DNA of 64,000 nt, taken from contig JBGPGO010000001.1 in the NCBI GenBank assembly GCA_041483895.1, positions 224,001 to 288,000 on the forward strand, given 5' to 3'. Under the pieces are notes generated by a model, which worked only from the letters and a program-made list of their open reading frames with translations, was not told where the DNA came from and searched no databases. The position numbers and the translations under genes are program-made. This document shows, piece by piece, positions 1 through 64,000 of the stretch. Position 1 is the stretch's first letter; each line of letters opens with the position of its first letter. The DNA comes from Fimbriimonadia bacterium. Lineage in GTDB: Bacteria; Armatimonadota; Fimbriimonadia; Fimbriimonadales; JABRVX01.

Positions 1-2
1 AT

Positions 3-1586
3 GGCCGCATGACATTCCATTCCAAGACAGGGGCCATCAGTTTCAACGTCGATCCCTATACCTTTTACAGCAGTCTGCCTATCGGAGGCGCAAATCCGTT
101 CGATCCAAGGGCCTGGTACGACCGAAGTATCGGGCGGTTCTGGATCAGTTACGCCTTGGCGACCAATGGCCGCGGTTACAACCTGATAGGCCTCTCGGAC
201 GACAGCAATCCTAACGGGAATTGGACGTTGTGGATGCTGAACGATTCCCTCAATAATCAGAATGACGTGGCCGACTGGGCCGACTATCCGGGATTGGGAG
301 GAAACGACGACTTCCTAGTGCTCACGATGAACATGTACCTGGACGCCGGCGGCGGTTACGGCAAAATCCGGCTGATGTCCAAAACGCAGTTTGTGAACGG
401 ATCGAGCACGATCAGTTGGACCGATTTCTGGAATTTCAGCAATCCCGCCTTTGGGCACGGCACGGCCTGGAGCTTGCAGCCGGCGCGCCACATCGGACCC
501 AGCGCAATGCCATTGATCGCAAACATCAGCGGCGCGAACCGATGCAACATTTACGGCATTCAGAACCCTGGGACCAGCCCCACTTTGAAGAAGTACGGGG
601 TCGCTGTCAACACCTTCGCCGGTGGACCGAACGCCGATCAGAAAGGGACGGTCGCGCAGCTGAGCACAGTGGGCGATCGAATTTACGACGTGGCCGCGAG
701 GGACAGTCATATCCTTGTCACGCACAACATCACCGGCGGGGGAGGATGCTGCATCCGATGGTATGACATCAACGTGTCGGCCTTTCCGCCGTCCGCAAGC
801 GTCATCCAACAGGGGAACATCGAGGACGCCATCGCGGACATCTATTACGGCGCTCCCCAGATGAACCAGTTCGGCGTGATCGGCACGGGCGTCACGAAGT
901 CCAGCGCGGCGGAATATGCGTCGCTCTACTTTGCCGGGCGCGAGCCAAGCGATCCGCTGGGGACGATGCAGCCGTTGGTGCTGAAAAAGTCGGGAACCAG
1001 CCCGTATGGCTCGTCTGGCGTGCAGCGTTGGGGCGATTATCAGGGCGGCGCGGTCGATCCATACGACGAGACGACGTTCTGGGCGATCGCGATGGTGCCG
1101 GTCAGCGGGATTTGGGCGACGGAGATCTACTCCTATCAGCTTGGTGCGCTGCCCGCATCCCTTATTGGGACGATCACGCTCGATCAATGGGTTGCCTCCC
1201 GCGCGGGTCTCACGGCCAATCTGGAATTACGCAATCCTGGCACGACGACGGTGGCGCATACTTATCCGATTACGCTCAGCTCATCCGGACACTATTCCTT
1301 GCCGAACGTGGCTATCGGCACATGGGACGTTGCGGTCAAGTTTTCTCATTGGCTTCGCGCAAAGGCCACCAATCGAACGATCAGCAACGGCTCGAATTTG
1401 GCCAACTTTGTGCTGACGAACGGCGATGCCTTTGCTGACAATTCCATCGATTTGGGCGATCTGAACCAGGTTATGACGGAATTCGGCACTGCGTCAACGG
1501 ACACAGATTTAGATGGCAGCGGTCTGGTCGATCTGCCAGATCTCAATATCGTGCTGACGAACTTTGCGATGTCCGGGGCGCAGTAG
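3..1586 (+). CDS. Secreted WGDY-motif protein with C-terminal beta-sandwich plus dockerin/EF-hand-like domain (5'-truncated by window edge)
   Basis: Frame is open from the window start (..GRMTFH aligns with VNGRITIH of the paralog at 4655). Contains RWGDY and a C-terminal GDAFADNSIDLGDLN..DLDGSGLVDLPDLN double EF-hand-like repeat. Confidence 0.8.
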   Translation, partial: GRMTFHSKTGAISFNVDPYTFYSSLPIGGANPFDPRAWYDRSIGRFWISYALATNGRGYNLIGLSDDSNPNGNWTLWMLNDSLNNQNDVADWADYPGLGGNDDFLVLTMNMYLDAGGGYGKIRLMSKTQFVNGSSTISWTDFWNFSNPAFGHGTAWSLQPARHIGPSAMPLIANISGANRCNIYGIQNPGTSPTLKKYGVAVNTFAGGPNADQKGTVAQLSTVGDRIYDVAARDSHILVTHNITGGGGCCIRWYDINVSAFPPSASVIQQGNIEDAIADIYYGAPQMNQFGVIGTGVTKSSAAEYASLYFAGREPSDPLGTMQPLVLKKSGTSPYGSSGVQRWGDYQGGAVDPYDETTFWAIAMVPVSGIWATEIYSYQLGALPASLIGTITLDQWVASRAGLTANLELRNPGTTTVAHTYPITLSSSGHYSLPNVAIGTWDVAVKFSHWLRAKATNRTISNGSNLANFVLTNGDAFADNSIDLGDLNQVMTEFGTASTDTDLDGSGLVDLPDLNIVLTNFAMSGAQ

Positions 1587-1992
1587 TACACGCTCGAGTC
1601 TACTAATGGCGATGGTCGGTCGGTGCCATCCTGGCCGTAGCCATGATTCGACGCAATTGCGTCGGTCATGGACCTTCACGTCATGATTAATCGCGACATC
1701 CTGGGACATTGCTTGTTTGGTATCTTTGTGAGAAAATGACGACCATGTTATGTGATCTCCCCTTATGGCAATTCACCGAAAGTCGGAGTACCATGTTAAT
1801 GGCCGCCTTCTAAGGAAAGAATGGTGGACCATGATGGGGCTGTACGTAACAAGCCCAACCGGAGCTCAACCCACAGGTTGGCCGAAGACTCTGAGTGAAA
1901 CGATTCCCGAGCATGACCTGGCGATGGACGTTGACGGAGCGATCATCTTCGTGACGGCAGACGGAGACGTCAAGGCATATTGGGGATATTGA
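1587..1992 (+). pseudogene. Possible decayed beta-propeller-like repeat gene remnant (includes 75-aa ORF 1765-1992)
   Basis: Similar short motifs recur across stops and frames: STNGDGRSVPSWP*, YVISPYGNSP, LYVTSPTGAQPTGWP; MVDHDGAV vs MDVDGAII. Confidence 0.3.
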
Positions 1993-1999
1993 TGTCTAG

Positions 2000-2029
2000 C
2001 TACTGGGGAGGCGCTTGCCTCCCCAGTAG
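2000..2029. terminator. Perfect 13-bp hairpin, probable terminator or REP
   Basis: ctactggggaggc-gctt-gcctccccagtag followed by attt. Confidence 0.55.
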
Positions 2030-2047
2030 ATTTGGATGGAGATCGTC

Positions 2048-3391
2048 ATGAGAAACCTTTTGCTGTTCGTGCCTCTGCTGCTCCTACAGGCGCGAGGGCT
2101 CGCGCAAACCAAATGGCACCACGAATTGCTCAACACGCGAATTATTCAGATGGAGGGCCGCCTTGATGTCTTCTTCCGAGTGAATCCCTCAAACATCCCA
2201 ATCTATACGGCGCAGCCCATTGGTTACCCGGGGATGCACGCCTGGCGAGGAACGGAGAGCTTGAATGATACATATCTTGCGTATCCAAGTCAAGGCAAGG
2301 GATTCCAGATTAACCGCGCGGGCGAGGTTGCCTACACAGCACTGACTTTGTCTTCCCTCAAAGTGATGGTTGAAGGCACCGACTACTTTGAACCCATATT
2401 CGGTAAGAGCAAGAACTACTCGCTATTCATCGGTGGACTGAGTCAGAGTGGCATTCCTTTGTGGTTGGCGGACGATAGCACGACGCACGTGGTGCGAATA
2501 TTTTATGGCCTGGATGAACTAACCGAGGGGCGGCAATACTTCCTCCCGAAACCTCTCAAAGTGAACGAGAAAGGCGACGCGTTGTGGACGGGATACTACG
2601 AGGAAAACGGCCAGGATATCGAAGGCGTATTCGTCAACAAGACGGACGTTTCCACCCCGCTCCTGGGAGGCAACGCGTTCGTCCTCGCCGCCGATATGAA
2701 CGACAGTGGCGATGTCATCTTCGCCGGCACGGGTGACAACTTCGGTTTGAAGCAGAAGCTGTTTCTCAATGGCGTCAATATTACCGACACATATGGCATT
2801 GGCATGCTCCAAGTGAATCAGATCCGTTTGTCCAACAGCGGCCACTACTTGTGGCATATTATGGATCCGGACCGTCGCGAGCGCCTCATGTTCGACCATG
2901 TGGATCTGTCGCGGGCGGTGCTCGGGGATGTGGACTATGGGATTTACCAAGGGGAGCTATTCATCAACGATGCCGGGGACGTCGGTTGGACCGCGCAAGG
3001 AGACAGCTTCCATAAGAAGATATTTCGCAATAAGATCGATGTCTCTACCAACGCGATCGGATTCCCCTACGCGCCCTATGCGCCGTCACTCGTCGGGATC
3101 GATGGCATGGGAAATGTCGCCTGGTCCGGGGGCGGACCGCTAACCAACAACAAATACGAAGCGTTCGTCAACGATTTTTCAATTAGTCGCGACGCCCTCA
3201 AAGACCAGCCCTATGGCAACGCGTACGCCCTCGCCATTGGGGCGAATGGCGCCGTGCTCTGGTACTCGAACTATGCCGGAGACGGCTTCGCGAAGATCTG
3301 GCTCTCCACACCGGTACCGGAGCCATCGGCATTCACCCTTCTCGGCATCGGCCTCATCGGATATCTTATCAGAAGGCGGTCGAAGCCCTAA
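2048..3391 (+). CDS. PEP-CTERM sorting domain surface protein with internal INDAGDVxW-type repeats
   Basis: Signal peptide; C-terminus STPVPEPSAFTLLGIGLIGYLIRRRSKP; GGAG SD before ATG 2048. Confidence 0.85.
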   Translation: MRNLLLFVPLLLLQARGLAQTKWHHELLNTRIIQMEGRLDVFFRVNPSNIPIYTAQPIGYPGMHAWRGTESLNDTYLAYPSQGKGFQINRAGEVAYTALTLSSLKVMVEGTDYFEPIFGKSKNYSLFIGGLSQSGIPLWLADDSTTHVVRIFYGLDELTEGRQYFLPKPLKVNEKGDALWTGYYEENGQDIEGVFVNKTDVSTPLLGGNAFVLAADMNDSGDVIFAGTGDNFGLKQKLFLNGVNITDTYGIGMLQVNQIRLSNSGHYLWHIMDPDRRERLMFDHVDLSRAVLGDVDYGIYQGELFINDAGDVGWTAQGDSFHKKIFRNKIDVSTNAIGFPYAPYAPSLVGIDGMGNVAWSGGGPLTNNKYEAFVNDFSISRDALKDQPYGNAYALAIGANGAVLWYSNYAGDGFAKIWLSTPVPEPSAFTLLGIGLIGYLIRRRSKP

Positions 3392-4491
3392 GCCCCCCTC
3401 CGAAACCCATCCATGAATTGCGCCAATGCCTCGCAGCCGGCGAGCGGAAACGCGTTGTAAACAGATGCGCGAAGGCCGCCGACGGAGCGATGCCCTTTCA
3501 GACCGGAGAATCCCGCCGACTCGGACTCGGCGACAAACCTCTTCTCCAGCTCTTCCGACGGCAGCCGGAAAGTGATGTTCATGCGGGAGCGGCTATCTGG
3601 CCGCGCATGCCCGCGATAGAAGCCGTCGCTCGAATCGATCGCATCATAAATCACGGCCGCCTTCTTCCTGTTTCGCTCCGCCATCACGGTCAGGCCGCCC
3701 TCGTCCAGCAAGTATTTTGCGACCAACCCGACCATGTAGATGGTGAAGCACGGCGGCGTGTTATACAGCGAATTGTTGGACGCCATCACCTTATAGTCGA
3801 GCATGGTATGCAGACCTTCCGCCGCGGTCTCCAGAAAGTCGTCGCAGATGATGCAGCAGGTCGCGCCGGCGGGACCCATGTTCTTTTGAGTGCCCGCGTA
3901 GATGAGCGAAAATCTGCTCACGTCAATCGGCCCGCTCAAAATATCGGAAGACATATCGCACACCAGGTGATGGCGCCCAACCGATGGCACATAGCTGAAT
4001 TCGGTTCCGAAAATTGTGTTGTTGGACGTGTAATGCACGTAGGCGGCGCCGGACGAGAAGCTCAATTCTTGTTGTGATGGGATTCGATCGAAGTTGGTCT
4101 CCTCCGAAGTGCCGGCAACATGAACGGTACCGACCCGCTTCGCCTCTTTGATCGCCTTCTTGGACCATTCGCCCGTGTTGATGTAATCGGCGCTGCCCGT
4201 ACGCGGTAGGAAGTTCATGGCGATCATGGAGAACTGCATGCTGGCCCCGCCTTGCAAGAACAAAATCTTGTAGTTGGAGGGAATCCCAAGCAGCGCGGCC
4301 AGATCCTGTTGCGTCTTCTCCAAAATCCCTTCAAATACTTTGCCGCGATGGCTTAGCTCCAGCACCGACATACCGACGCCGGGCAGAGAAAAGAGATCCC
4401 GCTGCGCCTGGCGCAATACCGGCTCCGGCAGAATCGCCGGTCCCGCCGAAAAATTGTAGATCCGCTCGGTCGTAACATCCGTTACATTCAT
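3388..4491 (-). CDS. serC: Phosphoserine aminotransferase
   Basis: YNFSAGPAILP, GTQKNMGPAG (PLP lysine), GHRSVGGLRASVYNA motifs. Confidence 0.97.
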   Translation of the reverse strand: MNVTDVTTERIYNFSAGPAILPEPVLRQAQRDLFSLPGVGMSVLELSHRGKVFEGILEKTQQDLAALLGIPSNYKILFLQGGASMQFSMIAMNFLPRTGSADYINTGEWSKKAIKEAKRVGTVHVAGTSEETNFDRIPSQQELSFSSGAAYVHYTSNNTIFGTEFSYVPSVGRHHLVCDMSSDILSGPIDVSRFSLIYAGTQKNMGPAGATCCIICDDFLETAAEGLHTMLDYKVMASNNSLYNTPPCFTIYMVGLVAKYLLDEGGLTVMAERNRKKAAVIYDAIDSSDGFYRGHARPDSRSRMNITFRLPSEELEKRFVAESESAGFSGLKGHRSVGGLRASVYNAFPLAGCEALAQFMDGFRRGA

Positions 4492-4544
4492 TGAGTCCTC
4501 CCGGTCGATTCGCTGTTCCTATTGTATTCGAAACGCAGCCTCGG

Positions 4545-4559
4545 TGGCACGGTAATTGC
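4545..4559 (+). promoter_or_regulatory. Sigma54-type -24/-12 promoter match
   Basis: TGGCACGGTAATTGC matches TGGCACG-N4-TTGC, about 95 nt upstream of ATG 4655. Confidence 0.5.
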
Positions 4560-4654
4560 CGCCAGTTGAAGGAACCGGACCTCTTGCGAACGTGTTAAGT
4601 AGTAGTACTGGAAGCGGCCCACTTGAGGGCCCCAAACGGAATCTTGGAGGATTT

Positions 4655-6655
4655 ATGTCACAAAGTCGATTTGCGCTCTCCGGCGTCGCGCTGATGGCGA
4701 TGGCAGCGGGTTCCCTTGCCCAGGGCCCGCAATACGACCCGGAGTCGGAGGCCATGAAACAGACCGTCACAATGAGGGTACCCATGGTGGTAGACACCAC
4801 CGCAGCAATGCAGTATCGAGAGCAGTTCCTCCGGCCACCCACGGGAATCTTGACCGTTCCGATCGGCCTTCCGAAGGAGTTGCTCCACTACTTTCCTGTA
4901 GGCAACGGTTTTGCATATAACCGGACACAGAACGACATCATGAGCCAACTTGGCTCTCCGGCGGGAGCGTTCCCAGGTCCCGGCGAACAGGGCCTGACCC
5001 CCGGGGACCCCGACGTTGCAGTGGGACCCGACTATGTGGTTGGAGTGGTCAATGGCCGAATCACCATCCACAACAAGGTCACCGGCGCAATCACCTTCAA
5101 CGTAAATCCAACGACATTCTTCAACGGCTTCGGCATCCCATTCTCGCTCGTGTATGATCCTCGCTGCTGGTACGATCAGTCTTCGGGCCGATTTTGGATT
5201 ATGTACGGCGGGTTGCATAACACGTTGAACATCAGCTACTTCTTGGTAGCCATGTCCGACGACAGCGATCCCAGGGGCACATGGACGAAATGGGCGCTCA
5301 ACTCGACTCTCAACGGCACGGTCGACAGCCTAGCGTGGAGCGATTATCCCGGCTTCGGGGGAAACAGCGACGTCCTGATGTTCACTGGCAACATGTTTGG
5401 ATTCTCCAGTGGTGGCGGTTATGGCAAGATTCGCGTCGCTCCCAAGGCGCAGTTCCTAGCCCTATCACCGACCATCACCTACACCGACATTTGGAGCTTC
5501 TCGAATCCCAGCGGCGGCACGGCATGGAGTCTGCAGCCGGCAAGGCACATTGGTTCCAGCGTCATGCCGTTACTCGCCAACGTCAGCGGAACAAACCGCT
5601 GCAACATCTTCGGCATTCAGAACCCCCTGACGACACCGGTCCTGAAGAAGATTGGCGTTTCAGTGTCGGCGTTCGGCGGTTCGGGAGCTGCCAATCAGAA
5701 GGGGACAACAGTGACCCTTGACACCCTGGACGGCCGCATCTATGACGTGGCTTGCCGAGACAACCGGGTTTTGGTCAGCCATAACATAGGCGGCGGTGGC
5801 GGATCGGTTGTCCGCTGGTACGACATTAATGCATCGTCGTTCCCGACAACCGCGTCGCTCACCCAATCCGGCAACTTGACCGACGCGACTTCCGACATCT
5901 ACTATTGCGCCCCGCAGATCAATCAGTACGGAACCATCGGCGCTGGAATTACCAAGTCGAGCGCGACCGAATTCGTATCTCTGTACTACACCGGCCATGA
6001 AACGACGGATGGCGCCGGCACAATGAAGGCGCTGACACTGAAGAAGGCCGCGACCTTGGGATATACCGGTAATGGCAACGGCGGCACGCAGCGATGGGGT
6101 GACTACCAGGGTGGCGACATCGATCCCGTCGATAACTACACGTTCTGGGCCATCGCGATGGTTCCCACGAGCGCATCGGCGTGGACAACGGAGATCTACT
6201 CCTACACCATCGGCGCGCTGCCCGCAAGCCTGACGGGAACGATCACCCTCGACGGCTGGTCCGCATCGCCGTCCGGTCAGTCCGCAACCCTCGAATTCCG
6301 CACGCCAAGCACGACGACGGTAGTCTATTCCTATCCAATCACGCTCGATGGATCGGGGCAATTCACCCTTCCCACCGTAGCGACGGGAACGTATGACATC
6401 GCCGTCAAGTTCTCGCACTGGCTCCGGAATTTGGTCCCCAGCAAGACCATCAGTGCAGGCGCCAATTCGATCATCCTGTCGCTTACGAATGGCGATGCAT
6501 TCGTGGACAATGGCGTCAACTTGCCCGATCTCAATGAGATCTTCACGAACTTTGCCACTGTGCTTGCCAGCGCCGACATGGATGGCAGTGGCTTGGTAGA
6601 TCTTCCCGATCTCAACATGGTATTCACGAACTTCGCGCTCAACGGCGTGCCGTAG
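4655..6655 (+). CDS. Secreted WGDY-motif protein with C-terminal dockerin-like domain (paralog 2)
   Basis: GGAGG SD before ATG 4655; signal peptide; PGDPDVAVGP, DPRCWYD, DYPGFG, RWGDY; strong similarity to 3-1586. Confidence 0.88.
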   Translation: MSQSRFALSGVALMAMAAGSLAQGPQYDPESEAMKQTVTMRVPMVVDTTAAMQYREQFLRPPTGILTVPIGLPKELLHYFPVGNGFAYNRTQNDIMSQLGSPAGAFPGPGEQGLTPGDPDVAVGPDYVVGVVNGRITIHNKVTGAITFNVNPTTFFNGFGIPFSLVYDPRCWYDQSSGRFWIMYGGLHNTLNISYFLVAMSDDSDPRGTWTKWALNSTLNGTVDSLAWSDYPGFGGNSDVLMFTGNMFGFSSGGGYGKIRVAPKAQFLALSPTITYTDIWSFSNPSGGTAWSLQPARHIGSSVMPLLANVSGTNRCNIFGIQNPLTTPVLKKIGVSVSAFGGSGAANQKGTTVTLDTLDGRIYDVACRDNRVLVSHNIGGGGGSVVRWYDINASSFPTTASLTQSGNLTDATSDIYYCAPQINQYGTIGAGITKSSATEFVSLYYTGHETTDGAGTMKALTLKKAATLGYTGNGNGGTQRWGDYQGGDIDPVDNYTFWAIAMVPTSASAWTTEIYSYTIGALPASLTGTITLDGWSASPSGQSATLEFRTPSTTTVVYSYPITLDGSGQFTLPTVATGTYDIAVKFSHWLRNLVPSKTISAGANSIILSLTNGDAFVDNGVNLPDLNEIFTNFATVLASADMDGSGLVDLPDLNMVFTNFALNGVP

Positions 6656-6685
6656 AAGCCGGTTCAAGAACCCTCAAACTCGCCA

Positions 6686-6728
6686 ACCGGGTGGCTGCCA
6701 AAAATACTGGCAACCACCCGGTAATTTT
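6686..6728 (+). terminator. Intrinsic terminator-like hairpin
   Basis: accgggtggctgcca-aaaatac-tggcaaccacccggt followed by aatttt. Confidence 0.6.
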
Positions 6729-6808
6729 ATACAGTTCTGATATAATGCTCGGGTTGTTGTTATTTATTCCGGGCATCGAACCGCCCGCTTGTTTCAGGAG
6801 AAGGGGAA

Positions 6809-8728
6809 TTGGAACGTGTTTTTTTGCGCCGGCTCGCCGGCGCTGTCCTGCTGTCGGGTTGCCTGTCGCTTGCCTCAGGCCAATCAGAATATTTTGATCC
6901 GCAGTCCGGCTGTTACAAAGCGACGGTGTCGGAATTGGCTCCGTTTTCGAAAGATTCGACGGAAGCCATTGCCGCGCGGGATCTCGCCTTTCCTCCGCCA
7001 ACCGCGACGTCCATCGTCCCGATCGGCCTCCCTGGAGATTCTTTTCCAGGCCCCTCGCAAAACGGTCTGACTCCGGCGGACGCAAATATCGCGGTGGGTT
7101 TGCGCGCAATCGTCGCGACGGTCAATGGCCGAATCTCGATCCACGAAAAGCAAGACGGCACAATCGACTTCGAAGCCAGTCCTAACGCCTTCTTCTCCGA
7201 TCTGCCAATCAGCTACACGCAGATTTTCGATCCGCGCTGCTGGTACGACCGAGACCTCAAACGATTTTGGATCATGTATTGCGCGGTGGATCATACCGCC
7301 GCAACAGGCTATCTGCTGCTCGCGCTCTCCGATGACGAAAACCCGATTGGCACGTGGTATAAGTGGGCCCTGAAGACCCACTTCAATAATACAGAAAGCA
7401 CCAACTATTGGTGCGATTATCCAGGGATGGGCGGCAATAAGGACGTGTTGGCTTTTGGAATGAACATGTTCCCCTTTGGAGTCGGAAGTCCGTATGGAAA
7501 GATTCGAGTTTGCGATAAGACGCAGTTCCTCGCGCTCTCCCCGACGATTACTTGGACAGATTTTTGGGGCTTTAGCAATCCGAGCGGCGGAACGGCCATG
7601 AGTCTCCAGCCGGCACGGCAGATCGGGGGAACCGGCCGTCCAATATTTGCTAACGCGCAGAGCGCAGGACACCTCAATGTTTTTACAGTAGAAGATCCGC
7701 TGGGAATCGCGACTCTGCATGAATACGCTTTGGATATCCCGCCCTACTGGATATCTTTGGGCGCAAGGCAGCCGGAAAACGCCGCGCGGCTCGATACGCT
7801 CGATGGCCGCGTGCTCGACGTTTCGGCGCGGAACGACCGGCTCTTGGTATGCAACAACATCAAGAATGGTGATGGTTGCGCGCTGGCATGGTATGAGGTG
7901 GATCTATCGACCCTTCCCGATGCGGCATCGCTGGTTCAGCAAGGACTGATTGGGGATTCGGAGCACGATCACTGCTATGGCTCCCTACAAAGGAACGGTT
8001 TGGGCACAATCGCCACGGCGAGCACGCGAAGCGGTCCGATGGAAGGCCCTGCCCTAACCGCCACAGGTCATCAACCCAACGATCCGGCGGGAGTAATGGG
8101 AACGGTCATCGTGCTGAGGCAGGCCGACTCGCCCTACCTTGGGCCAGGGGACACTTCTGTTCGATGGGGAGACTATCTTGGCGGCGACGTGGATCCATGC
8201 GACGACTTCACTTTCTGGGGTATCGGCATGCTTCCACACCCGACGGATCCGTCTATTTGGGTGACCGAGATTTGCGCGTACACCATCGGAGAGCCGGTTT
8301 CGACCTTAAATGGCGCGCTTCAGCTCCAATTTGCCGTCGATCCCGACGGCTTAACCGGCACGGCGGAGTTTCGGGCGCCAGGGTCCAAAATCCCGGATTG
8401 CAGCTTCAACATTGCTCTGGATGGTCAGGGATCGTTCGAACTTTCTTCCGCGCCTGTCGGCGTCTGGGATATTGCCATCAAAGTTCGCGGCTATCTGCGT
8501 GCCATTGTGCCGGGCTATCGCGTGGTGGCCGGGAAAAACCGGTTGGAGCTCGCTTTGCCGGCGGGCGATTTGGATGGCAGCAACATTGTCGACACGCCGG
8601 ATTTGAACCTGATTTGCCTTTATTACCTCACTTCATCGCCGGAGGCGGACGTCAATGGGGATGGATATGTGGACATGTACGACCTCAATCCGGTTCTGGT
8701 CAACTTCCTGTTGAGCGGCTCCGAATAG
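6809..8728 (+). CDS. Secreted WGDY-motif protein with C-terminal dockerin-like domain (paralog 3)
   Basis: TTG start after purine-rich SD; signal peptide; same motifs; C-terminal GDLDGSNIVDTPDLN..DVNGDGYVDMYDLN. Confidence 0.85.
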   Translation: MERVFLRRLAGAVLLSGCLSLASGQSEYFDPQSGCYKATVSELAPFSKDSTEAIAARDLAFPPPTATSIVPIGLPGDSFPGPSQNGLTPADANIAVGLRAIVATVNGRISIHEKQDGTIDFEASPNAFFSDLPISYTQIFDPRCWYDRDLKRFWIMYCAVDHTAATGYLLLALSDDENPIGTWYKWALKTHFNNTESTNYWCDYPGMGGNKDVLAFGMNMFPFGVGSPYGKIRVCDKTQFLALSPTITWTDFWGFSNPSGGTAMSLQPARQIGGTGRPIFANAQSAGHLNVFTVEDPLGIATLHEYALDIPPYWISLGARQPENAARLDTLDGRVLDVSARNDRLLVCNNIKNGDGCALAWYEVDLSTLPDAASLVQQGLIGDSEHDHCYGSLQRNGLGTIATASTRSGPMEGPALTATGHQPNDPAGVMGTVIVLRQADSPYLGPGDTSVRWGDYLGGDVDPCDDFTFWGIGMLPHPTDPSIWVTEICAYTIGEPVSTLNGALQLQFAVDPDGLTGTAEFRAPGSKIPDCSFNIALDGQGSFELSSAPVGVWDIAIKVRGYLRAIVPGYRVVAGKNRLELALPAGDLDGSNIVDTPDLNLICLYYLTSSPEADVNGDGYVDMYDLNPVLVNFLLSGSE

Positions 8729-8745
8729 GTCTTTTTGCCGTATAG

Positions 8746-8780
8746 TAGACAAACTAGTAGACTAGTGCTATAATGTCTAC
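8746..8780 (+). promoter_or_regulatory. Sigma70 promoter (leaderless) overlapped by a palindromic operator candidate
   Basis: TAGACA(8746)-17 nt-TATAAT(8769) with TG extension, 6 nt before ATG; GTAGAC-N12-GTCTAC at 8757-8780. Confidence 0.65.
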
Positions 8781-9674
8781 ATGAGAGCCGCCACCATAAC
8801 GGAAACACGAGCGAAAAGCATACTGAACAAGTGTCCACTGGACTTCTCCGACTGGACGCTCAATCCTTATGCCGGCTGCGCGTTCGGCTGCACCTACTGC
8901 TACGTGCCGCCGCTAAAGGCCAAGCTGGGGGTAGAGCTTCCCGGCCCATGGGGCAGCTATGTCGACGTGAAGACAAACGCCGTCGAGCTGCTCCGTCGCG
9001 ACATGAGGAGAGTTGCCCCTACCGACCGCATCGCTATCGGCACGGCTACCGACCCGTACCAGCCGGTTGAGCGGACCCACCGCATTACCCGCTCGCTCTT
9101 GGAGCAGCTATGCTTCTATGAGAACCCTGTCAACATCGTTACCCGGTCGCCGCTGGTGATTCGGGATATCGATGTGCTCGCTAAATTGGAGAATGTGAGC
9201 GTGGGCATGTCGATTCCTACGGCGGATGAGGCGGCGCGGCGGGCTCTGGAGCCGAACGCCACCGCCATTCCGGGTCGTTTGGAGGCCGTTCGCCGGTTGC
9301 GGGACGCGGGAATTCTGGTGTCCATCTATTGGATGCCGATCCTGCCCGGAATCACGGACACGCGGCGCGGCATCCGGCAGTGCCTGGAAGCCTTCCAACC
9401 GCTCGGCGTTCGGGTCGTCGCCGGGGCAATGCGGGACTTTGAGTACTTTCGGCGGCCATACCTTGCCGCCCACTCGGAACTGGTTCGCATCCAGGGGATC
9501 GATTCCACGCAGCTATACGGCCGGGAGATTGGAGAAGAGATGCAGCGCGTGGCCCGGGAGCTGGAAGTGAACCTGGTAATCGCGCCGTCTTTGTTCGAGG
9601 GCAGCACCCGCAGAGTGCCGGCAAGGCGGAAAGCTTGGAACCAGAATGACAGGAGGCAACGTTTAGTGGTATGA
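8781..9674 (+). CDS. Radical SAM protein, spore-photoproduct-lyase (SPL)-like family
   Basis: LNPYAGCAFGCTYCY (CxxxCxxC), TATDPYQPVE, ALEPNA, PILPGITD. Confidence 0.9.
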   Translation: MRAATITETRAKSILNKCPLDFSDWTLNPYAGCAFGCTYCYVPPLKAKLGVELPGPWGSYVDVKTNAVELLRRDMRRVAPTDRIAIGTATDPYQPVERTHRITRSLLEQLCFYENPVNIVTRSPLVIRDIDVLAKLENVSVGMSIPTADEAARRALEPNATAIPGRLEAVRRLRDAGILVSIYWMPILPGITDTRRGIRQCLEAFQPLGVRVVAGAMRDFEYFRRPYLAAHSELVRIQGIDSTQLYGREIGEEMQRVARELEVNLVIAPSLFEGSTRRVPARRKAWNQNDRRQRLVV

Positions 9675-9703
9675 CGGTCCGACATTAACCATAAGAGGTT
9701 TTT

Positions 9704-11527
9704 ATGCGCCTTTCCGCTACGATTTTGCTTACGCTTTTCGCTGGACTGCTGTTCGGCCAACAGCCGACGGTGACCGTAAAGCTGCCCAAGAACGCAAAGG
9801 CCGGGGATACCGTGAAGGCCACGGTTGAGGTTCAAGTACCGGCCGGTTGGCACGCATACTCCAATCCGCCAACGTCGCCGGAGCTGATCCCGCTTGCGGT
9901 GACGAAATTGGAGGGCGCTAAGCTAAAAAGCGTCAAGTATCCCAAAGCTAAGACCATCGATTTTGCCGGAAAGATGGTCGGCGGGTACGAGGGCAAGGTT
10001 TCTATTCCGATCCAGTTTGCGGTGGCGAAGGATGCCAAGGCCCCTTTGAATTTGAAGGTCACCGTGCACTACCAGATGTGCAACGACCAGACCTGTGGCA
10101 TGCCGGGGGATGTTTTTGCGAACGCGAAGCTGGCGGTCGTAAAAAAAAACGATGAAGCCCTAGCGGCTCCCGCCAAGCCGACTGATACAATTCCGCCGGT
10201 CGTGACCGCGCAAGTTCCTTCGAAGCAAGATGTTGCGCCGGAGCCGGCAAAGACCGCTCCCGCCATCGCGACCGCCCCGAAGAATCAGGGTTACGAAGAA
10301 GGGCTCGCGGGGCGGCTGGTGGATTGGTATAAGAGTGGCAAGTGGTACCTCCTGTTCCCTTCCCTGCTCCTTGTGGGACTGCTCATCAATTTGACGCCAT
10401 GCGTATATCCGGTCATCGCGCCGACAGCCGGCTTCATCGCCAAGCAGAGCGAGGGCGCGGTGGGAGGGCGATTTGCGTTTGGACTTGTGTTCCTCTTCGG
10501 CGCGGCGGCCATGTTCACTGTGATAGGAACCATCTTTGGGCTCTCGGGAACCGTCTTCGGATCGTTGTATCAACAGCCTTGGTTTACGATTGGGCTGGGC
10601 ATTTTGATGATGGCGCTCGCTCTCGCCATGTTCGATGTGTATCAAATTCGCCTTCCGAACGCCTTGGCTTCGGGGATGCGAGGCAGGGCGGGGCTGATCG
10701 GCGCGCTGATGATGGGAATGTTTATCGGGGTGGCGGCGGTACCGTGCGGCGGGCCTGTGATTGCGGCGGCGGCGGCAACGGCGTTCCAAACCCGCGATAC
10801 CGTTTTTGCCTCTCTGGTCTTCGCCGGAATTGGGCTGGGCATCGGTTTGCCGGTGGCGGTTTTGATCATGACAGGCGCGCTTGGCGTGTTGGCAAAGCCG
10901 GGCGAATGGATGGTGACGGTCAAGCATGTGTTGGGCCTCGCCGTCATCGCTTCGGGAATCTACTTCTTGTCGTTCACGCTGCGTCCGGCGATCGGCAGTC
11001 TTGGCATGGCGTGGGTGTGGACGGCTTATTTTGTCGCGGCCGCGTTCTACCTCATCGCGCTCGATCACACGGGCCGAACGCGCACGGGTCTGCTGGCATT
11101 CAAGGGCATCGTCGCTATCGGTGCGGTGCTGTATGGCGGCCTGATGTTGGCGAACATTGCCAACGAAGCGAAAACGCCGCAGATAGTGTCTTGGCAGGCC
11201 TTTGATCTGTCGAATTTCGATGCGGCGTTGGGTAAGGGCAGGCCGATAGTGATCGATTTTCGCTCTGACTGGTGCGCGATGTGCCGGGAGATTGAAGACA
11301 AGACGTTCTCGGATCCAAAGGTGCAGGCCGTGCTGGCGAAGATGGTCGCTTTCCGCGCGGACGAGACGACTGCGAATCCCACGATTGAATCCTGGAATCG
11401 CCGCTTCGGCATCGCTACATTGCCGGATGTGATCTTCTTCGACGGCCAGGGCAACCAGGTCCGGCGGTTCAAGACCTTTTTTGACACAGATGAGTTTGCC
11501 GACGCGAGCAAGTCGGCTGGTCTGTGA
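9704..11527 (+). CDS. dsbD: Thiol:disulfide interchange protein DsbD-like
   Basis: N-domain YQMCNDQTC; TM domain LTPCVYP and PCGGP; C-terminal thioredoxin WCAMC. Confidence 0.9.
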   Translation: MRLSATILLTLFAGLLFGQQPTVTVKLPKNAKAGDTVKATVEVQVPAGWHAYSNPPTSPELIPLAVTKLEGAKLKSVKYPKAKTIDFAGKMVGGYEGKVSIPIQFAVAKDAKAPLNLKVTVHYQMCNDQTCGMPGDVFANAKLAVVKKNDEALAAPAKPTDTIPPVVTAQVPSKQDVAPEPAKTAPAIATAPKNQGYEEGLAGRLVDWYKSGKWYLLFPSLLLVGLLINLTPCVYPVIAPTAGFIAKQSEGAVGGRFAFGLVFLFGAAAMFTVIGTIFGLSGTVFGSLYQQPWFTIGLGILMMALALAMFDVYQIRLPNALASGMRGRAGLIGALMMGMFIGVAAVPCGGPVIAAAAATAFQTRDTVFASLVFAGIGLGIGLPVAVLIMTGALGVLAKPGEWMVTVKHVLGLAVIASGIYFLSFTLRPAIGSLGMAWVWTAYFVAAAFYLIALDHTGRTRTGLLAFKGIVAIGAVLYGGLMLANIANEAKTPQIVSWQAFDLSNFDAALGKGRPIVIDFRSDWCAMCREIEDKTFSDPKVQAVLAKMVAFRADETTANPTIESWNRRFGIATLPDVIFFDGQGNQVRRFKTFFDTDEFADASKSAGL

Positions 11528-11532
11528 GGAAG

Positions 11533-11631
11533 GGCTGTCATTCCGAAGCGAAGCGAGGAATCCCTTTCCAGAGGTCCAACTGCGAGCAGCGTTCTGAAAG
11601 GGATTCCTCGCTTCGCTTCGGAATGACAGCC
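11533..11631. repeat. REP-like element family A (perfect 36-bp inverted repeat)
   Basis: ggctgtcattccgaagcgaagcgaggaatccctttc...gaaagggattcctcgcttcgcttcggaatgacagcc between convergent genes; related copies at 51451-51611. Confidence 0.85.
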
Positions 11632-11676
11632 ATGTTGGCCGAGAAAGGGATTCGTCGGTTCGCTTCGGTATGCGGC

Positions 11677-14600
11677 TTAACGAATATTGAAGTAACGTGC
11701 TTCCGGGTGGTGGCAGATGATGGCGGAGGTGGATTGCTCCGGAACCATGTGAAATTGGTCGGTAAGCTCGATGCCGATGCGCTCCGGTTGAAGCAGCGAG
11801 AACAGCTTGGCCTGATCATCCAAATTCGGGCATGCCGGGTAACCGAACGAATACCGCGCGCCCTGATAGCTCATGCTGAACAGCAGCCGAATCTCTTTGG
11901 CATCCTTTTCGGCTATTCCCATCTCTTGGCGGACCTGCCCGTGCCAATACTCGGCCAAGCCTTCCGCCGTTTCGACCCCCATGCCGTGCAGATACAGATA
12001 CTCCTTGTAGTCGCCCGCGGCAAATCGTTCGCGCTCATAGTCAGAGATCTTCTGGCCCACTGTCACCGCATGGAAGGCCGCGACATCCATGCGCCCGGAC
12101 GACTTCGGCGCGAAGAAATCGGCAAGACATAAACGCCGATCGACGGATTGGCGAGGGAACGTGAATCGCATTCGCTCGGTCTTCTGATTGTCTTCAAAAA
12201 TGATCAGATCGTTGCCCTCCGATTGCGTTGGGAAGTACCCGTACACGACTTTTGGGATCATCAGTTTCTCGCGCGCGCAAAATCCTTTGAGTCGCTCGTA
12301 CGTCGGCCGCGCTTCGGATTCGAGCACCTGATCGAACTGTTCTTTCGACAGCTTGCCGCGCCGGAACTGCCACTGCCCACGGAATAGGGCAACCTCCGCA
12401 TTCACATACGGATACACGTCCCACAGATCGATATCCTCGACAATCCGCGTGCCCCAAAACGGCGGTTCTGGAATCGGCGCATGGGGCGAAACATCGCTGC
12501 GGCGGGTATCGATTTCTTTCGCCTTTTCTTCCGTTCGCGATTGGCCCACTCGCGGAACGTGATCATGATACAGTTGCTCCAACGCCGCCTGCCCTTTCGC
12601 CACCTCGCCCATCAGGTGCAGACCTTCAAACGCATCCTGTGCATAAAATACTTTGCCGTGATAGAGCGAGCGCAGGTCCTGTTCCACATAGGAGCGCGTG
12701 AGCGCCGCGCCGCCGAGCAGAACCGGATAGCTGAACAACCCCTGCCGATTCATCTCCTCCAAATTCTCCCGCATCACGACGGTGCTCTTGACCAAAAGCC
12801 CGCTCATGCCGACCGCGTCCACGGCATTCTCTTCCGCCGCGCGCAGGATATTCGCCAGCGACTGCTTGATGCCGATGTTGAAGACCAAATATCCGTTGTT
12901 TGTCAAAATAATATCAACAAGGTTCTTGCCGATATCGTGCACATCGCCCTCGACGGTCGCCAGCACAATCTTCCCTTTCGACCGGCCATCGACTCGATCC
13001 ATGTGCGGTTCCAGAAAGGCCACCGCGCGCTTCATCACTTCCGCGCTTTGCAAAACGAATGGAAGCTGCATCTCGCCGGAACCAAACAGCTCACCCACGG
13101 TTTTCATGCCCGCAAGCAGAATGTCGTTGATGATTTCCAATGGCTTGTAGGACTGCATCGCCAACTCCAATGCCGGTTCCAATCCGCCCTTTATGCCGTC
13201 CACGATATGCCGCTGCAAGCGCGTCTCGACCGGCAATTTCGAAAGGTCTTCCTTCTCGACAGCAACAGTCGTTTTTCCCTCGAACAGAGCCATAAATTTG
13301 TGCAGCGGATCGTCGCCCTCCGATCGCTCGTCATGGATCATCCGGCGCGCCATCGCCAACGCCTCGGGCTCGATTTTGTTGAGCGGAAGGATTTTCGCCG
13401 CGTGCACGATTGCTGCATCCAGCCCGGCCTCCACGCATTCATGAAGGAATACGGAGTTCAGCACAACGCGCGAAGCGGGTCTTAGGCCGAACGAGATATT
13501 GCTGACGCCCAAGATGGTATGGACTTCCGGCCATCGCTGCTTTATGAGTCGGATCGCTTCCATCGTCTCCATTCCCGCCTTGCGAAACTCTTCATCCCCA
13601 CTTCCCAAGGTAAACGTCAGTGCATCGAAAAATATATCCTCGGGTTGAATTCCGTGCTCGTCCACCAACAGATTGTAAATCTTTTCGGCGACCTCAATTT
13701 TTTTGTCAGCCGTCTTCGCCATGCCGTCCGCGTCGATCGTGAGAGCCACCAAAGCCGCGCCATACTTCTTCGCCATCGCGGTCACTTGGTGCAGACGCGG
13801 ACCGCCATCTTCTAAATTGACGGAGTTGATAATCGGCTTCCCTGCCAGGCGTTGCAGTGAGGACTCGATCACATCGGCCTGCGTGGAATCAATCATGATG
13901 GGAACCGTGACCTGCTTGTTCAGCATCGGCAGCAGTGTGTCCATGTCGCGGACCTCGTCGCGTCCGACATAGGCGGTGCAGACATCGAGGGCGTGGCTGC
14001 TTTCTTTTTCCTGTTCGCGAGCCATCTCCGATAGGCCGTCCCAATCCTCCGCGGCCAGCAGATCGCGAAACTTTCGGCTCCCGTTGGCATTCGTCCGCTC
14101 ACCGACGATGAAGAAGCTGGCGTCCTGTTTGTATGGCATCATCTGATACAGGCTCGAACATCCGGGAATGTGGTGCGGGTTTCTCGGCGCGGGCGTCGCG
14201 CCCCAAAGAGCTTCGGTCAGCGCGCTAATGTGATCAGAACTCGTCCCACAGCAGCCGCCGACGATACGTACTCCCATCTCGTTGACGAACAGAGCATGGT
14301 ATTCGACGAACTCCTCCGGTGTCAGCGGATAGCTGGCTTTGCCATCGACGACAGACGGCAGGCCGGCGTTGGGAAGGACGGAGATCGGCAAGCGGCTGTG
14401 GGTGGATAGGTATCGCACGTGTGGCACCATCTCTATCGGGCCGGTCGCGCAATTGACTCCGATGACATCCACGGCATCGAACGCTTCAATGCAGTTCAGT
14501 GCGGCGCCTATCTCGGAGCCCAGCAACATTGTTCCCGTTGTTTCCATTGTCGCGGAGACTATGAGCGGCAGCTTCTTTCCCGAATGCGAAAACGCCTCGC

Positions 14601-15114
14601 ATGTCCCAACAATGGCGGCCTTGCATTGAAGAAGGTCCTGGCAGGTCTCGATCATCAACGCATCGGCGCCGCCTTCGATACAGCCGAGCGCGTTTTGATA
14701 ATATGTGTCCGCTAGTTCCCGAAAGCTGATCTGCCCCAGCGTAACCAATTTCGTGCCGGGCCCCATCGATCCGATAACGAATCGGGGCCGGTCCGGCGTG
14801 GAAAAGTCAGCGCACACACCGCGGGCGATTTCGGCGGCCTTCTTGCTCAGCTCATGGACGCGATCGGCAATGCCGTACTCGCCCAAATTCATGGAGTTAG
14901 CGCCGAACGTGTTGGTCTCCACCGCGTCCGCACCCACAGCCAGATAGCTCTCGTGAAGCTTGGCAACCACGTCGGGTCGGCTGACGTTCAGGATCTCGTT
15001 GCACCCGTCGAGGCCTTGGAAGTCGTCAAGGGTCAGCGAGGCGGCCTGCAGCCCGGTGCCGGTCGCCCCGTCGAAAATGAGCAATCGCTCGCGCAAAGCT
15101 TCCAAGAAGGTCAT
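11677..15114 (-). CDS. metH: Cobalamin-dependent methionine synthase
   Basis: FDGATGT, GGCCGT, GERTNANGS, DVHDIGKN B12 motif, RYSFGYPACP activation domain. Confidence 0.98.
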   Translation of the reverse strand: MTFLEALRERLLIFDGATGTGLQAASLTLDDFQGLDGCNEILNVSRPDVVAKLHESYLAVGADAVETNTFGANSMNLGEYGIADRVHELSKKAAEIARGVCADFSTPDRPRFVIGSMGPGTKLVTLGQISFRELADTYYQNALGCIEGGADALMIETCQDLLQCKAAIVGTCEAFSHSGKKLPLIVSATMETTGTMLLGSEIGAALNCIEAFDAVDVIGVNCATGPIEMVPHVRYLSTHSRLPISVLPNAGLPSVVDGKASYPLTPEEFVEYHALFVNEMGVRIVGGCCGTSSDHISALTEALWGATPAPRNPHHIPGCSSLYQMMPYKQDASFFIVGERTNANGSRKFRDLLAAEDWDGLSEMAREQEKESSHALDVCTAYVGRDEVRDMDTLLPMLNKQVTVPIMIDSTQADVIESSLQRLAGKPIINSVNLEDGGPRLHQVTAMAKKYGAALVALTIDADGMAKTADKKIEVAEKIYNLLVDEHGIQPEDIFFDALTFTLGSGDEEFRKAGMETMEAIRLIKQRWPEVHTILGVSNISFGLRPASRVVLNSVFLHECVEAGLDAAIVHAAKILPLNKIEPEALAMARRMIHDERSEGDDPLHKFMALFEGKTTVAVEKEDLSKLPVETRLQRHIVDGIKGGLEPALELAMQSYKPLEIINDILLAGMKTVGELFGSGEMQLPFVLQSAEVMKRAVAFLEPHMDRVDGRSKGKIVLATVEGDVHDIGKNLVDIILTNNGYLVFNIGIKQSLANILRAAEENAVDAVGMSGLLVKSTVVMRENLEEMNRQGLFSYPVLLGGAALTRSYVEQDLRSLYHGKVFYAQDAFEGLHLMGEVAKGQAALEQLYHDHVPRVGQSRTEEKAKEIDTRRSDVSPHAPIPEPPFWGTRIVEDIDLWDVYPYVNAEVALFRGQWQFRRGKLSKEQFDQVLESEARPTYERLKGFCAREKLMIPKVVYGYFPTQSEGNDLIIFEDNQKTERMRFTFPRQSVDRRLCLADFFAPKSSGRMDVAAFHAVTVGQKISDYERERFAAGDYKEYLYLHGMGVETAEGLAEYWHGQVRQEMGIAEKDAKEIRLLFSMSYQGARYSFGYPACPNLDDQAKLFSLLQPERIGIELTDQFHMVPEQSTSAIICHHPEARYFNIR

Positions 15115-15186
15115 TGCCCCAGATTATGCACCCTCCCCGTTGACCGGAGACGGTTCCCCAACGAATCCTGTTAGAAGGACACGGGT

Positions 15187-15260
15187 AAAAAAACATCGAG
15201 ACGCTCCCAACGGAGCGTCTCGATTTCTCTTAGCGTCCTCAGTTCTTGTGAAGACGTCTA
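15187..15260 (-). terminator. Double-hairpin 3'UTR/terminator of PEP-CTERM gene (repeated at 16321-16391)
   Basis: On - strand: CGTCTTCA/TGAGGACG stem, then ATCGAGACGCTCC/GGAGCGTCTCGAT stem and a T7 run. Confidence 0.7.
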
Positions 15261-15270
15261 CTCACTGAGG

Positions 15271-16107
15271 TTACTTGCGTCGCCGGCGAAGGCCAACGAT
15301 GCCAAGCAGACCTGTCGCAACCGCAGCATAGGTGCTCGGCTCTGGAACGACCTCAATGCGCCAACCGTAATTGGCGATCGGCGCTCCGCCGAATGGAGAG
15401 TTCCGAAGCGCGCCGGCAGGATTCGCGGTTGTGAAGAATGAACCGGCCGCCGTGGTCAAGAAGTCGGTATCGGCGCTCGAGCCGACAGCCGGCGGACCGT
15501 ACATACCCTGTCCAAGCAGGTTCAACTGAGCCAGGGTCGCCATACCCGGGCCACTATTGTTGTTGTCGAATGTGATGCCGGCCCAGAATGAGCCCGACAC
15601 CAAGTTCATGTTAAAGGTCGGGAAAAGGTCAAAGAAAAACCCTGCAACAGTATTTGCAGCGACGGTTATCGGGTTGAAGGTGAATCCGACCGCCGCCGGA
15701 TCGTTATAGTACGTTCCGGGGGCACCGCCGGCTCCGTCGGAGAACCAGTAGCGGAGGCGCGGCCGAGCGGTTACAGCATCCGCATTGAGGTTGGCGAAGG
15801 TGAAGTACTGACGGGCGATTTTTTGTCCCGCATAACTGCTATGACCAAGGTTATCCGCCAAGAGTCTCGTGATTCCGTTGGTACCTTGGAGTACCGCACC
15901 GCCTTGTGTTGTCGCGAAGCCGCTGAAGGTGGCGAAGTTGTCATAGACGACAACGCCTGCAGCTTCCGGCGAGGGTACATTGACGGCAATGCCGATTTCA
16001 CCGCTCCAGAACTCATGAGCCACAACGCCTGTGTACTCGGTCTGGCTAAATGAAGGTAACGCAGCCGCAATGACCCCTACTGTGAATAGTGTTAGTCGAA
16101 TGCGCAT
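15271..16107 (-). CDS. PEP-CTERM protein
   Basis: Signal peptide; VVPEPSTYAAVATGLLGIVGLRRRRK tail; AAGGAG SD. Confidence 0.9.
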   Translation of the reverse strand: MRIRLTLFTVGVIAAALPSFSQTEYTGVVAHEFWSGEIGIAVNVPSPEAAGVVVYDNFATFSGFATTQGGAVLQGTNGITRLLADNLGHSSYAGQKIARQYFTFANLNADAVTARPRLRYWFSDGAGGAPGTYYNDPAAVGFTFNPITVAANTVAGFFFDLFPTFNMNLVSGSFWAGITFDNNNSGPGMATLAQLNLLGQGMYGPPAVGSSADTDFLTTAAGSFFTTANPAGALRNSPFGGAPIANYGWRIEVVPEPSTYAAVATGLLGIVGLRRRRK

Positions 16108-16213
16108 TCTTAGCTAACTCCTTTACATTTCGCTAAGGATTAGCCATCCAAATGCAACAGAAACTACAACGCATCCAACCAGGAAGGAAAACGCAGCTTC
16201 TGTATCCAACCGA

Positions 16214-16242
16214 ATTATAACGCGAAATACAAATTTCGGCAA
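16214..16242 (-). promoter_or_regulatory. Sigma70 promoter for 16107 gene
   Basis: TTGCCG-17 nt-TATAAT on - strand. Confidence 0.6.
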
Positions 16243-16288
16243 GGTTATTAGAGAATTCTAATATATGGTTTCGTGGATTCCCAACGAT

Positions 16289-16319
16289 CCCGTGCCCGTG
16301 TGGGGACTGCGGGCACGGG
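16289..16319. repeat. GC-rich inverted repeat
   Basis: cccgtgcccg-tgtggggactg-cgggcacggg. Confidence 0.5.
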
Positions 16320-16401
16320 GAAAGACATCGGGACGCTCCCCATGGAGCGTCCCGACTCTCGCAGCGTCCTCAGTTTTTGTGAAGACGTCTACTCAATGAC
16401 C

Positions 16402-17199
16402 TTACTTGCGTCGTCGGCGAAGGCCAACGATACCAAGCAGACCCGTGACAATCGCCGCATAGGTGCTCGGTTCTGGAGCTACCTCCAAAACGAGGTTGGA
16501 CTTGTCGTTCGGCGGCCCGAAAGCGAAGGCTTCGTTGTTTTCCAGGAAGGTGTTGCTGTTGGCATCGCGCCAATAGTAATTGGATCCCGTTCCTTTCTCT
16601 ACCCCGCCGACCGAATATCCCGGTCGACCGTCTACGTCCGTCGCCGTGTTCGTGGCATTCCAGATCTGCTCCTCATACGCAAAGAACGTATTGACGAAGT
16701 TGATCTTCGAGCTGGTAGTCACGGTGAAGATGTAGATAAAGCCCTGCGGAAGGTTACCGGTACCGAAGGCAAATCCGCCAATGAAGCCGCTCATGACGTT
16801 GGACAATAGCGGGGCCGAATAGTTCATCGTTCCCCAGAACAGGCAGTTCGGTACATACGCTCTGCCAACAGAGCCACCGGTAACGGCGACGATGCCGACC
16901 TTGAACCTATCCGCACCCACGGGAGCCGTGAGAAAAGCTTCGTTCAATCGGCGATAGGTCGTCGCAGCCGTGGAACTTACGTAAGGACCTTGCGTGTTGG
17001 AATAGTAAGCGCCCGGACCGACTGCTTGGGAGGAAACATCTCCAATCCAGCTCTCTTCCGGACCACCATAGGTCATCATATCGCCATTCACCGAGGTTAT
17101 CTGTCGGCGCGTAGCTGAGATGACCGTGGCATTAAGCAGGCTCTGACCAAAGCTTGCCGTTACGGCAGCAATCGCCAGAAAGGAATATAGAATGCGCAT
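16402..17199 (-). CDS. PEP-CTERM protein (APEP variant)
   Basis: Signal peptide; EVAPEPSTYAAIVTGLLGIVGLRRRRK tail. Confidence 0.9.
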   Translation of the reverse strand: MRILYSFLAIAAVTASFGQSLLNATVISATRRQITSVNGDMMTYGGPEESWIGDVSSQAVGPGAYYSNTQGPYVSSTAATTYRRLNEAFLTAPVGADRFKVGIVAVTGGSVGRAYVPNCLFWGTMNYSAPLLSNVMSGFIGGFAFGTGNLPQGFIYIFTVTTSSKINFVNTFFAYEEQIWNATNTATDVDGRPGYSVGGVEKGTGSNYYWRDANSNTFLENNEAFAFGPPNDKSNLVLEVAPEPSTYAAIVTGLLGIVGLRRRRK

Positions 17200-17469
17200 T
17201 CCTAGCTAACTCCTTTTCGTATTGCTAAGGATTAGCCATCCAAATGGTACTTTGTATTACAATAAGAATACCCAGGAAGACAGAATGAAGCTAAAGCAGT
17301 GCCAGGAAGTTTAACACGGAACCGAGTTCGCGTCAAGGTCATTAAAGCTATTTAATGAATGACGCCCAGCAGTGCGGCACCCCTTACGTTTGTATAGGTC
17401 CAGGTTCGAATCGTCGCGGGGTGAGGGTATAATCCGGGCATCCATTGGAGGAGATGGTCCGTCCGAGCC

Positions 17470-17766
17470 TTGAGAAACATTCACATCCCGGAACGGACCT
17501 GCGCTGGATGTGGGCGAAAACATCCAAAGGCCTCGCTTTTTCGAGTGGCAAAACCGGCTGACGGAGTTGCCACAATCGACAGCCTGGGTAGGCTGTTCGG
17601 TCGCAGCGCCTACCTGTGCAGTTCGGATTGCCTGGCAGCCGCACTGAAATCCGGCAGGCTGCAAAGAGCGCTGAGAACCGTGCTGGACGAGGCCGACAAA
17701 GATTCGCTCCGACAATGGGCACTACATGAGGTGACGTTTGGAGGCAACAAAACTGAAGCTGAGTGA
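17470..17766 (+). CDS. ylxR: YlxR/DUF448 family RNA-binding protein
   Basis: PERTCAGCG..LFRV..GRSAYLC..CL motif; directly upstream of infB. Confidence 0.88.
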   Translation: MRNIHIPERTCAGCGRKHPKASLFRVAKPADGVATIDSLGRLFGRSAYLCSSDCLAAALKSGRLQRALRTVLDEADKDSLRQWALHEVTFGGNKTEAE

Positions 17767-19678
17767 CCTGGCGAAAGAGATGGGTATCTTGCCGTCTCAG
17801 CTCGTGCACGTGCTGGCTCAGCTGGGATTCTCATCGGCAGATGCCGACCCGGAACTTGGGCCGGATGAGGTCGAAGCTGCCAAGGAGCTCGCTCAGGAAG
17901 CCGATTTCGACAACGACAGAGTCTTTGCCCCGCCAAACCAGACCCTCCGATCCCTCGCAAAAATTCTCAACGTCCAACCTGCGGACATCCAAAAGAAGAT
18001 GATGGCCCACGGGACCCTCATCGCCGTGACGCAGAAACTTAAGCCGGAATTGGCCGAGCAGATCGCTGACGAAATGGGCTATGCGCTGGCCTGGGAGGAT
18101 GAAGCACCGAGCAAGGCGCTCGTGGCGCCGAAGAAGGCCAAACCTGCGGCAAAGGCCGGTGCGCAGCCTCGTCCGCCCATCGTAACAATCCTTGGCCACG
18201 TCGATCACGGCAAGACATCGCTGCTGGACTACATACGGAAAGCGAACGTGGCAAGCGGCGAGCATGGCGGCATCACCCAGCATATCGGCGCCTACCAGGT
18301 CGAGGTCGAGGGAAAAAAGATAACGTTTTTGGACACGCCGGGCCACGAGGCGTTCACAGCGATGCGGGCGCGAGGAGCCCAGGTCACGGATATCGCCGTA
18401 TTGGTCGTCGCGGCGGACGACGGGGTCATGCCGCAGACCAAAGAGGCGATCGACCATGCCAAGAATGCCGGGGTTCCCATCATTGTCGCCATCAATAAAA
18501 TCGACAAGCCGGATTCCCAGCCGGAGCGGGTAAAGCAGCAATTGACAGAATTTGGCCTCGTTGCCGAAGAATGGGGCGGCGATGTCATCGTTTGCAACGT
18601 ATCTGCCCTCACCGGTGAAGGCGTGCCGCATCTTCTGGAAATGATCTTGCTGGTCGCGGAAGTCAACGCCATCTCCGGCAACCCCAAAGCGCCCGTGGAA
18701 GCCGTTGTCGTCGAAGCCCGCCTGGACAAGGGCCGCGGACCGTTGGCGACTGTACTGGTGCATGATGGCACGCTCCATCGGGGCGATGCCATCCAAGTGA
18801 ATCAGGCGTACGGCACCGTGCGAGCGATGAACGATTATTTGGGCCAACCTCTGACAGAAGTGGGACCCGGGACCCCGGCGGAGATTGTTGGCCTGTCCCA
18901 ACCGCCCGAGGCCGGCGACCGGTTGAAAGTGTTCACCACCGATCGGGAAGCAAGGAATGCCGCACAGGGAGCGCAAGAGGAAATCAGAGAAGCTTCCCTC
19001 GCGCCGACTCACCATCACAAGGCCTCGCTGCAAGATCTGATCAAGGCGATGGAAGCGCAGGAAGTTAAAGTCCTCAATATCGTTGTTCGGGCGGACGTGC
19101 GGGGATCGGCTGAGGCCATCACAGAACAGCTCAACAAGGTGCGTGTGGAAGATGTTGAGGTGAGGGTGGTTTCGACCGGCGTCGGCTCGATCACGGAAAA
19201 CGACGTGCTGCTGGCCCGCGCCTCCAACGCCATCTGCATCTGCTTCAATACCCATCCGGAGCCCGGCGCGAAGAAGACCGCAAAAGACAACGGCATAGAC
19301 ATCCGCACCTACAACGTTATTTACGAATTGCTGGAAGACATTCGCTTGGCGGCAAAGGGCATGCTGGAGCCCAAGTTCGAAGAGATCAAATTGGGGGTTG
19401 CGGAAATCCGGCGTGTTTACAAGCTATCGCGCGGCTACACGATTGCCGGCTGTTATGTTACCGAGGGCAAGATCGTTCGGAACGCCAAGGTCCGGTTGTG
19501 GCGGTCGGGGCATGAGGAGCCGATTTGGCAGGGCGCCATCGCTTCCCTGAAGCATATCAAAGAGGACATTCGTGAGGCTGCGGCCGGGTTCGAATGCGGC
19601 ATCCAACTCGACAATTTTACTGGGTACGCCGAACACGACACGATCGAGTGCTACCAGCTCGAGCAGATCAACACCTAA
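17738..19678 (+). CDS. infB: Translation initiation factor IF-2
   Basis: [37 protein letters not shown]. Confidence 0.98.
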
Positions 19679-19748
19679 ACCGCTAACAGTCTCTGGTCTT
19701 GAACAATGGCACGGCGGTACACTTCTCTAAGAGATATCCGCTAAATTT

Positions 19749-19860
19749 CCCTCGACGATCGCATCGTCGAGGTGGGGTTTAGAGATATCCCTTCACAGTC
19801 GTATTGTGAAGGGTAGGCAGTGAAGTGTAATTCTCCCTTCACAATCCCTATTGTGAAGGG
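19749..19860. repeat. Three tandem ~25-bp palindromes of the CCCT..AGGG family
   Basis: ccctcgacgatcgcatcgtcgagg (19749), cccttcacagtcgtattgtgaaggg (19789), cccttcacaatccctattgtgaaggg (19835). Confidence 0.8.
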
Positions 19861-19881
19861 TCTGGATTGAAGGAGTGGCGT

Positions 19882-20586
19882 ATGTCGACCTCGATTACTT
19901 GGCTCGGCCATGCGGGGATAAAGCTGGTTAGCCCCGGTGGAAAAACGATCCTGATTGATCCCTGGTTTACGGGCAACCCAAAGGCCCCCTTCCCCATCGA
20001 ACAGCTCGACCGCTGCGATCTGCTGCTGATTACTCACGCCCACAGCGACCACGCCTCGGACGCGCCGGCCATCGCCAAGCGCTTCGGCTGCCCTCTGGTC
20101 ACGATCTTCGATTTCACCCAGATCCTGGCGAAGCAAGGGCTGGAAAACCTGATCGGCATCAACAAGGGTGGCTCGGTGGAGGTGCAAGGCATCAAGATAA
20201 CCGCCACTCAGGCTCTGCATAGCTCGACCTATACCGGTCCCGATGGCGAATCGGTCTACGCCGGGGAGCCAATGGGGTTTGTCCTCCGGCTGGAGGACGG
20301 AACGACGCTGTATCATGCCGGAGATACCGCTCTGTTTTGGGACATGAAGCTGATCGGGGAGATGCACCATCCCTCGCTCGCTTTCTTGCCGATCGGCGAC
20401 CATTTTACGATGGGTCCCATGGACGCGGCGTATGCGGCGAAGCTGCTGGAAGTGAAGAAGATCGTGCCGATCCACTGGGGCACCTTCCCACTTCTCATCG
20501 GCACGCCAGGGATGCTGAAACATCATCTGGAAGACACCAAGATCGACGTGATCGACCTGGCCCCCGGCGGGAGCTATACGCTGTAG
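19882..20586 (+). CDS. Metal-dependent hydrolase, metallo-beta-lactamase fold (UPF0173-like)
   Basis: ITWLGHA, IDPWFTGNP, THAHSDH, YHAGDT, PIHWGTFP; AAGGAG SD. Confidence 0.92.
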   Translation: MSTSITWLGHAGIKLVSPGGKTILIDPWFTGNPKAPFPIEQLDRCDLLLITHAHSDHASDAPAIAKRFGCPLVTIFDFTQILAKQGLENLIGINKGGSVEVQGIKITATQALHSSTYTGPDGESVYAGEPMGFVLRLEDGTTLYHAGDTALFWDMKLIGEMHHPSLAFLPIGDHFTMGPMDAAYAAKLLEVKKIVPIHWGTFPLLIGTPGMLKHHLEDTKIDVIDLAPGGSYTL

Positions 20587-20595
20587 CCGTTACAT

Positions 20596-20770
20596 CCCTC
20601 AAACAGGTCCTCCTGTTGAGGGTCTTTGGGACGCTCCCTGCCACCAAAACCCCCTCGGATGGTGTAAGATATCCACATGGCAGGCAACCGGCATTTCGGG
20701 AGATAAGTAAGATGAGTTCATCATGGCCGAAGCGGTCGGTACGGACCCTCAACAATATGATTGTTGAGGC
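20596..20770. repeat. Two further CCCT..AGGG family palindromes
   Basis: ccctcaaacaggtcctcctgttgaggg (20596-20622) and ccctcaacaatatgattgttgaggc (20746-20770). Confidence 0.75.
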
Positions 20771-20782
20771 ATTACATTCGAG

Positions 20783-21287
20783 GAGCAATCCGACCTTGCG
20801 GACCCAGGACAGCAAGCCGACGACCTGGACCTACGACGCTCTGGGGAGGCTGACCGGCGAGAAGTACGGCGGCACCCCGGCCTACAACCACACGTTTGCC
20901 TACGATTCTGTTGGCAACCGAACCATGTGGCACAAGGGCGGGACCGGCTTTAGCGAGAAGTACCATTTGAACACCTACGACAAGGCCGATCAGTTGACTC
21001 ACAGGACGGAAAAGGATGGGTTGCCGCAGACCGATTGGACCTACGTGCATGATGAGCGTGGTAACATGACAGAGTGGGGTCAAGGAGCAGGGTTACCGCT
21101 CAGCAACCCGACGACCTACGCGTATGATCTTGCGAACCGGATGATCAGCATCATTGCTTCCGGCGGTCTAAGGAGCACTTACACTTACGATGGTGACGGG
21201 TTGCGCCGCTCCAAGTGGGAACCGGCGGGGAGTCTGACCACCTTCGTCTGGGACGGCGATGATGTATTGCAAGAGAGAACGGACTAG
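20783..21287 (+). pseudogene. Rhs/YD-repeat fragment, 5'-truncated
   Basis: TTWTYDALGRL, YDSVGNR, YDKADQL, YDLANRM, YTYDGDGLRR, TTFVWDG; no plausible start or SD. Confidence 0.8.
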
Positions 21288-21289
21288 TC

Positions 21290-21442
21290 ATGGGAGTCGT
21301 CAACTACAGCTACGGCAACGGGCAGTTGGTTTCGGAGACGAGAGCAGGCGTCCATTCCGCCTACTGGTTCGATGCCCTGGGTAACACCACCAAGCTGATC
21401 GACACAACGAGCCTCACCGTTACCGACAAGTTGAATCCCTAA
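21290..21442 (+). pseudogene. Start of Rhs-associated core ORF, 3'-truncated (50 aa)
   Basis: My translation: MGVVNYSYGNGQLVSETRAGVHSAYWFDALGNTTKLIDTTSLTVTDKLNP*. Has the YxxDALG motif but no PYG/DPxG core and no toxin tip. Confidence 0.7.
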
Positions 21443-21498
21443 ACAATCACATTGTTTAGGGGCTGGTTTTGTATCCCTCCGCACGACGTGCGGAGGGA
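21437..21498. repeat. CCCT..AGGG family palindromes (copies 6 and 7)
   Basis: ccctaaacaatcacattgtttaggg (21437-21461, perfect 11-bp arms); tccctccgcacgacgtgcggaggga (21474-21498, may be the terminator of 21512-21913). Confidence 0.75.
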
Positions 21499-21511
21499 AT
21501 GCGCGTCCGAT

Positions 21512-21913
21512 CTACTTCCGCCTACCCGTCGGGCCGACCTGCTCCGGGAGGAGGTGCATGGCATCGATGTTCTTCGCCAACTGATCGCGCCACGATTTTG
21601 CGACCTTGTCCACCGTCGTCTTCGCCAGTTTCGCGTCTGCGACAGTCGCCACCGCGAATAGGTGACCCTTGACATAGATCGACCGATCCGCGCCGGTCTT
21701 CTTGATCACCACCTCCGCCGGTGTGATACTCGTCTCACCCAAGATATCGATCATCCTGCTGTCGATCTCGGCCACGCGCTGCGCCGGGGTCTTCCCCGCC
21801 GCAGAAGCCGTAATATAGAAAATCGTCCTACCCGCAAATGTGACAGGCTCGGCAAGCGCCGGCACGGTGAGCGCCACCACCGCTATCGCAATCATCCATC
21901 GCAAAACCTTCAT
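21512..21913 (-). CDS. Secreted hypothetical protein
   Basis: Signal peptide MKVLRWMIAIAVVALTVPALA; AGGAGG SD. Confidence 0.75.
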   Translation of the reverse strand: MKVLRWMIAIAVVALTVPALAEPVTFAGRTIFYITASAAGKTPAQRVAEIDSRMIDILGETSITPAEVVIKKTGADRSIYVKGHLFAVATVADAKLAKTTVDKVAKSWRDQLAKNIDAMHLLPEQVGPTGRRK

Positions 21914-21992
21914 TCCATCCTCCTTGCTTTGGGCCTATGCGCCCGGTTCGGCCCGATTATACCGGGGTACCATCGGCGCGAGGAGGAATGCA

Positions 21993-23585
21993 ATGACGCT
22001 TGAGCAGTTTATCGAGGACCACACGAATACGGTCGAGGCGCTGGCAACTGAGGCGCACGGAGCCTATTGGGACTTTGAGACCACCGGCAAGGAAGAGGCC
22101 ATGAACCGCGCGGCCGAAGCGGACAAGAAGCATCGCGGGGTGTATGCCGAGCCGGGACCATTGGCGTTCCTCAAGGGAATCGATGGTTCCTCGATCTCTG
22201 ATGCCCGGACGCGGCGCATTCATAAATTGCTCGTTGACGCTTATCGCGGTGGGCAGATGAGCAAGGAGGCCATCGCGGCCATCGTCGCCAAAGAGACCGA
22301 GATTGGGAACATCTATAACCACTTTCGGTCCGAGTTGAACGGCGAAAAAGTTTCTGACAACGTGATCGTCGATATCTTGCGGGCAAGCAACGATAAAGGG
22401 GAGCGGCGGGCGGCATGGGAGGCTAGCAAGCAGATCGGCCCCTCTGTTGCGCCGCTGATCAGGGAGGTCGCCGATCTTCGAAACAGGGAATCCAAACGGC
22501 TGGGATTCAAGGACTTTTATTGGCAGAGCATGGAATTGCAGGAGCAGAATGTGGACGAGCTGTTTGGGTTGCTCGGCGAATTGGACCGCGCATCCGAGCT
22601 GCTGTTCACCAAATTGAAGTCGCAGCTCGATGAGGAGATTGGGACGCGATGTAGGCTTTCTGAGACGGAAAAATCGATGCCGTGGAATTATGCCGACCCG
22701 TTTTTCCAAGGAGCGCCTCCGGGAAAACTAAATCTCGACAAGTATTTTGAGGAAAAGAATCTGGAAGAGCTGACGATCCGATTCTTCGACCGCATTGGTC
22801 TGCCGATTGCAGACCTATTGCCTAAGTCAAGCTTGTATGAGGCGGTGGGAAAGAACCAACACGCATCCTGCCACGACATCGATCGCAAAGGGGACGTGCG
22901 GGTGCTGTGCAACATCCGCCCGACATCGCGGTGGATGGGTACTATGCTGCACGAGTTCGGCCATGCGGTATATGATAAGTATATGGACGCATCCCTGCCG
23001 TGGCTGCTCCGCACACCAAGTCATATTCTGACGACGGAAGCCATCGCTATCTTCATGGGTGGGCTCAGCAGCGGCGAGGCATGGTTGAAAGAGTATGTGG
23101 GAGTGGAGCCGTCCGAGGCCGCCGCCGTCGCCGCCGAGGCACGCCGCGAGGACCGGGCGCAAAAACTGATATTCACGCGATGGGTGCTAGTGATGACCGC
23201 ATTCGAGCGTGGTATGTATGAGAACCCGGATCGCGATCTCAATTCGTTTTGGTGGGACAGTGTGACAAAGTTCCAACAGGTGCGAAAACCGGAGGGACGC
23301 AACGGGCCGGATTGGGCGACGAAGTTGCACGTTGCGCTTGCGCCGGCATACTATCATAACTATCTGTTGGGTGATATGTATGCGTGCCAATTGCGGCATC
23401 ACATACTTACCAACGTGTTAGATGGCGGTGACATGCATGACTTGGTTACCAGCAAGCGGCTCGGCGAATTTTTGCGCGATGGTTTGTTTGCGATGGGTGC
23501 GTCGCATGAATGGAAGGAGACCATAGAGCGGACGACGGGCGAGCCGTTGAATCCGGCGTATTTTGTCAAAGAGTGTCAGGAGTGA
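21993..23585 (+). CDS. Zinc metallopeptidase, M2/M3 (peptidyl-dipeptidase-like) family
   Basis: HEFGH zinc motif, downstream TTEAIA, KLHV..PAYYHNYLLG; AGGAGG SD. Confidence 0.88.
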   Translation: MTLEQFIEDHTNTVEALATEAHGAYWDFETTGKEEAMNRAAEADKKHRGVYAEPGPLAFLKGIDGSSISDARTRRIHKLLVDAYRGGQMSKEAIAAIVAKETEIGNIYNHFRSELNGEKVSDNVIVDILRASNDKGERRAAWEASKQIGPSVAPLIREVADLRNRESKRLGFKDFYWQSMELQEQNVDELFGLLGELDRASELLFTKLKSQLDEEIGTRCRLSETEKSMPWNYADPFFQGAPPGKLNLDKYFEEKNLEELTIRFFDRIGLPIADLLPKSSLYEAVGKNQHASCHDIDRKGDVRVLCNIRPTSRWMGTMLHEFGHAVYDKYMDASLPWLLRTPSHILTTEAIAIFMGGLSSGEAWLKEYVGVEPSEAAAVAAEARREDRAQKLIFTRWVLVMTAFERGMYENPDRDLNSFWWDSVTKFQQVRKPEGRNGPDWATKLHVALAPAYYHNYLLGDMYACQLRHHILTNVLDGGDMHDLVTSKRLGEFLRDGLFAMGASHEWKETIERTTGEPLNPAYFVKECQE

Positions 23586-23606
23586 TTGAACTCCGCAACG
23601 CAGGAC

Positions 23607-23945
23607 CTATGGATGCGGCTGGTGCCAATCGATAACGGAGAACTTTCCGATTTGGAAGTCGTGGATGCGCTCTTCTATGGCGAGAATGCACGCTTGGTAA
23701 TCCTCCAAAGTATCAATAACTGCTGCTGGTACAACAACCGCAATCTTGAGATGCGCGATGGACGTCTGAAACGGCAGATTAGCATCAACGGTAAAAATCA
23801 GGTCGAATTCCTCGCTTGCTCGTTCTAACAGCTCACCGTTATCGATTCCCAACCACTTCATATCTCGGACATGGCGAACGAAGTGCTCATCTGAAAAGAA
23901 GCGCTTGCAACGTCGATCGACGCATTCATCAAGGAGGATTTTCAT
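23607..23945 (-). CDS. PIN-like toxin (DUF5615 family)
   Basis: MKILLDECV..HVRDMKWLGIDNGELL..IFTVDANL..Q; downstream of a DUF433 gene. Confidence 0.85.
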   Translation of the reverse strand: MKILLDECVDRRCKRFFSDEHFVRHVRDMKWLGIDNGELLERASEEFDLIFTVDANLPFQTSIAHLKIAVVVPAAVIDTLEDYQACILAIEERIHDFQIGKFSVIDWHQPHP

Positions 23946-23952
23946 CCGAAGA

Positions 23953-24183
23953 CTAGGCTGACTTCGCCTGGAGAGTTTCATGTTCAAGCGATTCGAGCGT
24001 GTGGGTCAGGACGGCAACAGCTTGCTCCCTCGAAACGCTTGGAAATCCGTCCAGAAAGTAATCGATATCGTGTCCGTGCTCCAAGTAGGAAAATAGAATT
24101 CGGACGGGTACGCGCGTCCCGGCGAAACATAGCGCCCCGCTCATTATTTTCGGATTCCTTCGGATTGCTTCATCGATCTTCAT
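23953..24183 (-). CDS. DUF433 family antitoxin
   Basis: NPKIMSGALCFAGTRVPV..FLDGFPSVSREQ. Confidence 0.9.
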   Translation of the reverse strand: MKIDEAIRRNPKIMSGALCFAGTRVPVRILFSYLEHGHDIDYFLDGFPSVSREQAVAVLTHTLESLEHETLQAKSA

Positions 24184-24207
24184 TACGACCTGATTATGAC
24201 CTATTTA

Positions 24208-25557
24208 TTAGGATCTCGCACCATCAACTCCTGATATTTTTACGGCCTGTTGGACATCCACAGCCTTAACGACCTTCAGCCCCGCGTCATCGGAATGGGC
24301 CTGATTCGCGCTCACCAAAGCGTTCTTGAACCCCAACCGCGCTGCCTCTTTCAACCGCCGATCCGCGTGATTCACCGACCGAATCTCGCCCCCAAGGCCG
24401 ACCTCGCCAAATGCGATCAGGTCAGGACGGAGCGGCTTGTCTCGAAGGCTGGAGGCGGCGGCAAGCAGCGCCGGAAGATCAGCCGCCGGCTCGTCGATCC
24501 GCAGCCCCGCCGTTACATTGATGAAGACGTCCTGCGCTCCCATCCGCATGTTCAGCCGCTTCTCCATTACCGCCAAAACAATTGTCATCCGGTTATAGTC
24601 CGCGCCGGTGATCACGCGCCGCGGGCTGGTCAGAAAACTCGGCGTGCATAGCGCCTGGATCTCCGCCAGCAGACACCGCGTGCCTTCCATGATCGGCACT
24701 ACAGCAGACCCGGACGCCTCTTTCGACCGTTCCGATAGCAGTGCGGCCGAGGCATTTTCCACATAGCGCAGACCGGTCTCCCCCATCTCGAACAGAGCGA
24801 TTTCCTCTGTTGCGCCAAATCGGTTTTTTGCGGCGCGCAACACCCGATACGGACCGGTGCGCTCGCCATCGAAGTAAAGAACGACATCCACCAAATGCTC
24901 CAAAACTCGCGGCCCGGCAATCGAGCCATCCTTCGTCACGTGGCCAATGAGAACTATTGGAACGTCCGTCTCTTTGGCAATCCGTTGGAGGATCGCGGCG
25001 CACTCCCTCACTTGGCCGACGCTGCCTGGCGCCGACTGCAACGAATCCGTTCGCACCGCCTGAATCGAATCGACGATGACCAAACTCGCCGCCGGAATGA
25101 GCGTTGCGATCGATTCCACGAAGTTCTCGCTGGTGATGAGAAAATTTTCCGGGAGCCGTCCCAGCCGCTCCGTTCGCATCTTCACCTGCTTCGGCGATTC
25201 TTCCGCCGAGACATAGAGGACGGTTTCCTGACCGGCGATTTGCATCGCGGCTTGGGTAACGAGTGTCGACTTCCCTACGCCCGGCTCTCCGCCGATCAGA
25301 ATGACGGATCCGGGCACGATTCCGCCGCCCAGAACCTGGTCCAACCCCGCGACATTGGTTGGCCGCCGATCCTCCGGCGCTGACGGCACCGCCATGAGTG
25401 CAATCGCTTGCGTTGTCGCAACCTTCGATGGCGCGCGATGGCTCGTCGGCTCCTCCACGATGGAGTTCCATGAGTTGCAGGCGGCGCACCGGCCGGTCCA
25501 TTTAGCCGACTCCGCGCCGCATTCTTGACAAATGAACTGGGTGGTTGCTTTAGCCAT
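24208..25557 (-). CDS. radA: DNA repair protein RadA/Sms
   Basis: C4 zinc finger CQECG..CAAC, GEPGVGKS, KNRFG, Lon-like C-terminus. Confidence 0.97.
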   Translation of the reverse strand: MAKATTQFICQECGAESAKWTGRCAACNSWNSIVEEPTSHRAPSKVATTQAIALMAVPSAPEDRRPTNVAGLDQVLGGGIVPGSVILIGGEPGVGKSTLVTQAAMQIAGQETVLYVSAEESPKQVKMRTERLGRLPENFLITSENFVESIATLIPAASLVIVDSIQAVRTDSLQSAPGSVGQVRECAAILQRIAKETDVPIVLIGHVTKDGSIAGPRVLEHLVDVVLYFDGERTGPYRVLRAAKNRFGATEEIALFEMGETGLRYVENASAALLSERSKEASGSAVVPIMEGTRCLLAEIQALCTPSFLTSPRRVITGADYNRMTIVLAVMEKRLNMRMGAQDVFINVTAGLRIDEPAADLPALLAAASSLRDKPLRPDLIAFGEVGLGGEIRSVNHADRRLKEAARLGFKNALVSANQAHSDDAGLKVVKAVDVQQAVKISGVDGARS

Positions 25558-26629
25558 GCCGTGTCCTTAACGCCTTAATCGGCCCCTCATCAATTGCACG
25601 CAAGAGTTTGCCCAGGTATTCCGTCATGTCCGGCCCTTCCGGCGCCTCCCGATCGAAAAAGTGATGCGCGCCGATCTCGCGCGCCGTCGGCTCCGGTATG
25701 TCATCCGGCAACGCGACATCGAGCCATTCCGCGCACGCCAGCGTCCAAATTCGCGGAACCGTCGTCAGATTGTATCCTCCACCGCCGACGGCAACGGTCG
25801 GCAATCCGAAGCTCTTGATCAATTTAACACCTTCCAGCCATCCCTGCGCAGTTAGCTGGAGGTTGCCGAGCGGATCCAAAAAATGCGCGTCCGCGCCCAT
25901 CTGCAAAACGACCGCTTCGGGCCGAAACAGATCGAACGCTTTCCGTACCGTGGGCTCCAATGCCGAGAGCCAATATCGATCCGTTGTGGCGGGAGGAAGC
26001 GGAATATTAATCGACGTCCCGGCGGCATCGCCCTCGCCCATCTCGCGCACAGACCCGGTACCGGGAAACAGCGTCCGACCGTCCTGATGAACAGAGACTG
26101 TCAGCACCGTGGGATCGTCATAGAATAGCCACTGCACACCATCGCCGTGATGCAAATCTATATCGACGTATGCGACTCTTTGAAAGCGATCTCTGAGGAT
26201 GGAGCAAGCGATGGCAGGGTCGTTGAAGATGCAGAACCCGCTGACGCGATCTCGCAGCGCATGATGCAGGCCGCCGCTGATGTTTATCGCGACTGGTGCT
26301 CCCTCCAGCACCGCATAGGATGCCGCAATTGTCGCCCCGGTATAGGCAATCGATGCCTCATACATGCCGGCAAAGGCCGGGTTGTCGCCGGGCCCAAAGC
26401 CGAAGTCGCCACTGCCGGATTGCACGGCGGCGATGTATTCCGGTGAATGAATACGCAGGAGGTCGGTGACGGCCGCCGGTTCGGGCTGCTCGACGGGAGT
26501 ATTCTCGAAAAGCCCAACCGCTTGCATCAGTTTTAGCGTTCGCTGCAGTCGCTGCGGCTTCAGCGGATGATGAAGCCCGAAATCATACTCAAACGCGCCC
26601 GGATGGAAAAAGAAGCGCAGCCGGCTCAC
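25550..26629 (-). CDS. acuC: Acetoin utilization protein AcuC / histone deacetylase family
   Basis: HPLKPQR, GGLHHA, GFCIFND, DIDLHHGDG, GGGGY. Confidence 0.88.
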   Translation of the reverse strand: MSRLRFFFHPGAFEYDFGLHHPLKPQRLQRTLKLMQAVGLFENTPVEQPEPAAVTDLLRIHSPEYIAAVQSGSGDFGFGPGDNPAFAGMYEASIAYTGATIAASYAVLEGAPVAINISGGLHHALRDRVSGFCIFNDPAIACSILRDRFQRVAYVDIDLHHGDGVQWLFYDDPTVLTVSVHQDGRTLFPGTGSVREMGEGDAAGTSINIPLPPATTDRYWLSALEPTVRKAFDLFRPEAVVLQMGADAHFLDPLGNLQLTAQGWLEGVKLIKSFGLPTVAVGGGGYNLTTVPRIWTLACAEWLDVALPDDIPEPTAREIGAHHFFDREAPEGPDMTEYLGKLLRAIDEGPIKALRTRHG

Positions 26630-27504
26630 AACTTTCCGAACTGCTGCAATGCTTTCCGGACCAGGTCGCGCTGCTCGTTAGTGAGCGGCACCATCGGCAA
26701 ACGCAGCGGGCCGACATCAAATCCTATCATTCCCATCGCCTCTTTGATTGGCACGGGATTCACCGTGCAGAACAGCGCGCGGATCAAAGGGTTCATTCGC
26801 TTGTGCAGTTCAATCGCCTGCGCGTTTCGGCCTGCGAGGAAATGGTCCAGCATTGTGGAAATCTCGCGCCCGGCGACGTGGGCGATGACGCTCACTATGC
26901 CATATCCTCCGACCGCCATAAGCGGCAAAGTCAGTGCGTCATCTCCGCTATAGACGCGGAACCCCTCCGGCATCTGCTCGCAAACTTCGGAGATTTGTGA
27001 TATGCTTCCGCTGGCTTCTTTTACGGCAACGATGTTGCCAATCTCGGCCATCCGCAGCAGCGTCACAGTCTCGATGTTGACCGCCGTCCGGCCCTGTATG
27101 TTATAAATAATAATCGGAAGCCGGGTCTTTGCGGCCACGGCGGCAAAGTGCTGATACAGACCCTCTTGCGACGGCTTGTTGTAATACGGCGACACCAACA
27201 TCGCCCCGTCCATCCCGCGCTCCTCGGCCTCCATAGTGAGCTGGATCGATTCCTGCGTGTTGTTGGATCCGGTGCCCGCGACCACGGCGCCCCGGTCGCC
27301 TATCGCTTCCTTGACGACCTCGAAACACCGCAGCTTTTCGTCGTGTGTGAGCGTCGGCGATTCCCCGGTGGTGCCGGCGACAACCACGCCGGTCGTGCCC
27401 GTGTCCACCAAATGATTCGCGATCCGCGCCAGCTCTTTGAAGTTCACTCCCGTCGAATCGAAGGGCGTGATGATGGCGGTCAGCAGTCGGCCCCAGTCCT
27501 TCAT
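26626..27504 (-). CDS. dapA: 4-hydroxy-tetrahydrodipicolinate synthase
   Basis: GTTGES, PYYNKP, YNIQGRT, VKEASG. Confidence 0.97.
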   Translation of the reverse strand: MKDWGRLLTAIITPFDSTGVNFKELARIANHLVDTGTTGVVVAGTTGESPTLTHDEKLRCFEVVKEAIGDRGAVVAGTGSNNTQESIQLTMEAEERGMDGAMLVSPYYNKPSQEGLYQHFAAVAAKTRLPIIIYNIQGRTAVNIETVTLLRMAEIGNIVAVKEASGSISQISEVCEQMPEGFRVYSGDDALTLPLMAVGGYGIVSVIAHVAGREISTMLDHFLAGRNAQAIELHKRMNPLIRALFCTVNPVPIKEAMGMIGFDVGPLRLPMVPLTNEQRDLVRKALQQFGKL

Positions 27505-28520
27505 ACCAGGCTCCTTTCCCGTACAAACTTGATCATCTCTTCGGCGATTTGGATGCTGTTGAGGGCGGCGCCTTTCCGCAGCTGATCCCCGGAAATTAGC
27601 AAGTTTAGTGCCCGAATGTTGTACAAATCCTTGCGAATTCTACCGACCAAGACATCGTCCGTCCCGCTCGCGTCGATGGGCATGGGAAACGTATTGTTGG
27701 CCCGGTCATCGATCACCCGCACGCCTGGAAAGCCATCGTAGGCCAGCCGAGCGGCCCCTTCCTCAATCTCCCGGTCGAAGATGATGTGAACGGATTCCGT
27801 ATGGGCGCGCAGGATCGGAACCCGAACGCATGTCGGCGTGACCTCTATCGATGGATCCGACAAGATCTTCTGCGTCTCGGCCACCACCTTTCGCTCCTCT
27901 TCGTTCAGCCCGGTTTCATCGATAGGGGTGTTGTGGCTGAATAGATTGAATGCGATCTGGTGCGGAAACTGGACCGGGATCGGTTTCTCGCCTTGCAGCA
28001 CCTGCTTCGTCTGGTCGATCAACTCCTGCATGGCCTTGGCCCCGGCCCCGCTTGCGGCCTGGTAAGTGGACACGATGACCCTCTGAATCTTGCCCAACTT
28101 TCGCAGGGGAGCGATGCCCATCACAAGCATGATTGCCGTGCAGTTGGGAACGGCGGCGATGGTGGTGTCAGCCGTCAGCGCGTCGGGATTGATCTCGGGC
28201 ACAACAAGCGGAACGTTTGCGTCCATTCGGAACGCGCTAGAGTTGTCGATCACCCGCGCGCCCGCCTCGACGGCAATCGGCGTAAACTGTTTCGACGTGC
28301 CGCTGCCGGCGGAAAAGAACACGATATCGAGGCTACGAAAACCGTCCGCAGACGGAACATCAACGACGCAGGATCGGCCACACGCCTCAATCACCCGGCC
28401 TTTAGATGCGGCCGACGCAAACAGCCGCAAATCCGATAGAGGAAACTTTCGTTCCTCCAGCAGCTTGATCAACTCCTCGCCAACGGCGCCGGTCGCCCCG
28501 ACAATTCCAACGTTAAACAT
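27501..28520 (-). CDS. asd: Aspartate-semialdehyde dehydrogenase
   Basis: GATGAVG, DNSSAFR, PNCT, STYQAASGAG, LRKGAALN. Confidence 0.97.
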   Translation of the reverse strand: MFNVGIVGATGAVGEELIKLLEERKFPLSDLRLFASAASKGRVIEACGRSCVVDVPSADGFRSLDIVFFSAGSGTSKQFTPIAVEAGARVIDNSSAFRMDANVPLVVPEINPDALTADTTIAAVPNCTAIMLVMGIAPLRKLGKIQRVIVSTYQAASGAGAKAMQELIDQTKQVLQGEKPIPVQFPHQIAFNLFSHNTPIDETGLNEEERKVVAETQKILSDPSIEVTPTCVRVPILRAHTESVHIIFDREIEEGAARLAYDGFPGVRVIDDRANNTFPMPIDASGTDDVLVGRIRKDLYNIRALNLLISGDQLRKGAALNSIQIAEEMIKFVRERSLV

Positions 28521-28640
28521 ACGATCCAAGTATTGCTCCTCTCTTGATGCCAAGAAGGATACCCTGTCAAATGATCGTCGCCACAGACCAAAACAGTTAT
28601 TCAGGACTAGCCAACAGCCTCCGGGTGTACGGCCTTGATT

Positions 28641-28715
28641 TCAGCACCGAATCGACTGAAAACTGTCCAATTCCGCAAGTCGCAACAAGACGTTGGTGTC
28701 AACAATCCAGCGCAT
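28641..28715 (-). pseudogene. Truncated PIN/VapC toxin remnant (24 aa)
   Basis: MRWIVDTNVLLRLAELDSFQSIRC* starts immediately after the stop of the small upstream gene; VDTNVL is the PIN N-terminal motif. Confidence 0.65.
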
Positions 28716-28943
28716 TCAATCGTCGCCTTCGTAAATGTCTTCTGCCTTCAACAATTTCATGATTCTTGGTTTCCCTGCCATGAGTTTTTGAACTAGCTCG
28801 CGCGCTGCATTCCATGCTGATTCGTCAAAATTCGACGCACGATTTCTGTCAATGACACGCACTTGGACGCGATGCCCCTTCAACTCGCTACCATGCCTTT
28901 CAGAAACTTCTTCCCATGTGCCTTCAATCAATCGCTCATCCAT
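28716..28943 (-). CDS. Small hypothetical protein, putative antitoxin
   Basis: MDERLIEGTWEEV..GHRVQVRV..AEDIYEGDD; abuts the PIN remnant. Confidence 0.6.
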   Translation of the reverse strand: MDERLIEGTWEEVSERHGSELKGHRVQVRVIDRNRASNFDESAWNAARELVQKLMAGKPRIMKLLKAEDIYEGDD

Positions 28944-28997
28944 AGTTGCTAACCCCAATTCTCGATGATATCGCACGACAATAACGGCTGATTTGAC

Positions 28998-29789
28998 TCA
29001 TAATAGCGATTCTAGCCCGACCACGAGGCCCTTGACCTCCAGCACCTTCCGGATTGCCAGCAGAACCCCCGGCATGAAGCACTTTCGATCCATGGAATCG
29101 TGCCGGATCGTGAGCAGTTCCCCTGGCCCGCCGAACAGAACTTCCTGATGCGCTACCAGACCCGGCAGCCGAACGCTGTGGATTTTCACGCCCGAAAGCT
29201 CCGCCCCGCGCGCGCCTTCCAACGTCACCTTTTCCCGCGCGAACGAACGCGGCTTTGCCACCCGGCTCATCGAAAGCCGCTCCGCCGTCCGAGACGCCGT
29301 GCCGGAAGGCGCGTCCAGCTTGCCATCATGATGAAGCTCGATGATCTCGAAGTCCGGAAAATGCTTCGCCGCCTGCTCGGCGAACATCATCATTAGAATC
29401 GCGCCGATGGCAAAGTTTGGGACTAGGAGGCCGCCGATGCCCTGCTCCTCCAGCTCTTTCTTGATGATGCTCCGCTCCTGCGTCCCGTAGCCGCTGGTGC
29501 CGATGACGGGCCGAATTCCTCGGGTGGCCGCCGCCATCACCATGTTTGTCGACGCGCTGGCTATCGTAAAGTCAACCAAAACTTCGGGCCGAGTAGCGTC
29601 CAGCGTCTCGCCAATTCTGTCGTGAATGAGAATACCATTCGGTCCGCCGCCGCCGACGGTCCCACTGTCTTCGCCAACCCTCTCTCGGTCCACCGCCGCA
29701 ACCAGCTCCATATCCCGCTCGGAGCAGACCGCGCGCACGACCTCGCCGCCCATCCGCCCCGCGGCTCCGGCGACAGCCACCCGTATCAT
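28998..29789 (-). CDS. dapB: 4-hydroxy-tetrahydrodipicolinate reductase
   Basis: GAAGRMG, PNFAIG, ELHHDGKLDAPSGTA. Confidence 0.97.
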   Translation of the reverse strand: MIRVAVAGAAGRMGGEVVRAVCSERDMELVAAVDRERVGEDSGTVGGGGPNGILIHDRIGETLDATRPEVLVDFTIASASTNMVMAAATRGIRPVIGTSGYGTQERSIIKKELEEQGIGGLLVPNFAIGAILMMMFAEQAAKHFPDFEIIELHHDGKLDAPSGTASRTAERLSMSRVAKPRSFAREKVTLEGARGAELSGVKIHSVRLPGLVAHQEVLFGGPGELLTIRHDSMDRKCFMPGVLLAIRKVLEVKGLVVGLESLL

Positions 29790-31027
29790 GATTCGAACGG
29801 TCCTATGGTGGTCAGCGCCATTTTGTTGGGATTGAGGCAGACCTGCGCGATCCGGTGGATATCCGCCGTGGTGACGGCGTTTATTTTCTCCACGGTCTCC
29901 TCAATCGGGATGATGCGCTCAAAATAAAGCTCGTTTTTGGCCATGCGTGTCATGCGATTGCTCATCCCTTCGAGTCCTAGAACCATATTTCCCCGCAACT
30001 GGTTCTTGGCCTTCTCCACTTCATCCTCCGGCAGCGGCTCCTGGCAGAATTTATCCATCTCGATGCGGCTCAGCTCTTTGACCTGCTCGAAATTGCTCAT
30101 GCTGGTGCCGCCGTAAATCACGATAACGCCACCCTCCGCATAGGAGACAGCGTACGATCCAATCGCATAGACCAACCCGCGCTTCTCCCGAATCTCCTGG
30201 AACAGCCGGCTGCTCATGCTTCCGCCCAAAATCGTGTCCATCACCGCGATGGTGTACTTGTCGTCTTCGTGCTGACTAAATCCCGCGCCGCCGAGGCAGA
30301 AATGTACGCTCTCGATGTCCCGCGAGATTGTCATTGATTCTTTGTGAACGGTCGGCGCATGCGTTTTGATCATGTCGGATGTGCCATCTATCTGACCCAA
30401 CTGCGACTCCGCAAATCGCAAAATCATCTCCGGGTCGACATTGCCCGCCACGCTGATGACGATTCGATTCGGCGCGTACCGGCGATTCAGATACTTCAGA
30501 ATATCGTCTCTCCGAATGGCCGAAACGGACTCCGCGGTCCCGATGACCGGAAGCGCCAACGGATGCTCGCCCCACGCCGTCTGCATAAAAAGATCGTGTA
30601 CCAATTCCTCCGGCTGGTCTTCGTGACGCTTGATCTCTTCCAGCACGACCATCTCTTCCCGCTCCAGCTCTTCCGGGTCGTGCAGAGAGTTGAGAACCAT
30701 GTCGCTCAGCACATCGAGCGCATCCGCAACATCTTCGGACAGCACCCGCGCGTAGTAGCAGGTGAATTCCTTATCGGTGAAAGCGTTGAGCGATCCACCG
30801 CTGCTTTCGATCTCCTCCGCGATCTGCTTCGCGGTTCGGCTCTTGGTACCCTTGAACATCATGTGCTCGATCAGGTGCGAAATTCCCGCTTCGCTGGCGG
30901 TCTCGTACCGTGACCCGGTCCCGATCCAGAGCCCGATTGCGGCGGATTTCACATAATCCACCGGTTCCACCAGCACCCGCAACCCGTTCGATAGTCTCGT
31001 GTTGGAGATATTGTCGATGACCATCAC
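29786..31027 (-). CDS. M16 family zinc peptidase
   Basis: HLIEHMMFKGT inverted zinc motif, NAFT, SSRLFQEIREKRGLVY; follows pnp. Confidence 0.93.
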   Translation of the reverse strand: MMVIDNISNTRLSNGLRVLVEPVDYVKSAAIGLWIGTGSRYETASEAGISHLIEHMMFKGTKSRTAKQIAEEIESSGGSLNAFTDKEFTCYYARVLSEDVADALDVLSDMVLNSLHDPEELEREEMVVLEEIKRHEDQPEELVHDLFMQTAWGEHPLALPVIGTAESVSAIRRDDILKYLNRRYAPNRIVISVAGNVDPEMILRFAESQLGQIDGTSDMIKTHAPTVHKESMTISRDIESVHFCLGGAGFSQHEDDKYTIAVMDTILGGSMSSRLFQEIREKRGLVYAIGSYAVSYAEGGVIVIYGGTSMSNFEQVKELSRIEMDKFCQEPLPEDEVEKAKNQLRGNMVLGLEGMSNRMTRMAKNELYFERIIPIEETVEKINAVTTADIHRIAQVCLNPNKMALTTIGPFES

Positions 31028-31044
31028 GCCTCACTTTATACTGA

Positions 31045-31074
31045 GCGGTCGGCCGGCAAATACCGGCCGACCGC
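31045..31074. terminator. Hairpin after pnp
   Basis: gcggtcggccgg-caaata-ccggccgaccgc. Confidence 0.55.
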
Positions 31075-31099
31075 AATGATACTCGGACATTCTTCGAAG

Positions 31100-33463
31100 C
31101 TATCGCCTGGGTCGGAAGCGGGCGCCCGGAGAATCGTCGCCCTGCTCCTGTGTCGGCTCCTTGCTGGGTTCCGAAGGCGGCGGGGAATCTCTGCGCGGGG
31201 CCGGGCCCCGCGAATCGCTTCGTCCGCGCGGTGGTCCACCGCGCCGATCAGGTGGGCCGCCTCTGCCACGATCGCCGTAGCCGCCGCGGTCCCGATCGCC
31301 GTATCCGCCGCCACCTCGGTAGGGTGGCGGGCCACCACCACCGTTATTCTCGTCGCCCGGCCGATCCTGCAGCTCTTCCTTCGTCTGCGGCAAGCCCAAC
31401 GCCGAGAGGTTCAAGCGGCCAAGGTGGTCGATTTCGTCAATCTTCACCTTGATCGGATCGCCGACCTGCACCACATCTTCCGGTCGCCGAATTCGTCGCC
31501 GAACCAGCTTCTCGATGGGTACCAGGCCTTCGCGGCCGGGAAGGAACTCGACGAAGGCGCCGCGTCCCATCAATCGGGTCACCTTGCCGTCGTAGATTTC
31601 GCCGATCGTTGGATCGGTGGTCAGGTCGTGGATCATCTTCCGAGCCATCTCGCCCTTCTCGAAATCCGGCGCCGCGATGTAGACGCGTCCCGTCTGCTCG
31701 ATGTCGATTTCGGCGCCGGTCGTCGCGCAGATCTTTTGGATCACGCGGCCTCCGGGGCCGATGACTTCGCCGATGCGACTCGGGTCGATCTCCATAACGA
31801 AGATTCGAGGAGCGTACTGCGAGAGACTCTCTCTCGGAGCGGCGATTGACTTATCCAAACTGTCCAAGATGACCATGCGCGCATCGTTCGCCTGGGCGAG
31901 AGCCGCGCGTAGCAGCTCCACCGTCAGACCTCCGATTTTCGCGTCCAATTGCAGCGCGGTGATTCCGGCCCGTGTTCCCGCGATCTTGAAGTCCATGTCG
32001 CCGCAGGCGTCTTCCAGTCCTTGGATGTCCGTCAGGATCACATTGTTCTTCTCGTCGCTCACCATACCCATCGCGATCCCACCGACCGGCGCGGTTATCT
32101 GAACGCCCGCGTCCATCAGCGCCAGGCTGCTGCCGCAAACGCTCGCCATGGAGGAAGACCCGTTGGATTCCAACACTTCGGAGGTCACCAGCATCGAATA
32201 GGGGAACGCCTCCGAGTCAGGGATGACATAGCGGAGCGCTCGCTCGGCGAGGGCGCCGTGCCCTACCTCTCGTCTGCCCGGTCCCCGCATCGGCCGCGTC
32301 TCACCAGTGGAATAGGGCGGGAAGTTATAGAAGTGCATATAGCGCTTCTTCGTGTCCTCTTCCAATCCGTCGATGATCTGCGCGTCGTCAAGCGGCCCCA
32401 GAGTTACCGAGGTAAGCACCTGGGTCTGGCCGCGGGTGAATAGGCCGCTGCCATGCACGCGGGGCAGCAACCCGACCTCCGAGCTGAGATCGCGAATTGC
32501 CTTCGGATCCCGTCCGTCCACTCGCTTTTGGTCGGACAAAATCATGCTGCGCACGGTGTATTTGATCAGTTTTTCCACCGCCTCGCGAACCTGCGCCTGC
32601 TGCGCTTCGTCCTCGAACTTGCCCTCCAACTTGGCAACGACATCGCGCTTCAGGTCGTCAACAGCTGACTCGCGCTTCAGTTTGTCCGGATTGCGAAGAG
32701 CGGCATCGATATCCGCAGCCGCTTCGGCCTTTACGACGGACATCACTTCCTCGGCGATGGTGTGCAGCGGAACCTCAGTCTTCACTGCGCCGACCTTGGC
32801 TGCCAGTTCGTTTTGGAGGCTGCACAGCTCCTTGATAATGCCGTGCCCAAACTCCATCGCCGCCAGCATTTTGGCCTCGTCAACCTGGGCCGCCCCCGCT
32901 TCGATCATAACGACTTGGCTTTCGTTGCCTGCTACGATCAGATCGAGGTCGGAGATTCCCATCTGCTCAACCGAGGGGAAGGGGATAAATTCGCCATCAA
33001 TCAGTCCAACGCGAACACAGGCGATGGGACCTGCAAACGGGATGTCCGACACCATCAGCGCGCATGAGGCAGCGGTAACGGCCATAACGTCCGAGGGATT
33101 TTCGGGTTCAACCGAAAGCGTTGTCGCGATAACCTGCACGTCGTTGCGCATGCCGTCGGGGAACAAGGGCCGCAAGGGCCGGTCAATGAGGCGGGAGGTG
33201 ATAATCGCCTTCTCGCTCGGGCGGCCGCCTCTCTTGATAAATCCGCCGGGAATCTTACCGACGCTGTACTTTCGTTCTTCGTAATCGCATGTCAGGGGGA
33301 ACCAATCTGCCCCTGAACGGGGTTCCTTGCTCATAGTGGCGGCGACAATTATTATCGTATCGCCCACGCCGATGAGTACGGAGCCGTTGGCCTGCTTTGC
33401 CAGTCTGCCGGTTTCAAAGAAAAACTCTTTGCCGGCGATCGCACGGCTTACCGTGTGGATCAT
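31100..33463 (-). CDS. pnp: Polyribonucleotide nucleotidyltransferase
   Basis: SRLIDRPLRPLFP, FTRGQTQ, RREVGHG, ESNGSSSMAS, GDMDFK, KH and S1 domains. Confidence 0.98.
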   Translation of the reverse strand: MIHTVSRAIAGKEFFFETGRLAKQANGSVLIGVGDTIIIVAATMSKEPRSGADWFPLTCDYEERKYSVGKIPGGFIKRGGRPSEKAIITSRLIDRPLRPLFPDGMRNDVQVIATTLSVEPENPSDVMAVTAASCALMVSDIPFAGPIACVRVGLIDGEFIPFPSVEQMGISDLDLIVAGNESQVVMIEAGAAQVDEAKMLAAMEFGHGIIKELCSLQNELAAKVGAVKTEVPLHTIAEEVMSVVKAEAAADIDAALRNPDKLKRESAVDDLKRDVVAKLEGKFEDEAQQAQVREAVEKLIKYTVRSMILSDQKRVDGRDPKAIRDLSSEVGLLPRVHGSGLFTRGQTQVLTSVTLGPLDDAQIIDGLEEDTKKRYMHFYNFPPYSTGETRPMRGPGRREVGHGALAERALRYVIPDSEAFPYSMLVTSEVLESNGSSSMASVCGSSLALMDAGVQITAPVGGIAMGMVSDEKNNVILTDIQGLEDACGDMDFKIAGTRAGITALQLDAKIGGLTVELLRAALAQANDARMVILDSLDKSIAAPRESLSQYAPRIFVMEIDPSRIGEVIGPGGRVIQKICATTGAEIDIEQTGRVYIAAPDFEKGEMARKMIHDLTTDPTIGEIYDGKVTRLMGRGAFVEFLPGREGLVPIEKLVRRRIRRPEDVVQVGDPIKVKIDEIDHLGRLNLSALGLPQTKEELQDRPGDENNGGGGPPPYRGGGGYGDRDRGGYGDRGRGGPPDRRGGPPRGRSDSRGPAPRRDSPPPSEPSKEPTQEQGDDSPGARFRPRR

Positions 33464-33492
33464 ACCTATACCGTCCTTTGAGGGAGGCCGGC

Positions 33493-33762
33493 CTATCCGC
33501 GAAGACCGAGTCGCTTAATTAGCCCACGATATCGCTCGACGTCAATTCGGCGGAGATAGGCCTGCAAACGCTTGCGGCGGCCAACCAGCAACAGAAGGCC
33601 TCTACGCGAGTGAAAGTCGTGCTTATGTTCGCGCAAATGGTCTGTTATCTGGAGGATTCGTGCGGTAAGTAAGGCAATCTGGACCTCTGCGGAACCAGAA
33701 TCCCCTGCTTTTGCACCGTGGTCGGCGATAATTTGTGCTTTTTGAGCTTGCGGCAGCGGCAT
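33493..33762 (-). CDS. rpsO: 30S ribosomal protein S15
   Basis: [28 protein letters not shown]. Confidence 0.98.
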
Positions 33763-33876
33763 GTACCGTAGCCTCCGATGATTTTCGTAATCGGCGGTTG
33801 GGCTGCATTTATGCCGCTCTACGTCAGCGCCTCTTGGAAGCGCCTACGGACAACGGCACGGTCAGCCAACCCGCGT
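33763..33876 (-). promoter_or_regulatory. Structured rpsO 5' leader
   Basis: -10 TACACT at 33883-33888; long hairpin gcgggttggctg...cagcccaaccgc with inner tgccg/cggca and gcgctt/aggcgc stems. Confidence 0.5.
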
Positions 33877-34040
33877 CTCGGAAGTGTACCAGCCCCCAAC
33901 CCAAAGTTGCAAGGGTCACCGACAGAAACGTTCTGCCTGTCCGCTGGGAACTAGAAGTAGCCTAAATCAGTCTAAACCTGTAGGTACGAGCGGGCCGTGA
34001 AGTTGCCGCGGTGGCAGTCTTGTCTAAGGTAAGAAACTCG

Positions 34041-36833
<2,793 letters not shown>

Positions 36834-36837
<4 letters not shown>

Positions 36838-38120
36838 ACATCGATACCGAAAAGGCGCGGTTTGAAACGCTGGCCCTTCATGGAGGCTGGTCTCCCGACC
36901 CGGCAACCACGGCGCAGGCGGTCCCGATCTATATGACCGCGGGCTACGAATTCCGCTCCCCCGAGGCTGCCGCCGACATCTTCGCCCTGAAACAACGCGG
37001 CCTGAACTATTCGCGCATTCAAAATCCGACCATAGACGCGTTCGAGAAGCGGATGGCTTTGCTCGAAGGCGGCGTGGCGGCGGTCGCGACGGCATCCGGC
37101 CAGACGGCCACGATGTATGCGTTGCTGAACATCATGCGGCAAGGCGACAATGTCGTCTCCTCCTCCAGCCTCTACGGAGGAGTTCACGGCCTGCTCAAGT
37201 ACCCGATGGGCAAGATGGGCTTCCACGTCAAGTTCGTCGATCCGCATGATCTGTGTGCTTGGAAGTCGGCTATCGACGACCGCACGCGCGCTTTCTACGC
37301 CGAATCGCTGGGAAATCCGAAGGTCGATACGCCGGACATCGCGGCGATCGCCGACCTGGCTCACGAGAACGGAATTCCGTTGGTTATCGACAACACCGTC
37401 CCCTCGCCGTTTCTCTGCCGTCCGTTCGAACACGGGGCCGACATCGTGGTCCACAGCACCACGAAGTACATCGGCGGACACGGGATCGCTATCGGCGGGG
37501 TGGTCGTCGATAAGGGAGATTTCAATTGGTCAAACGGCAAGTTCCCGGAGTTCACCGACGCGGACCCGGTTACGCACGGGTATCGCATCCATCGGCAGTT
37601 TTCCCGCATGGCATACGCGCAGAAGCTGCGAACCCATTGGCTGCGCGATACGGGCGGCTGCATGTCGCCTTTCAACGCCTGGGCATTCCTGATCGGGCTC
37701 GAGACGTTGCCGCTGCGAATGGAGCGTTGTTCGCAAAACGCGCTGGAGCTCGCCCGGTGGTTGTCCAGCCATCCCAAGATCAGTTGGGTCTGCTACCCTG
37801 GGCTCGAAGACCATCCTACGCACAAGAACGCCGTTCGGTACCTGCGCGGGGGCTTTTCCGGCATGATGGGGATCGGGATCAAAGGTGGGATGGACGCGGC
37901 GATTAACTTCATCAAGCGCGTCAATGTGTTCACCCATGTGGCCAATTTGGGGGACTCAAAATCGCTTGTCATTCACCCGGCGAGCACAACTCATTCCCCA
38001 TTGGAACCCGAAGAGCGCGCGGAAGCCGGCATCACAGACGACTTCGTCCGTGTCAGCGTCGGCATCGAGCATATCGATGACTTGAAGGAGGATCTGGATC
38101 AGGCGCTTTCTTCGCAATAG
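36834..38120 (+). CDS. metY: O-acetylhomoserine aminocarboxypropyltransferase
   Basis: YSRIQNPT, HSTTKYIGGHG, ANLGDSKSLVIHPASTTH. Confidence 0.92.
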
Positions 38121-38154
38121 GACATATAGGTCCTATACGTCGTATACGTCCTAT
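38117..38154. repeat. Short 9-mer tandem palindromic repeat
   Basis: ataggacat ataggtcct atacgtcgt atacgtcct at. Confidence 0.6.
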
Positions 38155-38190
38155 CTCCTCGGATCTAGCCCCAAGGTATAACCCAACCCT

Positions 38191-39324
38191 ATGGCTCAAA
38201 GAAAGTCGCGCATCGCAATCGCCATGTCCGGCGGCGTGGACAGCTCCGCCGGCGCGGCCCTGCTCGTCCAACAGGGATACGACGTGATTGGCCTTACGAT
38301 GCAGATATGGCAGGAGAGCCAGACCGACGCGCGCCATGCCGGGTGCTGCTCGCTCGGGGCGGTGGAAGACGCCCGCCGCGTCGCCCGGGTCCTGGACATC
38401 CCGTACTACGTCCTCAACTTCCGCGAGGACTTTCGCCAAAAGGTGATCGACCAGTTCGTGGATGAATACGCGCGCGGGCGCACCCCCAATCCCTGCGTCA
38501 ACTGCAACCGGTACGTGAAGTTCGACCTCCTCCTCAGTCGTGCCCGCGAACTGGGATGCGAGAAGCTCGCGACGGGACATTACGCCCAGGTGAAGAGGCA
38601 TTCCAACGGCAGGTACGCGGTCGCCCGGGCTGTGGCCAAGGAAAAGGACCAGTCCTACGCTCTCTACGCCAGCAGCCAGGAGCAGCTCGCCCACATGCAC
38701 TTTCCGCTGGGCACGATGACCGACAAGGCCGAAACCCGCCGACTCGCCGCCGATGCCGGACTTAGCGTCGCCGAAAAGCCGGATTCGCAAGAGATATGCT
38801 TCGTGAGCGAGGCCGGTGGATATCGCGAATTCTTGATGACGAAGCGGCCCGAGGCGTTCCAAATCGGCGAGATACGGGATGTCGGCGGCCAGATGCTGGG
38901 AACCCATGGCGGCCTCGCGCAATACACAATCGGCCAGCGCAAAGGCATTGGGGTCGCGCCGGACAGCCGTCCTCGCTATGTGGTGAGCCTGGACATGGCT
39001 ACGAACACTCTCGTCGTGGGCGACGACCAGGACCTTCGAAGGGACGCTGTGACGGTGGACGACGTGGTGTGGAGCGGCCGCAACGGTCTTACCCAGCCAC
39101 TGCGCGTAAAGGCCAAGATTCGGTACAATATGGAGGCCTGCGACGCGGTCTTGTATCCGCAGGACGACGCGGGTCGGCTAACCGCCCGCTTCGTTCAGCC
39201 GGTTCGAGCCGTTACTCCAGGTCAAATTGCGGTATTCTATTCAGGAGAGTGCATCGTCGCCGGTGGAACAATCGTATCGGAGGCAGATGCCGGCCCCAAT
39301 CGGTTCGAGGAGGATTTGAAATGA
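38191..39324 (+). CDS. mnmA: tRNA 2-thiouridylase
   Basis: MSGGVDS, TPNPCVNCN, ATGHYA, KDQSY, DSQEICF, TIGQRKG. Confidence 0.97.
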   Translation: MAQRKSRIAIAMSGGVDSSAGAALLVQQGYDVIGLTMQIWQESQTDARHAGCCSLGAVEDARRVARVLDIPYYVLNFREDFRQKVIDQFVDEYARGRTPNPCVNCNRYVKFDLLLSRARELGCEKLATGHYAQVKRHSNGRYAVARAVAKEKDQSYALYASSQEQLAHMHFPLGTMTDKAETRRLAADAGLSVAEKPDSQEICFVSEAGGYREFLMTKRPEAFQIGEIRDVGGQMLGTHGGLAQYTIGQRKGIGVAPDSRPRYVVSLDMATNTLVVGDDQDLRRDAVTVDDVVWSGRNGLTQPLRVKAKIRYNMEACDAVLYPQDDAGRLTARFVQPVRAVTPGQIAVFYSGECIVAGGTIVSEADAGPNRFEEDLK

Positions 39325-39566
39325 GTGACAACGACAGCTCTGAAGACAGAAGCGTAATGCTTTATATGCTGGCCGGGATTGGCTTAGGCGCGCTGATCGG
39401 CGCCGCCGCCGGTCTCCTGTTCGCTCCCAAAGCCGGGAACGAGATGCGTGAAGACATCAATCAGCTTTTCGCCGATAAGCGGCGGCAGTTCTCGGATTGG
39501 GTTGCCGAAATGAAGGCCAAACGGCTGGGCGACAAAGAGTCTGCGGAGGAAGCTGCGGCTAACTAG
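39321..39566 (+). CDS. YtxH domain protein
   Basis: GIGLGALIGAAAGLLFAPKAGNEMRE; GAGGAGG SD. Confidence 0.85.
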   Translation: MSDNDSSEDRSVMLYMLAGIGLGALIGAAAGLLFAPKAGNEMREDINQLFADKRRQFSDWVAEMKAKRLGDKESAEEAAAN

Positions 39567-39581
39567 CCGAATCTCCACTAG

Positions 39582-40748
39582 ATGCGAAACTGGTGGCGGC
39601 TAACGATTTGGGCGGCCCTTGTTGTGGCCGCCCTTTGGTTTCTTTGGCGTGTTTCCTCGGTCCTTACCCCTTTCGTTCTCGCGTGGCTGATAACAAGCTT
39701 CATGGAGCCCACCATCAAGAAGCTGCGAGCCGCCGGGTATTCGCGCGGCCGGGCTGTATTCCTCGTCTTTTTCTGCTTCTTCATGATTATCACCGCGACA
39801 TCCGTCATCGTGGTTCCGAGCCTGATCTCGCAGTTCCGGGTGTTCAACAAACAGATCCCACAATACGTGACCGAGATTGAAGACCTTCTCAAATCAATGA
39901 TTCCGACGGACAAGGAGTTGAAACGGCAGCAGGCCACCTTGGCGATGTTTGGCCTTCCGGCCGACCGGCAGCAGATATACGACGAACAGATCGCACCGCA
40001 TATTGCGGACATCCAGAACTACGCCGTCAATGCCGGAAAATCTCTGCTGAGCAAGCTATCCGCCGTCTTCAGTCTCCTGATCACGATCATCCTGACCCCC
40101 ATCCTCACCTTCTTCCTGATGATGGACTACGACACCATCCGGCGTCGGACCGTCCGACTGATTCCCATGTCGATCCGGGGTCAATCCATCGATCTGTTCG
40201 ATGACATTGGGGACGTTTTCACCAACTATCTTCGCGGGATGCTGACCTCGGCGGTCATCTATGCCACCTGCGCCTCCCTGGTCTATTGGTTCCTGGGCCT
40301 TCCGGTCCCGCTGCTGCTCGGGGTTTTGGCCGGCTGCTTCTCGATTGCGCCTTATATCGGGTTTCTGCTTAGTACTACTATGGTGCTGATCGCGGCGATG
40401 GTGGTTCCGGTTGAGGGATGGACGCCGCTCATCGCTATGGGGGGACAGGGCGCCCACGTTGTTGGGTCGCTGGCTCTATACATCGTCTATGACCAGTCCT
40501 ACGGCCTGTTCGTGCTGCCGCGAATCATGGGCCGGGCGGTTGGGATACACATTTTCATGGCGTTCTTTGCCATCGCGGCCGGCGGCACGCTCTTCGGGCT
40601 ACCCGGGCTGGTTTTGGCCTATCCGGTGGCCGGCAGCATAAAGCTGATCGCCGAACGGATCCTGGGCTATGTTGTGGACGATCGTCCAAAAGTTCACTAC
40701 ACTCTTCCCCGAATCCCGCTCCGCTTCCGCGCACGAAGTCCGGTATAG
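39582..40748 (+). CDS. AI-2E family transporter
   Basis: Multi-TM; YLRGML, IAPYIG, PRIMGRAVGIH, GGTLFGLPGLVLAYP. Confidence 0.88.
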   Translation: MRNWWRLTIWAALVVAALWFLWRVSSVLTPFVLAWLITSFMEPTIKKLRAAGYSRGRAVFLVFFCFFMIITATSVIVVPSLISQFRVFNKQIPQYVTEIEDLLKSMIPTDKELKRQQATLAMFGLPADRQQIYDEQIAPHIADIQNYAVNAGKSLLSKLSAVFSLLITIILTPILTFFLMMDYDTIRRRTVRLIPMSIRGQSIDLFDDIGDVFTNYLRGMLTSAVIYATCASLVYWFLGLPVPLLLGVLAGCFSIAPYIGFLLSTTMVLIAAMVVPVEGWTPLIAMGGQGAHVVGSLALYIVYDQSYGLFVLPRIMGRAVGIHIFMAFFAIAAGGTLFGLPGLVLAYPVAGSIKLIAERILGYVVDDRPKVHYTLPRIPLRFRARSPV

Positions 40749-40754
40749 GCGCGA

Positions 40755-42144
40755 TTATCGCCTTCGGCGGCTGCGCTTCGTAAACCAGAGGCCCGAGAGA
40801 ACAGCGGCGGCCCATCCCGGTTCCGGTACGGGCGTCGAGAAAAAGACGCTGTAAGTGCCGTCGTTCATTTGCGCACGCCACAGGCATTGTCCATTCGCTC
40901 CAATCGCCAACGCCCGCGCATTCTGATATGTCCCCGGCGCAAGGGCGTCCTCGCTGAGCGAAAACTCATTGAGAAATACCTGAAAAATCCCGTTGGTATT
41001 CGATCCCGCGCCTGACCACAGCGTTCCGCCCGCCTCGTCAATTCCAACAACAACAAGCGGGCCGGACTGATCGCCAAGAGCCGATGTCGAGACGTCGGTC
41101 GAGTCGACAAAGGTCCTGAACTCATTCGTGGCGAGATCTCTCGCCAGCCATGCGATATGGCCGGACTCAGAGATGTAATTTTGCAACTGGTCGATATCCC
41201 GCGGGTTGGACCCGAACGCCTCTGCCGAAACATCCTGCATATCCCGCATGATATGGTTGGTGCTCGAACGACTGTCCGTATAGAGCCAAAAAATGTGACC
41301 GGAGTCAGTGATCCCTCGGGCACGACTGCCCAAGAGTCCAGGAAACTTGCCGCTCGTCAGATCGCCATTATTTAAGAAGAGTTCAGTTACGCCGGTACCT
41401 GCGTACGACCCATCCCACAATAGATTCCCCGCGTCATCGATTTTGCCTTCGTAGGCACGGCCTCCGGGTCCAAGAATCGGACCGGAATAATCAGTGGAGT
41501 TCAAAAAAACATGCGATTCGCTGACTCCGTTGATGGTTGCTCCCGCTTGCCAAACGCAATCACCCTTTCGGTTCATAACGTCGAGATTGATCCCTCCGAA
41601 CTCCGGAAAGTTCGCGTTCAGTTGCTCCGTACCCCCTGTATACGATACTTCCGGTGGCCTTTGAATGAAACAGCCAAAAGGGAAGCCCGTCGTTGCTGAC
41701 CCCTGCAATCCAAGGTCGGTCAACGTACCGGCTCGCAGGCTGTACCTTTGTGTAGTAGTCGACTCCGTCAACCATCACCCGGTTAGAAAGGGCATCGCTC
41801 GCATTGTATGCAACCATACCCGAGTCGTTGATGTAACCCGTCATCGCGTCTGCGTACGGCCCCAAATATAGTTGACCAAGGTCGGTTTTGTAACGATACG
41901 CCGCGGTCGCGTTGGGGATTCCGACAGTGAAGATGGGAACGCCTTGCACGTTCACGTGATTGGGATATGAGTTAACTTCGACCGACCTCGCGCCGCTGAA
42001 GAGCAATTCATGCTTCCACTGCGTCTGTGCTTCGGTATTGACCCCAATTAGAGCAAAGAAGCAAAGAGACGCCGCAAGCGCATATCGGCGCCGAGCGAAT
42101 GGGTGGTAATTGAATTTCGGATCGTCCTTAGCATAACTCTTCAT
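40755..42144 (-). pseudogene. PEP-CTERM protein split by an extra base (paralog of 2048-3391)
   Basis: ORF 41560-42144 has the signal peptide and QTQWKHELL; ORF 40755-41771 has the STPVPEP tail. Removing one C from the C5 run at 41632-41636 joins them (..IVYRGTEQLN..). Confidence 0.8.
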
Positions 42145-42182
42145 GGCACCAGCAACCTCGTAATTTGCGCAGTACTAGGTTA

Positions 42183-42211
42183 TTTATATCACAATTCTCC
42201 TGAGATGGCAA
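42183..42211 (-). promoter_or_regulatory. Sigma70 promoter for 42144 gene
   Basis: TTGCCA-17 nt-TATAAA with TG extension on - strand. Confidence 0.6.
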
Positions 42212-42294
42212 GTTAGACCCTTGCGGTGGAGTCAGAATTTGGTCGCCCGGCTAGCCGGATCGCCGATACCCGATGCCTGAGGTGTGTGGTCAAT

Positions 42295-42456
42295 AGACAA
42301 CCGGGGTCTTGCCCCCAGAGCAAGACCCCGGCCATGTCATCCGCTGAACGGAGGGTTAGCGAATATCTTGAGCGGCCCTTGCGGGCCAACTGTCTGCGGT
42401 TAAGACGATGGAAGCATGGCGAAGGTTCCAGCCACCTGTGCCCTAATCTCCAGCGG
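42295..42456 (-). ncRNA. Candidate structured small RNA
   Basis: Extended -10 TGCTATACT upstream, closing stem ccgctg/cagcgg, GGCCC-GCAA-GGGCC tetraloop hairpin, then a strong hairpin ccggggtcttgc/gcaagaccccgg with T-rich tail; no credible ORF. Confidence 0.4.
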
Positions 42457-42507
42457 TCAAGTATAGCAGTTCCCACCCCGCCCCGCGATTGAATTATTGC
42501 CAGGAAT

Positions 42508-43644
42508 CTAAGAAGTCTTGTTAAGTTCGCCCGATGGGACCGCCTCGTCGCGCTCCAATGCCTTCCCGCTCCGATATTCCTGAAACAGCCGCCCCCAGTC
42601 GGTCTTCATAAACCGCCGAATCCGCGACGCGCCGATGGTCGGATACCACAGCCAGTCGTGATAGGCGTTGCTTGCAAACGGCGCCCACTTCCAGAGCGGC
42701 GAATGCAGCAGCACCTTCTCGAACGGCCGCAGCGGTCCTTTGCGAATCAACTGATCGCCCCAGATCACAAAGCTCCGCTTGGCCTCAAATCCAAAATCAA
42801 TCCCCTCAATCGATTCCCCGACGATCTCCACCTGCCGCACATCCCCCATCCCATAGCCCTTCTCCGTGCACATTCGAATGTAAGGGATGGACATCGGATC
42901 GAAGCCCATCATCTTGGCCGCCACCGCGTCTATGGCCACCTGATCGGAGCTAGCGAGCAGGAAGTTCTTGATGTGCGGCACCATGGTCCGAGGCCCCGCC
43001 CCGTCCCCGCAGACTGTCCCGTCCATCACGGCGAACATCCCCGGATGAAGCTCGCGCTGCATGGTCATCAGGTCCACCAGCACTTCATGAATGTACTTGT
43101 GTGCGTAGTGCCGGACCTCTTGCAGCAGCCCGCCGAAGGAGTTCTTGATCGCGCCCGTGGTGGTGCTGTGGCCGTGGGTTTTGACGGTCGGAAGGTGCAG
43201 GACCTGCTTGCCGGTGAACATCCGCGGGATCATGATGCCTTCGGGAAAGATGTCGTTCAGCTTCATCAGCGGCTCTTTGAACGAATGCACCGTCCATTCC
43301 ACGTCCATCAGCGCAGTGAACGGGATGCCGTAGTGCTTCAATACCGGACCCCAGGCGTTGCCCTCCAGCCCTTTATGCGGGTCGGTGACCACGGTCTTGT
43401 TTTCGACCGGGAAGATGCGGGTTGGGGCAAATCCGTCCTTGAGCATGGTCCGCAAAACGCCGTCAAGCTGCCACGGCTGGCTCGAGCAGGCCGGGAAGTA
43501 CTTCGTCCAAGAGAGGTTGATTTTGATCAGCGTATCGCGGTCTTTGGACAGGGCGTGTTCGTAGTCGGCGAAGCGCATGGCTCGCTCGATATCGTTCAGC
43601 ACAGTCTCCGGAGCGGTCTTCACAACCGCGACTTTGGAACTCAC
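42508..43644 (-). CDS. DUF362 domain protein
   Basis: LIKINLSW, LPTVKTHGH..TGAIKNSFGGL, DGTVCGDGAGP, DQVAIDAVAAKMMGFDP. Confidence 0.85.
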   Translation of the reverse strand: MSSKVAVVKTAPETVLNDIERAMRFADYEHALSKDRDTLIKINLSWTKYFPACSSQPWQLDGVLRTMLKDGFAPTRIFPVENKTVVTDPHKGLEGNAWGPVLKHYGIPFTALMDVEWTVHSFKEPLMKLNDIFPEGIMIPRMFTGKQVLHLPTVKTHGHSTTTGAIKNSFGGLLQEVRHYAHKYIHEVLVDLMTMQRELHPGMFAVMDGTVCGDGAGPRTMVPHIKNFLLASSDQVAIDAVAAKMMGFDPMSIPYIRMCTEKGYGMGDVRQVEIVGESIEGIDFGFEAKRSFVIWGDQLIRKGPLRPFEKVLLHSPLWKWAPFASNAYHDWLWYPTIGASRIRRFMKTDWGRLFQEYRSGKALERDEAVPSGELNKTS

Positions 43645-43646
43645 GG

Positions 43647-45473
43647 CTACTCTACGGTGACGCTTTTGGCCAAGTTTCGCGGCTGGTCAATGTCGCAGCC
43701 TCTTTCGCGGGCCACATAGTAGGCGAGAAGCTGCATCGGGAGAACGGCAAGCGGGGCGGCGAACAGGTCGTGGCCGCACCGCGGGATTTCGATCACATAG
43801 TCGGCGATTTCCGGGATCACCGGCTCCCCTTCTTGGATGATGGCGAGCGCGATGGCCCCCCGCGCCTTGATCTCCTTGATGTTGCTGGCGATCTTGTCCC
43901 GTGTGGCCGATTGGGTGGCGACGAAGACGGCGAGGCAGCCCGGTTCGACGAGAGCCAGCGGCCCGTGCTTCATCTCGCCTGCAGGGCCCTCCTGAGTTGG
44001 GATATACGCGATCTCTTTCAATTTGAGCGCCCCTTCCATAGCGACGGCGGCGTCCACCCCGCGCCCGAGGAAGAAGCAGACCGGCATGTCCTTCACATCC
44101 TTGGCCAACGCCTTGATCTGCGGCTCGACCTTCAGGATTTCGCGAAGGCGGTCCGGCTGTTTCGCGAGCTCGCTCACCATGAACGGCACAACGCTGGGGT
44201 CCACGCCGCGGAGCCGGTCTAGATGCAGGGCGATCATCATGAGCGAGCAGACCTGGGCGGAATAGGCCTTGGTGCTGGCGACGCAGATCTCCGGCCCCGC
44301 CTGGGTGTAGAGCACGTGATCGCATTCGCGGGACAAGGTGCTTCCGACCACATTGACGATGCCGAGCGTCAACGCGCCGCGCTCCTTCAGCAGTCGCAAG
44401 GCCGCCAGTGTGTCCGCCGTCTCTCCCGATTGGCTGATTAGGATGCCAAGGTCGTTTGGACCCATCAGCGGGTCGGAATAGCGGAACTCCGAGGAGTATT
44501 CGACGCGGACCGGCAGGCGAAGATAGCCCTCGACCATCCGCGCCCCGATGAGGCCCGCATGGAACGCCGTGCCGCATGCGACAATCACAAATCGTTCAAA
44601 TCCCATCCACTGCTCGTCGGTGATGCCGATGCCGAGCTCGATGCGGCCATCGACAACCCGGCCTCGCAGCGTACTGGCAAGGGTTTCGGGCTGCTCGTGC
44701 ATCTCTTTGAGCATGAAATGTTCGTATCCGCCCTTTTCCGCTGCCTCCAGGTCCCAGTCCACAACTTGGATCGGCCGCTCGACCCGGTTCCCACCTTCGT
44801 CGAAAATGGTCACCATTTCACGGCGGATTTCCGCGATGTCCCCGTTGTCGAGGATAATCACTTTGCGTGTGTATGGCAGGATGGCGGAGATGTCCGAGGC
44901 GAGGAAGTTCTCGTGCTCTCCCAGACCCACCACCAGCGGCGAATCCTGCCTGATCGCCACAATAACGTCCGGCTCCGTGGACGACACGACGGCCACGCCG
45001 ACCGCTCCATGCAGCCGCTTTTCCGCTCTTTGGACCGCGGCGAGCAGCCCGTCGCCCAACTTCAGCTCCTCCTCGATCAGGTGCGCAATCACCTCGGTAT
45101 CTGTCTCGGACTCGAACTTGTGACCCTTCCCTATCAACTCATGGCGGATTTCAAGATAGTTCTCGATGATGCCGTTGTGGACGAGTGCGATATTGTAAGT
45201 TCCGTCCGTGTGCGGATGGGCGTTGATATCGTTCGGAGCGCCGTGCGTGGCCCATCGGGTATGGGCGATGCAGGTGGTCGCGTGTGGCTTATCCCGGTCC
45301 AAGATGCGGACAAGGTTGGCAATCTTGCCCGCCTTTTTGACCACGGTGATGCCGTTGCCGTTCGCGTAGGCTACGCCCGCCGAGTCGTAGCCTCTATATT
45401 CCAGCCTGCGGAGGGACTCGACCGCGATATCCACCGCCTCGCGCGGCCCGACATAACCCGTGATTCCACACAT
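43647..45473 (-). CDS. glmS: Glutamine-fructose-6-phosphate transaminase
   Basis: MCGI, RGYDSAG, HTRWATHG, SQSGET, PRNLAKSVTVE. Confidence 0.98.
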   Translation of the reverse strand: MCGITGYVGPREAVDIAVESLRRLEYRGYDSAGVAYANGNGITVVKKAGKIANLVRILDRDKPHATTCIAHTRWATHGAPNDINAHPHTDGTYNIALVHNGIIENYLEIRHELIGKGHKFESETDTEVIAHLIEEELKLGDGLLAAVQRAEKRLHGAVGVAVVSSTEPDVIVAIRQDSPLVVGLGEHENFLASDISAILPYTRKVIILDNGDIAEIRREMVTIFDEGGNRVERPIQVVDWDLEAAEKGGYEHFMLKEMHEQPETLASTLRGRVVDGRIELGIGITDEQWMGFERFVIVACGTAFHAGLIGARMVEGYLRLPVRVEYSSEFRYSDPLMGPNDLGILISQSGETADTLAALRLLKERGALTLGIVNVVGSTLSRECDHVLYTQAGPEICVASTKAYSAQVCSLMMIALHLDRLRGVDPSVVPFMVSELAKQPDRLREILKVEPQIKALAKDVKDMPVCFFLGRGVDAAVAMEGALKLKEIAYIPTQEGPAGEMKHGPLALVEPGCLAVFVATQSATRDKIASNIKEIKARGAIALAIIQEGEPVIPEIADYVIEIPRCGHDLFAAPLAVLPMQLLAYYVARERGCDIDQPRNLAKSVTVE

Positions 45474-45512
45474 ACGTGAACTCCTTAGTCCTTCGCTTGG
45501 TGCACGACTTGA

Positions 45513-45941
45513 TTAGCGCACTCGGTCATAACGCATTTCCATCCCGTTTGGAGATATCAAGGACAATTTATCACCAGAAATGACAAAGCGACTTTGCCCC
45601 GACAACACATTCCCAAAGTCCTTGATTGACCCATTATGCCAACGAATTGATACATTGCCGCTTTCCGATCTGGAACTACTTTTCCACTGACCGACAAGGT
45701 ATAACTTTTCCTCGTCCCAAGGAAACATGACTACCTTGCCGCCTAAGCTAAACGTTATCTCATTGAAGAATATCTTTCCCGCGAAATTACCCTTCGGCAC
45801 TTCTCTGGTCCATATTCCAACCAACGGGTCCGGCATCTTGTTATACGCCGGCGGCTGCCGAGCTACAGCGTAACCAGCCAACGTGGCGGCGGCACATGAC
45901 AATAGCCAAACGCCGCAAATTGCAATCCATCTTCTCGCCAT
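45513..45941 (-). CDS. Hypothetical exported protein (AT-richer than flanks)
   Basis: N-terminal hydrophobic segment, DPLVGIW motif; AGGGGG SD. Confidence 0.6.
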   Translation of the reverse strand: MARRWIAICGVWLLSCAAATLAGYAVARQPPAYNKMPDPLVGIWTREVPKGNFAGKIFFNEITFSLGGKVVMFPWDEEKLYLVGQWKSSSRSESGNVSIRWHNGSIKDFGNVLSGQSRFVISGDKLSLISPNGMEMRYDRVR

Positions 45942-45953
45942 GTTCCCCCTCGC

Positions 45954-46035
45954 GATGCGACCGGTCTCCGGACCGAATCGCCATTCACTTTCGGAGCGAC
46001 GTCCGATGCGACTCGGTCAGGAGACCGGTCGCATC
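45954..46035. repeat. REP-like element family B (inverted pair)
   Basis: gatgcgaccggtctccggaccgaatcgc...gcgactcggtcaggagaccggtcgcatc; same unit recurs at 58031-58188. Confidence 0.85.
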
Positions 46036-46045
46036 AAGTTGCAAC

Positions 46046-46714
46046 TCACTGGCTAGGCTTGTAGACATCCTCCGAAACGACCTCGCGCCGAATCGGCAGC
46101 CCGTCCCTAAAGATCGTACGTATCGTCCGGGTCGCAATACGGCCATCTCGCAGCCGATTCTCCTCCACATCGATCTGAGTCTCGGTCAAAAGCGGCTTGG
46201 CCCCGTATACGCTGCACTCCAGCCGCCGCCCCTTGACCTCCAATACTACTCGAATTGGGAAGGGATTGGGATTTGTGAACTTGAGGTCGGAATATTCCGA
46301 GATGGTGGCGTCCCGGCCCGGTTGAAGGTAGCGGACGGTCAGGCTGTGCTGGTGGCGTTCGATGATCCGTAGATTTGCGAGGAGCGCGGCATTGTAGATC
46401 GTGCTGCTCAGCTGGCACAGCCCGCCCGCCAGCGCGTCCATCTTCCCAAAGCCCGTGTAGGTCGGCGCGTCAGTATAGCCCTGTCCTTCCACGCGCGGAC
46501 CCACCAGCCGGTTGAAAGAGAAAACGGCCCCCGGCGGCATGTAGACGTTCTTCAGTTTCGCGCCAGCCAGCCGGATGTTGCCGTTCCGCTGCCATTCATC
46601 CCGCGCCAGCTCCGTGGTGAAGCTGGACAGGAGGTTGGGCGTAGGTTGGACCGGCTTGGCGGCGTACCAACCCTGCACGGACAGCGAAACGGCAACGATC
46701 CAAGTGGCGGTCAT
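46046..46714 (-). CDS. VanW family protein
   Basis: RNGNIRLA, FSFNRLVGPR, GGLCQLSSTIYNAAL, ERHQHS, GRDATI, DLKFTN. Confidence 0.92.
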   Translation of the reverse strand: MTATWIVAVSLSVQGWYAAKPVQPTPNLLSSFTTELARDEWQRNGNIRLAGAKLKNVYMPPGAVFSFNRLVGPRVEGQGYTDAPTYTGFGKMDALAGGLCQLSSTIYNAALLANLRIIERHQHSLTVRYLQPGRDATISEYSDLKFTNPNPFPIRVVLEVKGRRLECSVYGAKPLLTETQIDVEENRLRDGRIATRTIRTIFRDGLPIRREVVSEDVYKPSQ

Positions 46715-49700
46715 TTTGGCCTCACTTTGATCGCCGACGAGGTGCCGGTTCCGGTGATGCTCGGCAGGTACATCTGGGTCGCGACGGGTGGGGCGGACCG
46801 GAAGTCGCCGGGTGTCACCGCGCGCAGAACGTAGTAGAAGACCGAGCGGCCATCCCCTAAGTCTTCAAGCAGCATCACCGTTCGGTTTTCGTGCTGCTCG
46901 CGCTGCGCATACCCATAGTAGTTGAACCGGCCCTCTTCCTGGTCGCCGCGGCCAATCAGCCAATCAGCATAGAGATATTGGCTGTTCTCCTCGTCGATGG
47001 GCTCCAATCCCGCCGGCATGGGGTCTTCCAGCAGAACATGCCGCATCGGCGCGTCCGACTGGACGATCAATTTCACCACGACCTCGTCGCCTGGCGAAAA
47101 GGCGTTGCCGGCCGACAGAAGCTTATACGCGTCCTCGGACCATGTGTAGTTGTTTTCCGTGTGGGTTGTTATGGACTTGCCGAGCTTGTAGTAGTAACGC
47201 GTTATGCCGATGCCGGACGCGGTGGCCGTCTTCTGCTCCCACGGCACGCTGTACTTCTCCGTCACCGAATAACGGACTTCGCCCTGCCCATCGAGCCGGA
47301 TCTCCCAAGCAGCGCGGTTCTGAGTCAGCTTGTCCGCGCCGACCGTCACCACAATCTCTTGCGGCTGGCTGCTCGCGGCCAGGTCTGTCTCCTTGGCCAC
47401 CGCGCCGTTTACCAGCACGGAGACTTTGCCGTGGAAGTCCCGCTGCGGGTTGGCGGCCAGGTATTCGGCAAATGCCGTCGCGATCTTCGCGGTGTCGTTG
47501 GTGGATACCCAATACCCGCCCAAGCGGTTTGCCGTGAGCCAGTTGATCACCTTAGCTACAACCGGATTTTTGGGGTCCATCCTTAGAATGGCCCGGAGCA
47601 CCTCTGCCGTCGCATAAGTATCCTGCTCGCCGAAGTAGTACCAATAGCCGTACTCGCTGCCGCGATCCGACTTCCAGTAAGCGAAGTTGCCCTGGCCGGA
47701 TCGGTATGCCATCAGTCTGTTCATGATCGAGCGAGCCTCGGCGTGCTTGCCGACCTCATCCAATCCCATCGCCAGCATCGCGATGCCGGCATTGCCCAGG
47801 TCGTCGGACTTCGTCACCATGCGATCGAAGGCCGCGGACCAGCTGTCTGGGCTTTCCTTGGCGGCGACCACCAGTCCCTGCAGCTTGGCGTGCAGGTTGT
47901 AGCGATATTGCCACACCGCCGCCTCGTATTCATCCTTCGTCTGGTTGGTCTTGTGCACCGGTTTGGTGTCGTCCGCAGCCATCACCATCGCGGATAGCTG
48001 CCGCCCGCCACGCTGCATCACATTGTCGTCGATCGCGTACCCCGCGGCTTTGGCCTGTTGTAGGGCGTCCATGACGTATGAGGTCCAGTAGAGGTCCCCT
48101 TCCGAGTGGTCGCCCCATCCCCAACCGCCGTCGTAGTTCTGGTGGTTGTAGATGCGCTGGATGCCCACTTTGATCATGTCATCCAGTCGGGCCGTCAGCT
48201 TCTGGTCCGGGGAGTTGGATGCATTGACAACGCGCAGGAGCGCGAGGTCGGCGAGTGTCGGGCTTGTCGTCTGCTCGATGCAGCCGTACGGATAGGTTGC
48301 AAGCTGGTCTACCGATCCCAGGATCATCCCGGTCAGCGAGGGGGACAGGCGGAAGGTCAGGCTTTCGCTGCCACTGTTTCTGCCAGTCGGGAAGGCTGCG
48401 GTCCCTTCCACGCTCTGCGATGCCGTTCCGGCGTCCGTTTTCGTGCGCCAGGTGGCGTATTGCTGAATGTCGAGCTGCTTTAGGACGGCGTCGCTATCCG
48501 TCGAGCCCTTCGCGATCATCAGCAGCGAGGCCGTGCCTTCCTGGGCAGCGGCGGCCTCGATATCGTAGCGCCATTCGCCCTTCGCGGGGATGGAGATCTG
48601 GGTTGCCGGCTTGGAGGTCAGCTCAATGCCGCCCTCTGTCTGGACCTCCAGGGAAACGCTCTGCACATGGTCGCTGGTGTTACGGACCACCGCGATGATG
48701 CGGAACGTGTCGCCCTTTGTCACAAATCGCGGGAGGTTGAGCGAGGCGATGAGCGGCTTGCTGACCCGCAGGTCCGCGTTGGTTGCTTGGCCTACTGATG
48801 TGTTCGATCCGACGGCCCGCACCGTGGCGCGCCACTGGGTCAGATTGTCGGGCAACTTGAAGGATGAACTTCCCCGCCCTGTCTCGTCGGTCTGCAGCGA
48901 TGGCGCCCAGAAGGCGGTGTCACGGAAATCTCGCCGGAGCTTGATGCCTGCGGCCTCTGCCTTGTTCGCCAAGGTGTCCATATCCCGCATCTCCTTGCGC
49001 TGGACCCGGGCGGCGGCCGATTGGATCTGCCGGTCGAGGTCCTCCGTGTGGGTGGTCGAAACCTGATTCCGCTTCGGGCCATAGAAGAAGCCGCGAATGT
49101 CCTCCGTGGTATCGGAACGGATCGCGTAGATCGATTCATCGACGACTTGTAACGAATAGTCCGCGGGAACGGGCCGATCGTTGCTGTCTTTGGTCACGAC
49201 CCTGTAGGTGGTGTCCTCGCCGGGAAGATGCTGTTGAGAATCCGGGACCACCTCAACCTTGAGAATGCGGGTCGGGTCCTCGACGTTGATGGACACCTGG
49301 CCTTCCCGCAGTTGGCCATTGACGCAGATGCCGCCCCATACCGTGAAGGAGGGGAGCAATCCGTCCGTGACGTTGATCTCCAGCGCGGCCGAGCCGTTCT
49401 GGACGGGCAAGATGCCGTAATTATGAATGTCCAGTCCCTCGACGGAATACCACAGGCTGCCTTGCTTCACGGGTGGCTGGAACAGAATCGTTACGTGTCC
49501 GCCGAGGTTCGTTCGCTTCACCGACGCGACGACGTTGAGCGTTTCGTTCGAGCCCCAACCGTAATAGTCTTGCGACTGGCCGTAGACATAGACGAATTCC
49601 GTAAAGCGGCTGATTCGTCCCTGCGCATCGCGGGTGGTGCTGATCAGCTTGTAGTTTCCGGGCGCATCGGGCGTGAAGCTGCGATGGAGGGTCCCATCTG

Positions 49701-51282
49701 CGCCGGTCTGCAGGGTTGTGTCTTCTTTCGGATCGCTGTGCTCGACCCACCGATTCCCTTCCTTTTCCCACCGGCTCCGGATGATCTGGAGGCCGAAGGA
49801 TTGGTTCGACGCCGTTTGCCGCAGGAGCGCGTTGATACTCGAAGCCTTGATGTCCACAGGCTCGGCGATCTTGCCGACCCAGGTATCCGTCTCCAGGTGC
49901 GTAAAGACCTCGCCGGGGAGGATCGTCGCCGTTCCATTGACATCTCCCTCTCGGCCGGCAATGTCCAGCATCTCGGCGCTGACGCTTAGTTCTAGCGGCT
50001 GATCGAACTTCCTGTTTGAAAACGTGGTCGGCAGCTTGATGAGCAACACGCCGTTGGCGTCCGTAGTCCCCTTCCCCTCGATGCGGGTTTCGCCCCAGCC
50101 ATAGCTGCTTCCATAATTTCGCTCTTCCGTTTGGGTTTCCCAGGACGGTCCCTCGTCCTCCTCGGGCAGGAATTCGTACCACGAGTTGCCGGATTCGCGG
50201 ACGTAGGCGCTCCATGAGACGCGGCTGTTGGCAAGCGGCGCGCCGAAGTAGTACTTGGCGGTGACGCGGGCTGTCAGCGAATCGCCGGTCACGACCGGGT
50301 CTTTATCGAAGTCCAGCGTGATCTTGTATTCGGGCTTCTTGTACTCGGCGACGGACAGGTCGGCCGTCCCTTTCAGCTCCTCGCCAACTTTCGCGATCAA
50401 CTGGTAGCCGGCGGGCGGAGTGCCCTTTGGGATCATCAGCTCACCCGAAAACGAGCCGTGTCCGTCCGATTGCGCGGTCGCGGTCAGGAGAGAACGTTCC
50501 TCTTGATAGGATCGCGACAGCTCCATCTCGACCTGGCCCCCTCCGACCTCGACGTAGCCGCCATTCTGGAACGTCCGGACGATGCCCTTGAAAAACACCG
50601 TGTCGCCTGGCCGATACACCGGTCTATCCGTGTAAAGATAGATCCGATCCTCGCCCTCATTCTCGTTGCGATACCCATAGGGCGTGAGCGCCGCGAAGTG
50701 CTCGCCATAACGCGCCGTTATTGGAAGATTTGATGCGTTGCCTGGCCCTTCCCAGATACCATTTGCGCCAGTGCGGCCCTCGATCGGCGGACCGGTCTCA
50801 GGGACCATTCGAACGATGGCGCCCGCGACCGGCTTGCTGGCGGCCCGATTGAGGACCCAGACGACTATCTTGTTCGAGCTCTTCTTGAGCACCATCGAAA
50901 GGTCCGAAACGATGAAGCGCATGATGCGGGTCTGGCCGTTCATGCTGGCCCGGACCACATAGATTCCCGGCTTGCCGGTCGGCACGGTCACGGCATCGTA
51001 GGTGTAGCGATTCTTGCCGCTGGGCTTCAGTCTGGGTGTGACAACCGTGTCCGGCTTCCTGTTGTCTATGTTGCCGGAGGTTTCTATACCCGCCTTTGCG
51101 GAGGTCTGGAACACCTCCAGGCGCAGGGGACCGGGCTTCCCGCGGTAGCCGATGTTGATATATGCTCGTTCTGAAGTAGTGAAAACGCTTTTCTGGGGAT
51201 TGATGTCCCAGTAGGTGGATTGCGCTGAGGCGATCGCCGCGGCGCCGGCGATCAGCAACGTGGCCAATATTCGATTGTTCAT
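46711..51282 (-). CDS. Bacterial alpha-2-macroglobulin
   Basis: YTDRPVYRPG, EYKKPEY, RRDFRDTAFW, LPDNLTQW, thioester YPYGCIEQ, QNYDGGWGW, YYVLRAVTPG. Confidence 0.95.
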   Translation of the reverse strand: MNNRILATLLIAGAAAIASAQSTYWDINPQKSVFTTSERAYINIGYRGKPGPLRLEVFQTSAKAGIETSGNIDNRKPDTVVTPRLKPSGKNRYTYDAVTVPTGKPGIYVVRASMNGQTRIMRFIVSDLSMVLKKSSNKIVVWVLNRAASKPVAGAIVRMVPETGPPIEGRTGANGIWEGPGNASNLPITARYGEHFAALTPYGYRNENEGEDRIYLYTDRPVYRPGDTVFFKGIVRTFQNGGYVEVGGGQVEMELSRSYQEERSLLTATAQSDGHGSFSGELMIPKGTPPAGYQLIAKVGEELKGTADLSVAEYKKPEYKITLDFDKDPVVTGDSLTARVTAKYYFGAPLANSRVSWSAYVRESGNSWYEFLPEEDEGPSWETQTEERNYGSSYGWGETRIEGKGTTDANGVLLIKLPTTFSNRKFDQPLELSVSAEMLDIAGREGDVNGTATILPGEVFTHLETDTWVGKIAEPVDIKASSINALLRQTASNQSFGLQIIRSRWEKEGNRWVEHSDPKEDTTLQTGADGTLHRSFTPDAPGNYKLISTTRDAQGRISRFTEFVYVYGQSQDYYGWGSNETLNVVASVKRTNLGGHVTILFQPPVKQGSLWYSVEGLDIHNYGILPVQNGSAALEINVTDGLLPSFTVWGGICVNGQLREGQVSINVEDPTRILKVEVVPDSQQHLPGEDTTYRVVTKDSNDRPVPADYSLQVVDESIYAIRSDTTEDIRGFFYGPKRNQVSTTHTEDLDRQIQSAAARVQRKEMRDMDTLANKAEAAGIKLRRDFRDTAFWAPSLQTDETGRGSSSFKLPDNLTQWRATVRAVGSNTSVGQATNADLRVSKPLIASLNLPRFVTKGDTFRIIAVVRNTSDHVQSVSLEVQTEGGIELTSKPATQISIPAKGEWRYDIEAAAAQEGTASLLMIAKGSTDSDAVLKQLDIQQYATWRTKTDAGTASQSVEGTAAFPTGRNSGSESLTFRLSPSLTGMILGSVDQLATYPYGCIEQTTSPTLADLALLRVVNASNSPDQKLTARLDDMIKVGIQRIYNHQNYDGGWGWGDHSEGDLYWTSYVMDALQQAKAAGYAIDDNVMQRGGRQLSAMVMAADDTKPVHKTNQTKDEYEAAVWQYRYNLHAKLQGLVVAAKESPDSWSAAFDRMVTKSDDLGNAGIAMLAMGLDEVGKHAEARSIMNRLMAYRSGQGNFAYWKSDRGSEYGYWYYFGEQDTYATAEVLRAILRMDPKNPVVAKVINWLTANRLGGYWVSTNDTAKIATAFAEYLAANPQRDFHGKVSVLVNGAVAKETDLAASSQPQEIVVTVGADKLTQNRAAWEIRLDGQGEVRYSVTEKYSVPWEQKTATASGIGITRYYYKLGKSITTHTENNYTWSEDAYKLLSAGNAFSPGDEVVVKLIVQSDAPMRHVLLEDPMPAGLEPIDEENSQYLYADWLIGRGDQEEGRFNYYGYAQREQHENRTVMLLEDLGDGRSVFYYVLRAVTPGDFRSAPPVATQMYLPSITGTGTSSAIKVRPK

Positions 51283-51450
51283 GGACTCCTAGGTTCTCCG
51301 CCCGTCTCACGGGCCTTGTGCCTGCCGAAATTCCCTCCTTGGAAATTCGTCACCGGAATTCGGTAGGGCTGATATCAATTATATGATATTGGGGCCATTG
51401 GGTTGCATGGTTTTGCACGGATTTTCACGATTCATGTCTCTATCAAATCC

Positions 51451-51611
51451 GCTGTCATTCCGGCGCGGAGCGAGGAATCTCTTTTTGTGCCACTGAGGCT
51501 GTCATTCCGAAGCGCAGCGAGGAATCTCTTTCAGAACCTCTCGACGTCAGCCATCGCGGTCAGATCGCAGGTCCTCCGGAAAGGGATTCCGCGCTGCGCT
51601 TCGGAATGACA
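51451..51611. repeat. REP-like element family A (two direct copies plus one inverted)
   Basis: gctgtcattccg..gcgaggaatc at 51451 and 51497; inverted gaaagggattccgcgctgcgcttcggaatgaca ending at 51611. Confidence 0.85.
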
Positions 51612-51681
51612 ACGTGGTCGGCAGGCGAACGCGGGCTCTTGGGATTGCCTGCTCGACCGATATCGTCACTCTGGCCCGCGC

Positions 51682-52674
51682 TTACTGCGTCGTGATTGTC
51701 CGGCCGGATTTCACTGCCTCGTAGGCCCCCAGGATGATCTGCAAGACCGCGATGCCGTTTTCGTGGTTGTGGCGCGGGCGCGCGCCGGTCTTCACGCAAT
51801 CCAGAAAATGCTTCGTCTGCGCCACGAAGGAGTTGCGTTTCTCCAGCGTCAGCTTCGCGGGCTCCGTAAAGCCGAGCGGTTTGAAGTATAGGTCCGAGCC
51901 GCGCCCAAAAAGCTGCCCGTTGCTCCCGATGGCGTGCACCTGCCAGTGTCCGTACGGCACCTCGTGCGCCCAGCTTGTGTCGATTGTTCCCCGCACCCCA
52001 TTCTTGAATCGGACCAGCACTTCCGCCGTGTCTTCCCCATCCAGGCCGCTGGCGCTGTGCTTGTCGGTCATCGCGGTCACCGACGCCGGTTCCCCGTTGG
52101 CCAAATACATCAGCATATAGGTGGGATGATAGCCCGTGTCGATCAGGCACCCGCCACCCATCGTCGCCATCTCCCCACGCCAGCCCCAATCGGCCTTGTT
52201 GGGCCGAATCATGCTGAAGCAGTCGGCCGTGCGAAGCGACCACACTTCCCCCACCATCCCTTGATCAAGAGCCGCCTTCGCCCGTTCGACGGCGGGATCG
52301 AAGAGCTGGTTATGGGCGCACATGATGGTGATGCCGCTGTCGGCCACTGCCCTTCGTATCTGCTCGGCCTCGTCGAAGCTGATGCAGAGCGGCTTTTCGA
52401 CCAGCACGTGCTTCTTGGCTTTGGCGCAATCTAGGATCGCGGGGCAGTGAAGATGGTGCGGGAGGCAGATGCTGACCGCGTCCACGTCGGCGGCTAGCAG
52501 GTCGTTCCAGTCCTCATACCGCTTCGCGCTTGGGAATTTGGCCGCCACCTTGTCGAGATTGGCCTCGTTGATATCGCAGAGAGCGGTGACTGCGCTTTGG
52601 TCGGCCGCTTCCAAGTACCCGGTTGCGTGGGCGTGGGAAATGCCGCCGGTGCCGATGATGCCGATTCGAATCAT
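51682..52674 (-). CDS. Gfo/Idh/MocA family oxidoreductase
   Basis: MIRIGIIGTGGI, HVLVEKP, GGGCLIDTGYH; GGAG SD. Confidence 0.92.
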   Translation of the reverse strand: MIRIGIIGTGGISHAHATGYLEAADQSAVTALCDINEANLDKVAAKFPSAKRYEDWNDLLAADVDAVSICLPHHLHCPAILDCAKAKKHVLVEKPLCISFDEAEQIRRAVADSGITIMCAHNQLFDPAVERAKAALDQGMVGEVWSLRTADCFSMIRPNKADWGWRGEMATMGGGCLIDTGYHPTYMLMYLANGEPASVTAMTDKHSASGLDGEDTAEVLVRFKNGVRGTIDTSWAHEVPYGHWQVHAIGSNGQLFGRGSDLYFKPLGFTEPAKLTLEKRNSFVAQTKHFLDCVKTGARPRHNHENGIAVLQIILGAYEAVKSGRTITTQ

Positions 52675-52829
52675 GGGTTGTCTCCAATTGATTGGGGTTG
52701 GGTCTCGATTCGATCCCTGTTCCCAGACTCCTGTACGCCACGATTCGGCGGAGTACACTTGGTATGGCAACTTCGGGGGTGCGGTCCATTCGGCTTTTTG
52801 TTGGTAGAATTGGTATGGGAGGAGTTGAT

Positions 52830-54116
52830 GTGACGAAGAGTTTATTCGCAGCGATCCATGGGTGCCTCCTTGCAGGGCTTTGTCTATCGGCGCAGGCCTG
52901 CGATTCGCGCGACGCCACGGAACAGTCGTTGGAACGCAATGTAGCGTTCGAGTCGCATGAAAAACAGTGGACCGGGGTCCTCTCGGACCTTTCGAAGTCA
53001 CTAGGCGTGACAATCGTTTGCGATCTCGGCAATCTGTCGGACAGCCCTGGTTTTCCCGTGGTTGCAGGCACCGGCCGAGAGATCCTAGACAGCATGGCGA
53101 TCGCGATGGGCAGAAGGTGGGAGCTGCGAGAAGGCTGCGTTCTCTTTTTGCGCAACCGCGGCGACGGCGGCGGAATATACACTCTGCTCAAGCAGGCAAC
53201 CGAGATTCAGTCGATTCTCAACCGGATGACGCCGGCTCAGATGACCGACCTCCTGAAAGGGCAGCTTTCCGCCAAATCATTGGACGAAGAGAGCAAGAGC
53301 ACGTTGTTGAAAATGTGTGCTGGCTATTTCCCTGCCGGAGATCGGATCGCTGCCGGTGCCTGGTCTAAAGCAAGACTCGGAGCGGGGCTTGCGGGGCTTG
53401 CCGACATTTTGGACGACCAGGGCCGCACCACCAAGACAATTCAGCTAAATCACATGACACTCAATGGTCCGGATCAAGAGGACTACGCGGATCAAGATGC
53501 GAAGGAGCTACACCTAACTGAACTGGCGGTCGCAAAGCCTGCTAGACTTGCCGCAACGATAGACGATTGGGACGTGCTGACGGGCTTCAGTGGGACATTG
53601 CGCCAAATTGCCGACAAAATTCGCAAGGATGTCGGATTGCGGGTCGATTATGATTCCCGCGTGGCCTCAGCAAAGTATTTTGTCGTGGGCGCCATACCAA
53701 GGAAGAAGATTGTTGATATTTTGGCGCGCGTCTCGACGCCGATGCCCCTGACTGAGAGGAAGTCAGAAAAGGATGTCGACGAAATTGTCCAGTCCATGCT
53801 TGATTCCTCCCTCTCCGCACTGAAAAAAGAGGGTTCGGGTATTCAAGCGTTGGGCCTTTCGGCCGATGACCTTCTAGGCGAGCGGGAGATGAAGATCTCT
53901 GACTTTGGAGCCTTAGCCATCGCCAGTTCGCCTCAATTAGGTTCATTTTCGCCAGAAACCAAAATCCGCCTTAGAGCCGGTCTGCTTCTTACGTTCGACC
54001 CGTTTGAATCCGCTTTCCAAGGCTATTCCAAGATGCCTGACGGCAGGACTGTTGGAAACAGCATTTCGTACCAGATGACATGGGTTCTCGGTAATTTCGT
54101 TTACCCGGGCCGATAG
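52830..54116 (+). CDS. Secreted hypothetical protein
   Basis: GTG after GGAGGAG SD; signal peptide; long open frame. Confidence 0.7.
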   Translation: MTKSLFAAIHGCLLAGLCLSAQACDSRDATEQSLERNVAFESHEKQWTGVLSDLSKSLGVTIVCDLGNLSDSPGFPVVAGTGREILDSMAIAMGRRWELREGCVLFLRNRGDGGGIYTLLKQATEIQSILNRMTPAQMTDLLKGQLSAKSLDEESKSTLLKMCAGYFPAGDRIAAGAWSKARLGAGLAGLADILDDQGRTTKTIQLNHMTLNGPDQEDYADQDAKELHLTELAVAKPARLAATIDDWDVLTGFSGTLRQIADKIRKDVGLRVDYDSRVASAKYFVVGAIPRKKIVDILARVSTPMPLTERKSEKDVDEIVQSMLDSSLSALKKEGSGIQALGLSADDLLGEREMKISDFGALAIASSPQLGSFSPETKIRLRAGLLLTFDPFESAFQGYSKMPDGRTVGNSISYQMTWVLGNFVYPGR

Positions 54117-54137
54117 CCTTCGAGTCATAATCCCCGC

Positions 54138-54548
54138 ATGAGCGAGGCTGGATACTCCGGGACAACTTTGGCCAAGAAGCTCGGCCTGAAGCCGGGGATG
54201 CGCGTGATGGTCTGCGACGAGCCGGCCAACTACTGGGAGCTCGTTGGGCACGATCTGATGGACTTTCGCTTCGGCGAGAAGAACCGGGACTTCATCCACT
54301 TCTTCACGGAAGGCCAATTCATGTTTCGGCTGTTTCTGCCCATTCTTGCCAAACTTCTGAAACCCGACGGCATGATCTGGGTTTCCTGGCCCAAAAAGAG
54401 CTCAGTGGTGCCGTCCGACATGACGGAAGATGTGATCCGAGACGTCTGCCTTCCCATGGGACTGGTGGACGTGAAAGTGTGTGCGGTCGACGAAACATGG
54501 TCCGGTTTGAAACTGGTTTGGAGGGTCGAGTTGAGGGAACGGGATTGA
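54138..54548 (+). CDS. DUF3052-like protein
   Basis: GYSGTTLAKKLGLKPG, IWVSWPKKSS, GLVDVKVCAVDETWSGLK. Confidence 0.85.
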   Translation: MSEAGYSGTTLAKKLGLKPGMRVMVCDEPANYWELVGHDLMDFRFGEKNRDFIHFFTEGQFMFRLFLPILAKLLKPDGMIWVSWPKKSSVVPSDMTEDVIRDVCLPMGLVDVKVCAVDETWSGLKLVWRVELRERD

Positions 54549-54837
54549 CTGGGTGAGTGAATGTTGAGTTGCCCCTACTTTCACTCACACCAGCCAGATT
54601 GGTAAATCCCAATTCAATCCATTACAGTAATTGGGGTTCGTTGACCCCTTCGCATCTCAGGTTGTCAGGCGAAACAATACAAACAATATGCAAGGTTTTT
54701 GTCAGCGACAGTTACCATCCAGAATCGCCGACAGCAGCATTGTATCGCACTTCGTTCCGAATGTCAAGCAGCCATATCATATTTTTGCTTGGCCGCCCAC
54801 GGCGGGGTAGACTACCGAGGCTTTGAGGGAGGGTGAA

Positions 54838-56643
54838 TTGGCCGACAACAGCATCACGAGCATCATCGCGACCGATTGCGGAAGCACAACCACCAAAGCG
54901 ATTTTGATTGAAAAACAGGGCGACGAATATCGGTTGGTCAATCGCGGCGAGGCTCCGACGACCGTTGAGAGGCCTTTTGAAGACGTGACGGTCGGAGTTG
55001 TCAACGCGGTGCTCGAGGTCGAAGAGCTTTCCGGTAAGAAATTTCTGAAAGACGACAAAGTGCACACCATGGTGCATCGCGGCCGGCGCAAAGAGCAGCG
55101 GACGGATGATAACTACGCGGACATCTACCTTTCCACATCGAGCGCGGGCGGCGGCCTGCAGATGATGGTCGCCGGTTTGGTGCGGTCGATGAGCGCGGAG
55201 AGCGCCGAGCGCGCGGCTCTTGGCGCGGGCGCGATCGTGATGGATGTTCTTGCCGTCAACGATGGGCGGGAGGAGCACCAGCGCGTGGAGCGACTAAGGC
55301 AATTGCGGCCGGACATGGTTTTGATGTCCGGCGGAATCGACGGCGGAAACGTCGATCAGCTGGTGAACATTGCGGAGACAATTTTCGCCGCCGACCCCAA
55401 GCCCCGCTTCGGAGGGATGCGGCTGCCAGTCATATTTGCGGGGAACAAAGAAGCCCGGTCCGCCATCGAAGAAACGCTCGGCGCAAACATCGATATGAGG
55501 GCCGTAGACAATCTTCGTCCAACACTGGAGCGGGAGATGCTGGCCCCGGCGCGCGACGCGATCCATGAGCTGTTCTTGGAGCACGTCATGCAGCAAGCGC
55601 CGGGGTATTCGAAGCTGTCGGACTGGGTGAGCGAGGATATCATGGCGACGCCCAACGCGGTGTTCGAGATTATGCGAACCATCGCCCGCCAGCGCAAGAT
55701 GGATATCTTGGGTGTCGATATCGGTGGTGCTACGACGGATACTTTCTCCGTGTTTGGCAACATCCCGAACCGCACCGTCAGCGCCAATTTAGGGTTGAGC
55801 TACTCAATTTGCAATGTTCTCCATGAGGCAGGCGTGGATAATATTCAGCGTTGGATCCCGTTTGAAATCGACCCGTTTGAAGTGCGAAACCGGATGCGGA
55901 ACAAGATGATCCGGCCCACGACAATCCCCCAGACCTATCACGATCTGCTGATCGAGCAGGCTGTTGCCCGAGAGGCGCTGCGATTGGCTTTCGACCACCA
56001 TAAGGCGCTCGCTCGGGGGCTGAAGGGCGTGCAGCAGCAGCGGGACATCGGGGCTGCATTCGACCAATCCGAGACCGGCCAGACGCTGGTCAATCTGTGG
56101 AAGCTGGGGATGATTATCGGCTCCGGCGGCGTTCTCAGCCACGCGCCGCGCCGCGCCCAAGCCGCGCTGATGATGATGGACGCATACCAACCGACCGGGA
56201 TCACGATGCTGGCCGTTGATTCGATCTTTATGATGCCGCAGCTTGGCGTCCTTTCGAAAGTGTTGCCCGAGGCCGCGGACCAGGTGTTCGATCGCGACTG
56301 CCTCGTCCGGCTTGGGGATTGCATCGCCCCGGTTGGTATGGCAAAGCCCGGCGAGCCGTGCGTGACCGTCTCGTTTGGCGGCAAGACCGAGGCGGTTCCG
56401 TTCGGGGAGATCCGGGTGCTGCCGCTGGCGGAACGAGAATCCGTCGAAGCGAAGGTCGAGCCGGCGCGTGGTTTCGACGTGGGCGATGGCAAGGGCAAAG
56501 CGGTGACGCGGGAGTTGAACGGCGGAATTGTGGGGATCGTGATCGACGCGCGCGGCCGGCCTCTTATCCTGCCGTCCGACAGCTCACAGCGGGTCGCCAA
56601 ACTCCGCGAATGGCTCGCGGCATTTGGACTGCCGACGCCGTAA
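54838..56643 (+). CDS. glmL: Glutamate mutase L (GlmL/MutL-type) ASKHA-fold protein
   Basis: TDCGSTTTK, SSAGGGL, SGGIDGG, VDIGGATTD, RTVSANLG; TTG start after GGAGG. Confidence 0.8.
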   Translation: MADNSITSIIATDCGSTTTKAILIEKQGDEYRLVNRGEAPTTVERPFEDVTVGVVNAVLEVEELSGKKFLKDDKVHTMVHRGRRKEQRTDDNYADIYLSTSSAGGGLQMMVAGLVRSMSAESAERAALGAGAIVMDVLAVNDGREEHQRVERLRQLRPDMVLMSGGIDGGNVDQLVNIAETIFAADPKPRFGGMRLPVIFAGNKEARSAIEETLGANIDMRAVDNLRPTLEREMLAPARDAIHELFLEHVMQQAPGYSKLSDWVSEDIMATPNAVFEIMRTIARQRKMDILGVDIGGATTDTFSVFGNIPNRTVSANLGLSYSICNVLHEAGVDNIQRWIPFEIDPFEVRNRMRNKMIRPTTIPQTYHDLLIEQAVAREALRLAFDHHKALARGLKGVQQQRDIGAAFDQSETGQTLVNLWKLGMIIGSGGVLSHAPRRAQAALMMMDAYQPTGITMLAVDSIFMMPQLGVLSKVLPEAADQVFDRDCLVRLGDCIAPVGMAKPGEPCVTVSFGGKTEAVPFGEIRVLPLAERESVEAKVEPARGFDVGDGKGKAVTRELNGGIVGIVIDARGRPLILPSDSSQRVAKLREWLAAFGLPTP

Positions 56644-56924
56644 TGAACCTGGCCGCGTTCAAATCCAGCGCCGGTCCGCCGAACGTCTCCATTCCGCTGC
56701 GGGCCCTGTGGCATGAGGCGAATGGTGACTGGGAGAAGGCCCACGATCTGTTGCAGCAAGATGACAGCGCTGCTTCCGCCTGGGTCCACGCCTATCTCCA
56801 TCGCAAAGAGGGGGACATCTCCAACGCAGCCTACTGGTACAGCCGCGCCCGCAAGCCGGTGGCCACCGACGGGTTCGAATCGGAGTGGGACCAAATCGCA
56901 TCTTCGTTGCTTGGTGAAACCTAG
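56643..56924 (+). CDS. Conserved hypothetical protein
   Basis: LRALWH..GDWEKAH..WVHAYLHRKEGD..NAAYWY; TAATG-coupled to glmL. Confidence 0.8.
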   Translation: MNLAAFKSSAGPPNVSIPLRALWHEANGDWEKAHDLLQQDDSAASAWVHAYLHRKEGDISNAAYWYSRARKPVATDGFESEWDQIASSLLGET

Positions 56925-56990
56925 GCAGGAACGTTAGGACCCTTGCGAGAAGCTCTTACCGACCGGAACACAAGCCGGGAGGTGAAGCCG

Positions 56991-57794
56991 ATGACGAAAT
57001 GCAAATGGTGCGGGATGGACTCGAGAGACGAATACACGTGCGAGTGGTGCAAGAAGGAACTGAAGCCCAGACCCCCTGCCCCTCCGCCACAGTTGCCGGT
57101 GTATAGCGATCCGGATCTGATCCAGACGCCGCGCCCGCAAGACCCTGGCGCGATTCCGTCCAGTCCGACGTTTCAGTCGCCCCCGCAAACGCCGCCCGTG
57201 TCTCAAGCGCCGGACCTCCACCTCCCTCCGCCGACCGCTCCCGTGACCACGTATGCGCGGATCGTGCAGCCAGTCGAGGTACCGTGGAGCCGTCGCGCCA
57301 GCCGGTTCCTGATCGTCGCTGTCCCAATGCTCATTGTTGGTTCGATAGCCATGCATCTCTTCCGCGGCAATCTCGGCGGCTATATTGCTGTGCTTTCCAT
57401 CGTGCAATTTATCAGCGGCATCACTTTGCCCGCGTTTCAGGTCGTCGGATTCTTCGATGACGAGTATAGGGACGTGTTCGCTGGAGTATTGTTGACCGCA
57501 CTTCTCGGACCTCTCCTTGGTGGATTGGCATACGGTCTTGTATTCGGCGGACTGTCGAGCGCGATGGGGTTGGATTACAGCAAGAGCGTTTTGGCGCTGA
57601 TGGGATGGACGATCATCTCGGGCACGATTCTCCATCTCGCATTCTTCGGCATAGATCCCACATTGGCGATTTGGGATGTCCTGGTCGCCGCCCTCAGCAT
57701 TGGGTGCGGAAACATTTTCACGACATTGCCACTAATGGCAATCTACCTGGGATGGTTCTTCGGGGGATTTTTCCGTCCGCTGGACCGGAATTAG
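56991..57794 (+). CDS. Membrane protein with N-terminal Zn-ribbon and Pro-rich linker
   Basis: CKWC..CEWC, Pro-rich stretch, several TM segments; GGAGG SD. Confidence 0.75.
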   Translation: MTKCKWCGMDSRDEYTCEWCKKELKPRPPAPPPQLPVYSDPDLIQTPRPQDPGAIPSSPTFQSPPQTPPVSQAPDLHLPPPTAPVTTYARIVQPVEVPWSRRASRFLIVAVPMLIVGSIAMHLFRGNLGGYIAVLSIVQFISGITLPAFQVVGFFDDEYRDVFAGVLLTALLGPLLGGLAYGLVFGGLSSAMGLDYSKSVLALMGWTIISGTILHLAFFGIDPTLAIWDVLVAALSIGCGNIFTTLPLMAIYLGWFFGGFFRPLDRN

Positions 57795-59440
57795 GCGGCG
57801 TGTTCAACCGGCATATGTTTCTCCCGCGTGCTGATGCGCCTGACGATCGCGGTGGGCGCGATACGCTCCCATTTGCCGGGTCCGATCAGCACGGCGACCA
57901 ACGCCAAGAACGATCCGAAGAATCGGTAGTCAATCAGATTCGCGTCTGTCAGCTGCATGATCAGCGCGCCAAACAGCCCGTATGCCGCGCCAACCCGCCA
58001 GACGTGGTCGCCACCCCGAGCCAGTTGGGCGATGCGGCCGGTCTCGCGACCGAGCCGCTGCGTTAACGCGCCGGGAGAATTGCCTCGCGACTCGGTCAGG
58101 AGACCGGTCGCATCAGCGGGGCACGGTCGGGAGACCGGCCGCATCAAGGGGGAACCTCGCGACTCGGTCAGGAGACCGGTCGCATCAGGATCTGTTTCTC
58201 GTAGCGCGTTCCGGGCGCGACGAAGGAACGCAAAGAAAACCAGCCACGCAAAGAGAGCGCCAATTACCCCGGCGTCCATAATCGGCTGCAGAAGCATGGA
58301 ATGCGAATGCGCCAGATTCCGAATGATGCCTGTGGGCACGTACGGGATGGAAGCATCGTAATACCGGTACGGCCCGACACCCATGAGCCAGTTATGCCGC
58401 AGCATCGAAAAGGTCTGCTGATAGATCAATTCACGAACATCGTCCTCCAAAACCGCCACGCCGCTCTGGAACAGCTCGATCCGGCCGTTTACGTCGGGCG
58501 TGGTGGCGATCCACAGTACGACCATGCCGACCGCCCCAAGCCAAACCAAAAGCAGCCCTTTCCGGTATCGGAACAGCAGCCATGTGGCTATCAGAGCAAA
58601 GATGCCGATGCCGGAGCGCGAAAGCGATACCCCCGCGCCCAACGCGCTGGACACAAACAACGCGAGACCGAGCCATCGCTCCCAACGAACTTTGCCGATA
58701 CACAGCAACACCGCCCCGAACAGGCCCATCATCACCATCGTCGCCGCGAAACTGTTGGCGTTCATGTTGAAGGGCGCCGCCCGGGCCTCCCACTGCTCGC
58801 CCGCCGTCATCGGCCCCGAGAATACATACCGGCTGATCCCGGATAGGGAGGCAATCATTCCGCACGCAAAGAAGCCAATGGACAGGCGTTTGGTCCAGCC
58901 TTCCTCGTCCGAGTTGACAAACACCAGCCATACGAGCAGCATGCGAACGAAGTTTGTCGCCGCGATGAATTCGCAATCGTGGGGCGAGTTATAGCGAAAG
59001 AATGAAAACAGAATGCAGACGAAGTAGACCGCTCCATACGCCAATCCCCAACCGTTGCCATAGGAGCGAATCGGCTCACGGCGATACAGCTTCGGGAGCA
59101 GAACCGCGAGGGCCGTGACGACGACTGCCAAGTCCAGGAGCGAAACCACCTCCGGCATGCGGATATCCTTCGCCGGCTCCCGCAGGCTGAGCACCCAGCT
59201 CCATGCCGGGTTGTACTCCATCGTTCTCGGATACAAAAGGATCGCGGCAAGCAGCAGCGGCGCTCGGGCTTTGGGGAAGAAGAACGCGGCAGTCAAGTTG
59301 GCGATGATGAGCGCGACCCCGAAAAATTCCATCGGATCGCTGAGGGCCACCAACGGCATGATCGCCATAGCGAGCAGAACCCAATACAGGCCGGCGAAAT
59401 GATGGGTTTCGAGGCGGAACCGCCGAACCGCTATTGCCAC
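57791..59440 (-). CDS. O-antigen ligase/Wzy-like membrane protein carrying an in-frame REP insertion
   Basis: Multi-TM; NANSFA, SLSRSG, WLMGVG, HSHSMLLQ..GVIG; GTG start overlaps the upstream gene stop. Confidence 0.85.
   Translation of the reverse strand: MAIAVRRFRLETHHFAGLYWVLLAMAIMPLVALSDPMEFFGVALIIANLTAAFFFPKARAPLLLAAILLYPRTMEYNPAWSWVLSLREPAKDIRMPEVVSLLDLAVVVTALAVLLPKLYRREPIRSYGNGWGLAYGAVYFVCILFSFFRYNSPHDCEFIAATNFVRMLLVWLVFVNSDEEGWTKRLSIGFFACGMIASLSGISRYVFSGPMTAGEQWEARAAPFNMNANSFAATMVMMGLFGAVLLCIGKVRWERWLGLALFVSSALGAGVSLSRSGIGIFALIATWLLFRYRKGLLLVWLGAVGMVVLWIATTPDVNGRIELFQSGVAVLEDDVRELIYQQTFSMLRHNWLMGVGPYRYYDASIPYVPTGIIRNLAHSHSMLLQPIMDAGVIGALFAWLVFFAFLRRARNALRETDPDATGLLTESRGSPLMRPVSRPCPADATGLLTESRGNSPGALTQRLGRETGRIAQLARGGDHVWRVGAAYGLFGALIMQLTDANLIDYRFFGSFLALVAVLIGPGKWERIAPTAIVRRISTREKHMPVEHAA
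58031..58188. repeat. REP-like family B cluster (4 units) inside CDS
   Basis: Exact 34-mer cctcgcgactcggtcaggagaccggtcgcatcag at 58083 and 58155, partial unit at 58124, inverted unit at 58031. Confidence 0.9.
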
Positions 59441-60756
59441 CGAAGACTCCGGCTGACCTTGCGAATTCCGCGCTTGACGTGGGTCGGCTCGGCCACCCAC
59501 AACATCAGGAGCGCCGTGATCATGGTCGCGATGCTCGTGCCCGCCGCGATCCCATTAAGACCCATGAACTGGATAAGCGCGAACTTGATAATGAAATTCA
59601 TAATAACGCCGGCCAGCGCAAGACCCCACAGATCGGAGGACCTGCCCTGGGAATTGAGATACCGGACCGCGAGGTGGAGAAGTGAAACAGAAATGACCGT
59701 CGGACTGAGCCACAGCAGAGCCTGCGACGTATGCGCCGCCGCCTCCGCCGTAAACTTTCCGTGACCGAAGATGGCGACCACGATGGGGTGGCAGAATAGG
59801 GCCGTGATGGCCGCGACCGGGATCGTGATCGCCACCGTCGCCGCCGCTGAGCGGATGAGGCCGTTTGCAGCCTGTTCCGATTCCCCTTGCGCCTTCATCA
59901 ACGCGAATCGCGCGAGCAGAACCGTGGCGACCGAGGCGGCGAACAGGCTGGACGGCAGGTTGATCAGAACCGAGGCATAGTTAAATTGGGAAATCGCGCC
60001 GATCCCTAGGCCGCTCGCCAGCGTTCGGTCGATCGCGACGTTTACTTGAACGAGCCCGGAATAGAAAAGCACCGGCATCAGCGCCTTGAACACATGCTGG
60101 ACGGTATCCGGATCCGGTGCATTGCCCTTGGAGCTTTTCCGGGCGAACCATAGCTGCAGCGTTGCTTGGAGCGCGAGGCCGAAGATCAGTCCAATAGCCA
60201 ACGAGTTGACCTTGTCCGGCCGGAGAATTAAGAATGAAAGAATCACGAAGTTGAAGAAGACGGCGTGCAAGGCGGGCACCGCGAATCGTCCCGTCGCATT
60301 GCAGGCCGCGGCGCTGATTCCGACCAAAGCGGCCAGCGGCATTGTTATCACAAGGATTCGCAACAGGTTGGTGCTATGCGCGATGGTAGGATGGTAGTCG
60401 GTCTGCGCCAGCGCCCGGATGACCTGCTCGGCGAACAGGAAAAGTCCGAGACTGAGCAGCAGCGTGACGAGGAGCAGTCGGCCGCCGTATTTCCGCACGC
60501 ACAGCCATAAGGAGGCGCCCCCGGCAATCGCCGTGACGAAGGCGGGCACCATCGCCATACCCAAGGCCTCCGGCAATGCCGTGACAACCATGCCGGGCAG
60601 AATGTTCGCAAGCAGAAACGAGTCCAGTTCCCTGCCCGCGCCGAACTGCTGCGCTGTGAGCATTTCCCTTCCGAAGCCCATGATTCGGCCGCACGCCACC
60701 AGCAGAGTCAGACCGCCTGCCACTCGCAGGACGGCGCCCATGCGCAACCCGCTCAT
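59431..60756 (-). CDS. MurJ/MviN-like (MOP) flippase
   Basis: GRIMGFGRE..FGAG..DSF..A..LP, DRTLASGLG, FGHGKF. Confidence 0.85.
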   Translation of the reverse strand: MSGLRMGAVLRVAGGLTLLVACGRIMGFGREMLTAQQFGAGRELDSFLLANILPGMVVTALPEALGMAMVPAFVTAIAGGASLWLCVRKYGGRLLLVTLLLSLGLFLFAEQVIRALAQTDYHPTIAHSTNLLRILVITMPLAALVGISAAACNATGRFAVPALHAVFFNFVILSFLILRPDKVNSLAIGLIFGLALQATLQLWFARKSSKGNAPDPDTVQHVFKALMPVLFYSGLVQVNVAIDRTLASGLGIGAISQFNYASVLINLPSSLFAASVATVLLARFALMKAQGESEQAANGLIRSAAATVAITIPVAAITALFCHPIVVAIFGHGKFTAEAAAHTSQALLWLSPTVISVSLLHLAVRYLNSQGRSSDLWGLALAGVIMNFIIKFALIQFMGLNGIAAGTSIATMITALLMLWVAEPTHVKRGIRKVSRSLRWQ

Positions 60757-61997
60757 GCCGCCATCCTCACGACGGCGGCGTCGCCCTGAGGGCTGAACGC
60801 TGATTCCGCGGCGAGGGCAAAGTACCGGGCATGGGCCACGTGATCGTGGTGGGAGACGGCGTAGTCGCGCCCCTCCTGTCCCATTTGACGCCGGTTCTCT
60901 TCATCGGCCAGCAGCCCCGCCGTCATCTCTGCCAGTTCGTATGGGTCCCCAGGCTCGACCAAGAATCCGTTCTCGCCATCCCGCACGGTCTCACAAAGTC
61001 CACCGGATCGCGATGCGACGACGGGAAGCCCGCAGCTCAAGGCCTCGATGGCGCTGAGGCCGAACGATTCTTCCGCCCGGTATGACGGGATGGACGGCAT
61101 GAGCAGAATGTCCGCGGCCCGGTAGACGGTCGGCATTCGATCGTGATCGATCGCGCCGAGAAATCGCACCTGCTCCCGTAGCCGATTCTCCTTTACGAAA
61201 TTCTCCAGCCGCGAGCGCATCGGGCCATCGCCGACAAACGCGAGGACGAACAGTTCTCCTTGATCCCTCAGGATTCGAGCCGCTTCCACCGCGATATGCG
61301 GACCCTTGATTTCTAGCAGGTGGCCAGCCTGGAGGAGCATCGCCACGTTCTCTGGCAGCCCCAACGCGCGGCGGGATCGCTCCTTCTGCCGCTCGCTGAT
61401 CGGCGGCGCGAATCGGTCGACGTCGATGGCGTTGTGCAGCATCGTGATGGGCCGAATCGTTGGGCCGATGAGCGCGATGATGTGGTTTCGCATCTTCTCC
61501 GAAACCGCGATCAGCGCGTCGGCGGCCAGCATCGCTCGGCGCTCCAATTCCAAGATTCGTCTCTCCCCGCGCGACCCCGGCGCCATCCAGCCCTGGCCCA
61601 CCTTTTCGTAGGTGTAATGGGAGTGGACGGTCAGCAGTATCGCGGCGCGCGGACAGAATCGATCCCGCACTTCGCGCGCGGCAAGCACGGAGGCGATGTC
61701 GTTACAAGCGAACACCTCCGGACCCGCGCCCCACTCGACGCGCCGCCGCATTCTCCGATATAAGAGCCGTGAATGCATCCGAATCGCATATTCGATTCCT
61801 GTGCCTTGCCGGAACAGGTTGACGCATCGAAACGGGACGCTGATCAGGGTGCGCGACAGGAATCGCGGCACGGCGTCCGCAGAGAGAATCAGCGCTTCAT
61901 GGCCATTGAAGTGCAGTCCCTGCTGGAGCAATCGCAAATGAGTCGCGATGCCGCCCGGCCGCTCTACCAGCGACTGCGTGAGAAGCCAAAGCCTCAT
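60753..61997 (-). CDS. Glycosyltransferase family 4
   Basis: GGIATH, AVSE, HNAID, KG, ESFGLSAIEALSCGLPVVAS..GG. Confidence 0.92.
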   Translation of the reverse strand: MRLWLLTQSLVERPGGIATHLRLLQQGLHFNGHEALILSADAVPRFLSRTLISVPFRCVNLFRQGTGIEYAIRMHSRLLYRRMRRRVEWGAGPEVFACNDIASVLAAREVRDRFCPRAAILLTVHSHYTYEKVGQGWMAPGSRGERRILELERRAMLAADALIAVSEKMRNHIIALIGPTIRPITMLHNAIDVDRFAPPISERQKERSRRALGLPENVAMLLQAGHLLEIKGPHIAVEAARILRDQGELFVLAFVGDGPMRSRLENFVKENRLREQVRFLGAIDHDRMPTVYRAADILLMPSIPSYRAEESFGLSAIEALSCGLPVVASRSGGLCETVRDGENGFLVEPGDPYELAEMTAGLLADEENRRQMGQEGRDYAVSHHDHVAHARYFALAAESAFSPQGDAAVVRMAA

Positions 61998-63130
61998 AGT
62001 TTTCCGATCGTATTGATGACGCCGATGCTGAGCAGCGGGGCCAACAGCTTCTCGAAATCCGTGCGCTTGGAGGCGTTGATGACCACGATATCGTCCGGCT
62101 CCAGCTTCGGGTTGCTTTTCGCATCGGCGTTCTTCAAATACTTGCGGAAGTCGTAGGTCAGCTTCGTCGTTTTCGGACCATCGCGCTTTAGAATCACGAT
62201 GGAGGCCATCACTCCGGATCGAAGAATGCCGCCCGATTTCGCCAACGCATCGGACAGGTACACATCGCGGTCGTCCGGCAGCTCATACCATCCCGGCGTG
62301 CCGACTTCGCCGAAGACCGCAACCTTGCTCTGCAATGGCGGAATGGTGAGAACGTCCTGATCTTCCAACGGCACGTCTTTCTGGACCTGCCCTTTTTGCA
62401 CGACGTCGCTGAGGTTGACCGGAATCTTCTTCCCGTTCCTGGTCACGAATGCGCGGCTCAGGGAAGGCGTCACCGGCTGGCTGGTGGTGAGCTGGCCACC
62501 CGCCTTTGCCAGCGCGATCACCGCCGTCGCGGGTTCATCCAAGTCGTATTGTCCGGGCAGAGTCACGCATCCCGCGACATAAACGCGGACCGTCTTTTTG
62601 GACTGGACGCTGATCGTGTCGCCTTCACGGAGCTGGAAGTTCGTCGCTCCCTCGCCGTCGCGCAGGATCTCCGACAACCGGACCTCGCGATCCGGTTCCC
62701 CCTGACGATAGAGACGGCAGACTGACTTTTCCGTGGGGATCATTAGGCCGCCCGCCGCCGCGACCGCCTCCGTTACGCGCCACTCCGGCTTCATCGGCCA
62801 GTTGCCGGGAGTCTTCACATCACCGATCACCGCCACCATCCGCATGCGAGGGGTGACAAGCGTCACGGCGACCTCGGGATGATTGAGCCGATCCGCAAGG
62901 CGCTCGGTCAATTCTTTGTCGATATCTTCAATCGTACGCCCGGCAGCCACGATCTCGCCGAGAACGGGGATGCTGACCTTGCCCCCGATCGGTATCGGCA
63001 TGGAGCATGCATATTCCGGGTGACGGACGACGGAAATTGAAATCACGTCGTCCACGCCCAACACGTAGGGATGCGGCCGGTCTCCTGACCGTGCCGCCGC
63101 CGAAAGGAGAACCGCCAATAGCCAACTCAT
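61994..63130 (-). CDS. Polysaccharide export protein (Poly_export plus SLBB domains)
   Basis: YVLGVDDVI, GKVSIPVLGEI..AGRT, three VxVxGxV..PG SLBB repeats; ATG overlaps the upstream stop. Confidence 0.9.
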   Translation of the reverse strand: MSWLLAVLLSAAARSGDRPHPYVLGVDDVISISVVRHPEYACSMPIPIGGKVSIPVLGEIVAAGRTIEDIDKELTERLADRLNHPEVAVTLVTPRMRMVAVIGDVKTPGNWPMKPEWRVTEAVAAAGGLMIPTEKSVCRLYRQGEPDREVRLSEILRDGEGATNFQLREGDTISVQSKKTVRVYVAGCVTLPGQYDLDEPATAVIALAKAGGQLTTSQPVTPSLSRAFVTRNGKKIPVNLSDVVQKGQVQKDVPLEDQDVLTIPPLQSKVAVFGEVGTPGWYELPDDRDVYLSDALAKSGGILRSGVMASIVILKRDGPKTTKLTYDFRKYLKNADAKSNPKLEPDDIVVINASKRTDFEKLLAPLLSIGVINTIGKL

Positions 63131-63999
63131 GCCGCCACCCCGCTGCCATGTCCAATAAATATCGCCGCGCCAATTACGTTGATGTTGGAGGCCGTCATGC
63201 CTTCCAACAGCCCCTCCACTATCTCCGCTGAATCCGTGCCTTGCTGCAGGTCGAGCATCACACGGTCCGCCAATCGCACCGCTGCGTAGGCCGCGGGGAA
63301 CTCGCTCGGCGACGGCAGGTCGATCATCACCAGCGATCCCGTCGTCCGATAGGACTGGACCGCCTCGGACATCCCGCGTATCTCCGGCGCCGGCACGATC
63401 CGCATTCCGGGGCTCTCCGTCTGCATGGATTGATTCGGTTGAATCACCACGACGCTGTGCCCTTGCCGCACCGCCGCGGATGCGAGCGCCTTGGTGGTCT
63501 CGCGCGCGCCGCTTTGGGAGGAGACGACCGCCAGCACCCGCCACTCGGTGCCTGCGCCCGCGAGCGCCAACCGGCCAAACAGCCGATCGGCTTCCGGTTC
63601 CGGCAGCGCGCGGGAATAGCTGCCCATCGAGGGGATGCCAAGGAGCTCCGGCGCGTCCTTTGCGACCCGGACGCGGCGGTCGGCGCTTTCCACCGCTACG
63701 CAGGCAGTTAAGCTGAGAATGCAGGCCATCAGCAGACCTATAACGCTGTACAGCACCGGGCGCGGTTGGGACAGACGGAGCGGCGGCGACGCGGGCTCAA
63801 TGACAACCGGACGAATGATCGTCGCATATTCTTGAACCTTCAATTCCTCATATTTCTGGGTGAGGCCCGCCCACACCGTCGCCAGCGACTCTCGTTCACG
63901 CTGCAATGTTCCGAACTGCTGCGTTTGAGCCGGCAGGATACTGACCTGCCGCTCCAATTTGGGAACGATCCGCTTCAGCTCCGCCAGCTTGGCCATGTT
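63127..63999 (-). CDS. Wzc/GumC-like chain-length regulator, C-terminal part (5' end outside window)
   Basis: Coiled coil, VIEPASPP..PRP plus TM, then a kinase-like region with IDLPSP but no intact Walker A. Confidence 0.8.
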   Translation of the reverse strand, partial: NMAKLAELKRIVPKLERQVSILPAQTQQFGTLQRERESLATVWAGLTQKYEELKVQEYATIIRPVVIEPASPPLRLSQPRPVLYSVIGLLMACILSLTACVAVESADRRVRVAKDAPELLGIPSMGSYSRALPEPEADRLFGRLALAGAGTEWRVLAVVSSQSGARETTKALASAAVRQGHSVVVIQPNQSMQTESPGMRIVPAPEIRGMSEAVQSYRTTGSLVMIDLPSPSEFPAAYAAVRLADRVMLDLQQGTDSAEIVEGLLEGMTASNINVIGAAIFIGHGSGVAA

Positions 64000-64000
64000 T

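What the first reader, a model, noticed from the sequence alone, without database searches (positions are those of the whole stretch)
19749..21498. Covarying ~25-bp palindrome family marking cassette-like boundaries next to infB
Seen: six clear copies plus one variant in 1.75 kb, and I noticed none elsewhere in the window. They are ccct-cg-ac-gat-cgc-atc-gt-cg-agg (19749), ccct-tc-ac-agt-cgt-att-gt-ga-aggg (19789), ccct-tc-ac-aat-ccct-att-gt-ga-aggg (19835), ccct-caa-ac-agg-tcct-cct-gt-tg-aggg (20596), ccct-ca-ac-aat-atg-att-gt-tg-agg (20746), ccct-aa-ac-aat-cac-att-gt-tt-aggg (21437) and a shorter variant (21474). Variable positions change in compensatory pairs, so symmetry is conserved rather than sequence. 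The first three form a mini-array with 16- and 21-nt spacers. Two others lie ~12 nt before and ~6 nt after the break points of the Rhs fragment, and the hydrolase gene is also bracketed. Inference: structure-specific recombination or insertion sites (attC/REP-like logic) that capture or delete DNA segments using an enzyme encoded elsewhere; the mini-array could be empty sites.
Basis: partly seen in the sequence, partly recalled or inferred. Interest (0 to 1): 0.85.

Follow-up and report, generated by a model that had tools for sequence, protein, structure and literature searches.

The report
Transposase-linked hairpins that join foreign DNA
The seven hairpins belong to a family of about 230 short repeats spread over this bacterium's genome, which also flank four REP-associated transposase (RAYT) genes; some copies sit exactly where a gene breaks off or where foreign-looking genes begin, so this transposase likely moves small hairpin-bounded cassettes and may splice neighbouring DNA onto them.

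Summary
Observation confirmed. The seven hairpins are not local: 139 strict and 236 relaxed copies genome-wide, 0-2 in shuffles. They are REPs with an unusual 'NNAT' foot in place of GTAG. They flank four RAYT (HUH/Y1) genes in this genome and 18 of 30 related RAYT loci examined, with inner stems that change in compensating pairs. Window 20590-20776 is an internally deleted RAYT cassette, one of nine. The Rhs fragment breaks 4-6 nt from the stem, like four other paralog-defined junctions. One mini-cassette was copied 174 kb with about 100 nt of host gene attached. DNA downstream of the cassettes is lower in GC than DNA upstream in 11 of 12 cases. Not supported: attC membership, 'empty sites', the hydrolase as a cassette. 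The common a/b subtypes (the mini-array) show no link to foreign DNA, relatives lack the polarity, and eight runs show no large rearrangement. The scan noted similar doublet-plus-gene rows earlier in this genome. Verdict: new variant of REP/RAYT with evidence of cassette mobility; systematic gene capture is plausible but unproven.

The parts
19743..19772 (+). REP copy 1 (divergent subtype, degenerate foot; stem-loop 19749-19772)
19783..19813 (+). REP copy 2, subtype a (AT foot 19787-19788; stem-loop 19789-19813)
19829..19860 (+). REP copy 3, subtype b (TCT foot; stem-loop 19835-19860). Copies 1-3 form a tandem cluster; one contig in run X5 (depth 2.3) skips 47 nt between copies 2 and 3
19882..20586 (+). 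Metal-dependent hydrolase (MBL fold), a resident host gene that is the left neighbour of the cassette, not cargo
   Evidence: NF001911 255 bits, cut-off 144; orthologs 58-59% in G001 and G002, not found with this query in 3 same-order genomes
20590..20776 (+). Internally deleted RAYT cassette (non-autonomous REP doublet, feet pointing outward), a hybrid of a c-type left end and a d-type right end
   Evidence: 78% identity over 108 nt to the 5' end of the intact C27 cassette; alignment; nine promoter-bearing remnants genome-wide
20590..20622 (+). REP copy 4, subtype c with bulge; left end of the cassette; T at -6 is 20590, 3 nt after the hydrolase stop codon
20660..20697 (+). Conserved upstream motif of the RAYT gene (likely promoter) plus ATG 20677 and the first seven RAYT-like codons
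   Evidence: promoter function is inferred, the sigma-70 scan did not list it
20746..20776 (-). REP copy 5, subtype d; right end of the cassette, foot faces the Rhs fragment (T at -6 is 20776)
20777..21430 (+). Rhs/YD-repeat fragment truncated at both ends, with no core or toxin domain; passenger between two inward-facing d-type feet
   Evidence: PF05593; 85-86% identical paralogs at C1:483k, C12:66k, C21:31k all continue past 21432
21431..21461 (+). REP copy 6, subtype d; foot joined to the Rhs break (T at -6 is 21431)
21469..21498 (+). REP copy 7, shorter-stem variant with AT foot, tandem to copy 6

Best explanation
These hairpins are a REP repeat family with an NNAT foot that flanks RAYT transposase genes encoded elsewhere in the genome; the RAYT likely binds one strand of the hairpin, is predicted to cut before a T about 6 nt upstream of the stem, and likely joins that end to other DNA, thereby moving hairpin-bounded cassettes and creating the Rhs junction in this window. 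Shown: repeat family, polarity, association with one RAYT group, deleted RAYT cassettes, sharp junctions at the foot, one cassette copied with host flank. Inferred: single-strand cleavage and strand transfer by this RAYT, by analogy with TnpA-REP and IS608. The window reads as: a tandem cluster of ordinary dispersed REPs (copies 1-3), a resident hydrolase gene, a mini-cassette inserted 3 nt after its stop, a dead Rhs passenger joined at the cassette's right foot and closed by the foot of copy 6.
For: Four of the six Y1 genes found with PF01797 (C5, C6, C21, C27) are flanked by this family, feet outward; the other two are flanked by GTAG repeats. C27 and C5 proteins pass NF047646 'REP-associated tyrosine transposase' (96 and 93 bits, cut-off 80); best solved match by profile and by fold is E. 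coli TnpA-REP 4er8; H63, H65, Y136 conserved. 18 of 30 loci of this RAYT group carry the hairpin (16 with the AT foot) against 1 unrelated hairpin in 20 more distant Y1 loci, with at least eight different fully paired inner stems. Three RAYT cassettes 83-89% identical lie in unrelated neighbourhoods, plus nine promoter-bearing remnants. T at -6 in 25 of 33 c-type and 19 of 25 d-type copies (p about 1e-9 and 1e-7). Of 62 free c/d feet tested, five have a low-copy paralog that runs on without a REP, and homology stops 4, 5, 5, 5 and 6 nt from the stem; a sixth stops at 7. The C1:311k mini is about 96% identical to the C1:484k mini and carries about 100 nt of the 3' end of the neighbouring dehydrogenase gene; the two diverge 7 nt beyond the right stem. 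After purA a 1-kb cassette-gene-cassette insert interrupts gene order conserved in G001 and G002. Downstream flank lower in GC than upstream in 11 of 12 cassettes (0.528 vs 0.603, Wilcoxon p 0.003); downstream ORF co-oriented in 11 of 12 by an automatic rule vs 55 of 113 for type-a feet.
Against: No activity was tested. 12 of 30 loci of the RAYT group have no such hairpin within about 500 nt. Subtypes a, b, e (158 of 236 copies) show no shift in flank composition and no T at -6; no RAYT matching subtypes b, d or e was found in the 95%-complete assembly. The GC polarity is absent around RAYT genes of relatives (15 of 25, p 0.26). Only 1 of 4 host-gene loci tested had synteny that could show an insertion. 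No joint that removes the hydrolase, the mini-cassette or the Rhs piece in 8 of 23 listed runs laid, all low-depth contigs. G022, G035 and G011 have 16-21 pattern hits without a RAYT match to this query. The window's own passenger is not low in GC (0.58).
Confidence: 0.8

Rival explanations
1. RAYT/REP as an integron-like accretion platform: foreign, promoter-less genes are repeatedly joined behind the right foot of a cassette and expressed from its inner promoter, building arrays of doublet + gene.
For: 10 of 11 segments of 0.3-2.5 kb between inward-facing feet have c/d (or unassigned) copies on at least one side, median GC 0.51 vs genome 0.58; arrays at C21 (RAYT-genes-mini-gene-REP), C13, C2, C25 (five doublets, four genes starting at or near a foot); three of six close paralogs of one PEP-CTERM family and four Rhs modules lie behind a right foot. 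PMC3333891 proposed that REP units could sequester flanking genes.
Against: The one proven transduction carried upstream host DNA, not a downstream passenger. The PEP-CTERM passengers have no REP at their far end. No excised circle or empty allele seen. No polarity in relatives. Promoter activity untested.
Confidence: 0.35
2. Ordinary REP spread with bias: doublets insert at AT-rich junctions in front of accessory genes that were already there and survive where harmless or where their promoter helps; later deletions from the foot trim the neighbours.
For: 205 of 236 copies lie outside called genes, as for known REPs; element copies (83-96% identical) are younger than the PEP-CTERM paralogs (68-79%); c/d copies cluster locally (32 of 70 within 3 kb of another).
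Against: Does not by itself explain why the foreign side is the downstream side in 11 of 12, nor why left and right flanks are never the two halves of one parental sequence in the cases with a paralog.
Confidence: 0.45
3. attC-like sites for a tyrosine recombinase, with the mini-array as empty sites.
For: Compensatory stems; single genes bracketed; four tyrosine-recombinase-like loci exist in the genome.
Against: 25-nt hairpins, mostly without bulges; none of those loci reaches the integron-integrase cut-off (best 80 of 265 bits); association is with RAYT genes in many genomes; breaks lie outside the stem, not inside a core site.
Confidence: 0.03
4. Terminators or operators of the host, unrelated to mobility.
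For: Enriched between convergent genes (56 of 203 vs 302 of 1945 gaps); copy 6 scores as terminator-like.
Against: Only 1 of 7 has a T-run, no more than shuffles give; median 82 nt from a stop codon; both orientations relative to transcription (45 vs 62); in-frame copies inside genes; tie to RAYT. A secondary role in mRNA stability remains open.
Confidence: 0.04

Closest known systems
REP/BIME/REPIN with RAYT (TnpA-REP); REPtrons (PMC2817692, PMC3333891, PMC8266576: passages read; PMC5581495: part 2 of the text and passages)
   Same: More than 100 short, mostly extragenic, polar hairpins; singles, doublets and clusters; RAYT gene flanked by inverted copies; each RAYT with its own stem variant; compensatory changes; short perfect stems like group 3 REPs.
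   Different: Foot is NNAT (TCT in one subtype), not GT(A/G)G. [quoted passage not shown] Inferred cut N|T at a fixed 6 nt rather than C|T at varied distances. Flank capture, only proposed in PMC3333891, is visible here once.
TnpA-Y1 subclass 2.6 (Bertels group 5) with atypical hairpins (PMC6006769: sections 12 and 15; Table S1 parts 1 and 6 of 7 read and whole file searched)
   Same: Motifs H-u-H, WQ, YIHxNP, SS tail; about 180-200 aa; extra segment before the W motif; non-GTAG hairpins.
   Different: No hairpin of this type among the 449 rows of Table S1 by five motif searches; that subclass is described mostly from Bacteroidetes; the authors' profiles could not be run.
IS200/IS605 (IS608, ISDra2) and their non-autonomous derivatives; IS91/ISCR rolling-circle elements (flank capture noted in PMC3333891; ori/ter details recalled, not from a call)
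   Same: HUH/Y1 chemistry on hairpin-bearing ssDNA; deleted derivatives; one sharp end and one end that can carry neighbouring DNA.
   Different: Ends are inverted copies of one hairpin; protein scores as RAYT, below the IS200 cut-off (33-46 of 55 bits); no tnpB seen next to the genes; hairpins are dispersed in hundreds.
Integron attC cassettes (defining features recalled; PMC2727003 seen only as a search listing)
   Same: Structure-based single-strand recognition; rows of single genes behind a site, possibly read from an upstream promoter.
   Different: Enzyme is HUH, not IntI; site is 25 nt; junction lies outside the stem.

Membership tests
REP/RAYT system | Short palindromes (20-50 nt) in high copy number, mostly extragenic | tested here: met
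   236 copies, 205 outside called genes (own gene caller, which misses low-GC genes)
REP/RAYT system | RAYT gene flanked by inverted copies of the same repeat | tested here: met
   C5, C6, C21, C27; 18 of 30 loci of the group
REP/RAYT system | Protein is a RAYT (HuH, Y...NP), distinct from IS200 TnpA | tested here: met
   NF047646 over cut-off, NF033573 under cut-off
REP/RAYT system (canonical) | 5' GT(A/G)G tetranucleotide foot | tested here: not met
   Foot is NNAT or NTCT; atypical feet are accepted for subclasses 2.6 and 3 in PMC6006769
REP/RAYT system | Strand-specific binding, cleavage and strand transfer by the cognate RAYT | not testable with these tools
   Only indirect: junctions at -4 to -7 and conserved T at -6
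TnpA-Y1 subclass 2.6 | Subclass motifs and profile membership | tested here: inconclusive
   Consensus motifs match Table 1 of PMC6006769 by eye; no subclass profile available; tree has no named reference rows
IS200/IS605 insertion sequence | TnpA-IS200 (Y...Q), distinct left and right hairpins, many near-identical copies | tested here: not met
   Y...NP motif, inverted identical ends, copies 83-89% identical
Integron attC site | Integron integrase in the genome | tested here: not met
   TIGR02249 best 80 bits, cut-off 265, in a 95%-complete assembly
Integron attC site | Long imperfect hairpin with R and L boxes and extrahelical bases (recalled) | tested here: not met
   25-27 nt near-perfect hairpins
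Intrinsic terminator | Hairpin followed by a T-run, oriented with transcription | tested here: not met
   1 of 7 in the window, at chance level; both orientations genome-wide
Known structured RNA family | Rfam match at gathering score | tested here: not met
   Single match, 19.5 of 58.6 bits, E 0.19

The most novel reading that the evidence does not exclude
An undomesticated RAYT: it transposes its own cassette and uses REP feet as attachment points to build integron-like rows of captured accessory genes (Rhs modules, PEP-CTERM and other secreted proteins), each read from the promoter left in the mini-cassette. This would be a gene-capture system run by an HUH enzyme instead of a tyrosine recombinase.
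Probability: 0.3. Interest if true: 0.85.

Novelty: new variant of a known kind. Interest (0 to 1): 0.58.

Why it matters
How REPs spread, and what RAYTs do for their hosts, are open questions; the papers read describe RAYTs as single-copy, immobile and acting on GTAG-footed hairpins. This genome offers natural junctions that predict the cut position (a T 6 nt upstream of the stem), several related RAYT cassettes at unrelated loci, and one clear case of a cassette copied with host DNA attached. That makes the dissemination mechanism directly testable in vitro. If passengers are captured systematically, RAYT/REP would be a route for acquiring and expressing accessory genes.

Tried and rejected
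Synteny after infB: not conserved in any of 5 relatives, so uninformative. Synteny at four cassette loci: informative only at purA. Rhs enrichment near any family copy: 6 of 14 segments within 1.5 kb vs 2.1 expected (4 of 300 simulations), but one of the six (C19) is an artefact of a query overlapping a REP, leaving 5 of 13: weak. Composition of genes next to REPs with my own gene caller showed no alien signal, but that caller misses low-GC genes, so it was replaced by window-based tests. Polarity in relatives: not found. Homolog search with the Rhs piece among longer proteins gave only 28-49% matches, so the left break could not be fixed. Public runs: no RNA holder listed; no large joints in 8 runs laid. 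IS110 as user of these sites: one IS110 gene in the genome, about 0.9 kb from a b-type copy, not followed further. Names and taxa of the closest RAYT proteins could not be looked up, so range rests on genome searches: 12 of 401 genomes of the phylum at E<=1e-40 with only 8 candidates scored per genome, 10 in this order. Literature: four searches listed no paper on this REP type or on REPs in Armatimonadota (0 occurrences of 'armatimonad' in the 20 listed of 68); subscription journals and bioRxiv supplements were not visible, and supplements of PMC3733652 (REPtron lists) were not opened.

Full report
Observation. The seven palindromes are present as described and fold as 10-11 bp DNA hairpins far better than shuffles. 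None other lies in the window, but the genome (3.95 Mb, 95% complete) has 139 strict matches with complementary variable positions at the 9-10 nt inner gap, against none at those gaps in three shuffles, and 236 relaxed copies in 162 clusters: subtypes a 116, b 34, c 45, d 25, e 8, other 8. 205 lie outside called genes. Each has a conserved AT (TCT in b) 5' of the stem on one strand only.

The enzyme. PF01797 finds six Y1 genes. Four are flanked by this family with feet outward: C5 by subtype a; C6, C21 and C27 by subtype c. The other two are flanked by GTAG repeats. C27 and C5 pass the NCBIfam RAYT model and fail IS200. Profile and predicted fold (pLDDT 89) both give E. coli TnpA-REP as best solved match. 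In related genomes the same RAYT group carries the same kind of hairpin at 18 of 30 loci examined, 16 with the AT foot, with at least eight different fully paired inner stems; 20 more distant Y1 loci have none but one unrelated hairpin. The group was found in 12 of 401 genomes of the phylum, mainly this order; one relative's record is titled Fimbriimonadales, so the host is likely an Armatimonadota bacterium (inference; runs holding the locus are sediment metagenomes). Its motifs resemble subclass 2.6 of PMC6006769, whose REP table does not list this hairpin.

Anatomy of the window. Copies 1-3 follow infB as a tandem cluster of the commonest subtypes. The hydrolase is a resident gene. 20590-20776 begins 3 nt after its stop and is a RAYT cassette with the middle deleted: REP, the conserved upstream motif, ATG and seven RAYT-like codons, then a d-type REP on the minus strand. 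Nine such promoter-bearing remnants exist. The Rhs piece lies between two d-type feet that face it. Three paralogs 85-86% identical all continue past the point where this copy turns into the foot of copy 6. Contigs from public runs bridge these junctions.

Where the joins fall. Of 62 free c/d feet, five have a low-copy paralog that runs on without a REP; homology stops 4-6 nt from the stem in all five, and at 7 in a sixth. T at -6 is conserved in c (25 of 33) and d (19 of 25) but not in a (36 of 116) or b (13 of 34). I infer a cut before that T. In the guide model tested for a group 3 RAYT (PMC8266576, passages) the last two foot bases select the cut dinucleotide; an AT foot would select a T at the cut, which fits, but this is inference.

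Mobility. Three c-type RAYT cassettes are 83-89% identical, mosaic, and in unrelated neighbourhoods. The minis at C1:311k and C1:484k are about 96% identical; the first carries about 100 nt of the 3' end of the dehydrogenase gene that precedes the second, and they diverge 7 nt past the right stem. After purA, a 1-kb block of mini, low-GC gene and second doublet interrupts gene order kept in G001 and G002. PMC8266576 states there is no evidence of tnpA-REP mobility, and PMC3333891 proposes but does not show capture of flanking genes, so these cases go beyond what I read.

Link to foreign DNA. For the 12 cassettes defined by RAYT gene or promoter remnant, the downstream 600 nt are lower in GC than the upstream 600 nt in 11 (medians 0.528 and 0.603, p 0.003). 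Upstream neighbours are mostly housekeeping genes (purA, fumC, a Zn dehydrogenase, an ABC permease, ribBA); downstream neighbours are Rhs modules, PEP-CTERM or other secreted proteins without Pfam match, co-oriented in 11 of 12. Foot-side flanks of c and d copies are compositionally atypical (hexamer score p 0.003 and 2e-6); a, b, e are not. Against generality: no polarity around RAYT genes in relatives (15 of 25), Rhs proximity is weak, no large rearranged allele in 8 runs, and the 12 cassettes are not fully independent (two are recent copies; two lie in one array).

Mechanism. Most likely (0.8) a REP family served by this RAYT, with c/d doublets as recently mobile, non-autonomous cassettes whose feet are join points. 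Within that, whether passengers were captured (0.35) or cassettes landed in front of resident accessory genes and trimmed them (0.45) is open. attC and terminator readings are rejected.

Earlier notes of the scan describe, in this genome, a row of genes behind REP doublets and hairpins inside dnaE2. I found a five-doublet row on C25 and seven copies of this family inside one 1500-codon ORF on C8; I could not confirm that these are the same loci.

Verdict. Real feature; new variant of REP/RAYT (AT foot, mobile cassette, one visible flank transduction). Interest 0.58; the capture-platform reading has probability 0.3 and would merit 0.85.

Noticed in passing
window 21280-21296; G000 C1:482964, C12:66369, C21:31149: All four copies of this Rhs subfamily have a stop codon followed 2 nt later by an ATG that restarts the Rhs body in another frame; the orphan modules at C12 and C21 begin at that ATG. 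Old break copied around, a built-in restart for orphan modules, or a recoding site.
   Followed up: partly
G000 C25:26800-30420: Five ~150-nt d-type doublets in a row separated by four single genes, three of which start within about 10 nt of a doublet end.
   Followed up: partly
G000 C8:64748-69256: Seven copies of the family lie inside one open frame of about 1500 codons; 31 of 236 copies are intragenic.
   Followed up: no
G000 C20:36303, C3:72185, C6:123218, C12:73442: Four more RAYT-like genes with other repeat families (GTAG-footed for C20 and C3); a C-rich hairpin family of about 50 copies also came up. The genome is unusually rich in repeat families.
   Followed up: no
window 19801-19849, run X5: One contig (depth 2.3) skips 47 nt, merging REP copies 2 and 3; three small differences near 19704-19748 occur in the same run.
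   Followed up: no
window 21613-21791: In runs X1-X4 contigs share this 180-nt part of the small minus-strand gene but run on into other sequence on both sides; no second copy in G000.
   Followed up: partly
window 15271-17199 and genome-wide: Two PEP-CTERM genes upstream of the infB operon; about 91 PEP-CTERM-like C-termini in the genome.
   Followed up: no
window 23607-24183: DUF433/DUF5615 pair (toxin-antitoxin-like) next to radA; infB is not followed by rbfA here.
   Followed up: no
window 20757-21287: The loop of REP copy 5 supplies an in-frame ATG to the truncated Rhs piece, giving a 176-codon frame downstream of the cassette's likely promoter.
   Followed up: no
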